Shown: positions 1 to 64,000 of the stretch, piece after piece
Layout: each line of letters begins with the position of its first letter
How positions within the stretch are numbered: position 1 is the stretch's first letter
From: Candidatus Moraniibacteriota bacterium
GTDB taxonomy: Bacteria > Patescibacteriota > Minisyncoccia > Moranbacterales > UBA2206
Direction of reading: 5' to 3'
DNA: 64,000 bases
Assembly: GCA_003483065.1 (NCBI GenBank)
Contig: DMWY01000007.1
Location: 10,452-74,451, forward strand
Notes under the pieces: model-generated
Databases searched by the model: none
The model's input: the letters and a program-made list of their open reading frames with translations, nothing else
Told to the model about the DNA's origin: nothing
Translations under genes and position numbers: made by a program

Positions 1-460
1 TTAAGATATCATATTTCGTCGCCTCGGAAATGGCAATTATCCCGTCACTTCTTCGCACTGCCCAGCCGACCAAAAGATTGAGCTTTAATAAATCACCGGC
101 CCTGAAATGATCAGGGAAATATTTGAAAGCTAAATCATGAATCGTCACCACTGTTTTCATTTTCTTGTTGCGAAAGAGTGGAATGTTATGCATTGGCATC
201 CAAAGTACATCTGGTTTTTCCCAAAAAAGACTGAGACACAGACGAATTTGCGTCCAAAAAAATGGAAAAGGAATTTTCCAAATTTTATAATTAGAAAAAC
301 TTGCCGGAGTGAGCTCCGGATTAAAATTCTTCTTGTGATAAATTAGAAATTGACTTTTTGGATCAAGTTGCCCGAAATATTTCAGCATATTTAGAATATA
401 CACCCTAGTTCCATCAATTCGCGCCCAATCCAAATCTGCCGCCTGAATAGCAATTTTCAT
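1..460 (-). CDS. Glycosyltransferase family 4 (GT1/GT4 fold), N-terminal part; runs off the window start
   Basis: Minus-strand translation from ATG at 458-460 (RBS-like AAGGAAAGG upstream) gives MKIAIQAADL...GTRVYILNMLKYF..., the typical N-terminus of Glyco_trans_4/GT4 enzymes. One nt separates it from the upstream gene's stop, suggesting translational coupling. Confidence 0.55.
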   Translation of the reverse strand, partial: MKIAIQAADLDWARIDGTRVYILNMLKYFGQLDPKSQFLIYHKKNFNPELTPASFSNYKIWKIPFPFFWTQIRLCLSLFWEKPDVLWMPMHNIPLFRNKKMKTVVTIHDLAFKYFPDHFRAGDLLKLNLLVGWAVRRSDGIIAISEATKYDIL

Positions 461-461
461 A

Positions 462-1949
462 TTAACAAACCTTTCCTTTTTTAATATTTTTAACGAATTC
501 AGAAAATCCAACTTGCTTATCTTGATCATGCATGGCTTTTACCGCCACCGGAGTAGTTGCTGGAGATTTCCAGTTATAAATCGGTTTCAAATTTTTTCGC
601 ATAACATAGGCGGTTTTAACTAGAAAATTCGTATTGCCCTGTGGAGTATTCGCATAGATATAGTTACAAGGATCACCACTTTGGTTGAAGGTGCTTTTAA
701 CTTCAAATGATATTGGTAATCCTTTTTCTTTCATGAGCCGATAAGACTTTGCTGGATTTGGAAAATGATTGAAATTTTTATTAAGATGTTTAATATTCTC
801 ATTTTTTATATCCTTGAGCTGATTAGTCTCGATCATAACCACACGATTAAGTTTTTTGTCAAAAAAGCAAGCTCCGCCTTTTTGAGGCTTGATTGGATTT
901 TGAGCAACAATTTCCATGACCATTCCGTATCCTTTTTTTCCTAAATCAAGAGCCAGGGAAAGACTAGGAAGATCAATAGAGCAAGTTAAATATCCCAAAT
1001 CTTCAACGTTATATGAAAGTAAGTCATCGTGTTGTGCTAGAATTTTTTCGAATTCGGTATTGGAAATAAAAACTTTCTTACCCGTATTTTTAGGATTTAC
1101 ACGAAAAACAACGCTGTCATGAATTTTCTGCATAACCATTTGCCCATGGTTATGAAGCCGTTTATTTTTTTCGGTTGTACGATCGTAATATAGGCATCCG
1201 TCCTTAATATAAATACCATGAAAACTGCGCTGGATCATAAAATATACTTTTTTAGGATTGAGACCAAAAAAATCAAATCGCTTAAACTCTTCGATAATAT
1301 CTTCGGCTGTCTGTTCATTTAGAATCATCAAAATTGTCTGTTTAGCCAAAACTTTTCTTGGATTTTGCTTGTTTTTCTTAGCAAGTTTAATTACATCAAA
1401 AACCATTTGTAACATATGACGGTTTCCCAGAGAAATATTAGCCAAAGATCCTGGATTAACATGGGAAATTCTCAGCACTGTTTCACTATTAATTTCCTTG
1501 TTTATCTTTTTCTTTTCTTTAATTAATGAGACTCCAGAAACTCCTTTTTTTATAATTTCTTTAATAGCTTCCTGTCTCATATGATTAACAATTTCTTCTA
1601 TGGAAAACTGAGATGGACTTAGAAGGTATTTTGTACCAAGGCCCAAGCGAGTTGCTTCCCCTGCTGCGGCATGCTCCCAAAGAAATTTACCATCAAGAAT
1701 TGCTTTTTCTGCCTGAGTTGTACTGATTTTATCATCATCCAAAATTATAATTTTATCTTCTTTGAGGGGTACAAGATTATCAAAATTCTCATAAGCATTT
1801 ATTTCTAGCTCATGCTTTTTTATATCATCAATAGAGATGTTTTTTGTATTTTTGAAATATGAATCCAACATCCATTCAATATATCGTAAAATTGAAATGC
1901 TATATTCCTCAAATGAATCTAGATGAATTTTTGGTTTTTTATCATTCAT
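462..1949 (-). CDS. UDP-sugar pyrophosphorylase (UDPGP family, UTP-glucose-1-phosphate uridylyltransferase-like) protein
   Basis: 495 aa; AAGEATRLGLGTKYL resembles the GGxGTRLG nucleotide-binding loop of UDPGP/UAP enzymes; size fits that family; sits in a sugar-nucleotide context. Confidence 0.45.
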   Translation of the reverse strand: MNDKKPKIHLDSFEEYSISILRYIEWMLDSYFKNTKNISIDDIKKHELEINAYENFDNLVPLKEDKIIILDDDKISTTQAEKAILDGKFLWEHAAAGEATRLGLGTKYLLSPSQFSIEEIVNHMRQEAIKEIIKKGVSGVSLIKEKKKINKEINSETVLRISHVNPGSLANISLGNRHMLQMVFDVIKLAKKNKQNPRKVLAKQTILMILNEQTAEDIIEEFKRFDFFGLNPKKVYFMIQRSFHGIYIKDGCLYYDRTTEKNKRLHNHGQMVMQKIHDSVVFRVNPKNTGKKVFISNTEFEKILAQHDDLLSYNVEDLGYLTCSIDLPSLSLALDLGKKGYGMVMEIVAQNPIKPQKGGACFFDKKLNRVVMIETNQLKDIKNENIKHLNKNFNHFPNPAKSYRLMKEKGLPISFEVKSTFNQSGDPCNYIYANTPQGNTNFLVKTAYVMRKNLKPIYNWKSPATTPVAVKAMHDQDKQVGFSEFVKNIKKGKVC

Positions 1950-1969
1950 ACATGCGTTAAAATAAGTTA

Positions 1970-2767
1970 TTAAATTAATCTTTTTTTGGCTATTGCTTTT
2001 AGTTCTTCATTGAATTCCGAAATAGCTTTATCCATAATTGGATCGAATTTTTTGTAAATTTTTTTTTCTTTGACAATATTTCCCGCTTCTAGGAGAGTGT
2101 CGAATGTTCCGGCATCCAACCACGCACCAGAGAAAGTACTCACTTCCAACTCTCCTTTTTCCAGATAAAAATTATGCAGTGATGTTATTTCTTTTTCTCC
2201 TCTCTCGGATGGAATCACGTTCTTAGCTGCATCTGATACTCGATTGTCAAAAATATAAAGTCCTGGAATAGCATAATCACTTAACCATTCACTTGGTTTT
2301 TCTATAATTTTCACCGCCTTATTATTCTCATCAAATTTTACCACGCCATAACGCTCCGGATCAGGAACTTTTTTAGCAAAAATTTTTCCGCCAGACTTGA
2401 AATTCTTAATATCCTCAGAAAAATCATCTTCGAAAATATTGTCCCCTAAAATCATCGTCACATTGCCATTGTCAATGAAATCTTCGCCTAAAACAAAAGC
2501 CTCCGTCAAGCCTTTGGGCAATTTTTGCACCTTAAAATCAATGCGAATGTCATATTTTTCAAAAATTGAACCCAAAAGATTCAAATATTGCCCACTGTGT
2601 TCCGGCGCTACAATAATCAAAATGTCTTTTATACCAGCCTTAATGAGCGTATTAAGTGGATAAAAAATCATCTGCCTGTCATAGACCGGCAAAAGTTGCT
2701 TCGAAGTTGTCGCGGTGAGCGGAAAAAGCCTTGTCGCTGTTCCACCCGAGAGAATAATGCCTTTCAT
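1970..2767 (-). CDS. rmlA: Glucose-1-phosphate thymidylyltransferase RmlA
   Basis: MKGIILSGGTATRLFPLTATTSKQLLPVYDRQMIFYPL matches the RmlA N-terminal signature. The internal ATG at 2765-2767 is the likely start; the longer ORF to 2842 adds a non-conserved leader. Confidence 0.85.
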   Translation of the reverse strand: MKGIILSGGTATRLFPLTATTSKQLLPVYDRQMIFYPLNTLIKAGIKDILIIVAPEHSGQYLNLLGSIFEKYDIRIDFKVQKLPKGLTEAFVLGEDFIDNGNVTMILGDNIFEDDFSEDIKNFKSGGKIFAKKVPDPERYGVVKFDENNKAVKIIEKPSEWLSDYAIPGLYIFDNRVSDAAKNVIPSERGEKEITSLHNFYLEKGELEVSTFSGAWLDAGTFDTLLEAGNIVKEKKIYKKFDPIMDKAISEFNEELKAIAKKRLI

Positions 2768-2838
2768 AAATTTATTTTCATCTATAAAACAAATACTTTT
2801 AGGAAGCGGGGAGATGGAAATATCCATCTCCCCTAATT

Positions 2839-3057
2839 TCAATGTGCAAAAGAGGCCATAATCCCATCAAGATCTTTTTCAATTTCTTGCCACTCAGTCT
2901 GTGTTAAATTTATAAGCCACGGGTCATCCTGATAACGAATAAAAGGTATAATCCTTTTTTCTCGTTGTTCATGGATGTATTGAGGCGTTACATCTTCTGA
3001 TTTAACACCATCTTCTATGGCAATAAGGTCCTTGAATAGTTTTTTCAGATTCGACAT
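2839..3057 (-). CDS. Hypothetical small protein (72 aa)
   Basis: Intact ORF between glyA and rmlA on the same strand; no recognisable motif. Confidence 0.3.
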   Translation of the reverse strand: MSNLKKLFKDLIAIEDGVKSEDVTPQYIHEQREKRIIPFIRYQDDPWLINLTQTEWQEIEKDLDGIMASFAH

Positions 3058-3148
3058 GTGTTTCCTCCTTATATGTTTTTATTATTTTAGTTGATCTGAA
3101 CCTCCTAGAAATATTTGTTTTAAAGAGCAATACGTTAAACGACTTAAA

Positions 3149-4393
3149 TTATTTTAAATTCTTGTAAAGTGGAAACTTTCTGCAAAGCTTAATAACTTCA
3201 TTATGAATTTTCTTCAATTCTTTTTTATCATCCTTATTTTCAATCGCATCCTTTATCCATTTGGAAATAATTTTTATCTCTTTTTCTTTCATTCCACGAG
3301 TTGTGATGGCTGGCACGCCAATGCGAATCCCGCTTGGGTCCATCGGATTTCTTGTGTCGTTGGGAATCATATTTTTGTTAAGTGAAATTCCAATTTCGTC
3401 CAAGGCTTCTTGGGCCTCTTTTCCGCTGACGCCTTTTGAACCCCAAACATCCACTAGCACCATATGATTGTCTGTTCCACCAAAACAAATGTCAAATCCA
3501 TATTTTTTCAGCTCTTGTTCCAAAATTTTGGCATTTTTTATAGTTTGCACAGCATATTTTTTGAAAGCTGGTTTCAAAGCTTCACCAAATGCCACCGCTT
3601 TGGCCGCAATATTGTTTTCATGTGGTCCACCTTGAAAACCAGGAAAAGTGGCTTTGTCAATTGCCTTGGCGAATTTTTCTTTGCACATAATCATTCCACC
3701 ACGCGGACCACGCAAAGTTTTGTGAGTTGTGGTGGTGACGATGTCAAAATATGGCACGGGATTTGGAAGGGCCTTGCCTGCAATTAGCCCAGCAATATGA
3801 GCAATGTCAAACATCGTGATCGCCCCCACTTTTTTGGCAATAGCTTGAAATTTTTTATAATCCAATTGTCTTGTATAAGCTGAAAATCCTGCCAAAATCA
3901 TTTTCGGTTTTTCTTTGACTGCCATTTTTTCCAATTCTCTATAGTCTATTTTTCCAAATGCATCTGTTTTATATCGCACAAAATTATATATCTTCGCGCT
4001 AAGCGTCACAGGATGACCATGCGTCAAATGTCCGCCGTGCGCCAAATCCATCCCCAAAACCTTGTCTCCTGGCTTCAAAACTGCGCTATAGGCGATCATA
4101 TTAGCCGGTGCGCCGGAAAGTGGCTGAACATTCACATGCTCCGCGCCAAAAAGCTTTTTTGCTCGAGCAATTGCCAAGCTTTCCACCACATCAGTATATT
4201 CTTGCCCGCCATAATAACGATGCCCCGGATAACCTTCACTATATTTATTAGTAAAAACAGATCCCAGCGCTTCAAGCACCGCCTCTGAAACATAATTTTC
4301 ACTGGCAATCATTTCCATACCCTCTTGTTGACGCTTCAATTCGCCCATCGTTGCTCTATAAACTTCCTTGTCTTGGTTTTTGATATTTTTCAT
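3149..4393 (-). CDS. glyA: Serine hydroxymethyltransferase
   Basis: MIASENYVSEAVLEALGSVFTNKYSEGYPGHRYYGG...HLTHGHP are classic SHMT motifs; 414 aa. Confidence 0.95.
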   Translation of the reverse strand: MKNIKNQDKEVYRATMGELKRQQEGMEMIASENYVSEAVLEALGSVFTNKYSEGYPGHRYYGGQEYTDVVESLAIARAKKLFGAEHVNVQPLSGAPANMIAYSAVLKPGDKVLGMDLAHGGHLTHGHPVTLSAKIYNFVRYKTDAFGKIDYRELEKMAVKEKPKMILAGFSAYTRQLDYKKFQAIAKKVGAITMFDIAHIAGLIAGKALPNPVPYFDIVTTTTHKTLRGPRGGMIMCKEKFAKAIDKATFPGFQGGPHENNIAAKAVAFGEALKPAFKKYAVQTIKNAKILEQELKKYGFDICFGGTDNHMVLVDVWGSKGVSGKEAQEALDEIGISLNKNMIPNDTRNPMDPSGIRIGVPAITTRGMKEKEIKIISKWIKDAIENKDDKKELKKIHNEVIKLCRKFPLYKNLK

Positions 4394-4465
4394 ATGTTAT
4401 CAATGACCAATGATCAGAGATCAAAGATCAAAATATAATGAATTAATTTTCTTACTTTTTATTGT

Positions 4466-5461
4466 TCATTGTTCTTTGTTCATTGATTTCAAATATTCTT
4501 TCAACGCTTCCTTCCAACTTCTCATTGGATTTAATTTAGTATTAACTAAAACTGAATAAAACGGCCTTTTGGCTGGACGAGGAAATTCATTGCCGTCAAC
4601 TGGGATAATTTTAGTCTTTATCTTCGCCTGACGATATAATTCTACCGCGGCTTCGTACCATGTGCAAGGACCGCTATTCACAATGTGATATATCCCAAAA
4701 GGCTTCTTGGCGTCAAGTATTTCTTTGGTTTTTTTGGCTAAATCTGGCGCATAAGTGAAACAACTCGTTTCTTCGTCCACTGCCTTAACCCTGTTAAATA
4801 CGCCTTTGGCGTCCCCGCTTTGCGGGGATTTAACAGGGTGAACTTCTTTATTTTTCTTTCCCGCTTCGAGCATCACATCAAAAAAACTTCTTTTCGCTCC
4901 TTCTCCTATGGCTGGCTTACCAAATAACTTAGAAAGTCGAATAATGTAATAACTTTTAGTATTTTTTGCTACTTCTTTTTCCCCGATTAATTTCGACTTT
5001 CCATAATTACTTATTGGACTAGGTTTCGCATTTTCATCAAATCCAACCTCTGGCTGAAAGCCTTGATGAAGAGAACAAGAAGCACAGGAGTGGGAGCAAC
5101 CAGCAGGTTCAGGAATTTCAGGCTCACCATTAAAAACATAGTCTGTGGAATAATGCACCAGCACAGCTTTGTTTTTTTTGGCTGACGCCGCTAAATATCC
5201 GGGCGCCAAACCATTTATTTTCTTAGCTATTTCATATTCCTTTTTGGATTCTTCGCACTTATCCACCGCATTATATGCCGCCGCGTTGATGATAATATTA
5301 GGTTTGGTAAATCCAATTTTTTTGGAAACTTCCTTTTCTTTAGAAATATCAATATCCTCCTTATCCCAAGCAATTACCTTATAATCCTTGTCTTTTTTGA
5401 ATGTTTTGACCAATTCCTGCCCCAACATTCCCTTGCTTCCTATAATTAATATCTTTTGCAT
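4466..5461 (-). CDS. rmlD: dTDP-4-dehydrorhamnose reductase RmlD, with an unusual Cys-rich insertion
   Basis: MQKILIIGSKGMLGQELV (Rossmann GxxGxxG), STDYVF and YGKSKLIGE (catalytic YxxxK) fit RmlD. Start set at the internal ATG 5459-5461. About 25 extra residues carry four Cys (AGCSHSCASCSLHQG). Confidence 0.8.
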   Translation of the reverse strand: MQKILIIGSKGMLGQELVKTFKKDKDYKVIAWDKEDIDISKEKEVSKKIGFTKPNIIINAAAYNAVDKCEESKKEYEIAKKINGLAPGYLAASAKKNKAVLVHYSTDYVFNGEPEIPEPAGCSHSCASCSLHQGFQPEVGFDENAKPSPISNYGKSKLIGEKEVAKNTKSYYIIRLSKLFGKPAIGEGAKRSFFDVMLEAGKKNKEVHPVKSPQSGDAKGVFNRVKAVDEETSCFTYAPDLAKKTKEILDAKKPFGIYHIVNSGPCTWYEAAVELYRQAKIKTKIIPVDGNEFPRPAKRPFYSVLVNTKLNPMRSWKEALKEYLKSMNKEQ

Positions 5462-5621
5462 AAAAAATTTGATAATTATTAGATAATTTTGGCTTTTTTG
5501 AACCATTTATTTCACTATTGACATATTTTCCAAATCTGGTAGTATTATATATAGAAAAAGGCTTTCGGCCGTGGTTTATACACCACACTTAGCGGAGGGT
5601 CTTTTTTTATTTATCCGCATA

Positions 5622-6041
5622 TCATGGACCGTCTGTTGGAAAAACGGAAATTAAAAACTTTTGACTTTTCTTTTTCTCTTCTTTAATTTGCACACAAAAT
5701 AATTCATGTTCCGCTGTTATACCATAAAAACGATGCAATATTTCTGAGGATGTGTTTGGGTTTTCTTTTGATTTCGGCTCAAATCGTGAATTTCTAATTA
5801 ATTCTACAGCACAACTAAAATATTTCATACGCCTTACTCGATCACGCCAATTTTCTTTTTCAAACAAATGATGCCAAAACAAATCTATAAATACCTTATC
5901 CTTATTAAAATATGCTGATCGCAAATATGCACGACGTTTCGATTTTCTTTTTATCTGCGAGTAAAGTCCAAAAGCTTTTTGATGAACCTCACTAAAATCA
6001 GAACCTGAATATTTTTTAATTTTTGTTTTATATATTTTCAT
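5622..6041 (-). CDS. Hypothetical basic protein (~140 aa)
   Basis: ORF 5622..6077; the internal Met MKIYKTKIKK is the likelier start. Lys/Arg-rich; overlaps the 3' end of the upstream methyltransferase-like gene in another frame; no family recognised. Confidence 0.35.
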   Translation of the reverse strand: MKIYKTKIKKYSGSDFSEVHQKAFGLYSQIKRKSKRRAYLRSAYFNKDKVFIDLFWHHLFEKENWRDRVRRMKYFSCAVELIRNSRFEPKSKENPNTSSEILHRFYGITAEHELFCVQIKEEKKKSQKFLISVFPTDGP

Positions 6042-6918
6042 CCTTCTCGATAGCTTTATAAATATGAACCCTGTCAAACATATCCATCATACTTTCTTCT
6101 TCTGATAATCTCAGAAATCCTCCTTCATTACCTCCAAACATACTACTACGCACTAAAAATCCACTTTCCGGATCAAGAACTCGCGCGATTTCTTTTTCAC
6201 AATCCTCAATATATTTTTCTATTTCTTCATTTTTTTGCCTCTCGTTTTTTCCAGAAAAAACATATCCGTCCGTACCAATAGACATAACTCCAACTGAATG
6301 ATCGGGTAATCTTCTTAGAAATGTCAATGCATCTTCGGGGACAATAGCATAAGGAATTTCTTTCGGTATTTTAAATCCTTTTCTAAAAAACATCTTGTCT
6401 TCTTCACCATAACCCTCTATCATCGCATATTCGAGTCCTTCATGATTATGAGGTTCGACTGCAATATATCCCGATACTTCCAACATTTGAGCAATTTTTT
6501 TTCCTCCAATATTTCCACCAGCACCTAGATCTATGATTGGTTTATCCTTAAATAAATTTCTTATTTGATTGAATTTCTGTCCATGATTTTTCCTTAGGTC
6601 AATATTTAATGCTCGTTGCACTGCACCCGTAAAGGATGTTTCAAAATCTTTTCCTACTTTTCCTTCAATTGCTTTACCAATATTCTTGGTAGGTTTATTT
6701 CTAAAAATATCATTCATTTTTACAAGATCATCTATATTGAGACCAGGTACAATATCTTCAGGCGACACATATCTTTTCACCTTGTCTTTCATTTTAAGTG
6801 CCCCTTCTTGATCTGATACTATTTTTTGGGCTTTTTCACTTTCTGATAAATTATCAAATTCTTGTTGTATGAATTCTGCATTTTTCTTGTCCCGATTGAT
6901 AATATCTTCAAAACTCAT
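6028..6918 (-). CDS. Putative SAM-dependent methyltransferase-like protein
   Basis: IIDLGAGGNIGGKKIAQMLEVSGYIAVEP resembles Rossmann MTase motif I (hhDhGxGxG) followed by an acidic post-I residue; 296 aa with an N-terminal extension. Confidence 0.4.
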   Translation of the reverse strand: MSFEDIINRDKKNAEFIQQEFDNLSESEKAQKIVSDQEGALKMKDKVKRYVSPEDIVPGLNIDDLVKMNDIFRNKPTKNIGKAIEGKVGKDFETSFTGAVQRALNIDLRKNHGQKFNQIRNLFKDKPIIDLGAGGNIGGKKIAQMLEVSGYIAVEPHNHEGLEYAMIEGYGEEDKMFFRKGFKIPKEIPYAIVPEDALTFLRRLPDHSVGVMSIGTDGYVFSGKNERQKNEEIEKYIEDCEKEIARVLDPESGFLVRSSMFGGNEGGFLRLSEEESMMDMFDRVHIYKAIEKDENI

Positions 6919-7090
6919 ATATTTTATTTGGCTTAAAAAATTATCTATATTGACTTAATTCAACTAAATATTGCTAATTTCGCAAATATTATATACACTT
7001 AAATTATAGCTTGATTATAACAAAAAGAACCAAGAAACACAATCGAAATATTAGTATATTAGTAATTGATTAGTAATTAGTAAAGAACTC

Positions 7091-8155
7091 ATGAAAGAAC
7101 AAATCGAGAAAATTAGGCAGGAATATGAGGAAATTTCCACTGAGCTTAATAGCCCGGACATTTTTAGTGATGCCAAAAAAATGGGTGAGCTTGGCAAAAG
7201 ACAGGCTGAACTTTCAGAAACGATGGAGAATATAAACGAATTGGAAAGAATAGAAAAGTCGATGACAGAAAATGCCGTGATAATCAATTCTAATGAAGAA
7301 GATCCGGAAATGAAACAAATGGCTATGGAAGAAAATGTCACACTGAGCGCAAAAAAAGCCATCCTAGAAAAAGAATTAGAAAAAACTTTTCTCCCCAAAG
7401 ATCCCAATGATCATAAAAATGTTATCGTGGAAATTCGGGCTGGTGCCGGTGGAGATGAATCGGCTCTTTTTGCTGGAGATCTTTTTCAAATGTATGCTAA
7501 ATATGCGGAAAAAAATCGCTGGAGCACAGTACTTCTTAATTCTAATGTTATCGGAATTGGTGGATATAAGGAAGTTGTCTTTGAAATTAATGGTGCTGAT
7601 GTATATAGTAAAATGAAATATGAATCTGGTGTGCACCGCGTACAAAGAATCCCCGAAACGGAAAAAAATGGCCGAGTGCATACTTCCACCGCCACTGTGG
7701 CAGTTTTACCAGAAGCAGAAGAGGTGGACTTGAAGATAGAAGAAAAAGACATCAGAATTGACACTTTTTGCTCTTCTGGTCCCGGAGGACAGTCCGTCAA
7801 TACCACCAAATCAGCTGTGCGCATCACCCATATCCCAACTAATCTCATAGTTTCTTGCCAAGACGAAAAATCTCAAATTAAAAACAAAGAAAAGGCCATG
7901 AAAGTTTTGCGCTCTCGTCTTTTGCAATTGGAAGATGATCGAAAAGCCAAGGAATCAAGCGACGCGCGAAAATCTCAAATTGGCACGGGTGACCGCAGTG
8001 AAAAAATCCGCACTTACAATTTTCCACAAGACCGCATCACTGATCACCGCATAAAACAAAGCTGGAGTAATATTAAATCTATTTTGGAAGGAAATTTAGA
8101 TGAAATGATGGTTGTTCTGCAAGAGGAAGATGCAAAAAGAAAATTAGGGAAATAA
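7091..8155 (+). CDS. prfA: Peptide chain release factor 1
   Basis: GGQ motif ([23 protein letters not shown]) and the RF1 PxT-type domain; 354 aa. Confidence 0.95.
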
Positions 8156-8208
8156 AAAAAGCCGTTGTTTATATAATTTCTATAAACAACGGCTTTAATA
8201 TTTTTTCT
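8154..8208. terminator. Bidirectional intrinsic terminator between prfA and the convergent ORF
   Basis: A-tract, 13-bp stem gccgttgtttata/tataaacaacggc (8161-8193), then a T-tract. Confidence 0.6.
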
Positions 8209-8223
8209 TGGAACAATATCCAT

Positions 8224-8640
8224 TTAACCCAGAGCCTCTTTCCAGAAATTATTTTTCATTATAATTCCTTCCAGATCTTCCCTTAAGAACTCCAGATTCT
8301 CTTTTCCGAGGTTAACCACGACATCGAGCAAGGCATAAATGCTTTTTGCGGTTACGCCAGTGCAGACCAAATCCGCATAGTGCATGTAGCTATAATTTCG
8401 TACTTTTGCGTCTTCGCTTCTCGGTTTATTACCGATACTTCCATCAACTTTTAACCCCAAGTACCGGAATAATACAAATGAATTAGTTTCCTTTTCAGCC
8501 TGTTGAAGATCTTGAACCATTTCTTCGCCCACCTTATTCAACCAAAAATCCCTATTCACTACAATCATCAATGCCCCTCTTCTATTTGGATGAGATAAAA
8601 AATCGCCCGCCCTAAGATCACGATAGTCTTGATAATGCAT
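8224..8640 (-). CDS. Hypothetical protein (138 aa); possible HEPN-like R-x5-H motif
   Basis: Lies between prfA and prmC on the opposite strand. Contains RNYSYMH (R-x5-H spacing as in HEPN RNase motifs), but the fold cannot be confirmed from sequence alone. Confidence 0.4.
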   Translation of the reverse strand: MHYQDYRDLRAGDFLSHPNRRGALMIVVNRDFWLNKVGEEMVQDLQQAEKETNSFVLFRYLGLKVDGSIGNKPRSEDAKVRNYSYMHYADLVCTGVTAKSIYALLDVVVNLGKENLEFLREDLEGIIMKNNFWKEALG

Positions 8641-8744
8641 AGCTATTTCCTCCCTTTTTTATAGTAAGAACTGCTTATTATTATGCTTTCCTTGCCTCTT
8701 TTAGTTTATTATAGTAGCATTATAAGAATAATTTTGTCAAAACA

Positions 8745-9680
8745 ATGCCAGAAACAATAAAAAATTTACTTAGCCACTCAATTAATAAACTATTGAAAAT
8801 TAGCTCCACTCCGCAATTTGATGCGGAGCTTTTGCTTGGCTTTATTCTCAAAAAACCTCGAGAATATATCCTTATTCACCCGGAATATAAATTAACCAAA
8901 ACACAAGAAACAAGATACAATAAAATCTTGCAAAGACGACTCAATTATGAACCAATCGCCTATATTCTTGCTCAAAAAGAGTTCTATGGCCTTAATTTCA
9001 AGGTCACTAAAGACACTCTTATCCCCCGCCCGGAAACAGAATCGCTCGTCGAACTCGCTTTATGTAGCATGAAACCTGCCTCTTCGGCAGGCAGGCATGA
9101 AACATATAACAAAAAGAATACAACTATTGTCGATATTGGCACGGGAAGTGGAAATATAATTATATCTATTGCAAAGAACAATGAACAACAATCAAAGAGC
9201 AGTGATAAAATTAAATACTTCGGAATTGATATTTCCAAAAAAGCTTTGTCTATTGCCAAACACAACGCCAAAAAAAATAAAGTTGATGACAAAATAAAAT
9301 TTTTAAAAGGAAATTTATTAGAACCAGTTATTAAAAATATAAATTGTTACATGTTTCATGCTTCATGTTCCATGATCATCATTGCCAATCTCCCTTATCT
9401 TTCCAAAAAAATTTATTCTGCTTGCGCACCTAATGTAAAAAAATTTGAACCGCGCTCTGCTTTGCTTTCTGGAATCGACGGACTCGATCATTATGAAAAA
9501 TTATTCCAACAGATACTAAAGATACAAGACACAAGATACAAGATACAAACTATTCTCGAAATTAGTCCTGAACAAAAACAAAAAATTGCAAAATTAATCA
9601 AAAAATACTTTCCTAATGCTAATATTGAATTTCAAAAAGATTTAGCCCAAAAATGGCGCGTCGTTAAATTATTTATTTAG
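8745..9680 (+). CDS. prmC: Release factor glutamine N5-methyltransferase PrmC (HemK)
   Basis: IVDIGTGSGNI (motif I) and NLPYL (NPPY-type motif IV); the N-terminal HemK domain is downstream of prfA. Confidence 0.85.
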   Translation: MPETIKNLLSHSINKLLKISSTPQFDAELLLGFILKKPREYILIHPEYKLTKTQETRYNKILQRRLNYEPIAYILAQKEFYGLNFKVTKDTLIPRPETESLVELALCSMKPASSAGRHETYNKKNTTIVDIGTGSGNIIISIAKNNEQQSKSSDKIKYFGIDISKKALSIAKHNAKKNKVDDKIKFLKGNLLEPVIKNINCYMFHASCSMIIIANLPYLSKKIYSACAPNVKKFEPRSALLSGIDGLDHYEKLFQQILKIQDTRYKIQTILEISPEQKQKIAKLIKKYFPNANIEFQKDLAQKWRVVKLFI

Positions 9681-9695
9681 AATAAGCCCTTTTTC

Positions 9696-9774
9696 ATTCG
9701 CATGGGCGCGTTCGCCCGCCTCGACTCGCGGAGACCGCTTGTCGACGCGAGGCGGGTAGCGCGCTATTCGCATG
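9696..9774. repeat. GC-rich palindromic insert (61 nt) flanked by the 9-bp direct repeat ATTCGCATG
   Basis: ATTCGCATG at 9696-9704 and 9766-9774 brackets a near-perfect hairpin (gcgcg..cccgcctcg..tcgac..gcgg aga ccgc..gtcga..cgaggcggg..gcgcgc). It is strongly GC-rich in an AT-rich genome. Confidence 0.4.
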
Positions 9775-9786
9775 CTTATTTTCAAA

Positions 9787-9816
9787 GCAAAAAATCGCGA
9801 TTTCGCGATTTTTTGC
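9787..9816. terminator. Bidirectional intrinsic terminator (perfect 30-nt palindrome)
   Basis: gcaaaaaatcgcga tt tcgcgattttttgc: A-tract, stem, T-tract on both strands; downstream of prmC. Confidence 0.65.
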
Positions 9817-9863
9817 TTTATCAATAATACCTAAGGCATTAAAGAACAATTATTTGAGAAAGA

Positions 9864-9959
9864 CTATTTCTTTTTCTTTTTTGTTGCTTTCTTTTTTGCT
9901 ACTTTCTTTGTAGCTTTTTTCTTTGTAGCTTTTTTAGCTGCTTTCTTTTTTGCTGCCAT
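9864..9959 (-). CDS. Tiny Lys/Ala-rich basic protein (31 aa, MAAKKKAAKKATKKKATKKVAKKKATKKKKK)
   Basis: Minus-strand ORF with the strong SD-like AGGAAGGTGA 9 nt upstream of ATG (9957-9959) and stop TAG (9864-9866). Composition resembles histone-H1-like / AKKA-repeat nucleoid proteins. Below the ORF-track size cutoff. Confidence 0.35.
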   Translation of the reverse strand: MAAKKKAAKKATKKKATKKVAKKKATKKKKK

Positions 9960-10354
9960 GTTGATTTCACCTTCCTTTCTATTTTTATTTTTTTAACTTT
10001 AAAATAATTTACATTTTTATTTTCGACCTTTTGTTTTCAAGAAATTTATTTTTCCGAATGTTATCGGATGAAAATATTTTTCTTAACTTAATTATACAAC
10101 ATATATTTTTTTTTGCAATAGAAAAAAGTTATCCACAGGTGATTTTTTAAAAAAATTTTAAAATTTTTTTAAAAAATAAAATTTCAAATCACAAAAACCA
10201 AATAACAAGTAATTTTTTAAAAATTATAATTTTATAAATTCGAAACTTATTTTTTGATTTTTAAATTTTAGATATTTTAAATTTATTTGGAAGTTGCGAT
10301 TTGAACTTTGTAATTTATGCCTTTACTACGCCCTGAATAAGCCATTTTGTCTAG

Positions 10355-10383
10355 TTGACGCCCGAGGCAGATAAAGTTAAAAT
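10355..10383 (+). promoter_or_regulatory. Sigma70-like promoter TTGACG-N17-TAAAAT
   Basis: -35 at 10355-10360, -10 at 10378-10383, about 70 nt upstream of the 10456 gene. Confidence 0.45.
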
Positions 10384-10455
10384 TTAATAGAAGAACAGCT
10401 TCAACGAAAGCACGTTAAAAACAATAAATATTAAATAGAAAGGAAGGTGAAAATT

Positions 10456-11040
10456 ATGGATAACCAAGAACTAGATGAAAAAACCACAGAAGAAGAATCT
10501 ACTCAAAATAAGATGAAAGAATGGTTAGAAGATAATATGCGAATTATCGTAAGCATTCTTATCGTAATTTTGATTGCTGGAGGAATTTATTCTTATTCTA
10601 AGCGAACAGAATCTCCACAGGTAGATGAACCGACTGTAGCCGTAGATGAAGAAAATAATTCTACTACGAAACAAGAAACCGTCAATGATAGCACTGTTTC
10701 TCAAGAAAAAGAAACTTCTTCAGTTGCTACAAGCCAAGAAACAGAAAACTCTCTCATTGAAACAGCAGCCAAGGGCGACAGTCAAACAAAGCTTGCCCGA
10801 AGAGCTCTTGCTGATTTTCTTGAAAAAAATCCTGATTCAGCACTCACAGCCGAACACAAAATATACATTGAAGATTATTTGCGCAAAAATTCAGGTCACA
10901 AGGGAAGAGTTTCTGTAGGCACATCAATAGAATTCTCAAAAGATTTGATTAAGGATGCAATCTCAAAATCTAAAAATCTCAACGAAAACCAATTAAAAAA
11001 TCTACATAAATATGCCGTTCGAGTACCGTCGTTGTCATAA
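10456..11040 (+). CDS. Hypothetical single-pass membrane protein
   Basis: ATG at 10456 preceded by AGGAAGGTGA (the ORF track's GTG at 10447 is less likely). TM helix IIVSILIVILIAGGIYSY, a Ser/Thr/Glu-rich linker and a C-terminal helical domain. Confidence 0.55.
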   Translation: MDNQELDEKTTEEESTQNKMKEWLEDNMRIIVSILIVILIAGGIYSYSKRTESPQVDEPTVAVDEENNSTTKQETVNDSTVSQEKETSSVATSQETENSLIETAAKGDSQTKLARRALADFLEKNPDSALTAEHKIYIEDYLRKNSGHKGRVSVGTSIEFSKDLIKDAISKSKNLNENQLKNLHKYAVRVPSLS

Positions 11041-11157
11041 TAGATTTCCTTTATTCATAATCACTTTGTTCTTTTTTTAGGTAAGTATATTATTACTTTC
11101 TATATAATAAAAATCCTTCTCGCTTAGCGGGAAGGATTTTTGTTATATATGGAAAAT

Positions 11158-11613
11158 TCAGTATATTTTCACACTATCCCCTATCTTGAAATTATATTTG
11201 TCCGAAAGTCCGCTGTTTATTTCCAAAACTTTATCCGCTTCAATTTTAGGATTAATTGTTTCTAGTGAATCATGAGAAACATTTTTCGCAATATGGACTA
11301 TTTTTCCTTCGTTTATCCAAAGTATATCTAAATCAACTTGCATATCTTTCATCCAAAAAGAATATTCGCCCTTTTTCCCAAAATCAAAAAGCATTCCTTC
11401 TTTTTCTCTAATTTTCGCTCGACCGCCTAATCCCTGTATTTGCTTTTCGGGTTTTCTTGTTAGTTCTACAAAAAAATTATACCTACCAATCGCAACTATC
11501 TTATATTTACTAAAATAAATAATCCCGAATATTATCGATGCTGATAAAAATATCAATAAAATAATCGCTAATATTTTGCCGATACTTTTGGTTTTTAGAT
11601 TAATTTTTTGCAT
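11158..11613 (-). CDS. DUF192 domain protein
   Basis: N-terminal TM anchor, then EGMLFDF...FWMKDMQVDLDILWI, which matches conserved DUF192 (COG1430) blocks. Confidence 0.7.
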   Translation of the reverse strand: MQKINLKTKSIGKILAIILLIFLSASIIFGIIYFSKYKIVAIGRYNFFVELTRKPEKQIQGLGGRAKIREKEGMLFDFGKKGEYSFWMKDMQVDLDILWINEGKIVHIAKNVSHDSLETINPKIEADKVLEINSGLSDKYNFKIGDSVKIY

Positions 11614-12628
11614 TATCTAATTTAGAAATTTTTCTATTTATAATAAAAATTGAAGCTATCATAATCATTAACACTAAAAGCAAAGTAATTCCCTTGCCAA
11701 TTGCTCGAGTGTTGAGAGCAACGCAAGCGATAATACTTGTAATTATCCAATAGCCTAGGACTATTTTTCGCTGAGACCATCCTAATTCCATTAGCTTATA
11801 GTGTAAATGATTTCGATCAGGGATAAATATTGATTTTTTATTACGAATTCTTTCGCCAATCACCCAGAAAAAATCAATAATTGGAATAGCTAAGACCAGA
11901 AGAGAAGTTGCAATTTTTGTACCAGCAAAAACAGCTAAGACTCCCAGGGAAAAACCCATAAACATCGCCCCCGTTGTACCAGCAATTATTTTAGATGGAT
12001 AAAAATTAAACATCAAAAATCCCAGAATTGTTCCCATTAAAATTGCACACATAATAGCAATGGGTGGCTGATTTACCTCTGAGCGAAAACTCAGAAAAAA
12101 TATTGTAGTCACTGTTATAAAAGTAATGCCACCAGAAAGACCATCGATTCCATCAGCCCAATTAACGGCATTCATAAGTAAGACTAACCAAAAGATAACC
12201 AGGGTAACAGAAAAAACCACGCCCAAACTTGAATCTAATCTCAAAATTCCACCACTTAGCGGATTAGTCACATAATAGATTCTAACTCCCATAATAAAAA
12301 CAAAAACTGAAACAGCGATTTGTCCAAAAAGTTGAATTTTCCAGCGAATTTCTCCAAGATCATCCCAGAAATAAACTAAGAGAAGGATGATATTACTAAT
12401 CAAAAAACCATAAAGTTGAGGAGATATAAACAAATCTCTATTCACAAGAATCGAAAAATCAAAAATCACAATCATTACCAATCCACCCAATCTTGAGATA
12501 TTGCCCCTGTGAATATGGCGCAAACCAACTCTGCCTAACCATTTTATTTCTTTCGTAAAAAGGATAATTCCATAAATTGAAATTACCGTAAGTGTCAGTG
12601 AAATTAGAAACGGAATTAAGTATTTCAT
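11600..12628 (-). CDS. Glycosyltransferase family 4 phospho-sugar transferase (MraY/WecA family)
   Basis: Polytopic membrane protein with NAVNWADGIDGLSGG (the NAxNxxDGxDGL motif of MraY/WecA polyprenyl-phosphate sugar-1-P transferases). It is not in a mur context and sits beside a GT2, so WecA/TagO-like is more likely than MraY. Confidence 0.8.
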   Translation of the reverse strand: MKYLIPFLISLTLTVISIYGIILFTKEIKWLGRVGLRHIHRGNISRLGGLVMIVIFDFSILVNRDLFISPQLYGFLISNIILLLVYFWDDLGEIRWKIQLFGQIAVSVFVFIMGVRIYYVTNPLSGGILRLDSSLGVVFSVTLVIFWLVLLMNAVNWADGIDGLSGGITFITVTTIFFLSFRSEVNQPPIAIMCAILMGTILGFLMFNFYPSKIIAGTTGAMFMGFSLGVLAVFAGTKIATSLLVLAIPIIDFFWVIGERIRNKKSIFIPDRNHLHYKLMELGWSQRKIVLGYWIITSIIACVALNTRAIGKGITLLLVLMIMIASIFIINRKISKLDNAKN

Positions 12629-12632
12629 AGGA

Positions 12633-14324
12633 TTATTTTCTCATCTTTTCCGTCACCCAAAACTCTCCAAAATATTTTCCTAATAAAATTCTAGTTTGCG
12701 AATCAACAGCTGGCATTGAACCAAGAAACGGCGCAATAATTGGCACCAAAGCCCATTGAATCAACATATAAAAATTGCGCCATTTTGAATATTTTTTAGG
12801 GCGTGGCGGCATCAGGAGAAAACTTAGCGACATTGAAACAACCAATCCACACATGGCCAGTGTCATAAGATAACGAGTAATAAATGGCAAATTATGCGCC
12901 AAAACAGACTGATTGAAATCATCACCCCCAAAAATAAGTGGCAACCACCCGAGTATTGCTAGAATAAAACTAGCTGTCGCCCAAGAGTGATGACCTTCCA
13001 ACATTTCAAAAGCGACAGAAAATTTCTTCCAAAAAGAAACTTTTTTATTTGGCCCAATTGCCCGCATAATAACTGGGAAATTTTCAATGCCATAGGCCCA
13101 GCGCCTTTTTTGCTTATATTGATTTTTGATAGTTTTCCAATATGTTTCCGCCAAAACTGCATCCAGCGAAATAGGAAGATGAATCGGAATCACTTTATAA
13201 TCACCGTCGTAGTAAGTAAAACATTTCCAATAGATAATTGAATCCTCACTGATCATATTGATTGGCCAAAAATTAACTTTGTACAAAGTATCAAATGGCT
13301 CACTATGAGAAGAAAAAGTCACCATACCCTCTGTTCTAGTGCTTTGGAAAATATGCCAAAAACTGGAGCCGGTCACGATCACCCGCACAAAAGCATTAGT
13401 GTCCCACAAATTATTGTGGTACATTGGCAAAGGCTGATAGCTTCTTTGTAGCCTTTTAGGATCAATTATATATTTATAGGTTAAAGCGGCAAAATATTGC
13501 TTGTGAGCCACACTATCGCAATCAAAATTAGAAAAAATAACTTTTTTGAAATCGATTTTTCTTTCTTCTAAATATTTTGCCAAAAATTTAGCTGCGAAAG
13601 TAGCATTTGATCCTTTAGCTTTCATTTCATCATCCTTGACTATATGCGTTGTAACGATAAAATCTCTAAAAACTCCTTGAAATTTATTTTTTAGATAATT
13701 AACCTTTTCCAATCTTTGTTTTTCTGGTTCGCGCTCTTCTGTGGCTAAAAGGATGATAAATTGATGATTTGGAAAATTTGAATCAGCGATTGCTTGAATA
13801 GCTGGCTCAATCACTTCAGCTGGTTCACTAGCTGTCGGAAGCATCACTACATGCACAATTTCTCGCCAATCTAAAATTTGGTCTTTTATTTTTGAAATCT
13901 CTTTCACTTCTTCCAAATATTCTAGACATTTTTCTATCTCTTTTCTGAAAATATTTTTTTCTTGTCTGGCGAGGTGACCACTTTCCTCTAGGCTTTTTTG
14001 CATATTCAAAATTCGATCGGATATAATCTCTCCGTATTTTTGAGGATTCATTATATTTTGACATCTTTCCCACCAATCAATCTCCTTTCCTTCTTTTAGT
14101 TTTTTGTATCCCGCCACTGAATAATACGCAATAAAAATCGTTCGATAAATCCAATAGATATCAAAGACTATAATAAAAATAGCCACATAAACAGGCAAGA
14201 GAAAAGAAAAAACAAACATGCCAATAAGCGTTGTCCAAGTCAAAATTCCTGGAATAACTTCCAGTATTCGCTGAACACGACGCTTTTTAGGATCTGTAGT
14301 TTTTGGATCGGGAAAATTAAACAT
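12633..14324 (-). CDS. Processive family-2 glycosyltransferase, membrane-embedded (cellulose/chitin/PNAG-synthase-like)
   Basis: N- and C-terminal TM segments, D,D-type motifs (FDCDSVAHKQYF) and QKRRWAYG (the QxxRW motif of processive GT2 synthases). Confidence 0.75.
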   Translation of the reverse strand: MFNFPDPKTTDPKKRRVQRILEVIPGILTWTTLIGMFVFSFLLPVYVAIFIIVFDIYWIYRTIFIAYYSVAGYKKLKEGKEIDWWERCQNIMNPQKYGEIISDRILNMQKSLEESGHLARQEKNIFRKEIEKCLEYLEEVKEISKIKDQILDWREIVHVVMLPTASEPAEVIEPAIQAIADSNFPNHQFIILLATEEREPEKQRLEKVNYLKNKFQGVFRDFIVTTHIVKDDEMKAKGSNATFAAKFLAKYLEERKIDFKKVIFSNFDCDSVAHKQYFAALTYKYIIDPKRLQRSYQPLPMYHNNLWDTNAFVRVIVTGSSFWHIFQSTRTEGMVTFSSHSEPFDTLYKVNFWPINMISEDSIIYWKCFTYYDGDYKVIPIHLPISLDAVLAETYWKTIKNQYKQKRRWAYGIENFPVIMRAIGPNKKVSFWKKFSVAFEMLEGHHSWATASFILAILGWLPLIFGGDDFNQSVLAHNLPFITRYLMTLAMCGLVVSMSLSFLLMPPRPKKYSKWRNFYMLIQWALVPIIAPFLGSMPAVDSQTRILLGKYFGEFWVTEKMRK

Positions 14325-14406
14325 ATTAGAGTTTATAAAGTTAGAAAGTTTTAAAGCTAAAAAGTTGGACTTTATGAACTTTATTAACTTGCTACTTTTA
14401 ACTTTT

Positions 14407-14826
14407 TTAGTAGTTTATTAGTATAACACTAACCGAAGAAATTATCAAGTTTATTTGAATAATAACTGAAGCTAGAAGCAAGCTGTAGCTGGCGATTCTT
14501 TCTCTGTTTTTATAGAAGAAAAAAGCCAAGCTAAAATTTACTAAAAATAAAAATAGACCGATGGCTGGCGCTAAAAAAGATTGTTTCCAATTTCCGAGAT
14601 TATCCACTCCAAAATAGACATTGTAGTGCAAAATTATGTTCCTCTGGGTCTTATTGATAAAAATTGCCAGAATTATCCAATTAGTTAGATTAGCCAAAAA
14701 ATTAAAAATCAAAAGCCAAAGCACAATATGATTTTTGAAAAATTCTTGGTTGAAAAAAAGCTTGAATTTATAAATTAAGCTTTTTTTTGAGTTATTATTT
14801 ATTTTTACTTTATTGTAATTTTCCAT
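14407..14826 (-). CDS. Hypothetical small polytopic membrane protein
   Basis: 139 aa, four predicted TM helices, in the glycan-synthesis neighbourhood. Confidence 0.4.
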   Translation of the reverse strand: MENYNKVKINNNSKKSLIYKFKLFFNQEFFKNHIVLWLLIFNFLANLTNWIILAIFINKTQRNIILHYNVYFGVDNLGNWKQSFLAPAIGLFLFLVNFSLAFFFYKNRERIASYSLLLASVIIQINLIISSVSVILINY

Positions 14827-14872
14827 CTAAATATTTTGTATTTTTTATTTCATGCTTTATGATACATGCTTT

Positions 14873-15964
14873 TTATTCTTCTTTTGGTTTTTCAAGCGAT
14901 ATTGGTTCGATAATTTTTTCTCCTTCGGTGATGCGCGCCACATCTTTGTCAATTTTTCCCAATTCCTTGTAGGCGATATTATATTGGTTGACGGTTGTGC
15001 CCAAACCATTGCCCAATTTTTTCATATAATCTTCAAAAGCCACAATATGCCTGCCGAGCTTTTCCACATTGATTCGAATAGTCTTGGCGCTTTCTTCAAT
15101 TTGAAAAGCTCGCAGACCCTGAAGCACAGTTTGCAAATATGCGAGGAAAGAAGTTGGGGAAACTATGATCACTTTTTTGTCTTGAAAAGCATATTCGATG
15201 AGATCGCGAGTGTTTACTTGCACTGCACCAACCTTATTGATCAAAAGATCATAGTATATAGCTTCGGAAGGGATAAACATAAAAGCAAAATCCATTGTCC
15301 CCTCTGACGGTTTGATATATTTTGAGGTTTCATCAATCCTGTTTTTCAAATCTTGTTTGAAAACTTTTTCTAGCCTTTCTCTTTCTTCACTATCTTTGCA
15401 ATTTAGAATCTTTTCATAATTTTCTAAAGAAAATTTTGAATCGACTGGAATAACATTTTTTTTGACAAAAACTACTGCATCCACAATGGTACCGTCCTTG
15501 AAGGGATATTGCATTTGATAGGAATTCGGTGGCAACACATTTTTCAATGTTTCTTCTAGAAAATATTCACCGAGCACACCTCGTTGCTTTGGATTTTTCA
15601 AGATATCCTGCAGATTTTGTAATTGCGCGGAAAAGTTTATCACTTGCTTGTTCGTTTCCTCTAATTTCGTCAATTTTTCTGTTATTTCCGAGATAGACCG
15701 CACTGATTGGCTGGCAATTCCTTGAGCTGTTTTCATTGTTTGTCCCAATTGTTCTTGAGTGGCCCTATGAGTTTCAGAAAGTTTGGAATCCATCGTGCGT
15801 CTGAGTTCACGATTTTGTTCAGCCATCATAGACAATCGCTCCAAAATCGCCACCGACTTTTCCCCATCCCGATTCCCGTCGATTTTTTTCTTCATATCCA
15901 AAATCAGCCAGAGCAACCCAGCGCTTATCACGATTAAAAGTATAATTAAAATATTAAGCATCAA
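14873..15964 (-). CDS. rmuC: DNA recombination protein RmuC
   Basis: N-terminal TM and coiled coil, then conserved RmuC blocks (GVLGEYFLEETL..., IPVDSKFSLENY, VVSPTSFLAYLQTV). Confidence 0.85.
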   Translation of the reverse strand: MMLNILIILLIVISAGLLWLILDMKKKIDGNRDGEKSVAILERLSMMAEQNRELRRTMDSKLSETHRATQEQLGQTMKTAQGIASQSVRSISEITEKLTKLEETNKQVINFSAQLQNLQDILKNPKQRGVLGEYFLEETLKNVLPPNSYQMQYPFKDGTIVDAVVFVKKNVIPVDSKFSLENYEKILNCKDSEERERLEKVFKQDLKNRIDETSKYIKPSEGTMDFAFMFIPSEAIYYDLLINKVGAVQVNTRDLIEYAFQDKKVIIVSPTSFLAYLQTVLQGLRAFQIEESAKTIRINVEKLGRHIVAFEDYMKKLGNGLGTTVNQYNIAYKELGKIDKDVARITEGEKIIEPISLEKPKEE

Positions 15965-16016
15965 ATTAAATTATTCGTAGATTTGTATATTTGTATAGAT
16001 TAGTAATTCGTAGAGA

Positions 16017-16619
16017 CTATAACTTTCTCTGCGCGATAAATCTTTTTAGTCCGGAAATTTTATTGATCACCTCTTCGTGCGGACCTTCAAGAAATTCCAA
16101 AACAAATTTGTCCAGCATATTGAGGCGATATTTGAATTCGTCCATTGTCATCAAAACAAAATTAATTTCTTTGCCAATTTCCGCTTCCAGGCTACTCATG
16201 AGATTTTTGAGCCTAGCCTTGCTCACTGCGTCTCCCACAATTATCATATCCGCTTTACTCTTTGAATAATTGATAAACACTCCGCTTATCAAAGCTAATT
16301 TAACATTGCCAATTTTGGCTGTCTTGGAAAGACTCTGGCATTGCGGATAAACATTTGATTTAGCGATAAGATTTTTCAGTTCCGGATAAAAATTGAAATC
16401 TTGATTAAGCTGATAGAAAGTTTTTCCGGCCTTGGTTCGTTTTAGGATAAATTTTATATTCGCTAAGCTATTTAGCTCACTTTTACTTCTTCCAGCATTT
16501 AGCATATTTCTCGAAATAATATCCGAAAAACTAAAAACTGGTTCTGGGTTTTGCAGAAAAAAACGCAAAAGCCGTGCTCGCTCCTTGGAACCGAAAAGAA
16601 TTTCCAATATTTCTGACAT
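16017..16619 (-). CDS. Hypothetical protein with an N-terminal winged-helix-like segment
   Basis: MSEILEILFGSKERARLLRFFLQNPEP resembles a wHTH N-terminus; the remainder has no recognised family. Confidence 0.45.
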   Translation of the reverse strand: MSEILEILFGSKERARLLRFFLQNPEPVFSFSDIISRNMLNAGRSKSELNSLANIKFILKRTKAGKTFYQLNQDFNFYPELKNLIAKSNVYPQCQSLSKTAKIGNVKLALISGVFINYSKSKADMIIVGDAVSKARLKNLMSSLEAEIGKEINFVLMTMDEFKYRLNMLDKFVLEFLEGPHEEVINKISGLKRFIAQRKL

Positions 16620-16769
16620 AGGTTTTATTTAAATAGTTAAACAACTTACTAATATAAGTATAGTATTAGATAAAACAAAAGTAAACCCCACGTCAATTTC
16701 AAAAAATTAACACAGAAAAACAAAACCGGCCTCATTTTAAAGGACCGGTTTTTAAAGAATAAACCAAAA

Positions 16770-17168
16770 TTATTCCGTCGTTTTTCCGTCAAACTGCGCC
16801 TCATTGCTTTCTGCTTCAGCTTTAGTATGGCGAACGATGCCATCTTGATGATGTGCGGGAGAATAAATTGTATAAAGCTTTAATTCTTCTGTTTCGGAAA
16901 CATTAATCACATTATGCTGGGCTCCTGCCGGCACCACAATCGCTACGCCGTCCCCTACTGTATATTCATTGCCATCAATAAGCACCGTTCCTTCGCCTTT
17001 TTCAAAACGAAAAAATTGATCATTATCCGCATGAACTTCCATACCAATTTCTTCCTTCGGCGCCAAACTCATCAGCACCAATTGACTGTGCTTACCGGTA
17101 TAGAGAACTTTTCTAAAATTCTCATTCTCGAGAGTTTCCTTCTCAATGTTGGACATTATTCCTTTCAT
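16770..17168 (-). CDS. Cupin domain protein
   Basis: GMEVHADNDQFFRFEKGEGTVLIDG...AIVVPAGAQHNVIN shows the two cupin motifs with conserved His residues. Confidence 0.75.
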   Translation of the reverse strand: MKGIMSNIEKETLENENFRKVLYTGKHSQLVLMSLAPKEEIGMEVHADNDQFFRFEKGEGTVLIDGNEYTVGDGVAIVVPAGAQHNVINVSETEELKLYTIYSPAHHQDGIVRHTKAEAESNEAQFDGKTTE

Positions 17169-17229
17169 AAAAAATATTTTTAATGATTACGAAACTAATA
17201 CTGCTCAAAAATTTTTATATTTCAAAAAA

Positions 17230-17625
17230 TTACTTATTTAAATACGTAATTGTGAGTTGCAAAACTGTTGCAAATGATACCCAAAGAAGATACGGGATTT
17301 GGATATAAGCAACCCATTTTGAGTGCGGATAAATTGCCATCATCGCCCAAATGAGCGTTCCTAATACTAATAGAATATCCACCGCTGCTAAAAGATTATT
17401 TTTCAAACCGAATTGAATAGGAGTAAAAGAAAAGTTGAAAATCAAATTGAGAATAAACGGTAGTGCCACCAAAAGAGGGATTTGTTTTTTAAATGCCATC
17501 CAAAAAACTTTACCGAATGAAATAGCAATTAGCACATAGAGAAATGTCCAAACCGGACCAAAAACCCAAGCCGGCGGAGACCAAGTCGGTTTAATTAATT
17601 GTGAATACCAATTATAGTTTTGCAT
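17230..17625 (-). CDS. tspO: TspO/MBR family tryptophan-rich sensory protein
   Basis: PPAWVFGPVWTFLYVLIAISFG and five TM helices; 131 aa. Confidence 0.8.
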   Translation of the reverse strand: MQNYNWYSQLIKPTWSPPAWVFGPVWTFLYVLIAISFGKVFWMAFKKQIPLLVALPFILNLIFNFSFTPIQFGLKNNLLAAVDILLVLGTLIWAMMAIYPHSKWVAYIQIPYLLWVSFATVLQLTITYLNK

Positions 17626-17872
17626 ATTTTAAATTTTTAATTAATTCTAATTTTTGCACTCTTTTTAATTTCTTAATCCTCGCTTCTTCCTTGGAAGCCA
17701 AGGATCGACTTTTGAATTTCTTGGAATATACCAACTTTACCGGCCGACGCGAAGCAGTATATCTTGCTCCAAGTTTCGTTTTATTATGTTCCAAAATTCT
17801 CCGTTCCAAATCAGTGGTGATTCCAGTATAGAGAGTTTTGTCAGCGCATCTCAGGATATATAGATAATACAT
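17612..17872 (-). CDS. GIY-YIG nuclease family protein (UPF0213-type)
   Basis: MYYLYILRCADKTLYTGITTDLERRILEHN is the GIY-YIG core with R and E..N. Confidence 0.8.
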   Translation of the reverse strand: MYYLYILRCADKTLYTGITTDLERRILEHNKTKLGARYTASRRPVKLVYSKKFKSRSLASKEEARIKKLKRVQKLELIKNLKYAKL

Positions 17873-18128
17873 TTATTTTGAAATATTTCCTAATTTATAT
17901 TATACTTGAATTGAAAAGGCCTTCACGACGGAAGAGTGAAAAATTGGAACCCACCTAGATTTATAGGGAAAAATATTTTTTTCCGATACATTTTTCAAGG
18001 GATCCACACGCTCATGCCAGAATTGAGGGCTTTTTCATTTGTGCTTTGACTTTTCCATTATACCATATAAAAAAACACCAAAAAAAGAATCACGTTCATT
18101 TCGATTCTTTTTTGTTTGGCAAAAATTA

Positions 18129-18515
18129 TTACATTGCTGACATATCCGCCTGCATCAAAGCCAAAACATTTCCCTCAGGATCCTTGAAGCTAGCAAACCA
18201 GCCGACTCCGGATAAAGCCGTCTTCTTCATGGTTATCTCTCCACCGGCTTTTTCAATCTTGGAAATAGCCTCGTCGACATTAGAGACTCCAATTGTTACC
18301 GCTCCATTAGAAACATTATCTTTCCATTCTTTTTCACGCTTAGACATTCCCCCATCTATCCCCGGCTCGATATCCGGTCCGGTCATAATTAGCCAATAGT
18401 CCATGCCTTCGCCTTCCCATTTTTTAAATGTCCATCCGAAGACTTCGCTATAAAATTTAGAAGCGCGCGCCGGATCATCAGCATAAAGATCAAAATGTAT
18501 TATTCGATTGCTCAT
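18129..18515 (-). CDS. VOC family (glyoxalase/bleomycin-resistance fold) protein
   Basis: HFDLYADDPARASKFYSEVFGW...EGNVLALMQ; 128 aa. Confidence 0.8.
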   Translation of the reverse strand: MSNRIIHFDLYADDPARASKFYSEVFGWTFKKWEGEGMDYWLIMTGPDIEPGIDGGMSKREKEWKDNVSNGAVTIGVSNVDEAISKIEKAGGEITMKKTALSGVGWFASFKDPEGNVLALMQADMSAM

Positions 18516-18606
18516 ATGTTTTTTGTTAATAATTAGTATTGATATGTTTTTAATACCATTGAGGCATCAATATTATTACAAAATAACACGGAGCTTGATT
18601 GATTTT

Positions 18607-18771
18607 TTATTTAGCCAACATTGCTACTGCCTGACCGATAAAGTATGGACACAAGACAATTGCCAAAATTCCCTTCCCTAATGTCAGATTCAAAAACCCG
18701 ACTGTGAAAAGCCAACCCGCAAACCACGAAAATGCAGTGAAACCATGTTGCTCGACTTTTATTTTTTCCAT
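18607..18771 (-). CDS. Hypothetical small membrane protein (54 aa)
   Basis: ATG at 18769-18771; MEKIKVEQHGFTAFSWFAGWLFTVGFLNLTLGKGILAIVLCPYFIGQAVAMLAK has two hydrophobic helices. Below the ORF-track cutoff. Confidence 0.3.
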   Translation of the reverse strand: MEKIKVEQHGFTAFSWFAGWLFTVGFLNLTLGKGILAIVLCPYFIGQAVAMLAK

Positions 18772-18783
18772 ATGTTTTATTTA

Positions 18784-19368
18784 TTAATAATTAAATAATT
18801 TCTTTCTATATATTGATAATACTAAAAAGAAATTAGCCGCTAAAAGATACATTTGAAAAGCAGCATTTTCAATATTCCAAACAGGAATAGCAGGGATTAT
18901 GATTACAGCACTTATCAGTCCCGTTATAAAAATCAACCCAGTTTCAGTTTCCGGAAATTTCCACGCCTTTATTATTGTTGGAAAAGCAGCAAACCCATCA
19001 CCAAGAAGTGCTAGAATAATTGCTAAGCGTGGGGAATCGATAATAATCCAAAGAATAATCGCTAAAACAGAGCAAAGACCACATGCTAAATCAAAAAAAT
19101 TTAGTTTCCAATAACTTTTAGGATTAATAAAAGATACGCAAAATATAACCAAAGGAATAAATCCAGCAGTAAAAACGCGCATATTAGCCCAAAGATCACC
19201 TCCGCTTGATAACGCCGCACCTAAACTAATTAGTGGTGCAAGTGACCACATGAGCCATGAAACTCGATTGGGTTTTGTTTTGCCGGATAATGTATCACTA
19301 ATATAAGTGTAGGATCCTCCGACACTAATTAAAACGCTAATAATTACTAACCAATGAGTGAAATTCAT
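18784..19368 (-). CDS. Hypothetical polytopic membrane protein
   Basis: 194 aa, five to six TM helices, no motif recognised. Confidence 0.5.
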   Translation of the reverse strand: MNFTHWLVIISVLISVGGSYTYISDTLSGKTKPNRVSWLMWSLAPLISLGAALSSGGDLWANMRVFTAGFIPLVIFCVSFINPKSYWKLNFFDLACGLCSVLAIILWIIIDSPRLAIILALLGDGFAAFPTIIKAWKFPETETGLIFITGLISAVIIIPAIPVWNIENAAFQMYLLAANFFLVLSIYRKKLFNY

Positions 19369-19384
19369 AAATTAAAAATTTTAT

Positions 19385-20164
19385 TTAAAACAAAGTATTG
19401 GACTTTTTCTGCAAATTTTTCTCCACAACATCTACTGCTTTTCGATAGTTGCAAAAATCGCAATTCTTGTTTGGCTCTGGAATTTTTCCGTCCAAACATT
19501 TTTTGATTTCCAATAAAGTATTTTCCAACCAAGAATCATCGCCGGTATAGGGCAACAAATCAATATCGAATTCCAGTTTGGCGTCGAAAGCTTTTTTGTC
19601 AGTTCTTCCGTTGCAATAGACAAAATATCCAGTATTGGAAACATCCAAACCATTTTTTCGCAAGAGCCATTGGTATATTTCCATTTGTCGTTTATATCCA
19701 TCTTGCCAATCGGCATCCAATGATACTTTTGCATCTTTGCTTGTGGCCTTGTAGTCGACTACAATGATTTCTCCGTTCTCATCTTGCCACAAATCATCCA
19801 CGGCGCCCGTGATGATGAGATTAGTAGGTTTGTGATGAAACTGCACACCCTTGAAATTTTCTCGCCACTCATCCAGCATTTTGTGTTGAAATGGTACGGC
19901 TGAAAGTCCATAAGCTTTCATGAGTGGATGAGCAATCTTTTTGGCTCGATGAATGTCGAATTCTTTTTTCAAAAGTTTGTCTACTGCTGAATTTAAATTA
20001 AACGGAAATCCCGGTGGCTGGCCAATTCCCAGCCTTCGATCCAAATAGAAACATTTTGGACAATGCATAAAATTTTCAATTCTCGACCGAGACAACTTGA
20101 AAGCCTCCCCGCTTTTCGGATCATAGATATTTCTTGTTCTGTTGGCTTTATAATATTCGGACAT
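19385..20164 (-). CDS. PD-(D/E)XK nuclease family protein (Cas4/RecB-nuclease-like, Cys-containing)
   Basis: GAVDDLWQDENGEIIVVDYKAT gives motif II D and the E/DxK triad with the VDYK signature. Cys pairs sit at both ends (CPKC near the N-terminus, C..CDFC near the C-terminus), as in Cas4-type Fe-S nucleases. Confidence 0.6.
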   Translation of the reverse strand: MSEYYKANRTRNIYDPKSGEAFKLSRSRIENFMHCPKCFYLDRRLGIGQPPGFPFNLNSAVDKLLKKEFDIHRAKKIAHPLMKAYGLSAVPFQHKMLDEWRENFKGVQFHHKPTNLIITGAVDDLWQDENGEIIVVDYKATSKDAKVSLDADWQDGYKRQMEIYQWLLRKNGLDVSNTGYFVYCNGRTDKKAFDAKLEFDIDLLPYTGDDSWLENTLLEIKKCLDGKIPEPNKNCDFCNYRKAVDVVEKNLQKKSNTLF

Positions 20165-20265
20165 AAGAGTTGTTTTCTGTATAAGTAATTATATTATAAC
20201 CCCCATCCCTCAATAAATCAAAAACCGCCACGTAGGCGATTTTTAAGTTTTATAAGTTTTTTGGA

Positions 20266-20580
20266 TTATTCCAAATCTTTTTTAATCTTGTCGAAATCTT
20301 CTTTAGAAATTTCTCCTTTAGCGTAGCGTTCTTTGAGGATATTCAAAGCATTATTGGCTTTGATTTCATTTCCTTTGTGCTGTCCTCCACAACAACCACG
20401 ATGTCCATAATTTCCGCGAACTAAGGCATAAATTGCCCAAATAATCAGCCCCCAAAACACAATCATAACTATCCAACCAAATCCAAAACCCGAACCCATA
20501 TGCCCATAGTAATTCCACATAATATTTAAAAAATTAATTATTACAATAAATATTACGCTTAAATGCGGGAAATATTTCAA
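20266..20580 (-). CDS. SHOCT domain membrane protein
   Basis: TM helix, then [26 protein letters not shown], the SHOCT C-terminal consensus. Confidence 0.65.
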
Positions 20581-20588
20581 ATAGCTAG

Positions 20589-21155
20589 CTAGGCAATTTC
20601 TCGAAGCAGTTCTTTTCGGCCGGTATCTTTCTTAGCGCTATAGGGAATAATCAGATGCGGACCAATCTTTTCTTGAATGTATTCAAATTGTTTTTTGTAA
20701 AGCGAAGGTTTTATTTTGTCTACCTTATTGGCTAAAATAACCACATTTTTTTTGTTCTTTTCTAAAAGTTCCAGCATTTCCAAATCAATTTCCTTGGGAC
20801 CCACGCTGGCGTCGATAATGAGCACTACTTTTTTTTGCTTGTATGTTGATTCGAACAGATAACCCCGAATTATTTTCTTGAGTTCCACTTGATTTTCTTT
20901 GGAAGTTTTGGCATAACCATATCCTGGTAAATCCAACAAATAAAAAGTATTGTTAATCAAGAATAAATTTATCTGCTGTGTGCGTCCTGGATGCGCACTA
21001 GTTCTGGCTAGTTTTTTTTGTCTTACTAGTGAATTAATCACGCTCGATTTTCCCACATTTGAGCGACCGATAAAAGCCACCTGCGGAAAAGTATTTTCCA
21101 AAGCTCTATCTGGCCCGATAATTCCTTTGACAAATTGAATTGATGTTATTTCCAT
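20589..21155 (-). CDS. engB: Ribosome biogenesis GTPase YsxC/EngB
   Basis: [17 protein letters not shown] (G1), DLPGYGYA (G3), NKVDK (G4). Confidence 0.9.
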
Positions 21156-21157
21156 AC

Positions 21158-21415
21158 TTATTTTTTATTATTTTTATTCTCCCACCGTTTTTTCACAAAT
21201 GACAAGGAAAGTGTAGAAAGAAGATAACCACCGGTTGGAACGCAAGCTTTTAGAAATGGTATACTTTCATTTATTATAATAAGCCAAAACAGAGCGATGA
21301 CATATGTCATACTTGCAACAGAAATTCGCCTCGTCCAACTGGTTTCCCACGCCTTATCATTCTCCACCTTTTTATTACGATCCTTTATTATTTCAATTTC
21401 TTTTTCAATATTCAT
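21158..21415 (-). CDS. Hypothetical small membrane protein
   Basis: 85 aa, two TM helices, directly upstream of engB on the same strand. Confidence 0.4.
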   Translation of the reverse strand: MNIEKEIEIIKDRNKKVENDKAWETSWTRRISVASMTYVIALFWLIIINESIPFLKACVPTGGYLLSTLSLSFVKKRWENKNNKK

Positions 21416-21498
21416 TTAATTTTTTAAATTATACTCTATATTTCAATTCTACTTTAAATACACACTAAGGTCAAAAACTAAAAACTCCGAGATTTTCA

Positions 21499-23319
21499 TT
21501 AAGAAATTATATTTTCTAATTTTTCTTTTCCCATAATGTGCAACTGCGATATAGCTCGGGTGAGCGCAACATAGAGAAGATCTCTATTGATTCTCTTCTT
21601 TTCTTCAATCAGTTCTTTTTGCACATTTTCATAAGAAATGAATGTGTTTTTCTCAATGCCTACAATAATAACAACATCAAACTCAACTCCCTGTGCTTCA
21701 TTCATTGTCATAATATGTATTTTTTCATTCTTAACGAAAGATTCTTTAAATTCTGACAAATATTCATTTTCCTTAGCCAAAATTCCAACACTGCTAAAAC
21801 TATCCTCTCCGATAATTTTTTTGATCTTTTCTATTTCTTGATCTTTCGTCTCTAGGATATATTCGCCAACTCCTATTCCCTCCTTGAGTTGCTCTGGTAT
21901 TTCAATATCATACCCAAGCTTTTTGATAAAAGACAAAATGTTTTTTGTATTTCGATAGACTTTTTCCAGCACAACTTTGCGATCTTGCTCCATTTTCTCC
22001 CCTATCTCTTCCCACTGGCGAATTGTTCCAAGCTTAACTTGCTGTGCCATATCTCCCACATAAACAATCGATTTACTTTTCTCACTAATGCAAGATTTTA
22101 TAAGTTTTAATTGTTCCGGTAGATAATTTTGAAACTCATCTACCACCGCCAAAGAATATTCCAATTGCAAAATTTCTCTCTTATTCTTTATTTTTCCATT
22201 ATTTTGTTGGACTCTATAATTTTTTGTCACGTTTAATTTTCCATTATTTCTAAGAAATATTTGAAGAAGTATGGCCAAATCGATTCTATCATAAGCCCTC
22301 TCTTTTTTTTGTCTTTGAAATAATATTTTTTGTTGTTCGTTAAATATCTTATTGTATATTTTTTCTAATATAGAAAAAGTATCCCCCTTGAAATATATAT
22401 TTTTTCCTAAATCTCTCAAGGCTTTTAATTTTTGAAATTCATATAAATCTTTTTCGTATTCCGTGTCGCCATATCTATCTATAAATTTACCGTCAATGTT
22501 TAATATTTCAAAAGCCCACTGCGAAAATGTAGTTATTAGAACATCATTAATGCCAAGTTCGGGCAAAAGATGCGAGAAATATTCTCGAGTTCCATTATCT
22601 TGAACAAACACAATGATTGATTTACTTGTATAAATATCCGATAAATCTGGCGATTGCGCAAGATAGGCCACTCGATGCAAAGCTAGGGTTGTTTTTCCAC
22701 TTCCAGCCGGGCCAGAGATAAGAAATGGTCCAATATGATACGCTCTGATAACTTGGTCTTGGGCTTTTTCCATTTGAGCAACAATTTCCGGAAGGATAAA
22801 GCCAGATTTTTGTGTAGAAAAATATTCTTCATACACTAATTCCCTTGAGGTATCAACTGATTCTGAAGATAAAAATTTAATTTTTTTATCCACAATCATA
22901 TATTGATCTTTTCTGAGAAGCTTGATAGTTTTAATTCCCCCATCAGGAAGCTTATATTGCACATCGCCCGGTTTTTCAAAGCGCATTACTGAAGCGGGAG
23001 CAATCCAAGAATAAATTGATTCTTGATCAAAACCAAACTTAGCGAAATAGACGCTGGTTTCTTTTTCGTCGATATCAAATATCACATCACATCGCACAAA
23101 ATATGGAGAGCCTTCTAAGTGCTTCAGTTCGTCAACTCTTTTTTGGTTATAACTAATTATCCCTCGTTCTACCATTTTTTCTCCATAAGAAAGACCATTA
23201 AATTTTTCTTCACTTATTTTCAGCGTTTTTTTGGTTTCGCTTAAGCCTTTTTTGATGCTAATGCAAACACTCGCCAAATGAGCCCTGGCTTGGGACAAGA
23301 TTTTTTCTTTGTTGATCAT
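21499..23319 (-). CDS. UvrD/HelD-like superfamily-1 DNA helicase
   Basis: Walker A GPAGSGKTT; VVDEFQN (motif II variant); VGDMAQQ (motif III); MTMNEAQGVEFD and LYVALTRA (motifs V/VI); roughly 200-aa HelD-like N-terminal domain. Confidence 0.75.
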   Translation of the reverse strand: MINKEKILSQARAHLASVCISIKKGLSETKKTLKISEEKFNGLSYGEKMVERGIISYNQKRVDELKHLEGSPYFVRCDVIFDIDEKETSVYFAKFGFDQESIYSWIAPASVMRFEKPGDVQYKLPDGGIKTIKLLRKDQYMIVDKKIKFLSSESVDTSRELVYEEYFSTQKSGFILPEIVAQMEKAQDQVIRAYHIGPFLISGPAGSGKTTLALHRVAYLAQSPDLSDIYTSKSIIVFVQDNGTREYFSHLLPELGINDVLITTFSQWAFEILNIDGKFIDRYGDTEYEKDLYEFQKLKALRDLGKNIYFKGDTFSILEKIYNKIFNEQQKILFQRQKKERAYDRIDLAILLQIFLRNNGKLNVTKNYRVQQNNGKIKNKREILQLEYSLAVVDEFQNYLPEQLKLIKSCISEKSKSIVYVGDMAQQVKLGTIRQWEEIGEKMEQDRKVVLEKVYRNTKNILSFIKKLGYDIEIPEQLKEGIGVGEYILETKDQEIEKIKKIIGEDSFSSVGILAKENEYLSEFKESFVKNEKIHIMTMNEAQGVEFDVVIIVGIEKNTFISYENVQKELIEEKKRINRDLLYVALTRAISQLHIMGKEKLENIIS

Positions 23320-23485
23320 AATATTAAAAAAACGACTTATATTATAAACTGGGAAATTTGCATTTTAGATACAATTCGTCCCTGCTTATGTTATTAAGTC
23401 GATTTCTGAAAAAGAAGTATTTTTGAAGTCGTAAAGTATTGTAATATTCCTATAATAACACATTAAAATATTTTGTCAAATTTTC

Positions 23486-23521
23486 AAAACTCCGAGATTT
23501 TCATCTCGGAGTTTTTCTTCT
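23486..23521. terminator. Intrinsic terminator hairpin (aaactccgagat tttc atctcggagttt) with a T-tract
   Basis: 12-bp stem followed by a T-tract, lying between the helicase start and murF end. Its left half is duplicated at 21481-21499 (see findings). Confidence 0.6.
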
Positions 23522-23695
23522 TTAATCGGATTGCCTCCCCCGAATAAATCCGAATATTCAAACTTGCCAAATTTCTTGCCCCATACCAATTCTTAGCCAG
23601 AACCTATTATAATTTTAGACTAAGCCGTAGGCGATTCCGTGGCAAAAATTATACACTAAACAAAATATACTTCGGAATTGGTGCGGAGTTCTAAT

Positions 23696-25054
23696 TTAAA
23701 TTTTCTTCCACGGGATACTTTTCCAGGCCGAACTTTGCCGGCAAAGAAGCTCGTCTGATTTTTGTGGCTCGGCCATTATTTCTTCTACCACTTTTTCCAT
23801 TCGCATTCCTTGTGAACCTTTTATCAAAATCAAATCTCCCGACTGAATTATTTCGCGTAATTTTTTCCCAGCGCCCATCGGATCAGAAAAAACAAAAAGT
23901 CTTTCTGGACTGATATTTCTTTTTTTGAGTTCTTCTACGGCAAACTGCATTCTTTCCCCGACTGCAAAGAAAATTCCATCTTTAATTTCCAAAAATTTCT
24001 TGGCCACATCCTTGTGTCCTAACTCCACTTCTTCGCCAAGCTCTAGCATATCCCCCATCACGGCGATTTTTCTAGACGAGTTAATATCTTTCAAAACATC
24101 CAGCGCAGAAATAGCAGAAATAGGAGAAGAATTATACGTATCATCAATTATCGAAGTATTTTTGATGCCGGAAATCAAATTCATTCGGCCAGTCGGCATA
24201 GAAAAATTTTCAAGCGCTCCCGCAATTTCCACTAAATTAAGCTTAAACGCCAAGCCGATAGCAATTGCACTTAACGCCGCATAAATACTATGCTTAGCTA
24301 AAATATTGTTGAGTCGAACTGGAATGCTTGTGCCTTTGTAGTTGAGTTTGAAAGAAAGACCTTTTATTTCTTTGGCGTCACCAAATTGCGCAAAAGAATA
24401 ATTATATAAAACGTCAGTCGCTTGAATTTCTGCCTCCTGCGAAAAACCAAAAGTTAAAAAATTTATATCATCTCTCTTGTTTTGACTGGCTAATTTTTTG
24501 AGCTTTGGATTATCTAAATTTATCGCTGCAAAGCCCTTAGGTGCTAAATTATCCACCAGTGTCCATTTTTCACTAGCAATCTTGTCAATAGTTTTGAAAT
24601 ATTCCAAATGACTGCCGGAAATTTCTGTGATGACTGACGCTTCGCACGGGATAAAACTAGTTAGATATCCAATGTCTCCCGGCCGATCAGCCCCCATTTC
24701 TAAAATCAAAATTTCCGGATACCTCAGAGGCAATATGAAAAAAGCTAGCCACCTAAAAGATACTCCTAGCCATTTCCAAAATGATCTCTCCCCGCTTTCA
24801 GCGCCGATTATCGTGAGTGGCAAACCAATTTCATTGTTATAATTTTTCTCTGTTTTTCTCACGCGAAAATGATTAGAGAGCACTGCATAAATTGCTTCCT
24901 TTGAAGAAGTTTTGCCCACTGACCCGGTAATGCCAATGATCCGCGGTTTATATTTTTTTAGCATCAAAATCGCCATGACACGCAAGGTTTTTTCCAGCAG
25001 TATTATTTTTTTAGATTTATGGTTTTGACTATTCATCTTTTTTTTCTTTATCAT
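23696..25054 (-). CDS. murF: UDP-N-acetylmuramoyl-tripeptide--D-alanyl-D-alanine ligase MurF (short N-terminus)
   Basis: IIGITGSVGKTSSKEAI (Mur ligase P-loop), central and C-terminal Mur ligase domains; end of the dcw cluster. Confidence 0.85.
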   Translation of the reverse strand: MIKKKKMNSQNHKSKKIILLEKTLRVMAILMLKKYKPRIIGITGSVGKTSSKEAIYAVLSNHFRVRKTEKNYNNEIGLPLTIIGAESGERSFWKWLGVSFRWLAFFILPLRYPEILILEMGADRPGDIGYLTSFIPCEASVITEISGSHLEYFKTIDKIASEKWTLVDNLAPKGFAAINLDNPKLKKLASQNKRDDINFLTFGFSQEAEIQATDVLYNYSFAQFGDAKEIKGLSFKLNYKGTSIPVRLNNILAKHSIYAALSAIAIGLAFKLNLVEIAGALENFSMPTGRMNLISGIKNTSIIDDTYNSSPISAISALDVLKDINSSRKIAVMGDMLELGEEVELGHKDVAKKFLEIKDGIFFAVGERMQFAVEELKKRNISPERLFVFSDPMGAGKKLREIIQSGDLILIKGSQGMRMEKVVEEIMAEPQKSDELLCRQSSAWKSIPWKKI

Positions 25055-26906
25055 TCTCTTTTTCCTCTTGTTCTTTTTTATCTCTTATATTATCGATAAA
25101 ATATTCATTTAGTGTGTGTGTTTGGCGAAAAGCATTCAGGTCGGCATCAGTAAATTCTTCTGTCGGTTTGATATTCTTATAATCCAACAAAAATTTCATC
25201 AATTCTCCAAAAGTCGGCGCCGCACTAGATTCTGCCCATTCCACCGTTTTTGGATCATCCATTCGAACGATAATGGTGAATTGTGGATTATCAATTGGAG
25301 CAAATCCGGCAAATGACCCAATATTCTTTCCGTCTTCATAGCCTTTTTTTTCTGTGCTGGCTACTTGGGCGGTACCGGTTTTTCCTCCCACCTTATATCC
25401 CGGAACTCCAGCTCTTTTTCCATGCCCATTAATCACCACACTTTCTAGCATTTGCGAAACTTGATTGGCAGTTGATTGAGAAATAACTTTTCTAATTTCT
25501 TGAGGTGCAATTTCTTCTACTCTTCCATCACTATGAATTATTTTGTCTACAATTTGAGGCTTCATCAGAGTTCCGCCGTTGGCAATAGCGTTATAAGCAT
25601 TGGCTAGTTGAATTGGCGTCACCGTTATCCCTTGTCCAAAAGATATCGTGAAAAAATTTATATCCGCTTTCTTGTTTTTTAAGTTAGCGATATTACCAGC
25701 GCTTTCTCCTGGAAGTTCAATACCGGTTGTTTCTCCAAAACCGAATCTTTTTATATAATCCGCAAAATTAGCATTTCCTAAAAGTTTTTCCGCGTGTATC
25801 ACGCCAGTATTTAGTGAATTTTCCAAAACTTGTGTCATCGTTTGTTTGCCATAAGCTTTCAAATCGGAATTTCTCATAGTATATCCCGCTTCTTTCACCG
25901 CACCAGTATCGATGTATGACGTCTGCGGAGAAATTTTTCCATCGTCAATTGCTGAAGCTAATGTGAAAGTTTTGAAAACGCTACCTGATTCATATGCATC
26001 ACTCACTGCGATATTTCTAAAATTTTCCAGCTCGGCATCTTTATAATTATTCGGATCAAAAGAAGGATAGCTGGCAAGGGCAAGAATTTTTCCCGTCGGC
26101 GGATCCATGACTATTATCGTGCCCCTATCGGCTTGGAATTTTTGCACTGCGCTTTTGAGAATTTTTTCTGTTTGATACTGAATAATACGATCGATCGTGA
26201 GAACCAAATCATCTCCGTTTTGTGCATGCGTTAATTCTTTTTTGCCAGTTGGAATCCAACGCCCAGAGTTGTCCTTATTTTGGAAAAGTTTTCCTTCTTG
26301 ACCGATAAGCTCTTTGTCAAAATAATTTTCAATGCCATAGCGTCCACCAAAGGTTTCCCCTCTCCAACCCACAAAACCTAAAACTTGCGCAGACAATTCC
26401 CCTCCGGGATAATAACGGAAACTTTCGTCTGATAAATGCACTCCTTCCAGTTTTAAATTATTTAAATTTACTATTTCTTCATCACTCAAACGATGTTTCA
26501 AAACTTCATACATGTCATCTGCTTTCCCAAGCTTTTCTCGAAGTTCTGTTTCATCTAGTCCTAATGTTCGGGATAAAACTTCCGCTACATTTTTTGGATC
26601 ATCCATTTCTCGCGGAACAGCAAAAGCCAGTTTAGTACTCTTATTCACCGCGACAGGATAGTCCCCATCCTTATCTCTCAAAAATATTTCTCCGCGTTCT
26701 GGAATCAAATTGGAAAAAATAGAATGCTGTCCCTGGGCTAACGCCGTATAATAATCACGAGAAAGTATTTGTAAATTATAGAGCCGAAAAATTATCGAGA
26801 AAGCAAAAATAGAAATCAGTAAAAATAATATATAGATTCTCGAATCGGAATATTTTTTTATTTTACATTTTCCACTTCTCGAATCTTTAGAAACTATATT
26901 TGCCAT
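25029..26906 (-). CDS. ftsI: Peptidoglycan D,D-transpeptidase FtsI / PBP2
   Basis: SxxK (SGSVFKTF), an SxN-like motif and KTGTA (VGGKTGTAQ); N-terminal TM and PBP dimerisation domain. Confidence 0.9.
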   Translation of the reverse strand: MANIVSKDSRSGKCKIKKYSDSRIYILFLLISIFAFSIIFRLYNLQILSRDYYTALAQGQHSIFSNLIPERGEIFLRDKDGDYPVAVNKSTKLAFAVPREMDDPKNVAEVLSRTLGLDETELREKLGKADDMYEVLKHRLSDEEIVNLNNLKLEGVHLSDESFRYYPGGELSAQVLGFVGWRGETFGGRYGIENYFDKELIGQEGKLFQNKDNSGRWIPTGKKELTHAQNGDDLVLTIDRIIQYQTEKILKSAVQKFQADRGTIIVMDPPTGKILALASYPSFDPNNYKDAELENFRNIAVSDAYESGSVFKTFTLASAIDDGKISPQTSYIDTGAVKEAGYTMRNSDLKAYGKQTMTQVLENSLNTGVIHAEKLLGNANFADYIKRFGFGETTGIELPGESAGNIANLKNKKADINFFTISFGQGITVTPIQLANAYNAIANGGTLMKPQIVDKIIHSDGRVEEIAPQEIRKVISQSTANQVSQMLESVVINGHGKRAGVPGYKVGGKTGTAQVASTEKKGYEDGKNIGSFAGFAPIDNPQFTIIVRMDDPKTVEWAESSAAPTFGELMKFLLDYKNIKPTEEFTDADLNAFRQTHTLNEYFIDNIRDKKEQEEKENDKEKKDE

Positions 26907-26910
26907 AATA

Positions 26911-27327
26911 TTATTTCATTGCTACCGGACCCTTGAGACTTACGAAAGTCGAACCTTTAGAACTGACTAGATTCAAATCTTCGGCCGCTTTTTCGATATT
27001 TTGCATTGATTTCAATTCTACTTCCTGAATTTTGTTTTTTTCATTGTCGGCTTTGAGTTTTTTGATCTGATTTTCAATGTCTCTAATTTCATAACCCTTG
27101 GTCGCCAAGTCATTAACTTGGTAGAGATAAAAGGAACCAAACATGAACACCATAAAAACCAAAAGTACCATCACTGATTTCGGACTAAATGTCACACTGC
27201 CTCGGCAATTTTGGGAAACAGCTCGTTTTGCCATCGCATTTTCTCGCATGCTAAAAACCGAGCAATTCAATGATGCGCCTCCTATTCTCTTGCGAGCATT
27301 TCTATTGATGGTTAAAACTCTCGACAT
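26911..27327 (-). CDS. ftsL: Cell division protein FtsL-like
   Basis: Single TM (VMVLLVFMVFMFGSFYLY) then a coiled coil, positioned between rsmH and ftsI. Start is uncertain; internal Mets at 27249 and 27234 are possible. Confidence 0.55.
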   Translation of the reverse strand: MSRVLTINRNARKRIGGASLNCSVFSMRENAMAKRAVSQNCRGSVTFSPKSVMVLLVFMVFMFGSFYLYQVNDLATKGYEIRDIENQIKKLKADNEKNKIQEVELKSMQNIEKAAEDLNLVSSKGSTFVSLKGPVAMK

Positions 27328-27374
27328 TAAATTTCAGTCCCCCTGAAAATTAATATTTAATTGTTTATTTGTTT

Positions 27375-28289
27375 TTACGATTTTTCACACACTCGAAGTT
27401 TGGCGCTTCTTGATTTTGGATTATCGCTAACTTCCAAATCAGTTGGCGCGATTGGCTTTCTCGTGATGATTGCAACCTTCGGTTTCTTTCCACAAGCACA
27501 CTGCGGAAAGTCCGGTGGGCAAATGCATCCCCTAGCATTTTCCCGAAATATATTCTTAACTATTCTATCTTCTAATGAATGAAACGAAATTATCGCAAGC
27601 CTCCCTCCTAAATTCAATCTTTCAATTGCTTGCGGGATAAACTTTTCCAAATTCGCAAGTTCCTGATTAACTTCAATTCGCAGAGCCTGAAAAGTTTTGG
27701 TGGCCAAATTCATTTTGGTGTGTCTGAATCTTTCCGGAATGGCTTTTTGCACAATCCCCGCCAATTCCTTGGTCGTTTCTATTTTCTTCTCTTTTCTATA
27801 TTCAATAATTCTCTTAGTAATAATTTTCCAAAATTTTTCTTCGCCATAATCTCTGATTATTCTTTCCAATTCTCTTTGTTCATATTCATTGACTATTTCT
27901 TTCGCTGAAACTTCTTGACTTTCAGAAAGTCGCATGTCCAATTGTTCATCTTCCTGAAAACTCATTCCTTTGCCGACAAGTTGATCGCTCGACCAACCTA
28001 GATCAGCTAAAATTGCATCAACTTTTTCTATTTTCAAATCCTCTAAAATATTTTCTAAATTCTCAAAATTATCATTAACCAAAACTGCTCTCTCATTATT
28101 TTTCAAATCTGATTCTTTAATTGCTTTTTCATCCGCGTCAATCCCGATTAATTTTCCTTTTTCAATTATTTTCAAAATTTCTTTCGAATGACCGCCACCG
28201 CCAAAGGTAGCATCAACCACGACAGAATCATTTTTTAAATTCAAGCTTTCAATTGTCTCTTTTAGTAAAACTGATTTATGAATACTCAT
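27375..28289 (-). CDS. rsmH: 16S rRNA (cytosine1402-N4)-methyltransferase RsmH (MraW)
   Basis: HKSVLLKETIESL...VVDATFGGGGHS. Confidence 0.9.
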   Translation of the reverse strand: MSIHKSVLLKETIESLNLKNDSVVVDATFGGGGHSKEILKIIEKGKLIGIDADEKAIKESDLKNNERAVLVNDNFENLENILEDLKIEKVDAILADLGWSSDQLVGKGMSFQEDEQLDMRLSESQEVSAKEIVNEYEQRELERIIRDYGEEKFWKIITKRIIEYRKEKKIETTKELAGIVQKAIPERFRHTKMNLATKTFQALRIEVNQELANLEKFIPQAIERLNLGGRLAIISFHSLEDRIVKNIFRENARGCICPPDFPQCACGKKPKVAIITRKPIAPTDLEVSDNPKSRSAKLRVCEKS

Positions 28290-28400
28290 CTGAAAAATTT
28301 TAAAGTCTAAATTTTAAATTTAAAATGAAATCTAAATGATTAAATTTTTAATTTGTCATTTAGTAACTTAAAATTGATTTATAATTTATAATTTAGCCTT

Positions 28401-28835
28401 CTAGTAAACTCCCAACTTTCCTAATTGTTCTGCCACTTCATCAGTGTTTTTTTCTGCGTTATTTTTATATTCTTCCCATTTCTTTTCATCCCAAATTTCC
28501 AGTCGGTTATACACTCCCGCGATGATGACATTTTTGTCGAGATCAGCATAACTTTTCAAAAAATCTGGAATCAAAATCCTTCCTTGTTTATCAATTTCAC
28601 AATCCACAGCTCCTGCTAGCATTGATCTGACAAAACTTCGCGTGGATGATTCTCCAATTGGTAGTGTTCCGAGTTTTTCAGCCAGCTCTTGCCAAACTTT
28701 CATTGGGTAGATAATGAGACATTTATCCAAGCCTTTCGTCACAACTATTTTATTTTTCAAATCATTGCGAAATTTGCTTGGAACCGCCAATCTTTTCTTC
28801 GGATCAATAGAATGTTGGTATTCTCCAATAAACAA
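28401..28835 (-). CDS. mraZ: Transcriptional regulator MraZ
   Basis: MFIGEYQHSIDPKKRLAVPSKFR and the duplicated MraZ/AbrB-like domain; apparent TTG start codon. Confidence 0.9.
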   Translation of the reverse strand: MFIGEYQHSIDPKKRLAVPSKFRNDLKNKIVVTKGLDKCLIIYPMKVWQELAEKLGTLPIGESSTRSFVRSMLAGAVDCEIDKQGRILIPDFLKSYADLDKNVIIAGVYNRLEIWDEKKWEEYKNNAEKNTDEVAEQLGKLGVY

Positions 28836-28843
28836 AATTAGTT

Positions 28844-28913
28844 TATAAAGTTTATAAAGTTAGCAAGCTTATAAAGTATCGCCTAATAACTTTATAACCT
28901 TAAAAACTTTATA
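28844..28913. promoter_or_regulatory. Array of five TATAAAG heptamers (three direct, two inverted) upstream of mraZ; candidate MraZ operator or dcw promoter
   Basis: TATAAAG at 28844, 28853 and 28870; the complement CTTTATA at 28890 and 28907; spacings of 9 and 17 nt; begins 9 nt upstream of the mraZ start. Confidence 0.4.
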
Positions 28914-29080
28914 ACTTTCTAACTTAATAATTCCCCACTATTCCACACTTTTATATACTGCAAATCTATTTTACCCCACCACGCTTCATTGGTCAACACT
29001 TTTTTTCCATCTTTAAAACAATAAAAAAACGCCCATTTTAGGCGCTTTCTGAAAAAGTTATGCACAGGCTGTCCCCAATA

Positions 29081-30064
29081 TCATTCTAGAAATTTCAAAA
29101 AGTATTCTTTTGGCTTCATTTCTTCTTTGATGACCATCTTCCAATCTAAATTTATTTCAGAAACTCGCGCAATCTTTCCGTCATGATGGCACAATGGATC
29201 AACCACTCGCGATTTGCAAAAAACATGTTCCTCGAAATCATTTGGATCGTTTTTAAATTCAATTTTATTATTCATTCGATTAAATAATTTTTGAAGTTTG
29301 CTATCTTCTTTTAAGTGCACATAAATTTTCGAAAGAACTGCGTCATCAGTTGTATACAAATCCTCCAAAGTAATATATTTTTTAAAAATAGCATGCTTGA
29401 TATATTCCCCCACTGATTTAAATGTCATTACCGATATCATCGCTCTGTAATATTTTTCATTTATTATTCTGAAATATTTAGCATATTTTTGCGCACTCTC
29501 AAAATCAGAAAATATCCACTGTTTATTTTCAACTTTTAAATTATTCAAAAAATATTGGACGTCATTTTTATCTGCAATTCTAAAAATAAATCCGTCTCGG
29601 AGAGAATAATCAATGCGATCTGAACAAATATCAGGTAGATTATTTTCCTTAAGCGGAAAATTTCTATCATTCAGAATATATTCCAAATCAAAATTATATT
29701 TTTTCAAAATCTTTGGCAAACTAGAATTTCTCACATAACTTTCAAGCGAATTATCTTGATGATCTTGCTTCTCTGATGAACCGTTTGAAAAATAGAAATC
29801 CCCAGCATGAGAAAAAACCGAATGTGAAACATCATGAATGAGTCCCGCGATTTGCTCATCAATTGGCGCGCCATATTTTTTGAGCAAAAGATAGTCCCCC
29901 ACTGAATGCTCAAAACGGCTATGCGCCGTTCCAGGAAAACAAACCTCGAAATAACCCATCTGATCAATGCCCTTTAATCTTTGCATTTCCGGACTATTTA
30001 TAATTTCCAAAACCACCGGCTCAGTTATTTCAAATTCTCCATAAATTCTGTCTATATATTTCAT
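29081..30064 (-). CDS. HD domain phosphohydrolase
   Basis: HSRFEHSVGDYLL...GLIHDVSHSVFSH carries the H..HD...D metal-binding motif. Confidence 0.75.
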   Translation of the reverse strand: MKYIDRIYGEFEITEPVVLEIINSPEMQRLKGIDQMGYFEVCFPGTAHSRFEHSVGDYLLLKKYGAPIDEQIAGLIHDVSHSVFSHAGDFYFSNGSSEKQDHQDNSLESYVRNSSLPKILKKYNFDLEYILNDRNFPLKENNLPDICSDRIDYSLRDGFIFRIADKNDVQYFLNNLKVENKQWIFSDFESAQKYAKYFRIINEKYYRAMISVMTFKSVGEYIKHAIFKKYITLEDLYTTDDAVLSKIYVHLKEDSKLQKLFNRMNNKIEFKNDPNDFEEHVFCKSRVVDPLCHHDGKIARVSEINLDWKMVIKEEMKPKEYFLKFLE

Positions 30065-30075
30065 AAAATAAAAAA

Positions 30076-30426
30076 TTATTTCTTCTTCATGGATTGCGTG
30101 CCACGGCGAACCATTTCCTCGGCGTAGGCATCGTAGCCTTTTTCTTTGATCATATCAATTGAAGCTTGGCGGTCGGAGCCAAAAAGAAAGCCAAAAAGTT
30201 TAGAAAAAATATTGTTGAATTTTTTGCATTCCGACGCACTTGCATAAACAGTGCAATCCGCGCAACTGACTTTGCCATTTTCTATGCAACATTTTCGAAC
30301 CGTGCACCAACTAGCCTTTTCGTTTTTCTGACACCCCAGACATTTTCCCTTTTTATATTTCCCACACTCCCCGCAATAGAGCCCGCAATAAGCAATTAAA
30401 TTTTTATCGACATTTTTTTGTTCCAT
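30076..30426 (-). CDS. DUF3795 family Cys-rich protein
   Basis: CGLYCGECGKYKKGKCLGCQ...WCTVRKCC...CADC shows the DUF3795 cysteine pattern. The internal Met at 30424-30426 is the likely start. Confidence 0.6.
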   Translation of the reverse strand: MEQKNVDKNLIAYCGLYCGECGKYKKGKCLGCQKNEKASWCTVRKCCIENGKVSCADCTVYASASECKKFNNIFSKLFGFLFGSDRQASIDMIKEKGYDAYAEEMVRRGTQSMKKK

Positions 30427-30525
30427 AGTTTTTATTAAACTTTTAAAATATTTTCCATAAATAGTTGTATTATTGTTAGGTATAGTAAATATTGACATTT
30501 TGTCAAGTGTTGCTATACTCAAATT

Positions 30526-30620
30526 AGCAACGAGATAGTCGGGACAAATTCCAGTGGAAAAGTTTCAAGCAATTGAAACTACCGATATATCTGACCTCGG
30601 CGGAGAGCCGGGGTTTTATG
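30526..30620 (+). ncRNA. Candidate small RNA (~95 nt) between a plus-strand promoter and an intrinsic terminator
   Basis: TTGACA (30492-30497), 16 nt, TATACT (30514-30519); then a 7-bp stem cctcggc/gccgggg (30595-30613) followed by TTTTATGTTTTT; no ORF between them. Class unknown. Confidence 0.25.
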
Positions 30621-31161
30621 TTTTTATAACCAATAATCCTTTTTTCTCCAATTTGGCATAATATTTAAATATTCTATCAATATTCTTTTTATCAAAATAA
30701 GATCGAGTGAGCCCAGCTACCATATCAGCCAATCTCACGCCAGCGCATTGTTCATCATTAACAGATCTAAGCTTTTTGGTTGTTATATTTTTTTCTCTTA
30801 AAATTTTCTTTATTTTTCTTTCATACCATTTTGGTTTTTTTCCATCTATAAAAATATTTTTGATATTCTTTTCTACTATCATATGCGTCAGACATTCTTC
30901 AAGTTTAATTTGTGGATTAACAGGATTTTTCACAACTGCCACTTTTGCTGAAAAATCAAGCTTCAGGGTTTCTTTTATAAATCCCTCTTTAATTTTCCAA
31001 GGAGTATTTTTCCAATGGAATTTATCAAGCCTTAAATTACTTTCAATTTCTTGTATCTTTTTTTCTACATTTTTATAATTTCTAACTTCTATATAAACCA
31101 AAGCGAATGTTGAATTATCTACTATCTTGTGAATACCTGATTCATCGATAAAAATCATCAT
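30616..31161 (-). CDS. DUF3800 domain protein
   Basis: Starts MMIFIDESG, with DEQCAGVRLADMVAG further in, as in DUF3800. Confidence 0.65.
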   Translation of the reverse strand: MMIFIDESGIHKIVDNSTFALVYIEVRNYKNVEKKIQEIESNLRLDKFHWKNTPWKIKEGFIKETLKLDFSAKVAVVKNPVNPQIKLEECLTHMIVEKNIKNIFIDGKKPKWYERKIKKILREKNITTKKLRSVNDEQCAGVRLADMVAGLTRSYFDKKNIDRIFKYYAKLEKKGLLVIKT

Positions 31162-31353
31162 AAAAATATTTTTTTATATTACGATGATATTATATCACTC
31201 TATGAAATTTTTGCAAGCCTTGAGCTGTGGATAATTTTTATCAAACAGGTATTTAAATACCTATCCACCCCTACATTTTACGCCCAAATAAAATAATTGG
31301 CAAAAAACAGGGGCTCTCTCGTTAAAAACGATAAGCCCCTAAAAAATAAAGTG

Positions 31354-31623
31354 TTATGATTTATTGAAAAAAATAAATATTTTTTCCAGTATAGTTACTT
31401 TGGTATAAACATACCTTACAACGATATCGCATACCTCCTCAGAAAAATTACGTTTAGCTATATCCTTGCGTAATTTTTCAGAATTAACCGGAGGATTATC
31501 AATCATATACTCAATTTTTTCCACATTTTGAAGTAAAAATGGTATGAGTTCTGGATTGATATTTATTTTTTTAAATTGCCTCACTAGATAATCACGATAT
31601 CTAGCTTTCTTTTTCGCTTTCAT
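31354..31623 (-). CDS. Hypothetical protein (89 aa)
   Basis: Intact ORF with its own downstream hairpin terminator (31295-31345 on the minus strand); no family recognised. Confidence 0.35.
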   Translation of the reverse strand: MKAKKKARYRDYLVRQFKKININPELIPFLLQNVEKIEYMIDNPPVNSEKLRKDIAKRNFSEEVCDIVVRYVYTKVTILEKIFIFFNKS

Positions 31624-31707
31624 TTATCCTTCCTCCTATAAAAAAGGGTTTAGATTTAAAAAAAACGAAATCCAAAGAACAAAAAAATTGTATATTAAAA
31701 AATAAAA

Positions 31708-33498
31708 TTATTTTGCTTTTCTGCCAGCTTTGATGCGATCATTTTCAGTTAGAAATTGTTTTCGAAGACGCACGGAGACTGGAGTAACTTCGAGGTATTC
31801 ATCTTCGGTCATAACTTCTAAACCTTTTTCGATGTCCAGTACCATCGGAGGAACAAGTTGAATGGCTTCATCGGCGCCAGAGGAACGCATATTACTCATT
31901 TGTTTGCCTTTGGTTGGATTAACTGACATATCAGTTCCCTTTGAAGAATTTCCAATTACCATTCCTTCATAAACTTCCATTCCCGGACCAACATAGAGCG
32001 TGCCACGTTCTTGCAAATTTGCCAAAGAAAATCCCAAAACTTTTCCAGTCGCCATAGAAATCATCGAACCAACCTCCCGTTTCTTTATCTCTCCGGCATA
32101 GGGTTGAAAACCAATCACGCGAGAAGAAAAAATTCCTTCGCCTTTGGTGTCCACCACAAACTGCCCGCGAAATCCCAAGATTCCTCGAGTCGGTGCTAAA
32201 AACAAAATTCTTGTTTGACTGCCATGCATTTGCATATCATTCATAATCCCCTTTCTCTTGCCGAGTCTTTCAATTACAGTGCCGGAAAGTTCGCTTGGCA
32301 CATCAATGGTCACTTCTTCAAATGGTTCTGATTTCACACCATCAACATCTTTTATGATAACTTGCGGTTGAGAAACTTGAATTTCATATCCTTCGCGTCG
32401 CATATTTTCCAAAAGGATTGCCACATGAAGTTCTCCGCGACCAAAAACTGTATAAAACTCAGCGGATGAAAAATCAATTTTGAGTCCCACGTTTACTTCC
32501 AATTCTTTTTCCAATCTTTCTCGAATCTGTTTGTTAGTCACAAATTTTCCTTCGCGTCCGGCAAATGGAGAATCGTTGACCATAAAACGCAAAGAAATTG
32601 TCGGTTCATCAATGGAAATTGCCGGCAAAGCTTCTTGAGTTTCATTTTCACAAATAGTTTCTCCGATATCAATCTTTGGAAATCCTGCTACCATTGCGAT
32701 GTCACCAGCATAAGCTTCTTGAACTTCCTCCTTGGCGACGCCTTTGAAAGTGTAAAGCTTGGTGATACGAGATTTTTCAATTGTGCCATCCATTTTTTTC
32801 AAGAGATATTCCTTGCCCATCTTGATTGTGCCTTCATGAATTCTTCCTACTGCTAGTCGTCCCAAAAAATTATCGTATCCCAAATTGAAAGGTTGCATCC
32901 GAAGCTCAGCAGATTTGTCAGCTTTGGCCGGTTGAACTTTTTCTAAAATCACATCCAAAAGCGGTTCCAAGTTTTTTGATTCATCATCCAAATGTGCCTT
33001 AGCAATTCCTTCTCGGCCAATCGCATAAATTGTTTCAAAATCCAATTGTTCGTCAGTCGCTCCAAGATCCATAAAAAGTTCATAGACTTGTTCTTGCGCC
33101 AAATCAGGATTAGCTGCTGGTTTATCAATTTTGTTTAGCACTACAATTGGCTTTAGCCCTAGCTCCAAAGATTTCTTGAGCACAAAGCGAGTTTGTGGCA
33201 TCGGACCCTCTTGCGCATCCACCACTAAAACAACACTGTCGATTGAGCGAAGCACTCGTTCCACTTCCGAGCCGAAATCAGCATGCCCTGGAGTGTCCAC
33301 GATGTTTATTTTCGTATCCTTATATATAACCGAAGTGTTTTTGGCGTAAATGGTAATTCCGCGTTCTTGTTCTAGCGCGTTATTATCCATCGACACATTT
33401 TCATCGCTCACCATTCCGGTTTGGCGCATAATTGCATCAGTTAGAGTTGTTTTGCCATGGTCAACGTGCGCGATAATGGCGATGTTTCTGATTTGCAT
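31708..33498 (-). CDS. typA: Translational GTPase TypA/BipA
   Basis: NIAIIAHVDHGKTTLTDAI, DTPGHADF, NKIDK; 596 aa with the BipA C-terminal domain. Confidence 0.9.
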   Translation of the reverse strand: MQIRNIAIIAHVDHGKTTLTDAIMRQTGMVSDENVSMDNNALEQERGITIYAKNTSVIYKDTKINIVDTPGHADFGSEVERVLRSIDSVVLVVDAQEGPMPQTRFVLKKSLELGLKPIVVLNKIDKPAANPDLAQEQVYELFMDLGATDEQLDFETIYAIGREGIAKAHLDDESKNLEPLLDVILEKVQPAKADKSAELRMQPFNLGYDNFLGRLAVGRIHEGTIKMGKEYLLKKMDGTIEKSRITKLYTFKGVAKEEVQEAYAGDIAMVAGFPKIDIGETICENETQEALPAISIDEPTISLRFMVNDSPFAGREGKFVTNKQIRERLEKELEVNVGLKIDFSSAEFYTVFGRGELHVAILLENMRREGYEIQVSQPQVIIKDVDGVKSEPFEEVTIDVPSELSGTVIERLGKRKGIMNDMQMHGSQTRILFLAPTRGILGFRGQFVVDTKGEGIFSSRVIGFQPYAGEIKKREVGSMISMATGKVLGFSLANLQERGTLYVGPGMEVYEGMVIGNSSKGTDMSVNPTKGKQMSNMRSSGADEAIQLVPPMVLDIEKGLEVMTEDEYLEVTPVSVRLRKQFLTENDRIKAGRKAK

Positions 33499-33774
33499 AG
33501 GTTAGTTTTATGAGATTAATTAAGAGAGTTTCTCTACAAATTACAAATTAAGTACAAATATACAAATGTACAAATAAAATCAAAAATATAAATTTCATTC
33601 GTAAATTAGTATATTTGTATAAGATTCGTAATTCGTAGAAATTAAAAAACGCTGATTTAACAGCGAAAAGTCAATCGCAACTAATTCGTATATTAGCACT
33701 AAACGATTATTCTGTCAAAATGAATAAAGAAATCACGCGTTGGCTAGCGACTTCTTGTATGGTAAAGTGAAACT

Positions 33775-34329
33775 ATGCACGAAGAAGACAAAAATCTAAT
33801 CCAAGCTTTTTTTGCGGGTGATGACGAAGCCTACGAAAAACTTTTGAAAAAATACTTGAAATCCATTTATAATTTCTTGCGCACTTTCACAGCCGATTCG
33901 GACGTGCTAGATGATCTGACGCAAGAAACATTCATCAAGGCTTGGAAAAATTTGAAAAGTTTTGACACGGAGAAAAATTTCAAAACTTGGCTTTTTGCTA
34001 TTGCCAAAAATACTGTTTATGATTTTTTCAAAAAGAAAAAGACTATCCCATTCTCTAGCTTTCTCAATGAAGAGGGTGACAATGTTTTGGAAAACATCAA
34101 AACGGAAGATATTTTGCCTTTAGAAGTCTTGGAAAAAGCCGAGCGAGAAAAAGTTTTTGAAACAAAATTAGCCCAATTGCCGACTGATTATCATGCGCTT
34201 TTGATGTTGCGCTACAAGGAAGATTTTTCCCTACAAGAAATATCAGAAATTCTTGCTATTCCCTATAACACTATAAAAAGTCGCCATTTGCGAGCATTAA
34301 CTATCCTTAAAAAAATTCTAACTCAATAA
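33775..34329 (+). CDS. ECF-type RNA polymerase sigma factor (sigma-70 family)
   Basis: Region 2 (LTQETFIKAWKNLKSF, TWLFAIAKNTVYDF) and region 4 HTH (LQEISEILAIPYNTIKSRHLRAL). Confidence 0.85.
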   Translation: MHEEDKNLIQAFFAGDDEAYEKLLKKYLKSIYNFLRTFTADSDVLDDLTQETFIKAWKNLKSFDTEKNFKTWLFAIAKNTVYDFFKKKKTIPFSSFLNEEGDNVLENIKTEDILPLEVLEKAEREKVFETKLAQLPTDYHALLMLRYKEDFSLQEISEILAIPYNTIKSRHLRALTILKKILTQ

Positions 34330-34367
34330 TTTTGCACCTTTTCTAACTCTTAAATCGTATAGAAACT

Positions 34368-34784
34368 ATGAGCAAAAAACTTGTCGGTTTATTCAAAAAC
34401 GTCTCCGAAATTAACCCCAGCGAAAAACTTGCGGGTTTGATTTTAGCAAGAATTGAAAAAATGCAAAAAAGAATATTTTGGACAAAAATTACAACTTCGA
34501 CATTTGGAGCTTTTGCGAGCGCTTCAGCCACTGTTTATCTTTTTATTATCTTCAAAGAATCCCTTCTCTTTTCAGAATTTTGGAGTATTGTTTCTTTGAT
34601 TTTTTCCGATGCCACTATCGTTGCTGTTCACTACCAAGAATTTCTATTCTCCCTTCTGGAAACCCTGCCAGCAATGACTTTTGCGATAATGTTGATTCCG
34701 ATTTTCACCTTACTGATGTCAATATATTTCATTTTTGAAATTTATAATAATCAATCTAATAAATCATATAAATATTATTTATAA
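34368..34784 (+). CDS. Putative membrane anti-sigma factor
   Basis: Immediately downstream of the ECF sigma gene; short cytoplasmic N-terminus, then three TM helices. Confidence 0.45.
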   Translation: MSKKLVGLFKNVSEINPSEKLAGLILARIEKMQKRIFWTKITTSTFGAFASASATVYLFIIFKESLLFSEFWSIVSLIFSDATIVAVHYQEFLFSLLETLPAMTFAIMLIPIFTLLMSIYFIFEIYNNQSNKSYKYYL

Positions 34785-34788
34785 AAAT

Positions 34789-35304
34789 ATGGACAGTCAA
34801 AAAATTGATATTAAGAGATCTAACGCACTAAAAATAACCCTGCTTATTGTCGGAGAAATTCTACTTTTGTTTTTGGTTTTTTCTTCAGGCATAGCAGTTG
34901 GCCTTAAGAAGGCTCATTTTTCAAATAAGTTTGCCGATAATTATGAACGCAATTTTATAGGACAACATCCCGATATGCGAAACGAAAAAAAACCAGGATT
35001 TTTCGGCAAAATGCCTCCTGAGTTTATGCGCGAAACTGAAGGTCGGGATTTTCGCAATGCTCACGGTATTGCCGGTGCCATACTTTCTATTTCCGACAGC
35101 ACTATAATCGTACTTGATCACGATAACAAAGAAAACACTATCCTAATAACAGATAAGACACTTATTAAGTCTCGTCGCGATGATTTGAGCCGAAGTGATT
35201 TGAAAACAGGCGATGAAATTGTAGTGATGGGTAGTCCAGCTGAGAATGGCACAGTAAGTGCTAGTCTTATTCGAGTTTTTAATCCTAATGACATAATGGA
35301 ATAA
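34789..35304 (+). CDS. Hypothetical membrane-anchored protein
   Basis: ATG at 34789 (MDSQKIDIK...), one TM helix, then a soluble domain; between the anti-sigma-like gene and the efflux adaptor. Confidence 0.5.
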   Translation: MDSQKIDIKRSNALKITLLIVGEILLLFLVFSSGIAVGLKKAHFSNKFADNYERNFIGQHPDMRNEKKPGFFGKMPPEFMRETEGRDFRNAHGIAGAILSISDSTIIVLDHDNKENTILITDKTLIKSRRDDLSRSDLKTGDEIVVMGSPAENGTVSASLIRVFNPNDIME

Positions 35305-35309
35305 ACAAT

Positions 35310-36482
35310 ATGAAATTTATTACTACTAAGAAAAAAATAATTGGGGTTGTTGGGATTATCATAATAACTGGGGGAAGCTATTATTGGTATAGTGCGTCAA
35401 AAACTAAAACCGCAGGAGTTCAATACAAAACTGCTGTGGTCGAAAAAGGAATGCTATCTGTTTTTGTTTCTGGTTCTGGAAATATTATTGTCGATGACAG
35501 TGCTAATATCGATCCGACTATTACCGGCACAGTCACCAATCTTTCTGTGGCTGTCGGAGATAAGGTGGAAAAAGGACAATTTCTTTTTAGCATAGAAAAT
35601 GAAGATTTAAGCGTAAATGCAAAAAAAGCCCATGTTTCATATTTACAATCATTAGCTTCGCTAGAAACAGCCAAAGCTAACAAAAAAGAAGCTAAAGAAA
35701 CTTTTGAAGATGCTGATTCGGATGATGATGAATATATTGCAAAAAAGAAATTAGAAGCAGCGGAAATTTCTGTTGCTGTTTCTGAAGAAAATATCAAATC
35801 AGCTTTGGAAAATTATCAAATTGAGAAAAATAATTATACCAAAAGAAACGTGCTTGCTTCAATTTCTGGTACAGTCAATGCTATAAACGTCAAAAATGGT
35901 GATGATCTTAGTCGGCTTTCTTCCAGTAGTAATTCTCAGGCACCAATTGTGTTGGGAGATTTAGCTACGCTCAAAGCTCAAGTGCAAGTTAATGAAGTAG
36001 ATATTTCCAATGTGAGCATTGGACAAAAAGCCACCATGACTTTCAATGGCATTGAGGGATTATCTCTCACTGGAAAAGTAGAAAAAATGGATTCGCTTGG
36101 AACATTGACTTCTGGCGTTGTCACCTACAATGTCACAATTGGTTTTGATTCGTTGGACGAAAGAATCAAACCAGCCATGAGCGTTTCCGCCTCTATAATA
36201 ACTGACGCCAAGCAAGATGTGCTCATAGTGCCAAACGGCGCTATCAAAACCCAAAATGGCCGTTCCTACGTGCAATTTTTGACTAACGGAACTCCAGAGC
36301 AAATTTCCGTAGAAATTGGTTTGTCGAATAATACTGACACGCAAATAATGAGCGGGGTTAAGGAAGGAGACAAAGTAATTACTCAAACTATAAAATCAGG
36401 TGCTGCTTCAACAACATCCGGATCTGGTGGAAGCAGTCTACGCGTCCCAGGACTTGGTGGTGGAGGTTTTCATGGAGACTAA
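35310..36482 (+). CDS. Efflux transporter periplasmic adaptor subunit (HlyD/MacA family)
   Basis: N-terminal TM, biotinyl/lipoyl-like half-motifs, coiled coil, beta-barrel; Gly-rich C-terminus. Confidence 0.8.
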   Translation: MKFITTKKKIIGVVGIIIITGGSYYWYSASKTKTAGVQYKTAVVEKGMLSVFVSGSGNIIVDDSANIDPTITGTVTNLSVAVGDKVEKGQFLFSIENEDLSVNAKKAHVSYLQSLASLETAKANKKEAKETFEDADSDDDEYIAKKKLEAAEISVAVSEENIKSALENYQIEKNNYTKRNVLASISGTVNAINVKNGDDLSRLSSSSNSQAPIVLGDLATLKAQVQVNEVDISNVSIGQKATMTFNGIEGLSLTGKVEKMDSLGTLTSGVVTYNVTIGFDSLDERIKPAMSVSASIITDAKQDVLIVPNGAIKTQNGRSYVQFLTNGTPEQISVEIGLSNNTDTQIMSGVKEGDKVITQTIKSGAASTTSGSGGSSLRVPGLGGGGFHGD

Positions 36483-36580
36483 AATTAAACACTAAAACAA
36501 CGAATGCTGACACTAAAATTAACGAATAAACAAACCCAGTTTTACTTCGTGTAAATATTAGTTCAATTCGTGTATTTCAA

Positions 36581-37291
36581 ATGATTGAATGTAAAAATCT
36601 TACAAAAATATACGGTAGTGGTGACACGAAAACCTATGCGCTAAGAGATGTTTCCTTTAGCATTAAAAAAGGTGAGTTTGTTTCTATTATCGGCCCATCT
36701 GGTTCTGGAAAATCAACTTTAATGCATATTCTTGGCGCACTAGACACCCCTACTAATGGAGAATATTCTCTAGATGGACATGAGGTTTCTGCATTAGAAG
36801 ATGATGAACTTTCTGATTTGCGAAGAAATAAAATTGGTTTCATCTTTCAATCTTTCAATCTTCTGCCAAGAACAACGGTTCTGCGAAATGTTATGTTGCC
36901 ACTCCTCTATTCTGACCTCTCTAGCACTGAAAGAGAAAAACGCGCCCGTGAATGTTTGAAATATGCCGGCATGGAAGAAAAATTATTTCAAAATCTTTCC
37001 AACCAACTTTCTGGCGGACAAATGCAACGAGTGGCTATTGCGAGAGCACTAATCAATAATCCTTCCATTATTTTAGCCGATGAACCAACTGGGAATTTAG
37101 ACACTAAAACTAGCCACCTAGTTATGGACGCTTTGCAAGAACTCAATCAAAAAGGCCACACGATAATTCTCATCACTCACGAAATGGATGTAGCTGATTA
37201 CGCTAATAGAATAATTCACATTCGCGACGGTATGGTTGAAAAAGATGTTGTCAATAATCCCCATGATAGAAGTATTAATTTTACTTTTTAA
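36581..37291 (+). CDS. ABC transporter ATP-binding protein (MacB/LolD-type)
   Basis: Walker [10 protein letters not shown], signature [15 protein letters not shown], Walker [12 protein letters not shown]. Confidence 0.9.
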
Positions 37292-37302
37292 GATAAATAA
37301 AT

Positions 37303-38523
37303 ATGAAATTCGCTGATTTATTCAAAGAAACAATTTGGTCACTTGCTGGAAACAAAGTGCGTTCCGGTCTCACAATGCTCGGCATTATCATTGGCATTGC
37401 CTCTGTAATTGCACTGGTAGCCATTGGGCAAGGCGCACAAAATTCCATCTCTAAAAATATTGAGGCTATTGGTTCAAACTTAATTTTAGTTAATCCGGGA
37501 GCACAAAGAGTGGGTGGCGTGAGTCAAGGAGGAGGCAGTGCGCAATCGCTCACCGTGGAAGATGCCAATGCGATCAAAAGTGAAATTGAAAACATCCAGG
37601 CTGTCGCTCCTGCTATTCAAAAGCGTAGCCAAGTGACGGCCAAGGGCAACAACACGAACACCCAAATTCTCGGCACAACCGCCGATTATTTGACTGTCCG
37701 TAATGTGACAATAGATTCCGGATCATTTTTTAGCGATCAACAAATGAAAACTTCCGCCAAAGTGGCTGTCATTGGAACAACAGTGCGCGATGATCTTTTT
37801 GGAACAGACGCCAACCCAATCGGACAAACTATTAGAATCAACAAGATGGATTTTCAAGTAATTGGAATGACCATCACCAAAGGCGGTAGTGGTTTTGGCA
37901 ACCAAGATGATATCATCTATATACCCTTAAACACTGCCCAGCATTATATATCTGGCAATGCAAATTTAAGTAATATTAGCATCGCTGCTACTGATCAAAA
38001 TTCTATGACTGATGTTCAACAACAAATTACCGATTTGCTTTTAGCGCGCCATAAAATTTCTGATTCTTCCAGTGCCGATTTCACTATTATGAATCAAAAT
38101 GACATCATCGCGACAGCCACTAACATCACTGGCACTTTCACAATTTTGCTTTCTTCTATTGCTGGAATTTCTCTGTTGGTTGGTGGCATCGGCATCATGA
38201 ATATGATGCTCACTACTGTCACCGAAAGAACACGTGAAATTGGTTTGCGAAAAGCTATCGGCATTAGAAAAATTTATATCAATTTGCAATTTTTGTCTGA
38301 GGCGATCGTGCTCACTTTTCTTGGTGGAGCTATCGGAATTTTTTTAGGTTGGCTAGCTTCATTAGCTGTCACTCATTTTATCAGCGCACTCACAACTAGT
38401 ATTTCTTTGTCTTCAATTTTCCTGGCTTTTGGAGTGAGCGCCGGAGTAGGAATTATTTTCGGCTTCTATCCAGCCCGTCGCGCTGCCAACCTTAGCCCAA
38501 TTGAAGCGCTAAGATATGAATAA
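37303..38523 (+). CDS. ABC transporter permease (MacB/FtsX family)
   Basis: MacB-type N-terminal TM, periplasmic domain and C-terminal FtsX TM bundle. Confidence 0.85.
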   Translation: MKFADLFKETIWSLAGNKVRSGLTMLGIIIGIASVIALVAIGQGAQNSISKNIEAIGSNLILVNPGAQRVGGVSQGGGSAQSLTVEDANAIKSEIENIQAVAPAIQKRSQVTAKGNNTNTQILGTTADYLTVRNVTIDSGSFFSDQQMKTSAKVAVIGTTVRDDLFGTDANPIGQTIRINKMDFQVIGMTITKGGSGFGNQDDIIYIPLNTAQHYISGNANLSNISIAATDQNSMTDVQQQITDLLLARHKISDSSSADFTIMNQNDIIATATNITGTFTILLSSIAGISLLVGGIGIMNMMLTTVTERTREIGLRKAIGIRKIYINLQFLSEAIVLTFLGGAIGIFLGWLASLAVTHFISALTTSISLSSIFLAFGVSAGVGIIFGFYPARRAANLSPIEALRYE

Positions 38524-38548
38524 AGATGGTATCTATTAATATTTAAAT

Positions 38549-39019
38549 CTACCCCGGACCAGAATCTTCTTGTGTCTCAAATTTTGATCTTCTGCCAAGG
38601 AAAAAAGATTTCTCAACTTTCATCCAAAAGATAAGTATCATACTAAACCAAACAGCGGAAAGAAAAATTCGCAGATCTGGAAAGATAAAGAAAAATATCC
38701 AGCCTAAAAAGGCTAGTGTTGTACAAGTTGGATGAACGCATTTTCCATAAACTCCCAGTTGAATCATCCTTCTCATTTCCGAAGCAGAATAGAGTCTAAA
38801 TTTTTTCCTTTCCCAAATGGCGCTAGGAATATAATAAACCAGAAAAATAAAAAGAAAGATGGTTAAAATAATAGCTAGAAAAGAGATATTGATATTTTTT
38901 TTGTAAAGCAAAATTCCGGCTGGAACAAAAATAAAAGCTAAGGCAACTCCGAAAATTGCGATAATCCACATATAAACGTGGGAGATAAATCTTTTTGTCT
39001 TTCCCTTTTTAGTATACAT
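38549..39019 (-). CDS. Isoprenylcysteine carboxyl methyltransferase (ICMT/PEMT) family membrane protein
   Basis: Start at internal ATG 39017-39019. LGVYGKCVHPTCTTLAFLGWIFF resembles the ICMT motif (GxYxxxRHPxYxG). Confidence 0.45.
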   Translation of the reverse strand: MYTKKGKTKRFISHVYMWIIAIFGVALAFIFVPAGILLYKKNINISFLAIILTIFLFIFLVYYIPSAIWERKKFRLYSASEMRRMIQLGVYGKCVHPTCTTLAFLGWIFFFIFPDLRIFLSAVWFSMILIFWMKVEKSFFLGRRSKFETQEDSGPG

Positions 39020-39173
39020 ATATTTCCAATAAAAATGTACTACTATTACAAAAAAACAAGCCTTATTCTTTCGGAAAGAATTATCCACAGTTTTTTGATT
39101 TGCACATATGTTGATATAATTGTATAATTTAAATGTAATACAAATATAAAAATAAATATCCACTCAAAATTTA

Positions 39174-39929
39174 GTGGAAATAATTAAAATGGAAGAAAAA
39201 GACGAAAAAACAAATGAAAAAGTTCAGGCTCTTCGTGAAATGATTTATAGCGCCGAAAAAACTTTGCAAGGCGCCAAATCAATGCTACTCCAACTTGAAG
39301 GAAAAAAGAAAGTTGGTCGCAGAAAAAAAATTAGCGACGAAGATGCCGAGGGTGGCAGAGTAATCGAAGGCACTTTTGACGGGCAAATTATGATCGGCAC
39401 TGACGGCAAACAATATCCGGTTCCAGCCAACTATGCTTCAAAATCAAAACTTGTCGAAGGAGATATGTTGAAACTCACCATTACTCCAGACGGGTCTTTC
39501 ATATATAAACAAATCGGTCCAACAGACAGAAAAAGAGTTATCGGAGTGGCCAATCTTGATGCGGATGGCGACTATTTTGTGGCAGCTGAAGGCAAAGCCT
39601 ATAAAATTCTTTTGGCTTCTATCACCTATTTCAAAGTCGAACCAGGAGATGAGGTTACTTTAGTGCTACCAAAAAATATTGACTCCGATTGGGGTTCCAT
39701 TGAGAATGTTTTGCAAAAAACTGCCAGCAAGAAAAAAGAGGAGTCAAATTTTTCACAAAAAAGTATTTATGAAGTCTTGAAGGAAGAAAATAAATTCGAG
39801 GAAAAAGCAGATGATGTTGAAAAAAATGACGCCCCAACAAACACTAGCGCTTCCCTAATCGATGAATGGGCGCCAGATCTTGAAGAACTAAAAAAAGAAT
39901 TAAATAATAATTTGAATTCAAACTCTTGA
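39174..39929 (+). CDS. Hypothetical protein (251 aa)
   Basis: N-terminal coiled coil, central beta-rich region, acidic C-terminus. A perfect DnaA-box-like TTATCCACA lies upstream at 39081-39089. Confidence 0.45.
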   Translation: MEIIKMEEKDEKTNEKVQALREMIYSAEKTLQGAKSMLLQLEGKKKVGRRKKISDEDAEGGRVIEGTFDGQIMIGTDGKQYPVPANYASKSKLVEGDMLKLTITPDGSFIYKQIGPTDRKRVIGVANLDADGDYFVAAEGKAYKILLASITYFKVEPGDEVTLVLPKNIDSDWGSIENVLQKTASKKKEESNFSQKSIYEVLKEENKFEEKADDVEKNDAPTNTSASLIDEWAPDLEELKKELNNNLNSNS

Positions 39930-40594
39930 TTTTTATGAAAACAAATATACAAGCTATGCCAAAAAAAGATTTTTGGCTCGGAATGCTATGTGGCCTTATA
40001 ATTGGTCTTCTTTTTATGCCAGTGCTGGCTGTAGCCAAACCTGACCTCTACATTCGACTGAAAATGGCCATTCTCCCCTTCTTTCTCATTGGCACACCTC
40101 TTGGTTTGGCTATCGCTCACATAATCGGCAAAAAAATTCCTGTCATTTGGCAAATTGCAAAATTTGGTGTCACTGGAGTTTTAAATGTTTTGGTTGATTT
40201 TGGAGTTCTCACAATTCTAACAATATACCTTAAAAAATATTTTGCCATTAGTTCCACCGATATTTTCTTGGGTTTTGGCGTTCTAATCGTCACTACTTAT
40301 TCTCTCTATAAAGCCATCTCATTTACCATTGCCAATATCAATAGTTATTTTTGGAATAAATATTGGACTTTTGATGAAAACAAACAAAAAAAATCAGAAT
40401 TTGGCCAATTCTTTGTGGTGAGCATTGTTGGCTTTATCATAAACGTAGCTGTAGCTTCTTTCGTTTTCAACTATATTCATCCTTTCGCTGGAATGGGCTC
40501 AGATCAATGGGGGCTAATTGGTGCGGCTGCCGGATCAATTATTGGGCTCGTTTGGAACTTTTTAGGCTATAAATTCTTGGTTTTTAAGAAATAG
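39926..40594 (+). CDS. GtrA-family membrane protein
   Basis: KFGVTGVLNVLVDFGVLTIL and FGQFFVVSIVGFIINVAVASFVF resemble GtrA-like four-TM proteins. Confidence 0.5.
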   Translation: MIFMKTNIQAMPKKDFWLGMLCGLIIGLLFMPVLAVAKPDLYIRLKMAILPFFLIGTPLGLAIAHIIGKKIPVIWQIAKFGVTGVLNVLVDFGVLTILTIYLKKYFAISSTDIFLGFGVLIVTTYSLYKAISFTIANINSYFWNKYWTFDENKQKKSEFGQFFVVSIVGFIINVAVASFVFNYIHPFAGMGSDQWGLIGAAAGSIIGLVWNFLGYKFLVFKK

Positions 40595-40612
40595 TTCTCT
40601 TTTCATACTAAT

Positions 40613-40643
40613 CAAAAAAAATCGGTGCTCAACCGATTTTTTC
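40613..40643. terminator. Intrinsic terminator (atcggt gctca accgat with flanking A and T runs)
   Basis: aaaaaaaatcggtgctcaaccgatttttt. Confidence 0.55.
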
Positions 40644-40648
40644 GTTTA

Positions 40649-40766
40649 TTGCCAGTAGCATTTCGGAGTGCTATAATATTTCATAGGGGTGCCATTTGGC
40701 GCTCCAAATTTATTAAATTCCGCGTGAGTCCGCGTTCATTCCGCGTGAGTCCGCGACGAATGTATT
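40649..40766 (+). promoter_or_regulatory. dnaX promoter (TTGCCA-N17-TATAAT) and leader with two 17-nt GC-rich direct repeats
   Basis: -35 at 40649-40654, -10 at 40672-40677; TTCCGCGTGAGTCCGCG at 40718-40734 and again at 40739-40755 (21-nt period); dnaX ATG at 40767. Confidence 0.45.
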
Positions 40767-42404
40767 ATGTCTGAAACACTTTATCGAAAATATCGACCGA
40801 AAAATTTTTCCGAAATTATCGGGCAAGCGCATATCGTGCGCACGCTTTCTAATTCGATAACAAATAGTCGCATTGGTCATGCTTATCTTTTCACCGGTCC
40901 ACGCGGGACTGGCAAAACTTCTATCGCAAGAATTTTAGCCAAAACAATTAATTGCGAAGATTTGAAAGACGCCATTACTTGCGAAAAATGTCCGTCCTGC
41001 AAAATTATCACTGAAAAAAAATCCTTAGACATAATTGAAATTGACGCTGCTTCCAACACTGGCGTGGACAACATCCGAGAACTTCGTGAAACTGTAGCGC
41101 TCTCCAATGCCTCATTGAAATTCAAAGTCTATATCATCGACGAAGTTCATATGCTTTCCACCGGCGCTTTCAACGCACTTTTGAAAACCCTCGAAGAACC
41201 ACCAGCTCACGTAGTTTTCATTCTGGCTACCACGGAAATTCACAAAGTTCCTCAGACTATCATTTCTCGTTGCCAAAGATTTGATTTTACTCGCTTGCCA
41301 ATTGGAAATATTATCGAAAAATTAACACTGATTACCAAGACAGAAAAAGTCAAAATTGAGAAAGAAGCACTTGAGATGATTGCCATTTCCGCCGAAGGAG
41401 GCATGAGAGACGCCGAATCACTTCTTGGACAAATTATTTCATTGGAAGACAAAAATATTACCGTCAAAGAAGTAGAAGAAATTCTAGGCACCGCTGACAA
41501 AAAAACCGCTGAAGAAATGGCTGAGATGATTGTGAAAAAAAATTCCTCAGGCGCGATTGCAAAAATCAATGAGCTTTTGGAAAATGGTTATGATTTGGAA
41601 ATTTTCAACAAATCCCTAGTTAACTATCTTCGCCAGATGATGATTGTGAAGATTGATCCGAGTCTCAAGAAATATTTTTCCGCCGAAATGACTACTGAGC
41701 GTTTGGAAAAAATGGTGAAACTTTGCGAAACGGCCGAACTACCCCAAATCATTTCTGCTATAAATTTATTCATGGAAGCCCAAAGCAAAATTTCAAGTTT
41801 CATCCTCCCCCAACTTCCCCTAGAAATTGCCGTCATCAAAGCCACTCATAAATTTCCAGTAGAAAAAGTTGAATATGAAATTGAAAAACCAGAAATCCCC
41901 CTTCCCCCTTCGGGGGAAGGTGCCCGAAGGGCGGATGAGGGGGAAACTAATTCAGACAGTAAAAACATAATTACTAAAACAAAAATAATAAAAGAAGAAA
42001 TTCAACCAGTAATAGTGGAAGAAAAATTTGTGGATAATGGCCAAGATTTGGACATGGAAAAAGTGCGTGCTAATTGGAAAAAACTACTTATTGATATCCG
42101 CCCCTTCAACCATTCCCTCTCTGCCTTGCTATGCAATTGCCAGCCAACCCAGGCAAAAAAGAACATTCTTACCCTCGCCACACCCTATGACTTTTATCGA
42201 GAAAGATTAAACGACGCCAACAATAAATTGACAGTTGAGCAAGTGTTTAGTAAGATATTAAAATCGACTATTCGGATTGAAATTGTGATCGACAAGAACC
42301 TAATCCCAAAAACCCAAGAAGAACAACCACCCAAAAAATCCGAACAAAACTCCCTCCTCACTGATGCATTGGAAATTATGGGCGGGAAAGTCGTGGAAGA
42401 GTAG
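40767..42404 (+). CDS. dnaX: DNA polymerase III subunit gamma/tau
   Basis: YRPKNFSEIIGQAHIVRTL, GPRGTGKTS, Zn module CEKCPSCK, and the SRC motif within IISRCQRF. Confidence 0.9.
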   Translation: MSETLYRKYRPKNFSEIIGQAHIVRTLSNSITNSRIGHAYLFTGPRGTGKTSIARILAKTINCEDLKDAITCEKCPSCKIITEKKSLDIIEIDAASNTGVDNIRELRETVALSNASLKFKVYIIDEVHMLSTGAFNALLKTLEEPPAHVVFILATTEIHKVPQTIISRCQRFDFTRLPIGNIIEKLTLITKTEKVKIEKEALEMIAISAEGGMRDAESLLGQIISLEDKNITVKEVEEILGTADKKTAEEMAEMIVKKNSSGAIAKINELLENGYDLEIFNKSLVNYLRQMMIVKIDPSLKKYFSAEMTTERLEKMVKLCETAELPQIISAINLFMEAQSKISSFILPQLPLEIAVIKATHKFPVEKVEYEIEKPEIPLPPSGEGARRADEGETNSDSKNIITKTKIIKEEIQPVIVEEKFVDNGQDLDMEKVRANWKKLLIDIRPFNHSLSALLCNCQPTQAKKNILTLATPYDFYRERLNDANNKLTVEQVFSKILKSTIRIEIVIDKNLIPKTQEEQPPKKSEQNSLLTDALEIMGGKVVEE

Positions 42405-42454
42405 CCTCATCGGCTACTTTCACCGAAAAAGCGAAAATAACAAAAATAAAAACC

Positions 42455-42751
42455 ATGTTTTATACTTATGTATTAAGAGGTATAAAAAATAAAAGATTAT
42501 ATGCTGGAATAACGAATGATTTACGACGCCGTTTCAAAGAGCATAATGAAAAAAGGGGTGGTGCATATACAAGAATAAACGCGCCATTTGATTTAATATT
42601 TTATGAAGCATACATTTACAGAGAAGATGCTGAGAAAGCAGAGTTGTTTTTTAAAAGCGGATATGGCAGAGAAGTATTACGGGATAAATTGAAACATTAT
42701 TTTATGTTAAACCCTCATCGGCAATCCGCCGAAGAGGCGGGTGGGGAGTAG
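42455..42751 (+). CDS. GIY-YIG nuclease family protein (second copy of the UPF0213-type)
   Basis: MFYTYVLRGIKNKRLYAGITNDLRRRFKEHN; the 3' end overlaps the first 10 nt of the tRNA-Gln. Confidence 0.75.
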   Translation: MFYTYVLRGIKNKRLYAGITNDLRRRFKEHNEKRGGAYTRINAPFDLIFYEAYIYREDAEKAELFFKSGYGREVLRDKLKHYFMLNPHRQSAEEAGGE

Positions 42752-42813
42752 CCAAGTGGTAAGGCAGGGGCCTTTGAAGCCCCCACGCGAAGGTTCGAAT
42801 CCTTCCTCCCCAA
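42742..42813 (+). tRNA. tRNA-Gln (anticodon UUG)
   Basis: Folded by hand: acceptor TGGGGAG/CTCCCCA (7 bp), D-arm GCC..GGC, anticodon stem GGGGC/GCCCC with loop CUUUGAA, T-arm GAAGG TTCGAAT CCTTC, discriminator A, no encoded CCA. Confidence 0.85.
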
Positions 42814-42848
42814 CTTTGTGCAAAATTTAAGCGAAAAATTGCTTACTT

Positions 42849-42880
42849 AAAAAATAGCTTTTATTAGCTATTTTTTGTTT
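42849..42880. terminator. Weak intrinsic terminator after the tRNA
   Basis: aaaaaatagct tttatt agctatttttt. Confidence 0.35.
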
Positions 42881-42965
42881 TTAGTTAGTCCCCTTTTGCC
42901 TAAAAAACTTGAATAAAACTTTGCTTAGTGATATTATAGCATTATATAAAATCACTTAATTCCAT

Positions 42966-43997
42966 ATGAAAAAAAATACAAAAAATACAAAAAATAACAA
43001 TGATTCTGGTGAAATAATTATCTACGCAGGCGCCGATGGTGAAACCAAGATTGAAGTGCAGATGAAAGATGAAACTGTTTGGCTTTCACAAAAGCAGATG
43101 GCTGAGCTTTTTGATTGCAGCGTGGATAATGTAAGTTTGCACATGAAAAATATCTTTAGAGATGGCGAATTAAACGAAAATTCAGTTACCGAGGAATACT
43201 CGACAACTGCTTCTGACGGCAAAGATTATCTTGTCAAACACTATAATTTGGACGCAATAATTTCTATTGGATATAGAATAAACTCATTGCGTGGCACGCA
43301 ATTTCGCATTTGGGCTACGCAAAAATTACGGGAATATATTGTGAAAGGTTTTGTGATGGATGATGAGCGCCTAAAGGAAAGTGGCGGAGGGAAATATTGG
43401 CATGAACTTCTTGATCGCATTCGCGATATTCGCAGTAGTGAAAAAGTCCTGTATCGTCAGGTGCTTGATTTGTACGCCACAAGCCTCGATTACAATCCTA
43501 GAGCGTTAGAATCTATAAAATTTTTCAAAATCGTGCAAAATAAACTTCATTATGCCGCACATGGACACACAGCTGCCGAGGTCATAGTTAAGAGAGCTAA
43601 TGCTGGTAAGCCTTTTATGGGGTTGTTGAGTTTTTCAGATGGCGGTGTAAGTAAAAAAGATATTGTTATTGCAAAGAATTACCTTGATGAAAAAGAGTTA
43701 AAAGTGTTGAATAATATCGTTTCCGCCTTTTTTGATTTGGCTGAAGTTAGGGCAATGGATCACGAGCCGACTTATATGAAGGATTGGATTGTCCGTCTCG
43801 ATAAATTGATTAGTGTTTTTGATAAAAAAGTTCTTACAGAAGCCGGCTCGGTGAGTCATGTTGAGGCGATTAAAAAAGCAGAAAACGAATACAGAAAATT
43901 TCAGGCTAAAACTCTCTCTCCAGTCGAAAAAGCGTATTTGGAAAATATTAAATTATTGGAGAAAAAGGTTAAGGGGAAAATAAAAGATAAGAATTGA
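42966..43997 (+). CDS. RhuM family virulence/DNA-binding protein
   Basis: IIYAGADGETKIEVQMKDETVWLSQKQMAELF...SIGYRINSLRGTQFRIWATQKLREYIVKGFVMDDERLK...HYAAHGHTAAEVI matches the RhuM family along its length. Confidence 0.8.
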   Translation: MKKNTKNTKNNNDSGEIIIYAGADGETKIEVQMKDETVWLSQKQMAELFDCSVDNVSLHMKNIFRDGELNENSVTEEYSTTASDGKDYLVKHYNLDAIISIGYRINSLRGTQFRIWATQKLREYIVKGFVMDDERLKESGGGKYWHELLDRIRDIRSSEKVLYRQVLDLYATSLDYNPRALESIKFFKIVQNKLHYAAHGHTAAEVIVKRANAGKPFMGLLSFSDGGVSKKDIVIAKNYLDEKELKVLNNIVSAFFDLAEVRAMDHEPTYMKDWIVRLDKLISVFDKKVLTEAGSVSHVEAIKKAENEYRKFQAKTLSPVEKAYLENIKLLEKKVKGKIKDKN

Positions 43998-44082
43998 TAA
44001 TTTATTTTAAAAAAAGAAAACTTCAATTTTACCTTTAGTGACTTTTCTGCTAAGATTAAGCCATAAAATAAGAAATTTTCAG

Positions 44083-44676
44083 ATGATTTATCAACACCAA
44101 TATTTCCAATTAAACACCGAGAGCAGGAAAGTTTTTGACGAAAACGGCAAAGAGCTTGTTTTGACGGGCAATTCATATCGCATGCTCGTTTTTTTGTGTG
44201 AAAATAAACATGCAACTTTGACCGAGATTGGAGATTATCTGGATCATGCCAAGGAATATACGGAAAATCATCTAAGGCAATATCGCTATAAGATAGAAAC
44301 TATAATTGGAAGAAATGTTATTGAATATAAAAATGGGATGTATTCCATTGTTGGTGATCTCCAAGAATCGTCTGAATTAGCCAAAGTTGAGCGTAATACG
44401 GATTTATTACGGTCGGAGAGTGTAGAATTAGGACAAGATAATCAAAAAACATTCAAAAAAATGAAATTTAGTAAAAAGACTTGGATTGGCATTGTTGTTG
44501 TTTTATTAATAGTAGTCGGCGGTTATTGGCTAGTCAAAAATCCACCCGTCAAAAAATCCAGCGCGGGTATCTGCCACTCCAAAGGTACGGACTACTACGA
44601 AAAAACCAAAGATTTCACCGCCTATCTCTTGCTCAACGCCTGCCTGCAAAGTGGAGGTAGATTACCTAAAAAATAA
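44083..44676 (+). CDS. CadC/OmpR-type winged-helix transcriptional regulator with a TM anchor and small extracytoplasmic Cys-containing domain
   Basis: RKVFDENGKELVLTGNSYRMLVFLCENKHATLTEIGDYL resembles a trans_reg_C winged helix; TM helix WIGIVVVLLIVVGGYWLV; C-terminal ~50 aa carry two Cys. Start set at the internal Met (ORF begins 44038). Confidence 0.5.
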   Translation: MIYQHQYFQLNTESRKVFDENGKELVLTGNSYRMLVFLCENKHATLTEIGDYLDHAKEYTENHLRQYRYKIETIIGRNVIEYKNGMYSIVGDLQESSELAKVERNTDLLRSESVELGQDNQKTFKKMKFSKKTWIGIVVVLLIVVGGYWLVKNPPVKKSSAGICHSKGTDYYEKTKDFTAYLLLNACLQSGGRLPKK

Positions 44677-44700
44677 ATCTTATTATTTAATTTTAAAATT

Positions 44701-45366
44701 ATGACTGATGAAAAAAACAGAGATGATGTTAATCTCGATTCAATATTTGAAGGTGATATTGTAGAAACTGAAAAAGAAATTCAGCAAAGAAAAAAAGGGG
44801 GAAAGATAGAAATATTAAAAGAGCTAGGCATTAAGACACTTAAATTTATTGGTGGCTTTGTTGTGGTTATTTTTATTGGATACATTCTTTTTTCAGATTC
44901 AAGCAATAACAAAGATATTCAAAATACTCCGAGTGAAACAGAAATAAAAGAAATTGCCCTAAAAAAAGAACTGTCTGGAAAATATAATGCAGTTATTTTT
45001 GATGATAATAAATATCTTTTTTCCAAAGACTTACAGGAAAACATTGATAAGAATTTTTTTATTGAAGGTTGGGTGCATGATATATATAAACAAGATGAAA
45101 AGTATTTTATTAAATTAAATGGATATGGCTATCATGGAATATTTGAAATTAGCAAAGGACACATTGAATATTTAGGGAGTGGAGAAAATGAAAAAGGATG
45201 GAAAGATAATTTTTTTGTAATAATAAAGTTAGCCAATGCCTCAAAGCCATTGTTTGAAAAAAATGCCAGCATTGAAAAGGATAGTGAAGACTTACTTGTG
45301 TATGATGAGTATTCTGATGATTTTTTGCTAGAAGGTGAAATATTAGCTATACAAAAGATTGATTAA
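44701..45366 (+). CDS. Hypothetical single-pass membrane protein
   Basis: 221 aa; TM at about residues 45-65, then a soluble domain rich in aromatic and Lys residues. Confidence 0.45.
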   Translation: MTDEKNRDDVNLDSIFEGDIVETEKEIQQRKKGGKIEILKELGIKTLKFIGGFVVVIFIGYILFSDSSNNKDIQNTPSETEIKEIALKKELSGKYNAVIFDDNKYLFSKDLQENIDKNFFIEGWVHDIYKQDEKYFIKLNGYGYHGIFEISKGHIEYLGSGENEKGWKDNFFVIIKLANASKPLFEKNASIEKDSEDLLVYDEYSDDFLLEGEILAIQKID

Positions 45367-45386
45367 TTTTAAAAAATATTAATAAA

Positions 45387-46109
45387 ATGAAAAAATGCCT
45401 ATTTTGTTCAGAAGAAATTCAAGATATCGCTAAAAAATGTAGATATTGCGGAGAATGGTTTAAGGAAAATGCCATCAATAATACAAGCGAAGAAGCTACG
45501 CAGGATAAAAAATCTAGAAAAGCACCCGCCAAGAAATTTAGTTTTGGAAAAACTTTTTTATATTCCACTATAATCTTGGTAGCTATTTTATTGCTTGTTT
45601 TATTTAGTTTTGCAGATATGCTTGAAGATAATATTTCAGAAATATTCGCTGTAATTTTTGGAGGCTTAGTCATTGTCGTCCCAATTGGATTAATAATAAC
45701 TTTTTTTATTAAATGGCTTAAGGAAGGCTCGGAAGAAAATAATCATCAAAATAATTCTGATACAGCAGATACGGCTGTGGTGAAAAAACAATGGAGTAAT
45801 TTTATTAAACTCTTTTGGTTATTCTTTTTCATTAAACTTATTTCTAAAGGAGCAGAAACAGTTCAGGATCAAGATATGGCAATGATTATGTTTATTCTCC
45901 AATTTCCAGCAATCTTGGGAATGGTTATACTGATGGGATATTATTCATATAAATTTTCTGGAAAAAAATCATATTGGTTATTTGGACTACTTGGCTTACT
46001 CTGGCTTGCGATAATTGGAATATTTCTTGGGTTTTTTCAAGTTCAAAGATTGAAGAATATAAAGCTGGGAATGGATGATAAATGCAAAAGTTTTAAATTA
46101 AGTAAATAG
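45387..46109 (+). CDS. Zinc-ribbon-containing polytopic membrane protein
   Basis: N-terminal CLFC...CRYC zinc ribbon followed by about five TM helices. Confidence 0.5.
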   Translation: MKKCLFCSEEIQDIAKKCRYCGEWFKENAINNTSEEATQDKKSRKAPAKKFSFGKTFLYSTIILVAILLLVLFSFADMLEDNISEIFAVIFGGLVIVVPIGLIITFFIKWLKEGSEENNHQNNSDTADTAVVKKQWSNFIKLFWLFFFIKLISKGAETVQDQDMAMIMFILQFPAILGMVILMGYYSYKFSGKKSYWLFGLLGLLWLAIIGIFLGFFQVQRLKNIKLGMDDKCKSFKLSK

Positions 46110-46138
46110 AGACGTTAGCGAAAAAATATAATAAGCAT

Positions 46139-46399
46139 ATGAAAAATATTTTCGATATAATAAAAGGTTTCCTTGTTTCATTGCCAATAGGGATATCCGT
46201 TGGTGCAGTGTTTATTTTTGGTATTTATATTTTTTCCAAAATCGTTGGGTGGATATTTAACTTAAATTTTTTTGAAGGAATTTCAAAACTTCTAAATGAT
46301 TTACTCATCGTTGCAATATCCAATAAAGAAACTGTTCTGATTTGTTTTGCTATAATTATCACTTATCTTATGGTCTCCTATAGCCCAACAAAAAAATAA
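46139..46399 (+). CDS. Hypothetical small membrane protein
   Basis: 86 aa, two to three TM helices. Confidence 0.4.
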   Translation: MKNIFDIIKGFLVSLPIGISVGAVFIFGIYIFSKIVGWIFNLNFFEGISKLLNDLLIVAISNKETVLICFAIIITYLMVSYSPTKK

Positions 46400-46650
46400 A
46401 TGGATATAAAATCAAGAATATGGATAGAAATAAAGAATTGCTATTGAAGAGAAAAGGGGTCAAGCACCTTTTAGAGATTTAAGAAATAATTTTTTATTCA
46501 GTAATATGTTCAGCCCGCTTGCCTTGCAATGTATCTATAATTTAAGTTGAGAAATTACAAACATATTAATTATTTTATAAAACCACAACTTATTCTTTGC
46601 AACAAGGCATTGCGGGCAGGCAACATTTTTTTTAGTAGTATAATTAAATT

Positions 46651-46932
46651 ATGTTTGAAAAAATGAGATATAATTTTTGGCCGTTGATAAAAACCCGCTT
46701 GATTTTTTGGTGGTGGGTCTTGAAGTATCGTGGCAAGAAAAATATTCCGCCAGAAGTTGTTTTTGAAGCGATGACGAAAACTATGGAAAGCTTGAAGGAA
46801 AACTTGCAGATGGCACGCATCTGCGCGACAAATTCAGATAATGTTGATAAGAAAGAAATAGAAGAAATATATGACGCGATAAATCGCACGGATGATTTGG
46901 AAAAAAAAATAAACAGAATTCAAAAGAATTAA
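46651..46932 (+). CDS. Hypothetical protein (93 aa)
   Basis: An ORF 46644..46889 on the opposite strand overlaps it. The plus frame is preferred because of the ATG context and the tight junction with the downstream plus-strand gene. Weak call. Confidence 0.3.
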   Translation: MFEKMRYNFWPLIKTRLIFWWWVLKYRGKKNIPPEVVFEAMTKTMESLKENLQMARICATNSDNVDKKEIEEIYDAINRTDDLEKKINRIQKN

Positions 46933-46943
46933 CGCCAGCTTTT

Positions 46944-47522
46944 ATGCATTACAAAAATAAAATTTTTGCGGAAAAAGAAATTCGCGGGGAGCATTTTTTG
47001 GATTGTCAGTTTTCTGGATGCGCCTTTCCGAAAATCAATCTAAAATTCACCGCTTTTAATAATTGCGTCTTTACGGCTTGTGATCTTTCTTCCATCGATT
47101 GTGAAAGCACTGGCTTTGCCAATTGTTCATTTCCTGAAAGCAAACTAAGCAACCTAAATTTCTTAGCGGTGAAATTCAGCGATTGTGATTTTTCTGGTGC
47201 TATGATGCAAAATTGTGTTTTTGAGAAACGCCCAGGGAAGAATGATTTGTCAGCCAAAAAATTCTCTCTTGCCTCTTGCAAATTCGAAGAAACTGATTTG
47301 TCGGGCAGTATATTTTTTCTTTGTGATTTAACTGGCGTTAGCTTTAGAAACTCCAAACTAGAAAAAGCCGGCTTTGAAAAATGCATCCTGAGGAAAGCCA
47401 ATTTCACTGGCGCGACAATTACCGGCGCACATTTTACCGACTGCACAATTGAAAAAACTATTCTAGATTTTCAAGGCTTCATTCACTTTGGCAATTCGCA
47501 TGGCTTTGAGTTGAATAGCTAA
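46944..47522 (+). CDS. Pentapeptide repeat protein
   Basis: Tandem A(D/N)LxF-type pentapeptides (CDLSSIDCESTGFANCSFPESKLSNLNFLAVKFSDCDFSGA...). Confidence 0.8.
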   Translation: MHYKNKIFAEKEIRGEHFLDCQFSGCAFPKINLKFTAFNNCVFTACDLSSIDCESTGFANCSFPESKLSNLNFLAVKFSDCDFSGAMMQNCVFEKRPGKNDLSAKKFSLASCKFEETDLSGSIFFLCDLTGVSFRNSKLEKAGFEKCILRKANFTGATITGAHFTDCTIEKTILDFQGFIHFGNSHGFELNS

Positions 47523-47553
47523 GAAAAAAAATCATCCACCAAAGATGATTTTT

Positions 47554-49853
47554 TTAATTTATAGGATTAAAATCAAAAATCCCCTCTTCAAAATCTTGAT
47601 TTATCCCTTTTTCCCAACGAACAAACATTGGGTCATTGTAGTTCGGAAGTTCCGGACCAAGGGGAAAATCTTTATTCACATAAAAAAGTATTGAATGTTT
47701 TTCCGGTTCGATTTGTTGGCGCACTTCCGAAGCTTTGTATTTTTTTGATTTATCTTCGGAAATTTTTTTGCCAGAAGCTATTTTATAATACTTAATTTCT
47801 CCGGAAACATTTCCCGTAATCATAGACTTTGAAGAAACAATTTTTTCATACGAACCAAAATTTTCCTTGGGCAAATTAGGTAATTCTTTATTCAAGAAAT
47901 TTCGCCAGATAGGAGCGGCCACAAAAATCCCATCCGAACCATATTTCATAGGGGTGTTGTCATTATTACCAACCCAAACTCCAACAGAAATATTAGGCGT
48001 ATATCCAACCGTCCAAGCATCGCGAAATTCTTGAGTTGTCCCGGTTTTTGCCGCCACCGCATAATCCTTAAACGCCAAAGGGGTGTTACTGCCAAAAACA
48101 GCCGATCTAGCAGAATTGTCCGAAAGAATAGAATTTATTTTTCTAGCGACTTCCTTCTCCAAAACATTCTTACTTTCATTGGAATATTCTTTTTTAATAT
48201 TCCCTTTCTGATCAGTAATTTTTTGAATAACTTTGAGTTGGTTTTTTTCTCCGTCATTGGCAAAAACTGAAAAAGCCGAAGTCATTTCAAGCAACTTCAC
48301 TTCTCCACCACCCAAAACAAGCGAGAGTCCAAAGCGACTCCTATTTTCCAATGTGGAAATCCCCAAACTCTCAGCCAAATCTATCGTTTCATTTATTCCG
48401 GCTAGATACAGAGTTTTGACTGCGGGAATATTAAGCGACGATGACAAGGCCTGACGCATAGAAACAAGTCCGCTAAAATTTCCATTATAATTATTTGGTA
48501 TATAATTTTTGCCCGACCCATCTGGACCAAAATTTGTCGGCGCATCCCAAATTAATGTTTCCGGTTGATAACCTTTTTCAAAAGCCTTGGCATAAGCAAA
48601 CGGCTTAAATGACGACCCTGGTTGGCGAGGACTGGTCGCGATATTCACTTGCCCGTCAATTAAAGAATCAAAATAATCTTTGCTTCCCACCATCGCGAGG
48701 AGCTCCCCTGTTTTAGGAGAAATTGCAACTAATGAAGCGTTGTTTGCCCCATATTTCTTGTTGTTTTCCACGCCTTGACGCACTGATTCCTCAGCTCTTC
48801 TTTGCATATCATAATCAAGCGTAGTATAAATTTTCAAACCTTCCGTTTCCAAATCTAAATTTCCATATTCTTTTTCTAAAAATTCCTTAACATAAAAAAC
48901 AAAATGAGGCGCTTGGATATTTTTCTTAGGGGGTATAATTTTTTTCAAAGTATCAATCCCCAACGCTTCTTTAATCATTTTTTCGTCAGCCAACCCAAGA
49001 GTCACTAATTGTCTAAGAATATTTTTTTGCTGAGAAATTAAGGCTGTCTGATTGTTTCCATAAGGAGAATAGAAGGTTGTTGCTTTGGGAAGCGATGCCA
49101 GAAGAGCTGCTTCATCCAAAGCCAAATCAATCGCCCGCTTTCCAAAAAAAGTTTGTGCGGCGGATTCAATGCCATAAGCATTCGAACCATACGGAATTTG
49201 ATTCAGATAGAAGTCCAGGATCTCGTCTTTACTGAATTTTCGCTCCAGCTTTATGGCGATAATCGATTCTAGAATTTTTCTTTTTAGATTTTTATCCCGA
49301 TCCAAAAAAACATTCCTGGCTAATTGTTGGGTAATTGTTGGGTAATTGTTGATCCACCCTGTTGAAATTGTTTGTTTTTTATGTTAACTTCCAATGCCCG
49401 CAAAATTGAAGGGATATCAATTCCTATATGATCGTAGAAAGAAGCATCTTCTGAAACAATTGTTGCAACACGAATGGCATCAGGAATTTGATCGTGTGGC
49501 AAATTTTTCTTATTTTTTTCACCATAAATTTCATAAAGGATATGTTCTCCTGTTCGGTCATAAATAATTGTTGTGCCCTTTGAAACTCTATTTGGCAGTT
49601 CCTTGGCTTTTGGAGTAGCAAAGAAATAGATATAGATAAAAGAAAATAAAAAGATAAGAATTGTAAATAAAAAAATATATAAAAAAAACCTAGAAATCAT
49701 TCCCCTCTTTGATTGAGAAACGCCTTCTTTTTTGGAAAATTTTTCAAGAAAAAAACTAACCTTTTTTGAAAGTTTCTTTATTTCTTTAGTAAGAAAAGCC
49801 TTGTTTTTTGAATTTTTTTTCTTTTTCTCTTCCATTTGCTTAAATCTTAGCAT
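47554..49853 (-). pseudogene. Class A penicillin-binding protein (PBP1A-type transglycosylase/transpeptidase) split by an 11-bp tandem duplication
   Basis: ORF 49320..49853 ends ...EDASFYDHIGIDIPSILRALEVNIKNKQFQQGGSTITQQLPNN* (GT51 motifs 1 and 2). ORF 47554..49305 continues with GT51 motifs (KILESIIAIKLERKFSKDEILDFYLNQIPYG) and a transpeptidase domain (SSFKPF, KTGT). Deleting one 11-nt unit of taattgttggg (49321-49351, 2.8 copies) restores ...TITQQLARNVFLDRDKNLKRKIL..., the expected GT51 sequence. Confidence 0.75.
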
Positions 49854-49874
49854 AAAAAAACATTATATCCAACT

Positions 49875-49903
49875 AAAAACCCCGCCGTTTGGCGGGGTTT
49901 TAA
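49875..49903. terminator. Bidirectional intrinsic terminator (ccccgcc gttt ggcgggg)
   Basis: aaaaaccccgccgtttggcggggtttt, lying between rplL and the PBP gene. Confidence 0.65.
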
Positions 49904-49927
49904 TTTTTCGAATAAATTCGAAATGGC

Positions 49928-50338
49928 TTATTTTAGAGTTACAGTTGCACCAGCAGTTTCTAGTTTCTTTTTCATATCTTCTGCTTCGGCTTTTGTTACT
50001 TTTTCTTTGATAACCTTTGGAGCAGCGTCTACCAAATCCTTGGCATCCTTAAGTCCAAGGCCAGTTATTTCACGAACAGCCTTAATTACGTTTATTTTTG
50101 AAGCTCCTGAAGCGGTCACTTCAACATCAAATTCACTCTTTTCTTCAGCCGCAGCAGCTTCTCCGGCAGCAGCTGGAGCAGCTCCCATCATCATTGGAGC
50201 AGCAGCTGATACGCCAAATTTTTCTTCTAAAACCTTCACGAGCTCTGAAAGATCTAAAACACTCATTTTTTCAATTTCGCTAACAAGTGTCTTAAATTTT
50301 TCTGGAACAACTACTTCTTCTTTTTTTTCTTCTGTCAT
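49928..50338 (-). CDS. rplL: 50S ribosomal protein L7/L12
   Basis: N-terminal dimerisation/hinge region with an Ala-rich linker; C-terminal domain [24 protein letters not shown]. Confidence 0.95.
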
Positions 50339-50360
50339 ATTTTTTAGTTAACTAATTAAT

Positions 50361-50876
50361 TTACTTATTCTCACTTACTGCTTTCAAAACTTGCACTAAA
50401 CCTCGCAAATTTCCAGCTAGGACATTTACAAATCCTGAAACAGGAGCGTTCAATGTTCCAACTAGTTTCGCCAAAAGTTCGTCCTTGCTTGGCAATTTGG
50501 AAAGTGCCATTACTTCTTCTGTAGAAAGAATTTTTTTACCCAAAATTCCTCCAGCAATTTTCAAATTTTCATTGACCTTAGCCATCTTGGCGATGATCTT
50601 AGCAGCTTCCACTTCGTCCCCTTGCGAAACAGCGATGGCAATTTGTCCTTCCATTTTTTTCAAATCCATTTCGATTCCAGCGTCCTTAAGCGCGATAGAA
50701 ATCAAAGTTTTTTTGAGCACTTTGAAATCAATACCTTTCTCACGGAGCTCGTTTCGAAGCACTGTCATATCCTTAACAGCCAGTCCTTTGAAATCAGAAA
50801 AAACCACCGCTTTTGAATCTTTTAGTTTCTGTGCGAGAGATTTCACTAATTCTTCTTTTTGTAATCTTGTTTGCAT
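50361..50876 (-). CDS. rplJ: 50S ribosomal protein L10
   Basis: MQTRLQKEELVKSLAQKLKDSKAVVFSDFKGLAVKDMTVLR; conserved upstream of rplL. Confidence 0.95.
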   Translation of the reverse strand: MQTRLQKEELVKSLAQKLKDSKAVVFSDFKGLAVKDMTVLRNELREKGIDFKVLKKTLISIALKDAGIEMDLKKMEGQIAIAVSQGDEVEAAKIIAKMAKVNENLKIAGGILGKKILSTEEVMALSKLPSKDELLAKLVGTLNAPVSGFVNVLAGNLRGLVQVLKAVSENK

Positions 50877-51036
50877 AAATTTACATTAAAAAACGACTAC
50901 TTTCCGCAGTCGACCAAAATAAAAATAAACTATTTTTATTTCCTACATAGGACTTACGTGAATGCCTATGGTCTGCGGAAAATTATATCTATAAACTTAC
51001 AATTATTCTACTTTTTCAGCCATAGGCTGATCCGCC
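50877..51036 (-). promoter_or_regulatory. Structured 5' leader of rplJ-rplL (candidate L10 leader autoregulatory element)
   Basis: 160-nt untranslated gap. Shows long-range pairing CCGCAG(TCG)ACC / GGTCTGCGG enclosing the palindromic CCTACATAGG / CCTATGG hairpins, and upstream hairpins CCGCC TAA GGCGG and CAGCC TAT GGCTG. Confidence 0.35.
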
Positions 51037-51441
51037 TTAGGCGGAAACTTCCTCTTTTTTCACCTCTTCAGCCTTCACCTCTTCTGGTTTGACTTCTTCT
51101 GCTTTAGGTTCTTCAGCTTTAACTTCTTCTGGCTTAGCTTCAGTTGCTGGAACTTCTGCGACTTCTGCAACTTTCACTTCTGGCAACTTAACTGTTCTTT
51201 TCTTGTCCGTTATAACTTTTTTTCTCACCAATAGATTATGCACCGTATCAGAAAGCTGAGCACCCTTAGAAATCCATTCCTTGATTCTCTTCTCTTTCAG
51301 TACAGCTTGCTTTGAATGCGGATCATAAGCACCCAAAATCTCAACATGACGCCCTCCGGGGGCAACTGTTTTATCTTGCAAAACTATCTTATATTGAGCT
51401 TTATTCGTTTTTCCAACTCTGGCTAATCGTATAGTTAACAT
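51037..51441 (-). CDS. rpsP: 30S ribosomal protein S16 with a Lys/Glu/Pro-rich C-terminal extension
   Basis: MLTIRLARVGKTNKAQYKIVLQD...GAYDP; the internal ATG 51439-51441 is the likely start. About 50 extra C-terminal residues of PEEVKAEE repeats. Confidence 0.85.
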   Translation of the reverse strand: MLTIRLARVGKTNKAQYKIVLQDKTVAPGGRHVEILGAYDPHSKQAVLKEKRIKEWISKGAQLSDTVHNLLVRKKVITDKKRTVKLPEVKVAEVAEVPATEAKPEEVKAEEPKAEEVKPEEVKAEEVKKEEVSA

Positions 51442-51535
51442 AATAATAAAATAAGCATAAACCAAGTTATACTCAGGTCAAATCAATTACTTATATAGGA
51501 TATAGGAATTATTCCTAGTTGTCAATAACCCTTAA

Positions 51536-53929
51536 CTATTTAGCTATGATCTTCCCCCCTTGCCCGATTTGATCCAACTTAACTGAGAGAAGTTTTGAGA
51601 TGCCTTCTTCGCCCATGGTGACGCCATACAGAAGCGATGCCTGACGCATAGTTTCGCGATTGTGAGTAATTGTGACAAATTGAGTTCTGTCGGAAAGCTC
51701 TTGCAAAATTCGACTAAAACGACGCGAATTAGCTTCATCTAAGGCTGCCTCAACTTCGTCTAGAATTGCAAAAGGTGGCGGATTATGAGAAATTATCGCA
51801 AATAAAAGCGCTAAGGATGTGAGTGATCTTTCACCACCAGAAAGCATTGAGAGATTGGCAATTCTCTTGCCAGGAGGGCAAGCTGAAATATCAATTCCGA
51901 TTTCGCTTCTTTCTTCCTGAATGTTCTCTTCTTCTTTTGCCTCCTCTTTTTCATTCTTATTTTCAGTCTCTCCTTCTACTAAATCCTCTTTGGCTTTTCG
52001 TCTAGAAGTTTGAATTTTGAGCTTAGTTAAATGAGCAGTTCCTCCACCGAAAATTATTCTGAAATATTTTGAAAATTCTTTGTTTATTTCCTCATAGGTA
52101 GTCGCAAATTTCACTTCAATTTTTTGATCCATCTCCTTTATCACTTCTCGAAGAGACACAATCGCGTCTTCTAAATCTTTTGATTCACCTTCCAGAAATT
52201 CAAAACGTTTTTGGGTTTCATTATATTCATCAATAACCATCGGGTCAATTCCTCCGATTTGTTCCATTTTTATTTTTAATTTATATATTTCATTTTCTAG
52301 AGCTTCTCGATTTATTTCTCCTTCGACAGGAACTAATTCCTCCACTTCTTTTCTCAGCTCAATTTTTATCTGATTTTTCAAATCTTCTTCGCGCACTTCC
52401 ACTCTCGCTAGAGCAATTTTAGAATCATTAAATTTATCCTTGAGTTTATTCAGTTCGTCTTGTTTCGTTCTTAATTTTCCTTCGATTTCAAAAAATTTCC
52501 TGCGTTTTTCGCGATCCAACAGAATTTCCTGTTGCATTTCCTTTTCAGCCAGCAACAATTCTTCTTGCGCCTTTTTGATATCCTCTCTAATCTTAATTAT
52601 TCTTTCTTGCAGTTCAATTAACACTAAAGATTTTTCTGCATAGTCCTGTTTTTTCTGTGTCGTTCTGTTTTCTTCTGTGTTTTTTTGTGTCTTTAATTCT
52701 GTGTCGTTCTGTGCCTTTTTCCCTTTTTCAATTTCTATTTTCAAATCATATAGTCGCTGGGCGATAACTCTGGCAAATTCTTTTATATCTTGTAAATCCT
52801 CCATTTTTTCGGCGTTCTCAATTTTTTCAATCAGTTTTTCCTGTTCCTTTTTTATTTCTTCCAGTTTTTCTTTTATATACGCCCTGTCAACTAATTGCTC
52901 TTTGGGCAAACTAATTTCTGTTTCTCTGATCATTTCAACATTTTTTTGCTTTTCTTTTTCAATCTCAATTCGTCCTTCGGTTATGATAAGTTCTCTTTCT
53001 AATTGATTCAGTTTATTTCTTTGTTCTCTTTGTTTATTTTCCAACTCAAGATGTTTTGCTTCATTTATTTCATTTTTTTCCTCCTTCGACTCATTGCCAA
53101 TTTCATCCGTAAGTTTGTCTACTTCTCGTTGCATATTGATGAGAATTCTGCCAGATTCTTCTTTTTCTTCGTTTAATCTATTTCTTTCGCGCTGAAAATT
53201 ATGCCACAAATAGGAAAACAATCTGGTTTGTTTATTTGAGAGTTCTATCGATACTCCCTCGCTTTCTGCTGCCTTATCCGCCTGTCTTTTTAGCATTCGC
53301 AAGTGCGGTTTTATCTCTTCCATCAGTTCATTAGCTCTTTGTAAATTTTGACGCGTAGAATCAAGCTTACGCAAAGATCTTTCTTTTTTGATTTGATATT
53401 GTTTCACGCCAGCCGCATCTTCGATGACTGATCTTCGCTCAAATGGCGTAGCGTTGAGTACTGAGTCGGCCATACCTTGATTAACTACAGCATAACTTTC
53501 TTTGCCCACTCCCGCTTTAGCTAGTATATCCACAATATCTTGCAAGCGAACTCGTGAACCATTGATCAAATATTCGCTTTCTCCAGAACGAAAAATTTTT
53601 CTTGTCACTGAAACTTCTTCAAATTCCAGTGGAATTCTCTTGTCACTATTATCCAAATATAGCGTGACATAAGCACTGCCAAGTCTAGCTTTTTTTCCAC
53701 TTCCTGCAAAAATAATATCTTCAGATTTTTTTCCGCGTAAATTTTTCATTGACTGCTCCCCCATCACCCAGCGAAGAGCATCAGCGATATTTGATTTACC
53801 CGAACCATTTGGACCAACAATCGCCGTAATACCTTGATTTGTTCCATTTTTGGAGTCAATTAAAAAGTCGAGGGTAGTTTTCGACGCAAAGGATTTAAAA
53901 CCTGAAATTTCGAGTTTTTTTAGATACAC
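51536..53929 (-). CDS. smc: SMC-family chromosome segregation ATPase (short, apparently hinge-less)
   Basis: N-terminal Walker A GPNGSGKSNI; C-terminal signature and Walker B LSGGERSLTSLALLFAI...FAILDEVEAALD; about 600 aa of continuous coiled coil with no Gly-rich hinge; rnc-smc synteny. Confidence 0.75.
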   Translation of the reverse strand: MYLKKLEISGFKSFASKTTLDFLIDSKNGTNQGITAIVGPNGSGKSNIADALRWVMGEQSMKNLRGKKSEDIIFAGSGKKARLGSAYVTLYLDNSDKRIPLEFEEVSVTRKIFRSGESEYLINGSRVRLQDIVDILAKAGVGKESYAVVNQGMADSVLNATPFERRSVIEDAAGVKQYQIKKERSLRKLDSTRQNLQRANELMEEIKPHLRMLKRQADKAAESEGVSIELSNKQTRLFSYLWHNFQRERNRLNEEKEESGRILINMQREVDKLTDEIGNESKEEKNEINEAKHLELENKQREQRNKLNQLERELIITEGRIEIEKEKQKNVEMIRETEISLPKEQLVDRAYIKEKLEEIKKEQEKLIEKIENAEKMEDLQDIKEFARVIAQRLYDLKIEIEKGKKAQNDTELKTQKNTEENRTTQKKQDYAEKSLVLIELQERIIKIREDIKKAQEELLLAEKEMQQEILLDREKRRKFFEIEGKLRTKQDELNKLKDKFNDSKIALARVEVREEDLKNQIKIELRKEVEELVPVEGEINREALENEIYKLKIKMEQIGGIDPMVIDEYNETQKRFEFLEGESKDLEDAIVSLREVIKEMDQKIEVKFATTYEEINKEFSKYFRIIFGGGTAHLTKLKIQTSRRKAKEDLVEGETENKNEKEEAKEEENIQEERSEIGIDISACPPGKRIANLSMLSGGERSLTSLALLFAIISHNPPPFAILDEVEAALDEANSRRFSRILQELSDRTQFVTITHNRETMRQASLLYGVTMGEEGISKLLSVKLDQIGQGGKIIAK

Positions 53930-53945
53930 TGTTTTTTTTATTTTT

Positions 53946-54635
53946 TTACCAGCCTTTTACTTCAAGGCCTTTTTCGGCGGCGTTTCTTTGGGCTTCTTGT
54001 TTGGATTGTCCTTCGCCTTTGGCAATCATTTCATCAGCCAAATATACTCCGACTACAAATTTTTTGTCGTGATCTGGACCGGATTCGGAGATTACGCGAT
54101 ATGACGGAGTGACACCTGCCTTATCCTGTGATTCTTCTTGAAAACGAGATTTCGGATCCATATATAATTTGTTCTCAATGATATTTGGCAATTCGCACAC
54201 TACATTTTTCATGATAAATTCTTGGCATGCGCTGTAGCCTTTTTCTTTTTGATCCAAATAAATTGCGCCCGTAATTGCTTCAAAAGCATTGGCCAGAAGA
54301 TATTGGCGCGCGCGTCCAGTGTCTTTAGTTTCTCCGCGACTCATTAGGAGATATTCTTCGATGCCTAATCTTTTGGAAATCCTTGCCAGCATTTCTCCAT
54401 TAACCAAGGCTGCTCGCCAGTTAGTGAGCTCCCCTTCTTGATTGGAATAATTTTTATATAAATATTCTGTCACAACAATTTCCAAAACCGCGTCTCCCAA
54501 AAATTCCAAACGCTCGTTATGTTCCAATTTATGACCTCGATGCTCATTAAGATACGATCGATGTGTCATCGCTTGTTTCAAAAGATCAATATCATTAAAT
54601 TTAACACCAATTTTTTTGGCTAATTCTTCAATCAT
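53946..54635 (-). CDS. rnc: Ribonuclease III
   Basis: ERLEFLGDAVLEIVVTEYLY (RNase III signature) and a C-terminal dsRBD; start set at the internal Met (ORF extends to 54677). Confidence 0.9.
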   Translation of the reverse strand: MIEELAKKIGVKFNDIDLLKQAMTHRSYLNEHRGHKLEHNERLEFLGDAVLEIVVTEYLYKNYSNQEGELTNWRAALVNGEMLARISKRLGIEEYLLMSRGETKDTGRARQYLLANAFEAITGAIYLDQKEKGYSACQEFIMKNVVCELPNIIENKLYMDPKSRFQEESQDKAGVTPSYRVISESGPDHDKKFVVGVYLADEMIAKGEGQSKQEAQRNAAEKGLEVKGW

Positions 54636-54779
54636 CTGTTTATAATAATCAAGATACAAGAGGCAATTATCAAACAAAATTCAAATTCCGACAATCAATA
54701 ATCAAAAAAATATAATTTTAGAAATTGATTATTGAAATTTATTTGTATCTTGTTTCTTGGTTATTGATTATTAAAATAC

Positions 54780-55274
54780 TTATTTATTATTCTCGCTTAT
54801 TTTTTCTTCTTTTTTATTGGTTATTTTTTTCTTCGTACTGTCATCTTTCAAGGGTTCACCGAGTTCGCGGTATATTGTACCAAGCACACCATTGACAAAC
54901 CGTCCGGAAGATTCTCCGCCAAAAGATTTAGCCAGTTCAATAGATTCATTAATCGCTACTTTTGGTGGCACTTCTTCATAACTGCCAAATAGAAGTTCGT
55001 AAATTCCCAAACGCAAAATATTGCGATCAACTATCGTCACTTGATCAAGTGGCCATTCCGGAGCGCATTTTTCAATCAGTGGGTCAATTTTGTCCACATT
55101 CTTTATTATATTTTCCACCAAAGAATGCAAAAAATCAGTTTCGTCCATACCAGGGCCGAACTCTTTGATATTTTTTGAAATTATCTCCTCTATTTTGGAA
55201 TTGTCTTTTTTGTTGAAATCCCACTCATAGAGACATTGCATCGCAATTGATCTCGAAAGATGACGATTAGCCAT
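54780..55274 (-). CDS. nusB: Transcription antitermination factor NusB
   Basis: [17 protein letters not shown]...; all-helical, 164 aa. Confidence 0.9.
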
Positions 55275-55276
55275 TT

Positions 55277-55477
55277 TTATTTTTTCTTTTTATTAACCTT
55301 TTTCATTGTGTTTATCACTTCCTTGCCTTTGTAATATCCACATTTTGGACAAGCGATATGTCCTTCTATTTTGGCTTTGCAGTTAGGACAAGCAATCAAA
55401 TCCTTTGATTTAAGCTTGTAGTGAACTCTAGCTCTGTCTCTTCGGGCTTTTGTGTGACGTTGTCTTGCTACTGGCAT
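55277..55477 (-). CDS. rpmF: 50S ribosomal protein L32
   Basis: [22 protein letters not shown]...CPNC...[12 protein letters not shown]: the L32 N-terminus and Zn-ribbon. Confidence 0.85.
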
Positions 55478-55521
55478 AGATTTATAATTTAACTTAATTA
55501 CTAATATATATAACTTATCAT

Positions 55522-56385
55522 TTAATTAGCCATTTGGCAAGAAAAGAGATTTTTGCAAATATATTCAATGTCGCCTTTTTCATCTGTTCGCAAAATATTT
55601 ATTTTTTTGGCTCTGAGACGCTCCAAAAGTTCTCCTGCCGGATGACCATAACTGTTGTTTTTGCCGACAGAAATAATCGCATCAAATGGACTAACTTTAC
55701 TCAAAAACTCTTGACTGGTGGCATTTTTTGAACCATGATGGGAAACTTTCAGTACTTTTGAGATTAAGTCAAATTTATCGATCAATAAAGCGCTTTCTTT
55801 TTCTAGCGGAAAATCCCCAGTAAAAAGAAAAGAATTTTGGCCATATATTAGTTTTGCCACGATACTATCAGAATTTGTATCTTTTGGTCCGCCAGCTGGC
55901 GGATCCAAAATCAAACCAGGATAGATAATTTCTAGATTAGCATCTTTGATTTTTATATTCATCCCCTCTTTGCCTTTCAATCTTTCGATATTTTTATTTT
56001 CAATTATTTCTAAATAATTTTTATAAACTTGAGAATCACTCTCGGCGCTATTATCAATCACTTTGCCAATCTTATAATTTTTCATCACATCAATGAGTCC
56101 ACCAATATGATCTTGATCTGGATGAGTCGCGATAACTATCTCAATTTTTCTGTCCCAAAATGGAATATATTTTCCCAATTTTTCCATTTCCTTTTGTCCG
56201 CTCGGCCCACCGTCAATCAAAATCTGATTTTGCCCTTGTGAAATCATGATGGCATCGCCCTGTCCAACATTGAAAAAAATAATCTTGAGTTTTTGATTTT
56301 GAGAATGCCAAATAACACCAGCTAAAATTAAGCTGATTATTAGTAGAAATATTAGGGAAAAATAAATGTGTTTTTTGTGAAACAT
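55522..56385 (-). CDS. MBL-fold metallo-hydrolase (ComEC C-terminal-domain-like, stand-alone)
   Basis: N-terminal TM; IATHPDQDHIGG (HxHxDH-type motif) and later His/Asp ligands; the type of domain normally fused to the ComEC C-terminus. Confidence 0.7.
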   Translation of the reverse strand: MFHKKHIYFSLIFLLIISLILAGVIWHSQNQKLKIIFFNVGQGDAIMISQGQNQILIDGGPSGQKEMEKLGKYIPFWDRKIEIVIATHPDQDHIGGLIDVMKNYKIGKVIDNSAESDSQVYKNYLEIIENKNIERLKGKEGMNIKIKDANLEIIYPGLILDPPAGGPKDTNSDSIVAKLIYGQNSFLFTGDFPLEKESALLIDKFDLISKVLKVSHHGSKNATSQEFLSKVSPFDAIISVGKNNSYGHPAGELLERLRAKKINILRTDEKGDIEYICKNLFSCQMAN

Positions 56386-56510
56386 TCTTTTTTCTCAAAA
56401 AATAAATTACTCCTGCTAAAATTATATATTACAAAAGCACTTTTCACCACTGAGAATAAATGAAAAGAGACTGACTGTCATTTTGACCAGTCAGTCTCTT
56501 TTGTCGAACG

Positions 56511-57860
56511 TTATCGATTTAGGAGGTTCCAAATCTCCCCAAATTTGAGAAGATATACACGAGTTTCCTCGGGTAATGCTCCTCCTGAATTTATTGATTT
56601 GGCGGCCCGCGGAGAACCACAGTTGTAAGCAGCTGCCAAGTATTTCCCCATATCTTCGGGGGAATTCCTTAACTTCTCCCGATATTTTGGGCTAAGATAG
56701 GCAAGATCACTATCAAAAAGAAGGAGCGACGCTTTTGCTCCATTGAAGTGATTTTCCATCCCCTCAATAAAATCAGGAGTCAAACGAGCTTCCTGATAGA
56801 TCCCCTTTAAGTTCCTATAGGTTTTGGGGATAAATTGAAAAAGTCCTCTTGCTTTCGATTTGGAAATTGAATAGCGATAAGCAAGATTCCCATTAGCCCC
56901 AACGATCGTTAGAACTTCATTCGTCAGACTTTCTGAAGATTCCCCTCGTAGAAATCTTGCGGGATCAATATGCTCGATAATGCTTAAGCATAAGGACACC
57001 TCCGTTGGGACAACCTCAGAAACATTCTCACCTGAAAAAGCGTGTGACCTAACCCCAAGAGAGGCCAGTTCATTCTTCGCAGCTAGAATTTTATCCTGAA
57101 GATATTCTAGGCCGCGTTGACGGATTGCTGGGATATCTAACTCTTTGGTGTAAGGAGTATAAACAACCTCCTTATACTTTCCATCAAATTGAACAACCCG
57201 ACGAAGACCAAGGACTATAAATCCCTCCGGGTGAGTCACTTCAAATTCAGTGTTCACTCCGTTAGGATTTCCCCTATCTATTCCAAATCCTTTGACTAGG
57301 CCCTTACCCTTAGCGGGAATACGAATGAGTTTGATAATACGCTCATTCACATTTTCCACTGCCAGGAGAACATTGTAGTCTTTTAAGTATGGAACTGTCC
57401 AGGTCTGTTTGCATTTACCCTTTACTGTAACGATCTTAAATTTCCCCTTTCTCTTTTTTATTGGTACTTTTTTTTGAACCTTACAGTCTTTAAATTTGTA
57501 AAGTTCCTTTCGCCCAAGAGTAAAGCCAGCCTCATTTCCCTCCAGGAGTAACCGGGCTTTGTCAATATCAGCCAAAATGTCAAAATCAACATTTAGCTGA
57601 CCCCTGCACGGCAAACTCGCGACAGAATCAAGGCCACATACCCTTTCTACTTTCACTTCTTTTTTTTCTTTGGATATTTCGCCTCCTGAGAAAATCCAAT
57701 TAAAGTTTTGTATGAAAATAAACATACTCAAAACAAGAATGACCCAATGTTCCCAGTGGGCCCTCCTGATAATCGGCCATGAAAATTTCCACAATTTATT
57801 AAGGATCGACACTAATATTGCCAGTTTCTTGTTTTCCATAATCCCCCCCCTTTTTATCAT
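56511..57860 (-). CDS. Putative lytic transglycosylase (SLT-domain-like) protein
   Basis: N-terminal TM; the C-terminal half has ES...ANGNLAYRYSISKSKARGLFQFIPKTY, matching the SLT catalytic motif (E-S...GLMQ.mp.T). Confidence 0.5.
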   Translation of the reverse strand: MIKRGGIMENKKLAILVSILNKLWKFSWPIIRRAHWEHWVILVLSMFIFIQNFNWIFSGGEISKEKKEVKVERVCGLDSVASLPCRGQLNVDFDILADIDKARLLLEGNEAGFTLGRKELYKFKDCKVQKKVPIKKRKGKFKIVTVKGKCKQTWTVPYLKDYNVLLAVENVNERIIKLIRIPAKGKGLVKGFGIDRGNPNGVNTEFEVTHPEGFIVLGLRRVVQFDGKYKEVVYTPYTKELDIPAIRQRGLEYLQDKILAAKNELASLGVRSHAFSGENVSEVVPTEVSLCLSIIEHIDPARFLRGESSESLTNEVLTIVGANGNLAYRYSISKSKARGLFQFIPKTYRNLKGIYQEARLTPDFIEGMENHFNGAKASLLLFDSDLAYLSPKYREKLRNSPEDMGKYLAAAYNCGSPRAAKSINSGGALPEETRVYLLKFGEIWNLLNR

Positions 57861-57968
57861 TCAGATTGATTGTTTGGTTTTTGCATGAAATATGAAAATA
57901 GATAGGCCTACTATTTAAGCACGTATTATCCTTTTTGTCAAATATTTTTACCTCTTCCAAAATATGCA

Positions 57969-59432
57969 TTAATTTTTAATTTTCTTTTTTAAAATTACAA
58001 CAATTCCTACTAAAATTATATACCAAATCACCACTCCCCACCACGCAATTTTCATTTCAATTGAAGCATATTTCAAACTAGCCAGATAATTTATAGTGAC
58101 TGTTTCATATTTCAAAGGTAGATAAGTCAGCCAAGAAAAAATGATTGCGATTGGTTCGAAAACAAAACTAAACATAATTGCCACAAAACCCAAAAGCATT
58201 GTGAGTGGGATAATAGGCAAAATTAGGATATTCGCCAAAAGTGAAATAAGCGAAAGTGTTCCAAAATTGAACATAATAATTGGCAAAACAAAAATCTGCG
58301 CGGAAAGTGAAAGGAAAAGAATTTCTGCAACTGAAGAGACGAGGCAGTGCCTCGTCTCTACAAGATGCAAAAAATAATTTTCGAAAAATGGATAGAGATA
58401 AACTATGCCGATTGTCGCTAGAAAAGAAAGTTGAAAGCCGATGTCCCAGCGAAGAAGGAGCGGATTAGCCAAGAGCATAACGCAAGCAGAAAACAAGATA
58501 GCATTCTGAGTATTCCCTAATCGACCATTTTTCATGGCCCAAATGAGAAGCACGCCCATCAGCCCCGCCCGCACAGCCGAAGCACTAAGTCCCGTGAGAA
58601 TCACAAAAAGAATTATCCCAGTCACTGCAAACCAAAAAGCTTGCCGTCGCCACAGTCCCAAAAATATTCCCAGAAGCATCAAATATTCAGCAATAATTGT
58701 CACATTATATCCAGACACCGCCACAACGTGCGTCATCCCCGTGCGTGAAAAATTATCTTTCACCTCTTTTGACAATTGGTTGCTTCCACCCAAAAGAAGA
58801 CCCGAGAGAAGTCCGGACTCTGGTGCGGGAATTAATTGATTTATCTTTTCATTGAAGTTATTTTTAATTGATATCAAAACTGCCAGAAATCTGTTGCCAT
58901 TATTTTTTTCTAACTTTTCTATTTTCGGATTTTTGCATTCATAAAAAATCCCGTCTTTCGCCAAATACATTTGATAGTCAAAGTTTTCATCAAAATTTTT
59001 CGGCCTTTCAAGAACGCAATTTATTTTTAGCCTATCGCCATAATTGTATTTTTCATAAATACTAGCGTTAAGCAAAAATTTTTCCCTCTTGTTGTCAGCC
59101 GAAACAAGAATAAGTTGCTGAATTTTTTCTTTCATCACTGGCTCTTTGGAAATCATAACTATGCCCGAAAAATTCTGCTTGTCTGCATTCAGATTTTTTA
59201 TTTTTTCCAATCTCAAATTTGCGAGCCAAAAACCACAAACAAAAAATCCCAAAGCAAAACCAAAAAGAACGACTTTTTTATTTTCCCAAAATACTGCCAC
59301 AATAGAAAGCGTGAAAACAAAAGAAAAATAAAATAAACTAGCACTTAATATCTGCGGATAATAAAAAGAAGCAATTGCTATGCCTCCGATAAAAGATAAG
59401 GAAAAAATGAAAAATATACGGTATTTGGTCAT
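57969..59432 (-). CDS. comEC: DNA internalisation competence protein ComEC/Rec2 (channel domain only)
   Basis: DUF4131-like N-terminus and the multi-TM competence domain; lacks the C-terminal MBL domain. Confidence 0.8.
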   Translation of the reverse strand: MTKYRIFFIFSLSFIGGIAIASFYYPQILSASLFYFSFVFTLSIVAVFWENKKVVLFGFALGFFVCGFWLANLRLEKIKNLNADKQNFSGIVMISKEPVMKEKIQQLILVSADNKREKFLLNASIYEKYNYGDRLKINCVLERPKNFDENFDYQMYLAKDGIFYECKNPKIEKLEKNNGNRFLAVLISIKNNFNEKINQLIPAPESGLLSGLLLGGSNQLSKEVKDNFSRTGMTHVVAVSGYNVTIIAEYLMLLGIFLGLWRRQAFWFAVTGIILFVILTGLSASAVRAGLMGVLLIWAMKNGRLGNTQNAILFSACVMLLANPLLLRWDIGFQLSFLATIGIVYLYPFFENYFLHLVETRHCLVSSVAEILFLSLSAQIFVLPIIMFNFGTLSLISLLANILILPIIPLTMLLGFVAIMFSFVFEPIAIIFSWLTYLPLKYETVTINYLASLKYASIEMKIAWWGVVIWYIILVGIVVILKKKIKN

Positions 59433-59480
59433 GCTTGACTTTAAGTATTTTTTATGTTAGGATATTCGGTTCATTAGCAA

Positions 59481-59890
59481 TTAAGCTATTGAATAAAAAA
59501 GGAGGTGCGTTATGAACTTTCATAGCGGTTTTGCCTAATTTTAGATGGGATAGTTCTCCCACTATTCCATTAAATCAAAAAATGACAAAAAATAAAACAA
59601 ACCCGCCTACGTCTAGTTGAGTAGGAACGACAAACTGTCATCTTTGTAGTATTCCCCTTGGAGCAAGAAGGTGCTTATGACAGTTTTAGCGAGGCGGTTG
59701 TATGAATGGGCAAATCATACAATAGGGAGTTCGCCGTGAGGATATCCTTCTTTACGCAGTATCCTCTTTACGGTTTACAAGCTTAGTAATAATATTTTGG
59801 GAAAGATAGAAAGTTATCTTATCTTACTACTAAGACAGTGGAATCTACCCCGAGTGCATATTGACTCCCAAAGCAATATGCACTTTTTTT
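59481..59890 (+). ncRNA. Candidate structured RNA (~400 nt) with an 8-codon leader ORF and a strong intrinsic terminator; class unknown
   Basis: Promoter-like TTGACT-N17-TAGGAT (59446-59474). RBS AAGGAGGTG followed by ATG AAC TTT CAT AGC GGT TTT GCC TAA (59512-59538, MNFHSGFA). Several hairpins: 10-bp aaactgtcat/atgacagttt, ttgtatga/tcatacaa, gaggata/tatcctc and gggatagt/actattcc. Terminator gtgcatattg..caatatgcac plus a T7 run (59854-59890). No plus-strand gene follows. Confidence 0.3.
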
Positions 59891-59904
59891 ATTGTAAAAT
59901 TTTT

Positions 59905-60123
59905 TCAAATTATTTCCACCAGTTTTTTTCGCGTAGATTTGCCACCGATAATCGACACTAGACTTTTTGGCACATCAAAATGTTCTGCCAAAATTTCAAT
60001 CAGCATTTTGTTGGCCTCGCCATCAACTGGTGGTGCAGTTATTTTAACTTTATATTCCCCCTCTGAAATTTTAACTACCTCATTTTTGGAAGAACGAGGA
60101 ATGACTTTAACATAAATTCTCAT
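59905..60123 (-). CDS. DUF167 (YggU) family protein
   Basis: MRIYVKVIPRSSKNEVV...KVKITAPPVDGEANKMLIEILAEHFDVPKSLVSIIGGKSTRKKLVEI matches the YggU/DUF167 consensus. Confidence 0.8.
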   Translation of the reverse strand: MRIYVKVIPRSSKNEVVKISEGEYKVKITAPPVDGEANKMLIEILAEHFDVPKSLVSIIGGKSTRKKLVEII

Positions 60124-60175
60124 AAAAATTAGTTTTTATTTTACTACCGTATACTAGAATACGGTAGTATTTAAA

Positions 60176-61048
60176 CTAGGCTGTATTGATTCTTTGCTTG
60201 ATTGAGTTGAAAATTCTAGAAATTATATTAACCACAAAGAGAAGCATTAAAAATGCATTGGCATAAATAAAAATATTTCGCACAATCAAATTTTTCATAT
60301 CCGTTCCAAGTTGAAGTGCATGGAGAATCACAAAAATCCACAAAACTAAATTGAAAAAATGGATGAGTCGCCAGACACGAAAATTGATAAATTTTCGAAG
60401 ATATGAGCTGACTATTAATATCAACATCAAATAGAGAGAGATGATTCCCATTGCAAGATAAATTGGTTCTACGCCAACTTTAGTTGCGCTCTCTGAAAGA
60501 GGAAAAAATGGCACGAAAATATTAGCCAAATTAAAGGCGAGAAATTTGTCAAAAAGCAAACTCACTCCATGAAGCAAAGCAAACAGCAGAGCTTGCACTG
60601 AAATCCAACCGTGAATGTCCAAAGAATAAATGGGTGAAATTATTTTTCGAAGTAGTGGGTTTCGAATAGCAATTCCAAAAAATATCGAAAGATACAAAAG
60701 AAAAAATCCAATTAGCGCGCTGGCACGCGTGAGATACCACCCCCAAGGAACTTCGATTTCTGCTAAATTTGCGCTGTAGACCTCTGCGATTGATGGTGAA
60801 GCACTGTCTAGCGGGTCATTTCCAGTCATAACTTCTGCTCCATCTATTATCCCGTCCTTATCAGTGTCGGGATTTTTTGGCTCAGTAGTATAAATTTGTT
60901 TTTCCCCTTCATCGGTGAGCCCGTCCAGGTCGCTGTCCGTAATAACATCGTTTCCGTAGTCAACTTTTTTTTCTTCTGCTTTCGAAAAATTAAAATTAAA
61001 TATGAAAAAAAATAAAATTATTGCTAATATAAATATTTGTTTTTTCAT
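60176..61048 (-). CDS. Ferric-reductase-like transmembrane (heme-binding) protein with N-terminal secreted Ca-binding-type Asp repeats
   Basis: Signal peptide; DSDLDGLTDEGE and DTDKDGIIDG repeats; six TM helices with paired His (ALLHGVS, ILHALQLG), as in FRD/YedZ-like heme b domains. Confidence 0.5.
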   Translation of the reverse strand: MKKQIFILAIILFFFIFNFNFSKAEEKKVDYGNDVITDSDLDGLTDEGEKQIYTTEPKNPDTDKDGIIDGAEVMTGNDPLDSASPSIAEVYSANLAEIEVPWGWYLTRASALIGFFLLYLSIFFGIAIRNPLLRKIISPIYSLDIHGWISVQALLFALLHGVSLLFDKFLAFNLANIFVPFFPLSESATKVGVEPIYLAMGIISLYLMLILIVSSYLRKFINFRVWRLIHFFNLVLWIFVILHALQLGTDMKNLIVRNIFIYANAFLMLLFVVNIISRIFNSIKQRINTA

Positions 61049-61159
61049 TTTTTATAGTTTACTAAAGTACGAATCTAGCTAAATTACCTGCCTCGCCGGC
61101 AGGCGGGCGAATAAAGATAATAAGGATTAGTAATTTCGTTTAATTCGTATTTTCGTAAA

Positions 61160-62080
61160 TCAAATTATTTGTTTCATTTTTTCTGATAAATATACATTCC
61201 CTCGATAGTCCAAAAAAATTGCTGGGATTTTTTTCTGATTAGCATATTCCATTCCTCTTTTTTGCCCCATGAGATATAGCACCTTAGCTAAAACATCGGC
61301 TCTTTCGCAAATTTCAGCTTTCACCGTCACTGATTTCAAATCAAAAGAAAAATCATATGGACGCAAAGGATTAATTAAGTGATGATATTTTTCGCCACTA
61401 GTTTCCCATTTTTTTCTGGTTATACCCGAAGTCGCCACAGCTGAATTTTCTAAATTTAGAATAATCTTATCCTGCGAAATCCCTTCGACCTCTATCCCCC
61501 AACTTTCTTTACTTTCATTTTTCCCTTTGGCAAAAATGTCTCCGCCAGAATCAACCAAGAAATTTTGCCAGCCGGAGTTTTCGAGATACTGCGAAATCAA
61601 ATCAGTGATATAACCCTTGGCGATTCCGGAAAAATCCATTCTTTGTCCAAAAAAAACTTGGTCGTCTTTTATTTTCAAGTCATCCGTTAATTTATTTTTT
61701 GGAAAAATTTTGTCTTTTTCAATTTCCTTTTGGGAAAAAGTGTTAATCCTAAAATCTTTTTCATAGCCTACATTTTCCAAGATTTCCAGTATCCGCGGGT
61801 CGAAATAACCTCCACTTTCCTTGTAGTATTCCAATGATTTTTGTGCTAAAAACAGGATGTCTTCCGAGGCAGTTTTGAAAATTCCAAGATTTTCATTTAA
61901 TTTTGAAAGTTCACTTTTTTCAATAAACCGACTGAAAATTTTTTCTTTGTCTTGATATATTTTTTTTATCTCTTCCAGAATATCCTTAGCATCTTCAATA
62001 TTTTTTTCCTTATCAATAACCAAAAATATTTTTATCTCCGTGCCAAGCGCCCTAAATTCCTGCGAAAAAATTGAATTCAT
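61160..62080 (-). CDS. apbE: FAD:protein FMN transferase (ApbE family)
   Basis: FRALGTEIKIFLV (ApbE xxMGT motif region), DSGGD, and C-terminal ApbE blocks. Confidence 0.8.
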   Translation of the reverse strand: MNSIFSQEFRALGTEIKIFLVIDKEKNIEDAKDILEEIKKIYQDKEKIFSRFIEKSELSKLNENLGIFKTASEDILFLAQKSLEYYKESGGYFDPRILEILENVGYEKDFRINTFSQKEIEKDKIFPKNKLTDDLKIKDDQVFFGQRMDFSGIAKGYITDLISQYLENSGWQNFLVDSGGDIFAKGKNESKESWGIEVEGISQDKIILNLENSAVATSGITRKKWETSGEKYHHLINPLRPYDFSFDLKSVTVKAEICERADVLAKVLYLMGQKRGMEYANQKKIPAIFLDYRGNVYLSEKMKQII

Positions 62081-62419
62081 TTATTCGAATTTATCCACTA
62101 TGCCGTTTTTGTTATTGTCTTCTACGATATAAATTTCTGAAATTGCCGGATGAGGATCAGTTTCATCCAAAATCCCATCACCGTCACTATCCTTATGGAT
62201 TGTAGTTTTTGTCGTGGTTTCAACTTTAGTGGAAACTGAAGGCTGAGTAATAATAGTTTTTGTTGTAGTTTGTGGTTTGTAATCCTCATCATCTTCTTCG
62301 TCTCCTTCCTCATTCCTTTCCTCAGTTTCATTATCGTCATCCGCTTTGACAAAATAAAAATTTGTCGCAAAAAGCACAGGGATCAGGAGTATAAAAATAA
62401 ATTTCAAAAATTTTTTCAT
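62081..62419 (-). CDS. Hypothetical secreted acidic protein with DxDGDG Ca-binding-like motif
   Basis: Signal peptide, acidic stretch, Thr-rich segment, DSDGDGILDETDP. Confidence 0.45.
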   Translation of the reverse strand: MKKFLKFIFILLIPVLFATNFYFVKADDDNETEERNEEGDEEDDEDYKPQTTTKTIITQPSVSTKVETTTKTTIHKDSDGDGILDETDPHPAISEIYIVEDNNKNGIVDKFE

Positions 62420-62427
62420 AATATTTT

Positions 62428-62748
62428 TTATGATGTTTTGGTTTTTGTAGTAGTCTTTTTGGCTGGCGATGGAGTGCTAGTCGTCGTAGTTTTGGCCGTC
62501 ACATTATCCACTTGCTTTGTTTGTTTGGGAGAATTGTTTTGACTATTTAGCTTTGTCTCTCTATCCTGAAAAATTGCATTTTGTGTTTCTAAAATTTTTG
62601 GATCAATTGAGCCAGTGCTCAAAAGCGCTTCTTTTTGTGCTAGCAATCTATCATTGTCCTTGTTTTTAATTATCAAAAAACCAATGACGAGCAAAAGCGC
62701 ATTGATGATAAAAACTAATATGCCGGTTGATTTACTTTTCTCTACCAT
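62428..62748 (-). CDS. Hypothetical membrane-anchored Thr/Lys-rich protein
   Basis: N-terminal TM, coiled segment, C-terminal TTTTSTPSPAKKTTTKTKTS low-complexity tail. Confidence 0.45.
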   Translation of the reverse strand: MVEKSKSTGILVFIINALLLVIGFLIIKNKDNDRLLAQKEALLSTGSIDPKILETQNAIFQDRETKLNSQNNSPKQTKQVDNVTAKTTTTSTPSPAKKTTTKTKTS

Positions 62749-62776
62749 AGATTAATTATATAACAATTTATAAAAA

Positions 62777-63493
62777 TTATCTAATACCCATTTGAGTAAA
62801 GTTTTTCTCAATTTTTTCTTTGATTTTTTCCAAGTCAATCGTTTTATTCTTTGTTTTCTTTTTCAAATTTTGATCCAAAATTTTAGTTTCCTCATATTTT
62901 TGAAGCCAATAAACACGCGCGCCCTTGATCCATTTGGCAATTTCCAAAAAATCTTTCTGAGTATGAATCCCCGGAACGACTGTGGTGCGAAATTCATAGG
63001 GAATCCTACTGTTCATTATCAAATCAACACTTAATTTCACTCGATCCAGTACAGACGCAAAATTTTGCGTCTCTGCAATACCGACGGTTTTTAGATAATT
63101 CTTTGGCTGATTTTTGATATCCATTGCAATATAATCCACTAATTTCAAATCAATAATTTTCTTGAGCACATCCGACCGACTACCATTAGTATCGAGTTTT
63201 ATCAAAAATCCCAACCTCTTAACCTTTTTTATAAATTCAATAATATCCAGTTGAATGGTTGGTTCTCCTCCCGTAATACACACGCCTTGTAGTTTATCTT
63301 TCCTTTTTTTCAAAAATTCAAAAAATTCTTTTTCTGAATTATTTTGCGAAGAAGCAAAATTTGTCGTACCTACGACTAATTCTGGATTATGGCAAAAAGG
63401 ACAACGAAAAGAACAGCCACTAGTAAAAACCGTCGTGGCTAATTTGCCCGGATAATCAATAAGTGTCAATTTTTGAAAGCCACCGATGACCAT
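62777..63493 (-). CDS. nrdG: Anaerobic ribonucleoside-triphosphate reductase activating protein (radical SAM, NrdG-like)
   Basis: MVIGGFQKLTLIDYPGKLATTVFTSGCSFRCPFCHNPELV (CxxxCxxC) and CITGGEPT; start set at the internal ATG 63491-63493 (ORF extends to 63610). Confidence 0.8.
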   Translation of the reverse strand: MVIGGFQKLTLIDYPGKLATTVFTSGCSFRCPFCHNPELVVGTTNFASSQNNSEKEFFEFLKKRKDKLQGVCITGGEPTIQLDIIEFIKKVKRLGFLIKLDTNGSRSDVLKKIIDLKLVDYIAMDIKNQPKNYLKTVGIAETQNFASVLDRVKLSVDLIMNSRIPYEFRTTVVPGIHTQKDFLEIAKWIKGARVYWLQKYEETKILDQNLKKKTKNKTIDLEKIKEKIEKNFTQMGIR

Positions 63494-63548
63494 AGTTTTA
63501 AATAGGGCAATCCCGAGTACTCGGGATTGCCCCACTATCTTTTTTTGA

Positions 63549-63803
63549 TTAACAGCAGGTTGCTGGTTTGTACTCTTTTCTATCCTTATATTCCTCAGCT
63601 TTGCCGGCATTCCATTGCGACACAGGACGGATATAGCCTACTATACGAGAATAGACTTCCGTTTCTTGAAAATTTCGCAGTACTGAATCAGCTTCATGAC
63701 ATTTTCGGCATTTGAAAAATTCTCCGCTATTTGTTTCATATTTTGCAACTTCATCATTGTTTTCCAATTCTTTTTTGCAATCATGACATATTTGTTTTTT
63801 CAT
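63549..63803 (-). CDS. Stand-alone NrdD C-terminal module: zinc ribbon plus glycyl-radical loop (84 aa)
   Basis: CHDC...CRKC zinc ribbon, then EVYSRIVGYIRPVSQWNAGKAEEYKDRKE, the class III RNR glycyl radical motif. About 80 percent nucleotide identity to the nrdD 3' end just upstream (63846-63930). Confidence 0.6.
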   Translation of the reverse strand: MKKQICHDCKKELENNDEVAKYETNSGEFFKCRKCHEADSVLRNFQETEVYSRIVGYIRPVSQWNAGKAEEYKDRKEYKPATCC

Positions 63804-63843
63804 ATTTTTTTTGTTTTAATAATTAATTTTATTTAAATTTATT

Positions 63844-64000
63844 TTATTTCTTTACTACTACAAACTCCTTGCGATCTTTATACTCTTCACTTTTACCAGC
63901 GTTCCATTGTTCCACTGGTCGGATATAGCCCACGATTCGAGAATAGACTTCACATTTTTGTTCAATTACGCATTTTGGACAAGTCTTGTGTTCCCCTTCA
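63844..64000 (-). CDS. nrdD: Anaerobic ribonucleoside-triphosphate reductase NrdD, C-terminal end; runs off the window end
   Basis: Minus-strand translation gives ...EGEHKTCPKCVIEQKCEVYSRIVGYIRPVEQWNAGKSEEYKDRKEFVVVKK*, the NrdD C-terminal Zn ribbon and glycyl radical loop; stop at 63844-63846. Confidence 0.7.
   Translation of the reverse strand, partial: EGEHKTCPKCVIEQKCEVYSRIVGYIRPVEQWNAGKSEEYKDRKEFVVVKK

Follow-up and report, generated by a model that had tools for sequence, protein, structure and literature searches.

Introduction

The described systems closest to the locus reported here are small RNA (sRNA) islands of the enterobacterial type and orphan cassettes in variable islets. The locus shares with them a sigma-70-type promoter and an intrinsic terminator of its own, a site between conserved genes, confinement to one lineage with clean absence in the sister lineages, and a lack of coding capacity. 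However, with approximately 420 nt the locus exceeds the usual length of an sRNA, a mini-ORF with a perfect Shine-Dalgarno (SD) sequence is present, and the host is an uncultured bacterium of the candidate phyla radiation (CPR). Staphylococcus RNAIII and Rsa-type sRNAs, which carry UCCC loops, are similar in having a long transcript of many hairpins, a small SD-led ORF within it, and C-rich (UCCC/CUCCC) loops that could pair with SD sequences; this comparison does not imply homology. Unlike these RNAs, the present element has an ORF of 8 codons, a marginal motif enrichment and no conservation, and no sequence or Rfam similarity to them was found.

Two further classes invite comparison. Leader-peptide attenuators, such as those of erm, cat and the amino-acid operon leaders, also have an SD-led 8-codon ORF followed immediately by hairpins, but in the present case no regulated gene lies downstream. 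Type I toxin mRNAs of the hok-like kind resemble the element in an SD and AUG sequestered in the 5' fold of a structured mRNA of about 400 nt. However, the peptide encoded here has 8 residues and is not hydrophobic, no promoter for an antisense RNA was identified, and no family match was obtained. The last likeness is to a small-ORF cassette of a related lineage (locus L006), which is alike in site, orientation, identical -35 box, 5' hairpin, A-rich tract, SD and ATG, and differs in its cargo, a 64-aa orphan ORF, and in its terminator.

Results and Discussion

Organization of the locus

The window is the whole stretch of DNA that was analysed (64,000 nt). Its host clade is Candidatus Moranbacteria (CPR/Patescibacteria), and the nearest ComEC relatives are Moranbacteria metagenome-assembled genomes. 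The features of the locus are as follows.

57969-59432, minus strand: comEC-type gene with Pfam Competence and DUF4131 domains, one flank
59430-59432, minus strand: comEC ATG
59433-59904, plus strand: whole insertion between the comEC ATG and the DUF167 stop, from comparison with relatives
59435-59463, plus strand: sigma-70-type promoter, -35 TTGACT (59435-59440), 17-nt spacer, TG-extended -10 TAGGAT (59458-59463)
59470-59493, plus strand: 5'-terminal hairpin, loop AAUUAA, stem of 8 bp containing a single U.U mismatch
59499-59507, plus strand: perfect SD AAGGAGGTG, from sequence
59512-59538, plus strand: 8-codon ORF MNFHSGFA*, from sequence
59545-59570, plus strand: predicted 10-bp hairpin with one G.U pair, loop UCUCCC
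59571-59601, plus strand: A-rich linker with tandem CAAAAAATGA/CAAAAAATAA
59603-59697, plus strand: branched domain closed by CCGCCU/AGGCGG, enclosing the 10-bp stem of the next line
59632-59641/59677-59686, plus strand: 10-bp perfect stem AAACTGTCAT/ATGACAGTTT, loop of 35 nt
59698-59722, plus strand: 8-bp perfect hairpin TTGTATGA/TCATACAA
59734-59773, plus strand: hairpin CCGU-GAGGAUA ... UAUCCUC-ACGG (GAGGATA/TATCCTC at 59738-59766)
59782-59834, plus strand: long imperfect hairpin CTTAGTA.../...TACTAAG, 14-nt arms, 86% complementary
59853-59890, plus strand: intrinsic terminator, 11-bp perfect stem AGTGCATATTG/CAATATGCACT (59853-59884) with a 10-nt loop containing CUCCC, and T7
59905-59907, minus strand: DUF167 stop
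59905-60123, minus strand: DUF167 gene, from the domain search, the other flank

The first-pass annotation had placed the locus between two minus-strand genes, comEC and the DUF167 gene, and the domain searches (Competence/DUF4131 at 57969-59432, DUF167 at 59905-60123) agreed with it. The promoter-like TTGACT-N17-TAGGAT, the mini-ORF MNFHSGFA at 59512-59538, the hairpins, including the 10-bp stem with its 35-nt loop, and the intrinsic terminator that it had described were all found; in addition, the -10 box has a TG extension, and the terminator stem is 11 bp, perfect and followed by T7. In the case of the SD, described as near-consensus and 7 nt before the ATG, the sequence proved to be perfect, and the spacing was the one detail of the description that had to be corrected: the ATG at 59512 is 4 nt away from the 9-mer, or 6 nt if counted from GGAGG. 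The 5'-terminal hairpin is placed at the predicted transcript start. The T run occupies 59884-59890, with its first T doubling as the last stem base, and stops 14 nt before the DUF167 stop.

Contig LBSI01000002.1 (GCA_000991855.1) was 100% identical to the window over the 6.2 kb compared. Ten contigs from independent samples carried copies of the element, all of them clonal and 100% identical to the window. Two low-coverage contigs (L048, 2324-2545; L049, 1-249 and 2216-2437) carry the element and diverge abruptly 40 nt into comEC, where the sequence becomes unrelated; their divergent tails are probably assembly chimeras and not a second genomic context.

Several observations concern the surroundings of the locus. 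In this clade comEC is split into a Competence/DUF4131 gene of approximately 487 aa and a Lactamase_B gene of approximately 288 aa; the two-gene form is found in the window (55522-56385 and 57969-59432) and likewise in L052, L058 and L062. Between the Competence-domain gene and the metallo-beta-lactamase-domain gene there is an ORF of 449 aa (56511-57860, minus strand, within 56429-57980), whose match to SLT (lytic transglycosylase) is weak. Since these two genes are adjacent in L001-L006, the ORF represents a second insertion in the same operon; comEC is also split in relatives without it. On the other side, 60176-62748 holds Ferric_reduct, ApbE and two small serine/threonine/acidic-rich genes between a radical-SAM gene and DUF167. 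The radical-SAM gene, nrdG-like as judged from its position after NrdD, stands immediately before DUF167 in several relatives (compared in L052/L058/L062). Elsewhere in the window, a full-length DUF3800-II RNA (Rfam RF02961, 75 bits) was located at 30527-30596 on the plus strand, in the gap between the ORFs 30076-30522 and 30616-31161. The largest non-coding gap of the window (9681-10446, 766 nt, G+C 0.28) had no Rfam match and holds a 31-codon Lys/Ala-rich ORF (MAAKKKAAKKATKKK..., 9864-9959, minus strand).

Insertion at the DUF167-comEC junction

In the closest relatives (L001, L002, L003 and L005; 74-92% ComEC identity), DUF167 and comEC abut, the comEC ATG following the DUF167 stop by only 9-12 nt. 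Moreover, alignments between these relatives and the window are interrupted at either end of the block. Accordingly, the approximately 460 nt from 59433 to ~59900 are an insertion, and it is strain-specific. The same short junction was seen in L069, L075, L076 and L079, which were reached via DUF167 variants.

Across Moranbacteria the DUF167-comEC junction is a hypervariable islet with unrelated cargo in a number of lineages. Small genes occur there on either strand, those of L009, L010, L016, L068 and L080 being on the comEC strand. L012 has an ATPase-like gene, and L007, L017 and L020 have palindromic repeat elements. Other plus-orientation cassettes, with promoter-like and terminator-like sequences of their own, are present in L006, L017 and L052-57. 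Further loci reached via DUF167 variants added more cargo types and no copy of the element. Among the palindromic elements, a repeat of ~150 nt, GTCATTCTGAGCGAAGCGGAGCGGAGTCGA...TCCGCTCAGGATGAC, is common to the DUF167-comEC gaps of L017 and L020; the palindrome found there in L007 is another element, rich in G+C.

In L009, L010, L012 and L016-L020, a TATAAT box stands 6-7 nt before the comEC ATG (e.g. TGCTATAATATTTTC-ATG), an arrangement missing from the window and L006. As read from their position, these boxes suggest that comEC mRNAs may be leaderless in many Moranbacteria.

The shared 5' module and the search for homologues

One cassette at the same site shares sequence with the window. 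L006 (JAKLIG010000001.1; also recovered as L058-L061) is 81% identical to it over 74 nt. Both have an identical -35 box and a nearly identical 5' hairpin (GTTCATTAGCAATTAAGCTA), and they also have the spacer, A-tract, SD and ATG in common; the -10 box of L006 reads TATTAT. In L006 the module leads into a 64-codon ORF, which begins MKYLKLG, and a different terminator. The 64-aa protein had no homologue among 5.8 billion sequences. After the ATG, the similarity between the window and L006 is not significant, as 129 of 500 shuffles scored equally well; the motif TAAAACARACCCGCC, which both contain, was likewise set aside as not significant. Since the similarity is confined to the 5' module, the conserved unit is an expression module, and the cargo of the window has no counterpart. 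With respect to a pseudogene, the 5' module is homologous to that of the L006 cassette, and the cargo similarity is not significant.

Strong SDs are rare in the window. AGGAGG occurs at a proper start-codon distance in ~2-3 of roughly 70 genes, and the clear AGGAGG and ATG cases are real small ORFs of 72 and 89 codons (2839-3057 and 31354-31623). This supports an origin of the module as the translation start of a small protein.

No homologue of the element was found in 26 species-level syntenic loci and the further contigs fetched. A covariance model of the window core, run against 306 kb of the syntenic relatives' DNA from 36 sources, found only itself, and with filters off it found nothing in L017 and L052. 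In blastn searches of phage and plasmid collections no match was obtained. Exact 20-22-mers were absent from viral contigs, a search by which diverged copies could be missed; the scans of whole collections used exact patterns only, so that distant copies elsewhere could be missed as well. Neither the 64-kb window nor the loci held a second copy, and no terminal inverted repeats were present, as would be looked for in a MITE or IS remnant.

The insert of L017 was considered as a homologue because it shares TTTTTATGTTAGRATAT, GGAGGTG and CCGCCTAC with the window, and was rejected, as neither nhmmer similarity nor a covariance-model match was found. In a metagenome collection, the promoter and SD pattern occurred at 15 unrelated loci, most of them ahead of ordinary protein genes. 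Therefore, the resemblance between the window and L017 reflects a generic consensus.

Two further cassettes at the junction have non-coding-looking cargo of similar size and orientation (L017, fold z -2.4; L052, fold z -4.5), with no similarity to the window or to each other. The L017 cassette (3332-3750, minus strand of the locus) has the layout of the window, namely, a TG-extended promoter, the SD GGGAGGTGG, an 11-codon TTG ORF and, ahead of a terminator, some 300 nt of non-coding DNA, in a sequence unrelated to that of the window. The L052-L057 cassette (2723-3106, minus strand of the loci, 384 nt) occupies the same site and orientation in a close relative (GCA_000990805.1 / RIFOXYA12_FULL_35_19). 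A long-range stem of 12+6 bp, GCUGCUGGAGAA...UUCUCCAGCAGC, closes this cassette, and its fold z is -4.5; it may encode a 47-aa ORF that starts with GTG and is preceded by a GGGAGG SD, or it may be MITE-like. The RNase P-like words GCAAAC..CCGCC and GGAGGAAAGAUCC in L052 were dismissed, being in the wrong order and without a covariance-model match. Rfam searches of L017, L020, L013, L006, L012 and L052 (gathering threshold and E<=10) gave no match.

Predicted fold and strand

In the plus-strand fold, the SD is predicted to pair partly with UGCCU (59531-59535) at the end of the mini-ORF, and the mini-ORF AUG lies inside a predicted 8-bp hairpin (59508-59527). With the SD paired and the AUG inside a hairpin, translation of the mini-ORF would be hindered.

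Perfect stems of at least 7 bp are in excess over dinucleotide shuffles (5 observed vs 1.2 expected, P=0.015), and the summed stem length is also above that of the shuffles (P=0.001). For the whole locus, the plus-strand fold had a z of -4.4 and the minus-strand fold a z of -5.1. However, this signal is uneven. The 5' 127 nt reached z -4.6 and the terminator z -6.2, but the 256-nt core (59597-59852) reached only -1.5 to -1.7, with 14 of 200 shuffles folding equally well or better. The G+C of the core is 0.41-0.46, compared with 0.27-0.35 in the other intergenic gaps of the window. Raised G+C is typical of structured RNAs in AT-rich genomes. In the present case, DNA that is of foreign origin or was once coding would explain the rise just as well as a structured RNA.

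CUCCC occurs in two hairpin loops (59555-59560 and the terminator loop), against 0.28 expected per 421 nt, a comparison made post hoc. Its unpaired probability is 1.0 in the 59545-59570 hairpin and 0.79 in the terminator loop. By analogy, these loops may weakly recall the SD-targeting C-rich loops of Gram-positive sRNAs. GGA, counted by eye with a CsrB-like enrichment in view, occurs 8 times against about 5 expected.

As the terminator has no U tract on the minus strand, it should stop plus-strand transcripts only. Moreover, the G.U pairs in the hairpins 59508-59527 and 59545-59570 become A.C mismatches if the minus strand is considered. The plus strand is more likely to be the functional one, as judged from the promoter, SD and ATG that it carries and that are kept in L006, from the U tract present on this strand only, and from the G.U pairs.

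Known RNA families and coding capacity

Searching the whole window with Rfam 15 at the gathering threshold returned only the DUF3800-II RNA and one tRNA, both elsewhere. When the 631-nt locus was searched on both strands at E<=10, no family match was accepted; the best match was csRNA on the terminator (24 bits vs a threshold of 57 bits), and the best leader match was Phe_leader on the minus strand (15.6 bits vs 55 bits). No tmRNA was found in the window by ARAGORN or by the Rfam tmRNA models, and no tRNA was found at the locus. In the case of RNase P RNA, there was no match at E<=10, and no AAAGUCC-type element is present in the sequence. No group I or group II intron family was matched on either strand at E<=10. 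The absence of the element from close relatives cannot be reconciled with a housekeeping RNA at this position. The opinion of the first-pass annotation that the locus matches neither RNase P RNA, tmRNA nor SRP RNA domain IV was therefore upheld by the two-strand Rfam search and by ARAGORN.

Its further statement that no plus-strand protein gene follows was also confirmed. No coding potential was detected in any frame of the locus, and the six-frame translations matched no Pfam family. Six-frame tblastn against the relatives' DNA gave only a weak NrdD-like match (E~0.2-0.8), which is not significant. No other ORF in the locus is preceded by an SD, so that the only SD-led ORF that a type I toxin-antitoxin system could offer is the 8-aa MNFHSGFA. 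After the mini-ORF, where an attenuator would have its regulated gene, there is no plus-strand ORF before the terminator, which lies 14 nt from the convergent DUF167. As regards an independent sRNA transcription unit, a promoter and an intrinsic terminator of the element's own are present on the same strand, as read from the sequence.

Origin and possible function of the cassette

The first-pass annotation preferred a novel structured non-coding RNA and had named, beforehand, stems that are not conserved in relatives as evidence against it. This preference was not sustained. The stems are not conserved in relatives, of which the nearest do not have the element at all, and L006 carries other cargo behind the shared module. 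Moreover, the core covariance model had no match in 306 kb, and the core folds no better than shuffles. The element is most likely not a member of a conserved structured-RNA class. The alternative that the annotation had also raised, namely, a remnant or else a small-protein gene whose 3' region is long, gained support, since the module drives a 64-codon ORF in L006, and strong SDs are rare and otherwise stand before real small genes.

Accordingly, the element is best read as an orphan accessory cassette that is independently transcribed and non-coding, being either a truncated small-gene remnant or a very young RNA, without conserved structure; we assign this reading a probability of about 0.5. 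The plus-strand expression module would be complete: its promoter is strong, a hairpin would stabilise the 5' end, the SD is perfect, and an ATG follows. In the related lineage the same module would express the 64-aa orphan protein. In the window, the frame is just 8 codons long, and a predicted hairpin takes up the SD and the AUG. Transcription would then continue through some 310 nt that are orphan and non-coding, up to the terminator, which is expected to act in one direction. Given the short frame, the folded SD and AUG and the non-coding tail, the product would most likely be a non-coding transcript of ~420 nt, either the remnant of a decaying small-gene cassette or a very young RNA. Its effect would most plausibly be local, as the insertion parts comEC from DUF167, which abut in relatives, and the cassette would fire antisense to any read-through from DUF167 to comEC, or convergently across the junction. 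We infer the transcription of the element, and any regulatory effect, from these signals. Some observations count against this reading, namely, the excess of perfect hairpins (P=0.015), the core G+C and the two CUCCC loops; the intact promoter, SD and terminator argue against a long neutral decay.

These same observations are what a functional, lineage-specific regulatory sRNA with a stable transcript of ~420 nt would account for, and such an RNA is possible, though doubtful. Acting in trans, it could bind a few SD-led mRNAs through its exposed, anti-SD-like CUCCC loops; acting in cis, it could be an antisense or transcription-interference element on the read-through from DUF167 to comEC. Because the minus strand has no terminator U tract, operon read-through would overlap the sRNA completely. 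The promoter and terminator are complete, perfect stems are in excess, the core G+C is raised, both CUCCC motifs are predicted to be largely or wholly unpaired, and the G.U pairs in the two 5' hairpins favour the plus strand. However, the sRNA is not conserved, not even in the L006 lineage with its shared promoter module, and the closest relatives do not have it. The core is no more stable than shuffles, and the CUCCC enrichment (2 vs 0.28 expected) is weak and post hoc. A narrower form of this proposal, which we regard as unlikely, is a very young, strain-specific regulatory RNA of ~420 nt that was born when a small-protein cassette lost its ORF and that would exert control through the CUCCC loops and/or its antisense position. 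Its targets, on the same unlikely proposal, would be a few SD-led mRNAs or comEC.

It appears improbable that the locus is a leader-peptide attenuator, or that MNFHSGFA is a translated micro-peptide whose gene has a long, structured 3' UTR. The SD is perfect, the ATG is well spaced, the same module drives an ORF in L006, and GUUUUG behind the hairpin 59508-59527 gives it the look of a weak attenuator. However, the predicted fold sequesters both AUG and SD, the peptide is not conserved (L006 starts MKYLKLG), and an attenuator would have no downstream ORF to regulate, as the transcript stops 14 nt before a convergent gene. A functional minus strand, on which the block would be either a long element of comEC (intercistronic or 5' UTR) or a self-splicing intron at the DUF167-comEC junction, is very improbable. 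All of the expression signals (promoter, SD and terminator) are plus-oriented, with the promoter module conserved in L006, the G.U pairs of the two 5' hairpins turn into A.C mismatches, and no group I or group II intron was matched on either strand at E<=10, although the minus strand folds slightly better (z -5.1) and the insertion coincides exactly with an operon junction that is conserved in its empty form. Introns are, moreover, described as frequent in Patescibacteria (PMC13011429). A highly divergent member of the known large RNAs (RNase P RNA, tmRNA, 6S, OLE, ROOL, GOLLD or HEARO) would fit the length of about 400 nt and the several helices, and CPR RNAs are often divergent. However, with no match at E<=10 on 631 nt, no tmRNA by ARAGORN and no element in close relatives, it is already largely refuted and is the least credible of these proposals.

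Conclusions

As the evidence stands, the main value of this clonal, orphan insertion is cautionary. In an AT-rich genome, a promoter, an SD, a terminator and neat hairpins do not by themselves amount to a conserved structured RNA. If the transcript is functional, it would be among the very few sRNA candidates described for CPR bacteria, and it would show the turnover of accessory islets beside the DNA-uptake gene comEC. Should the unlikely case of a very young regulatory RNA be true, the locus would represent the transition from a protein gene to an RNA gene in a CPR bacterium.
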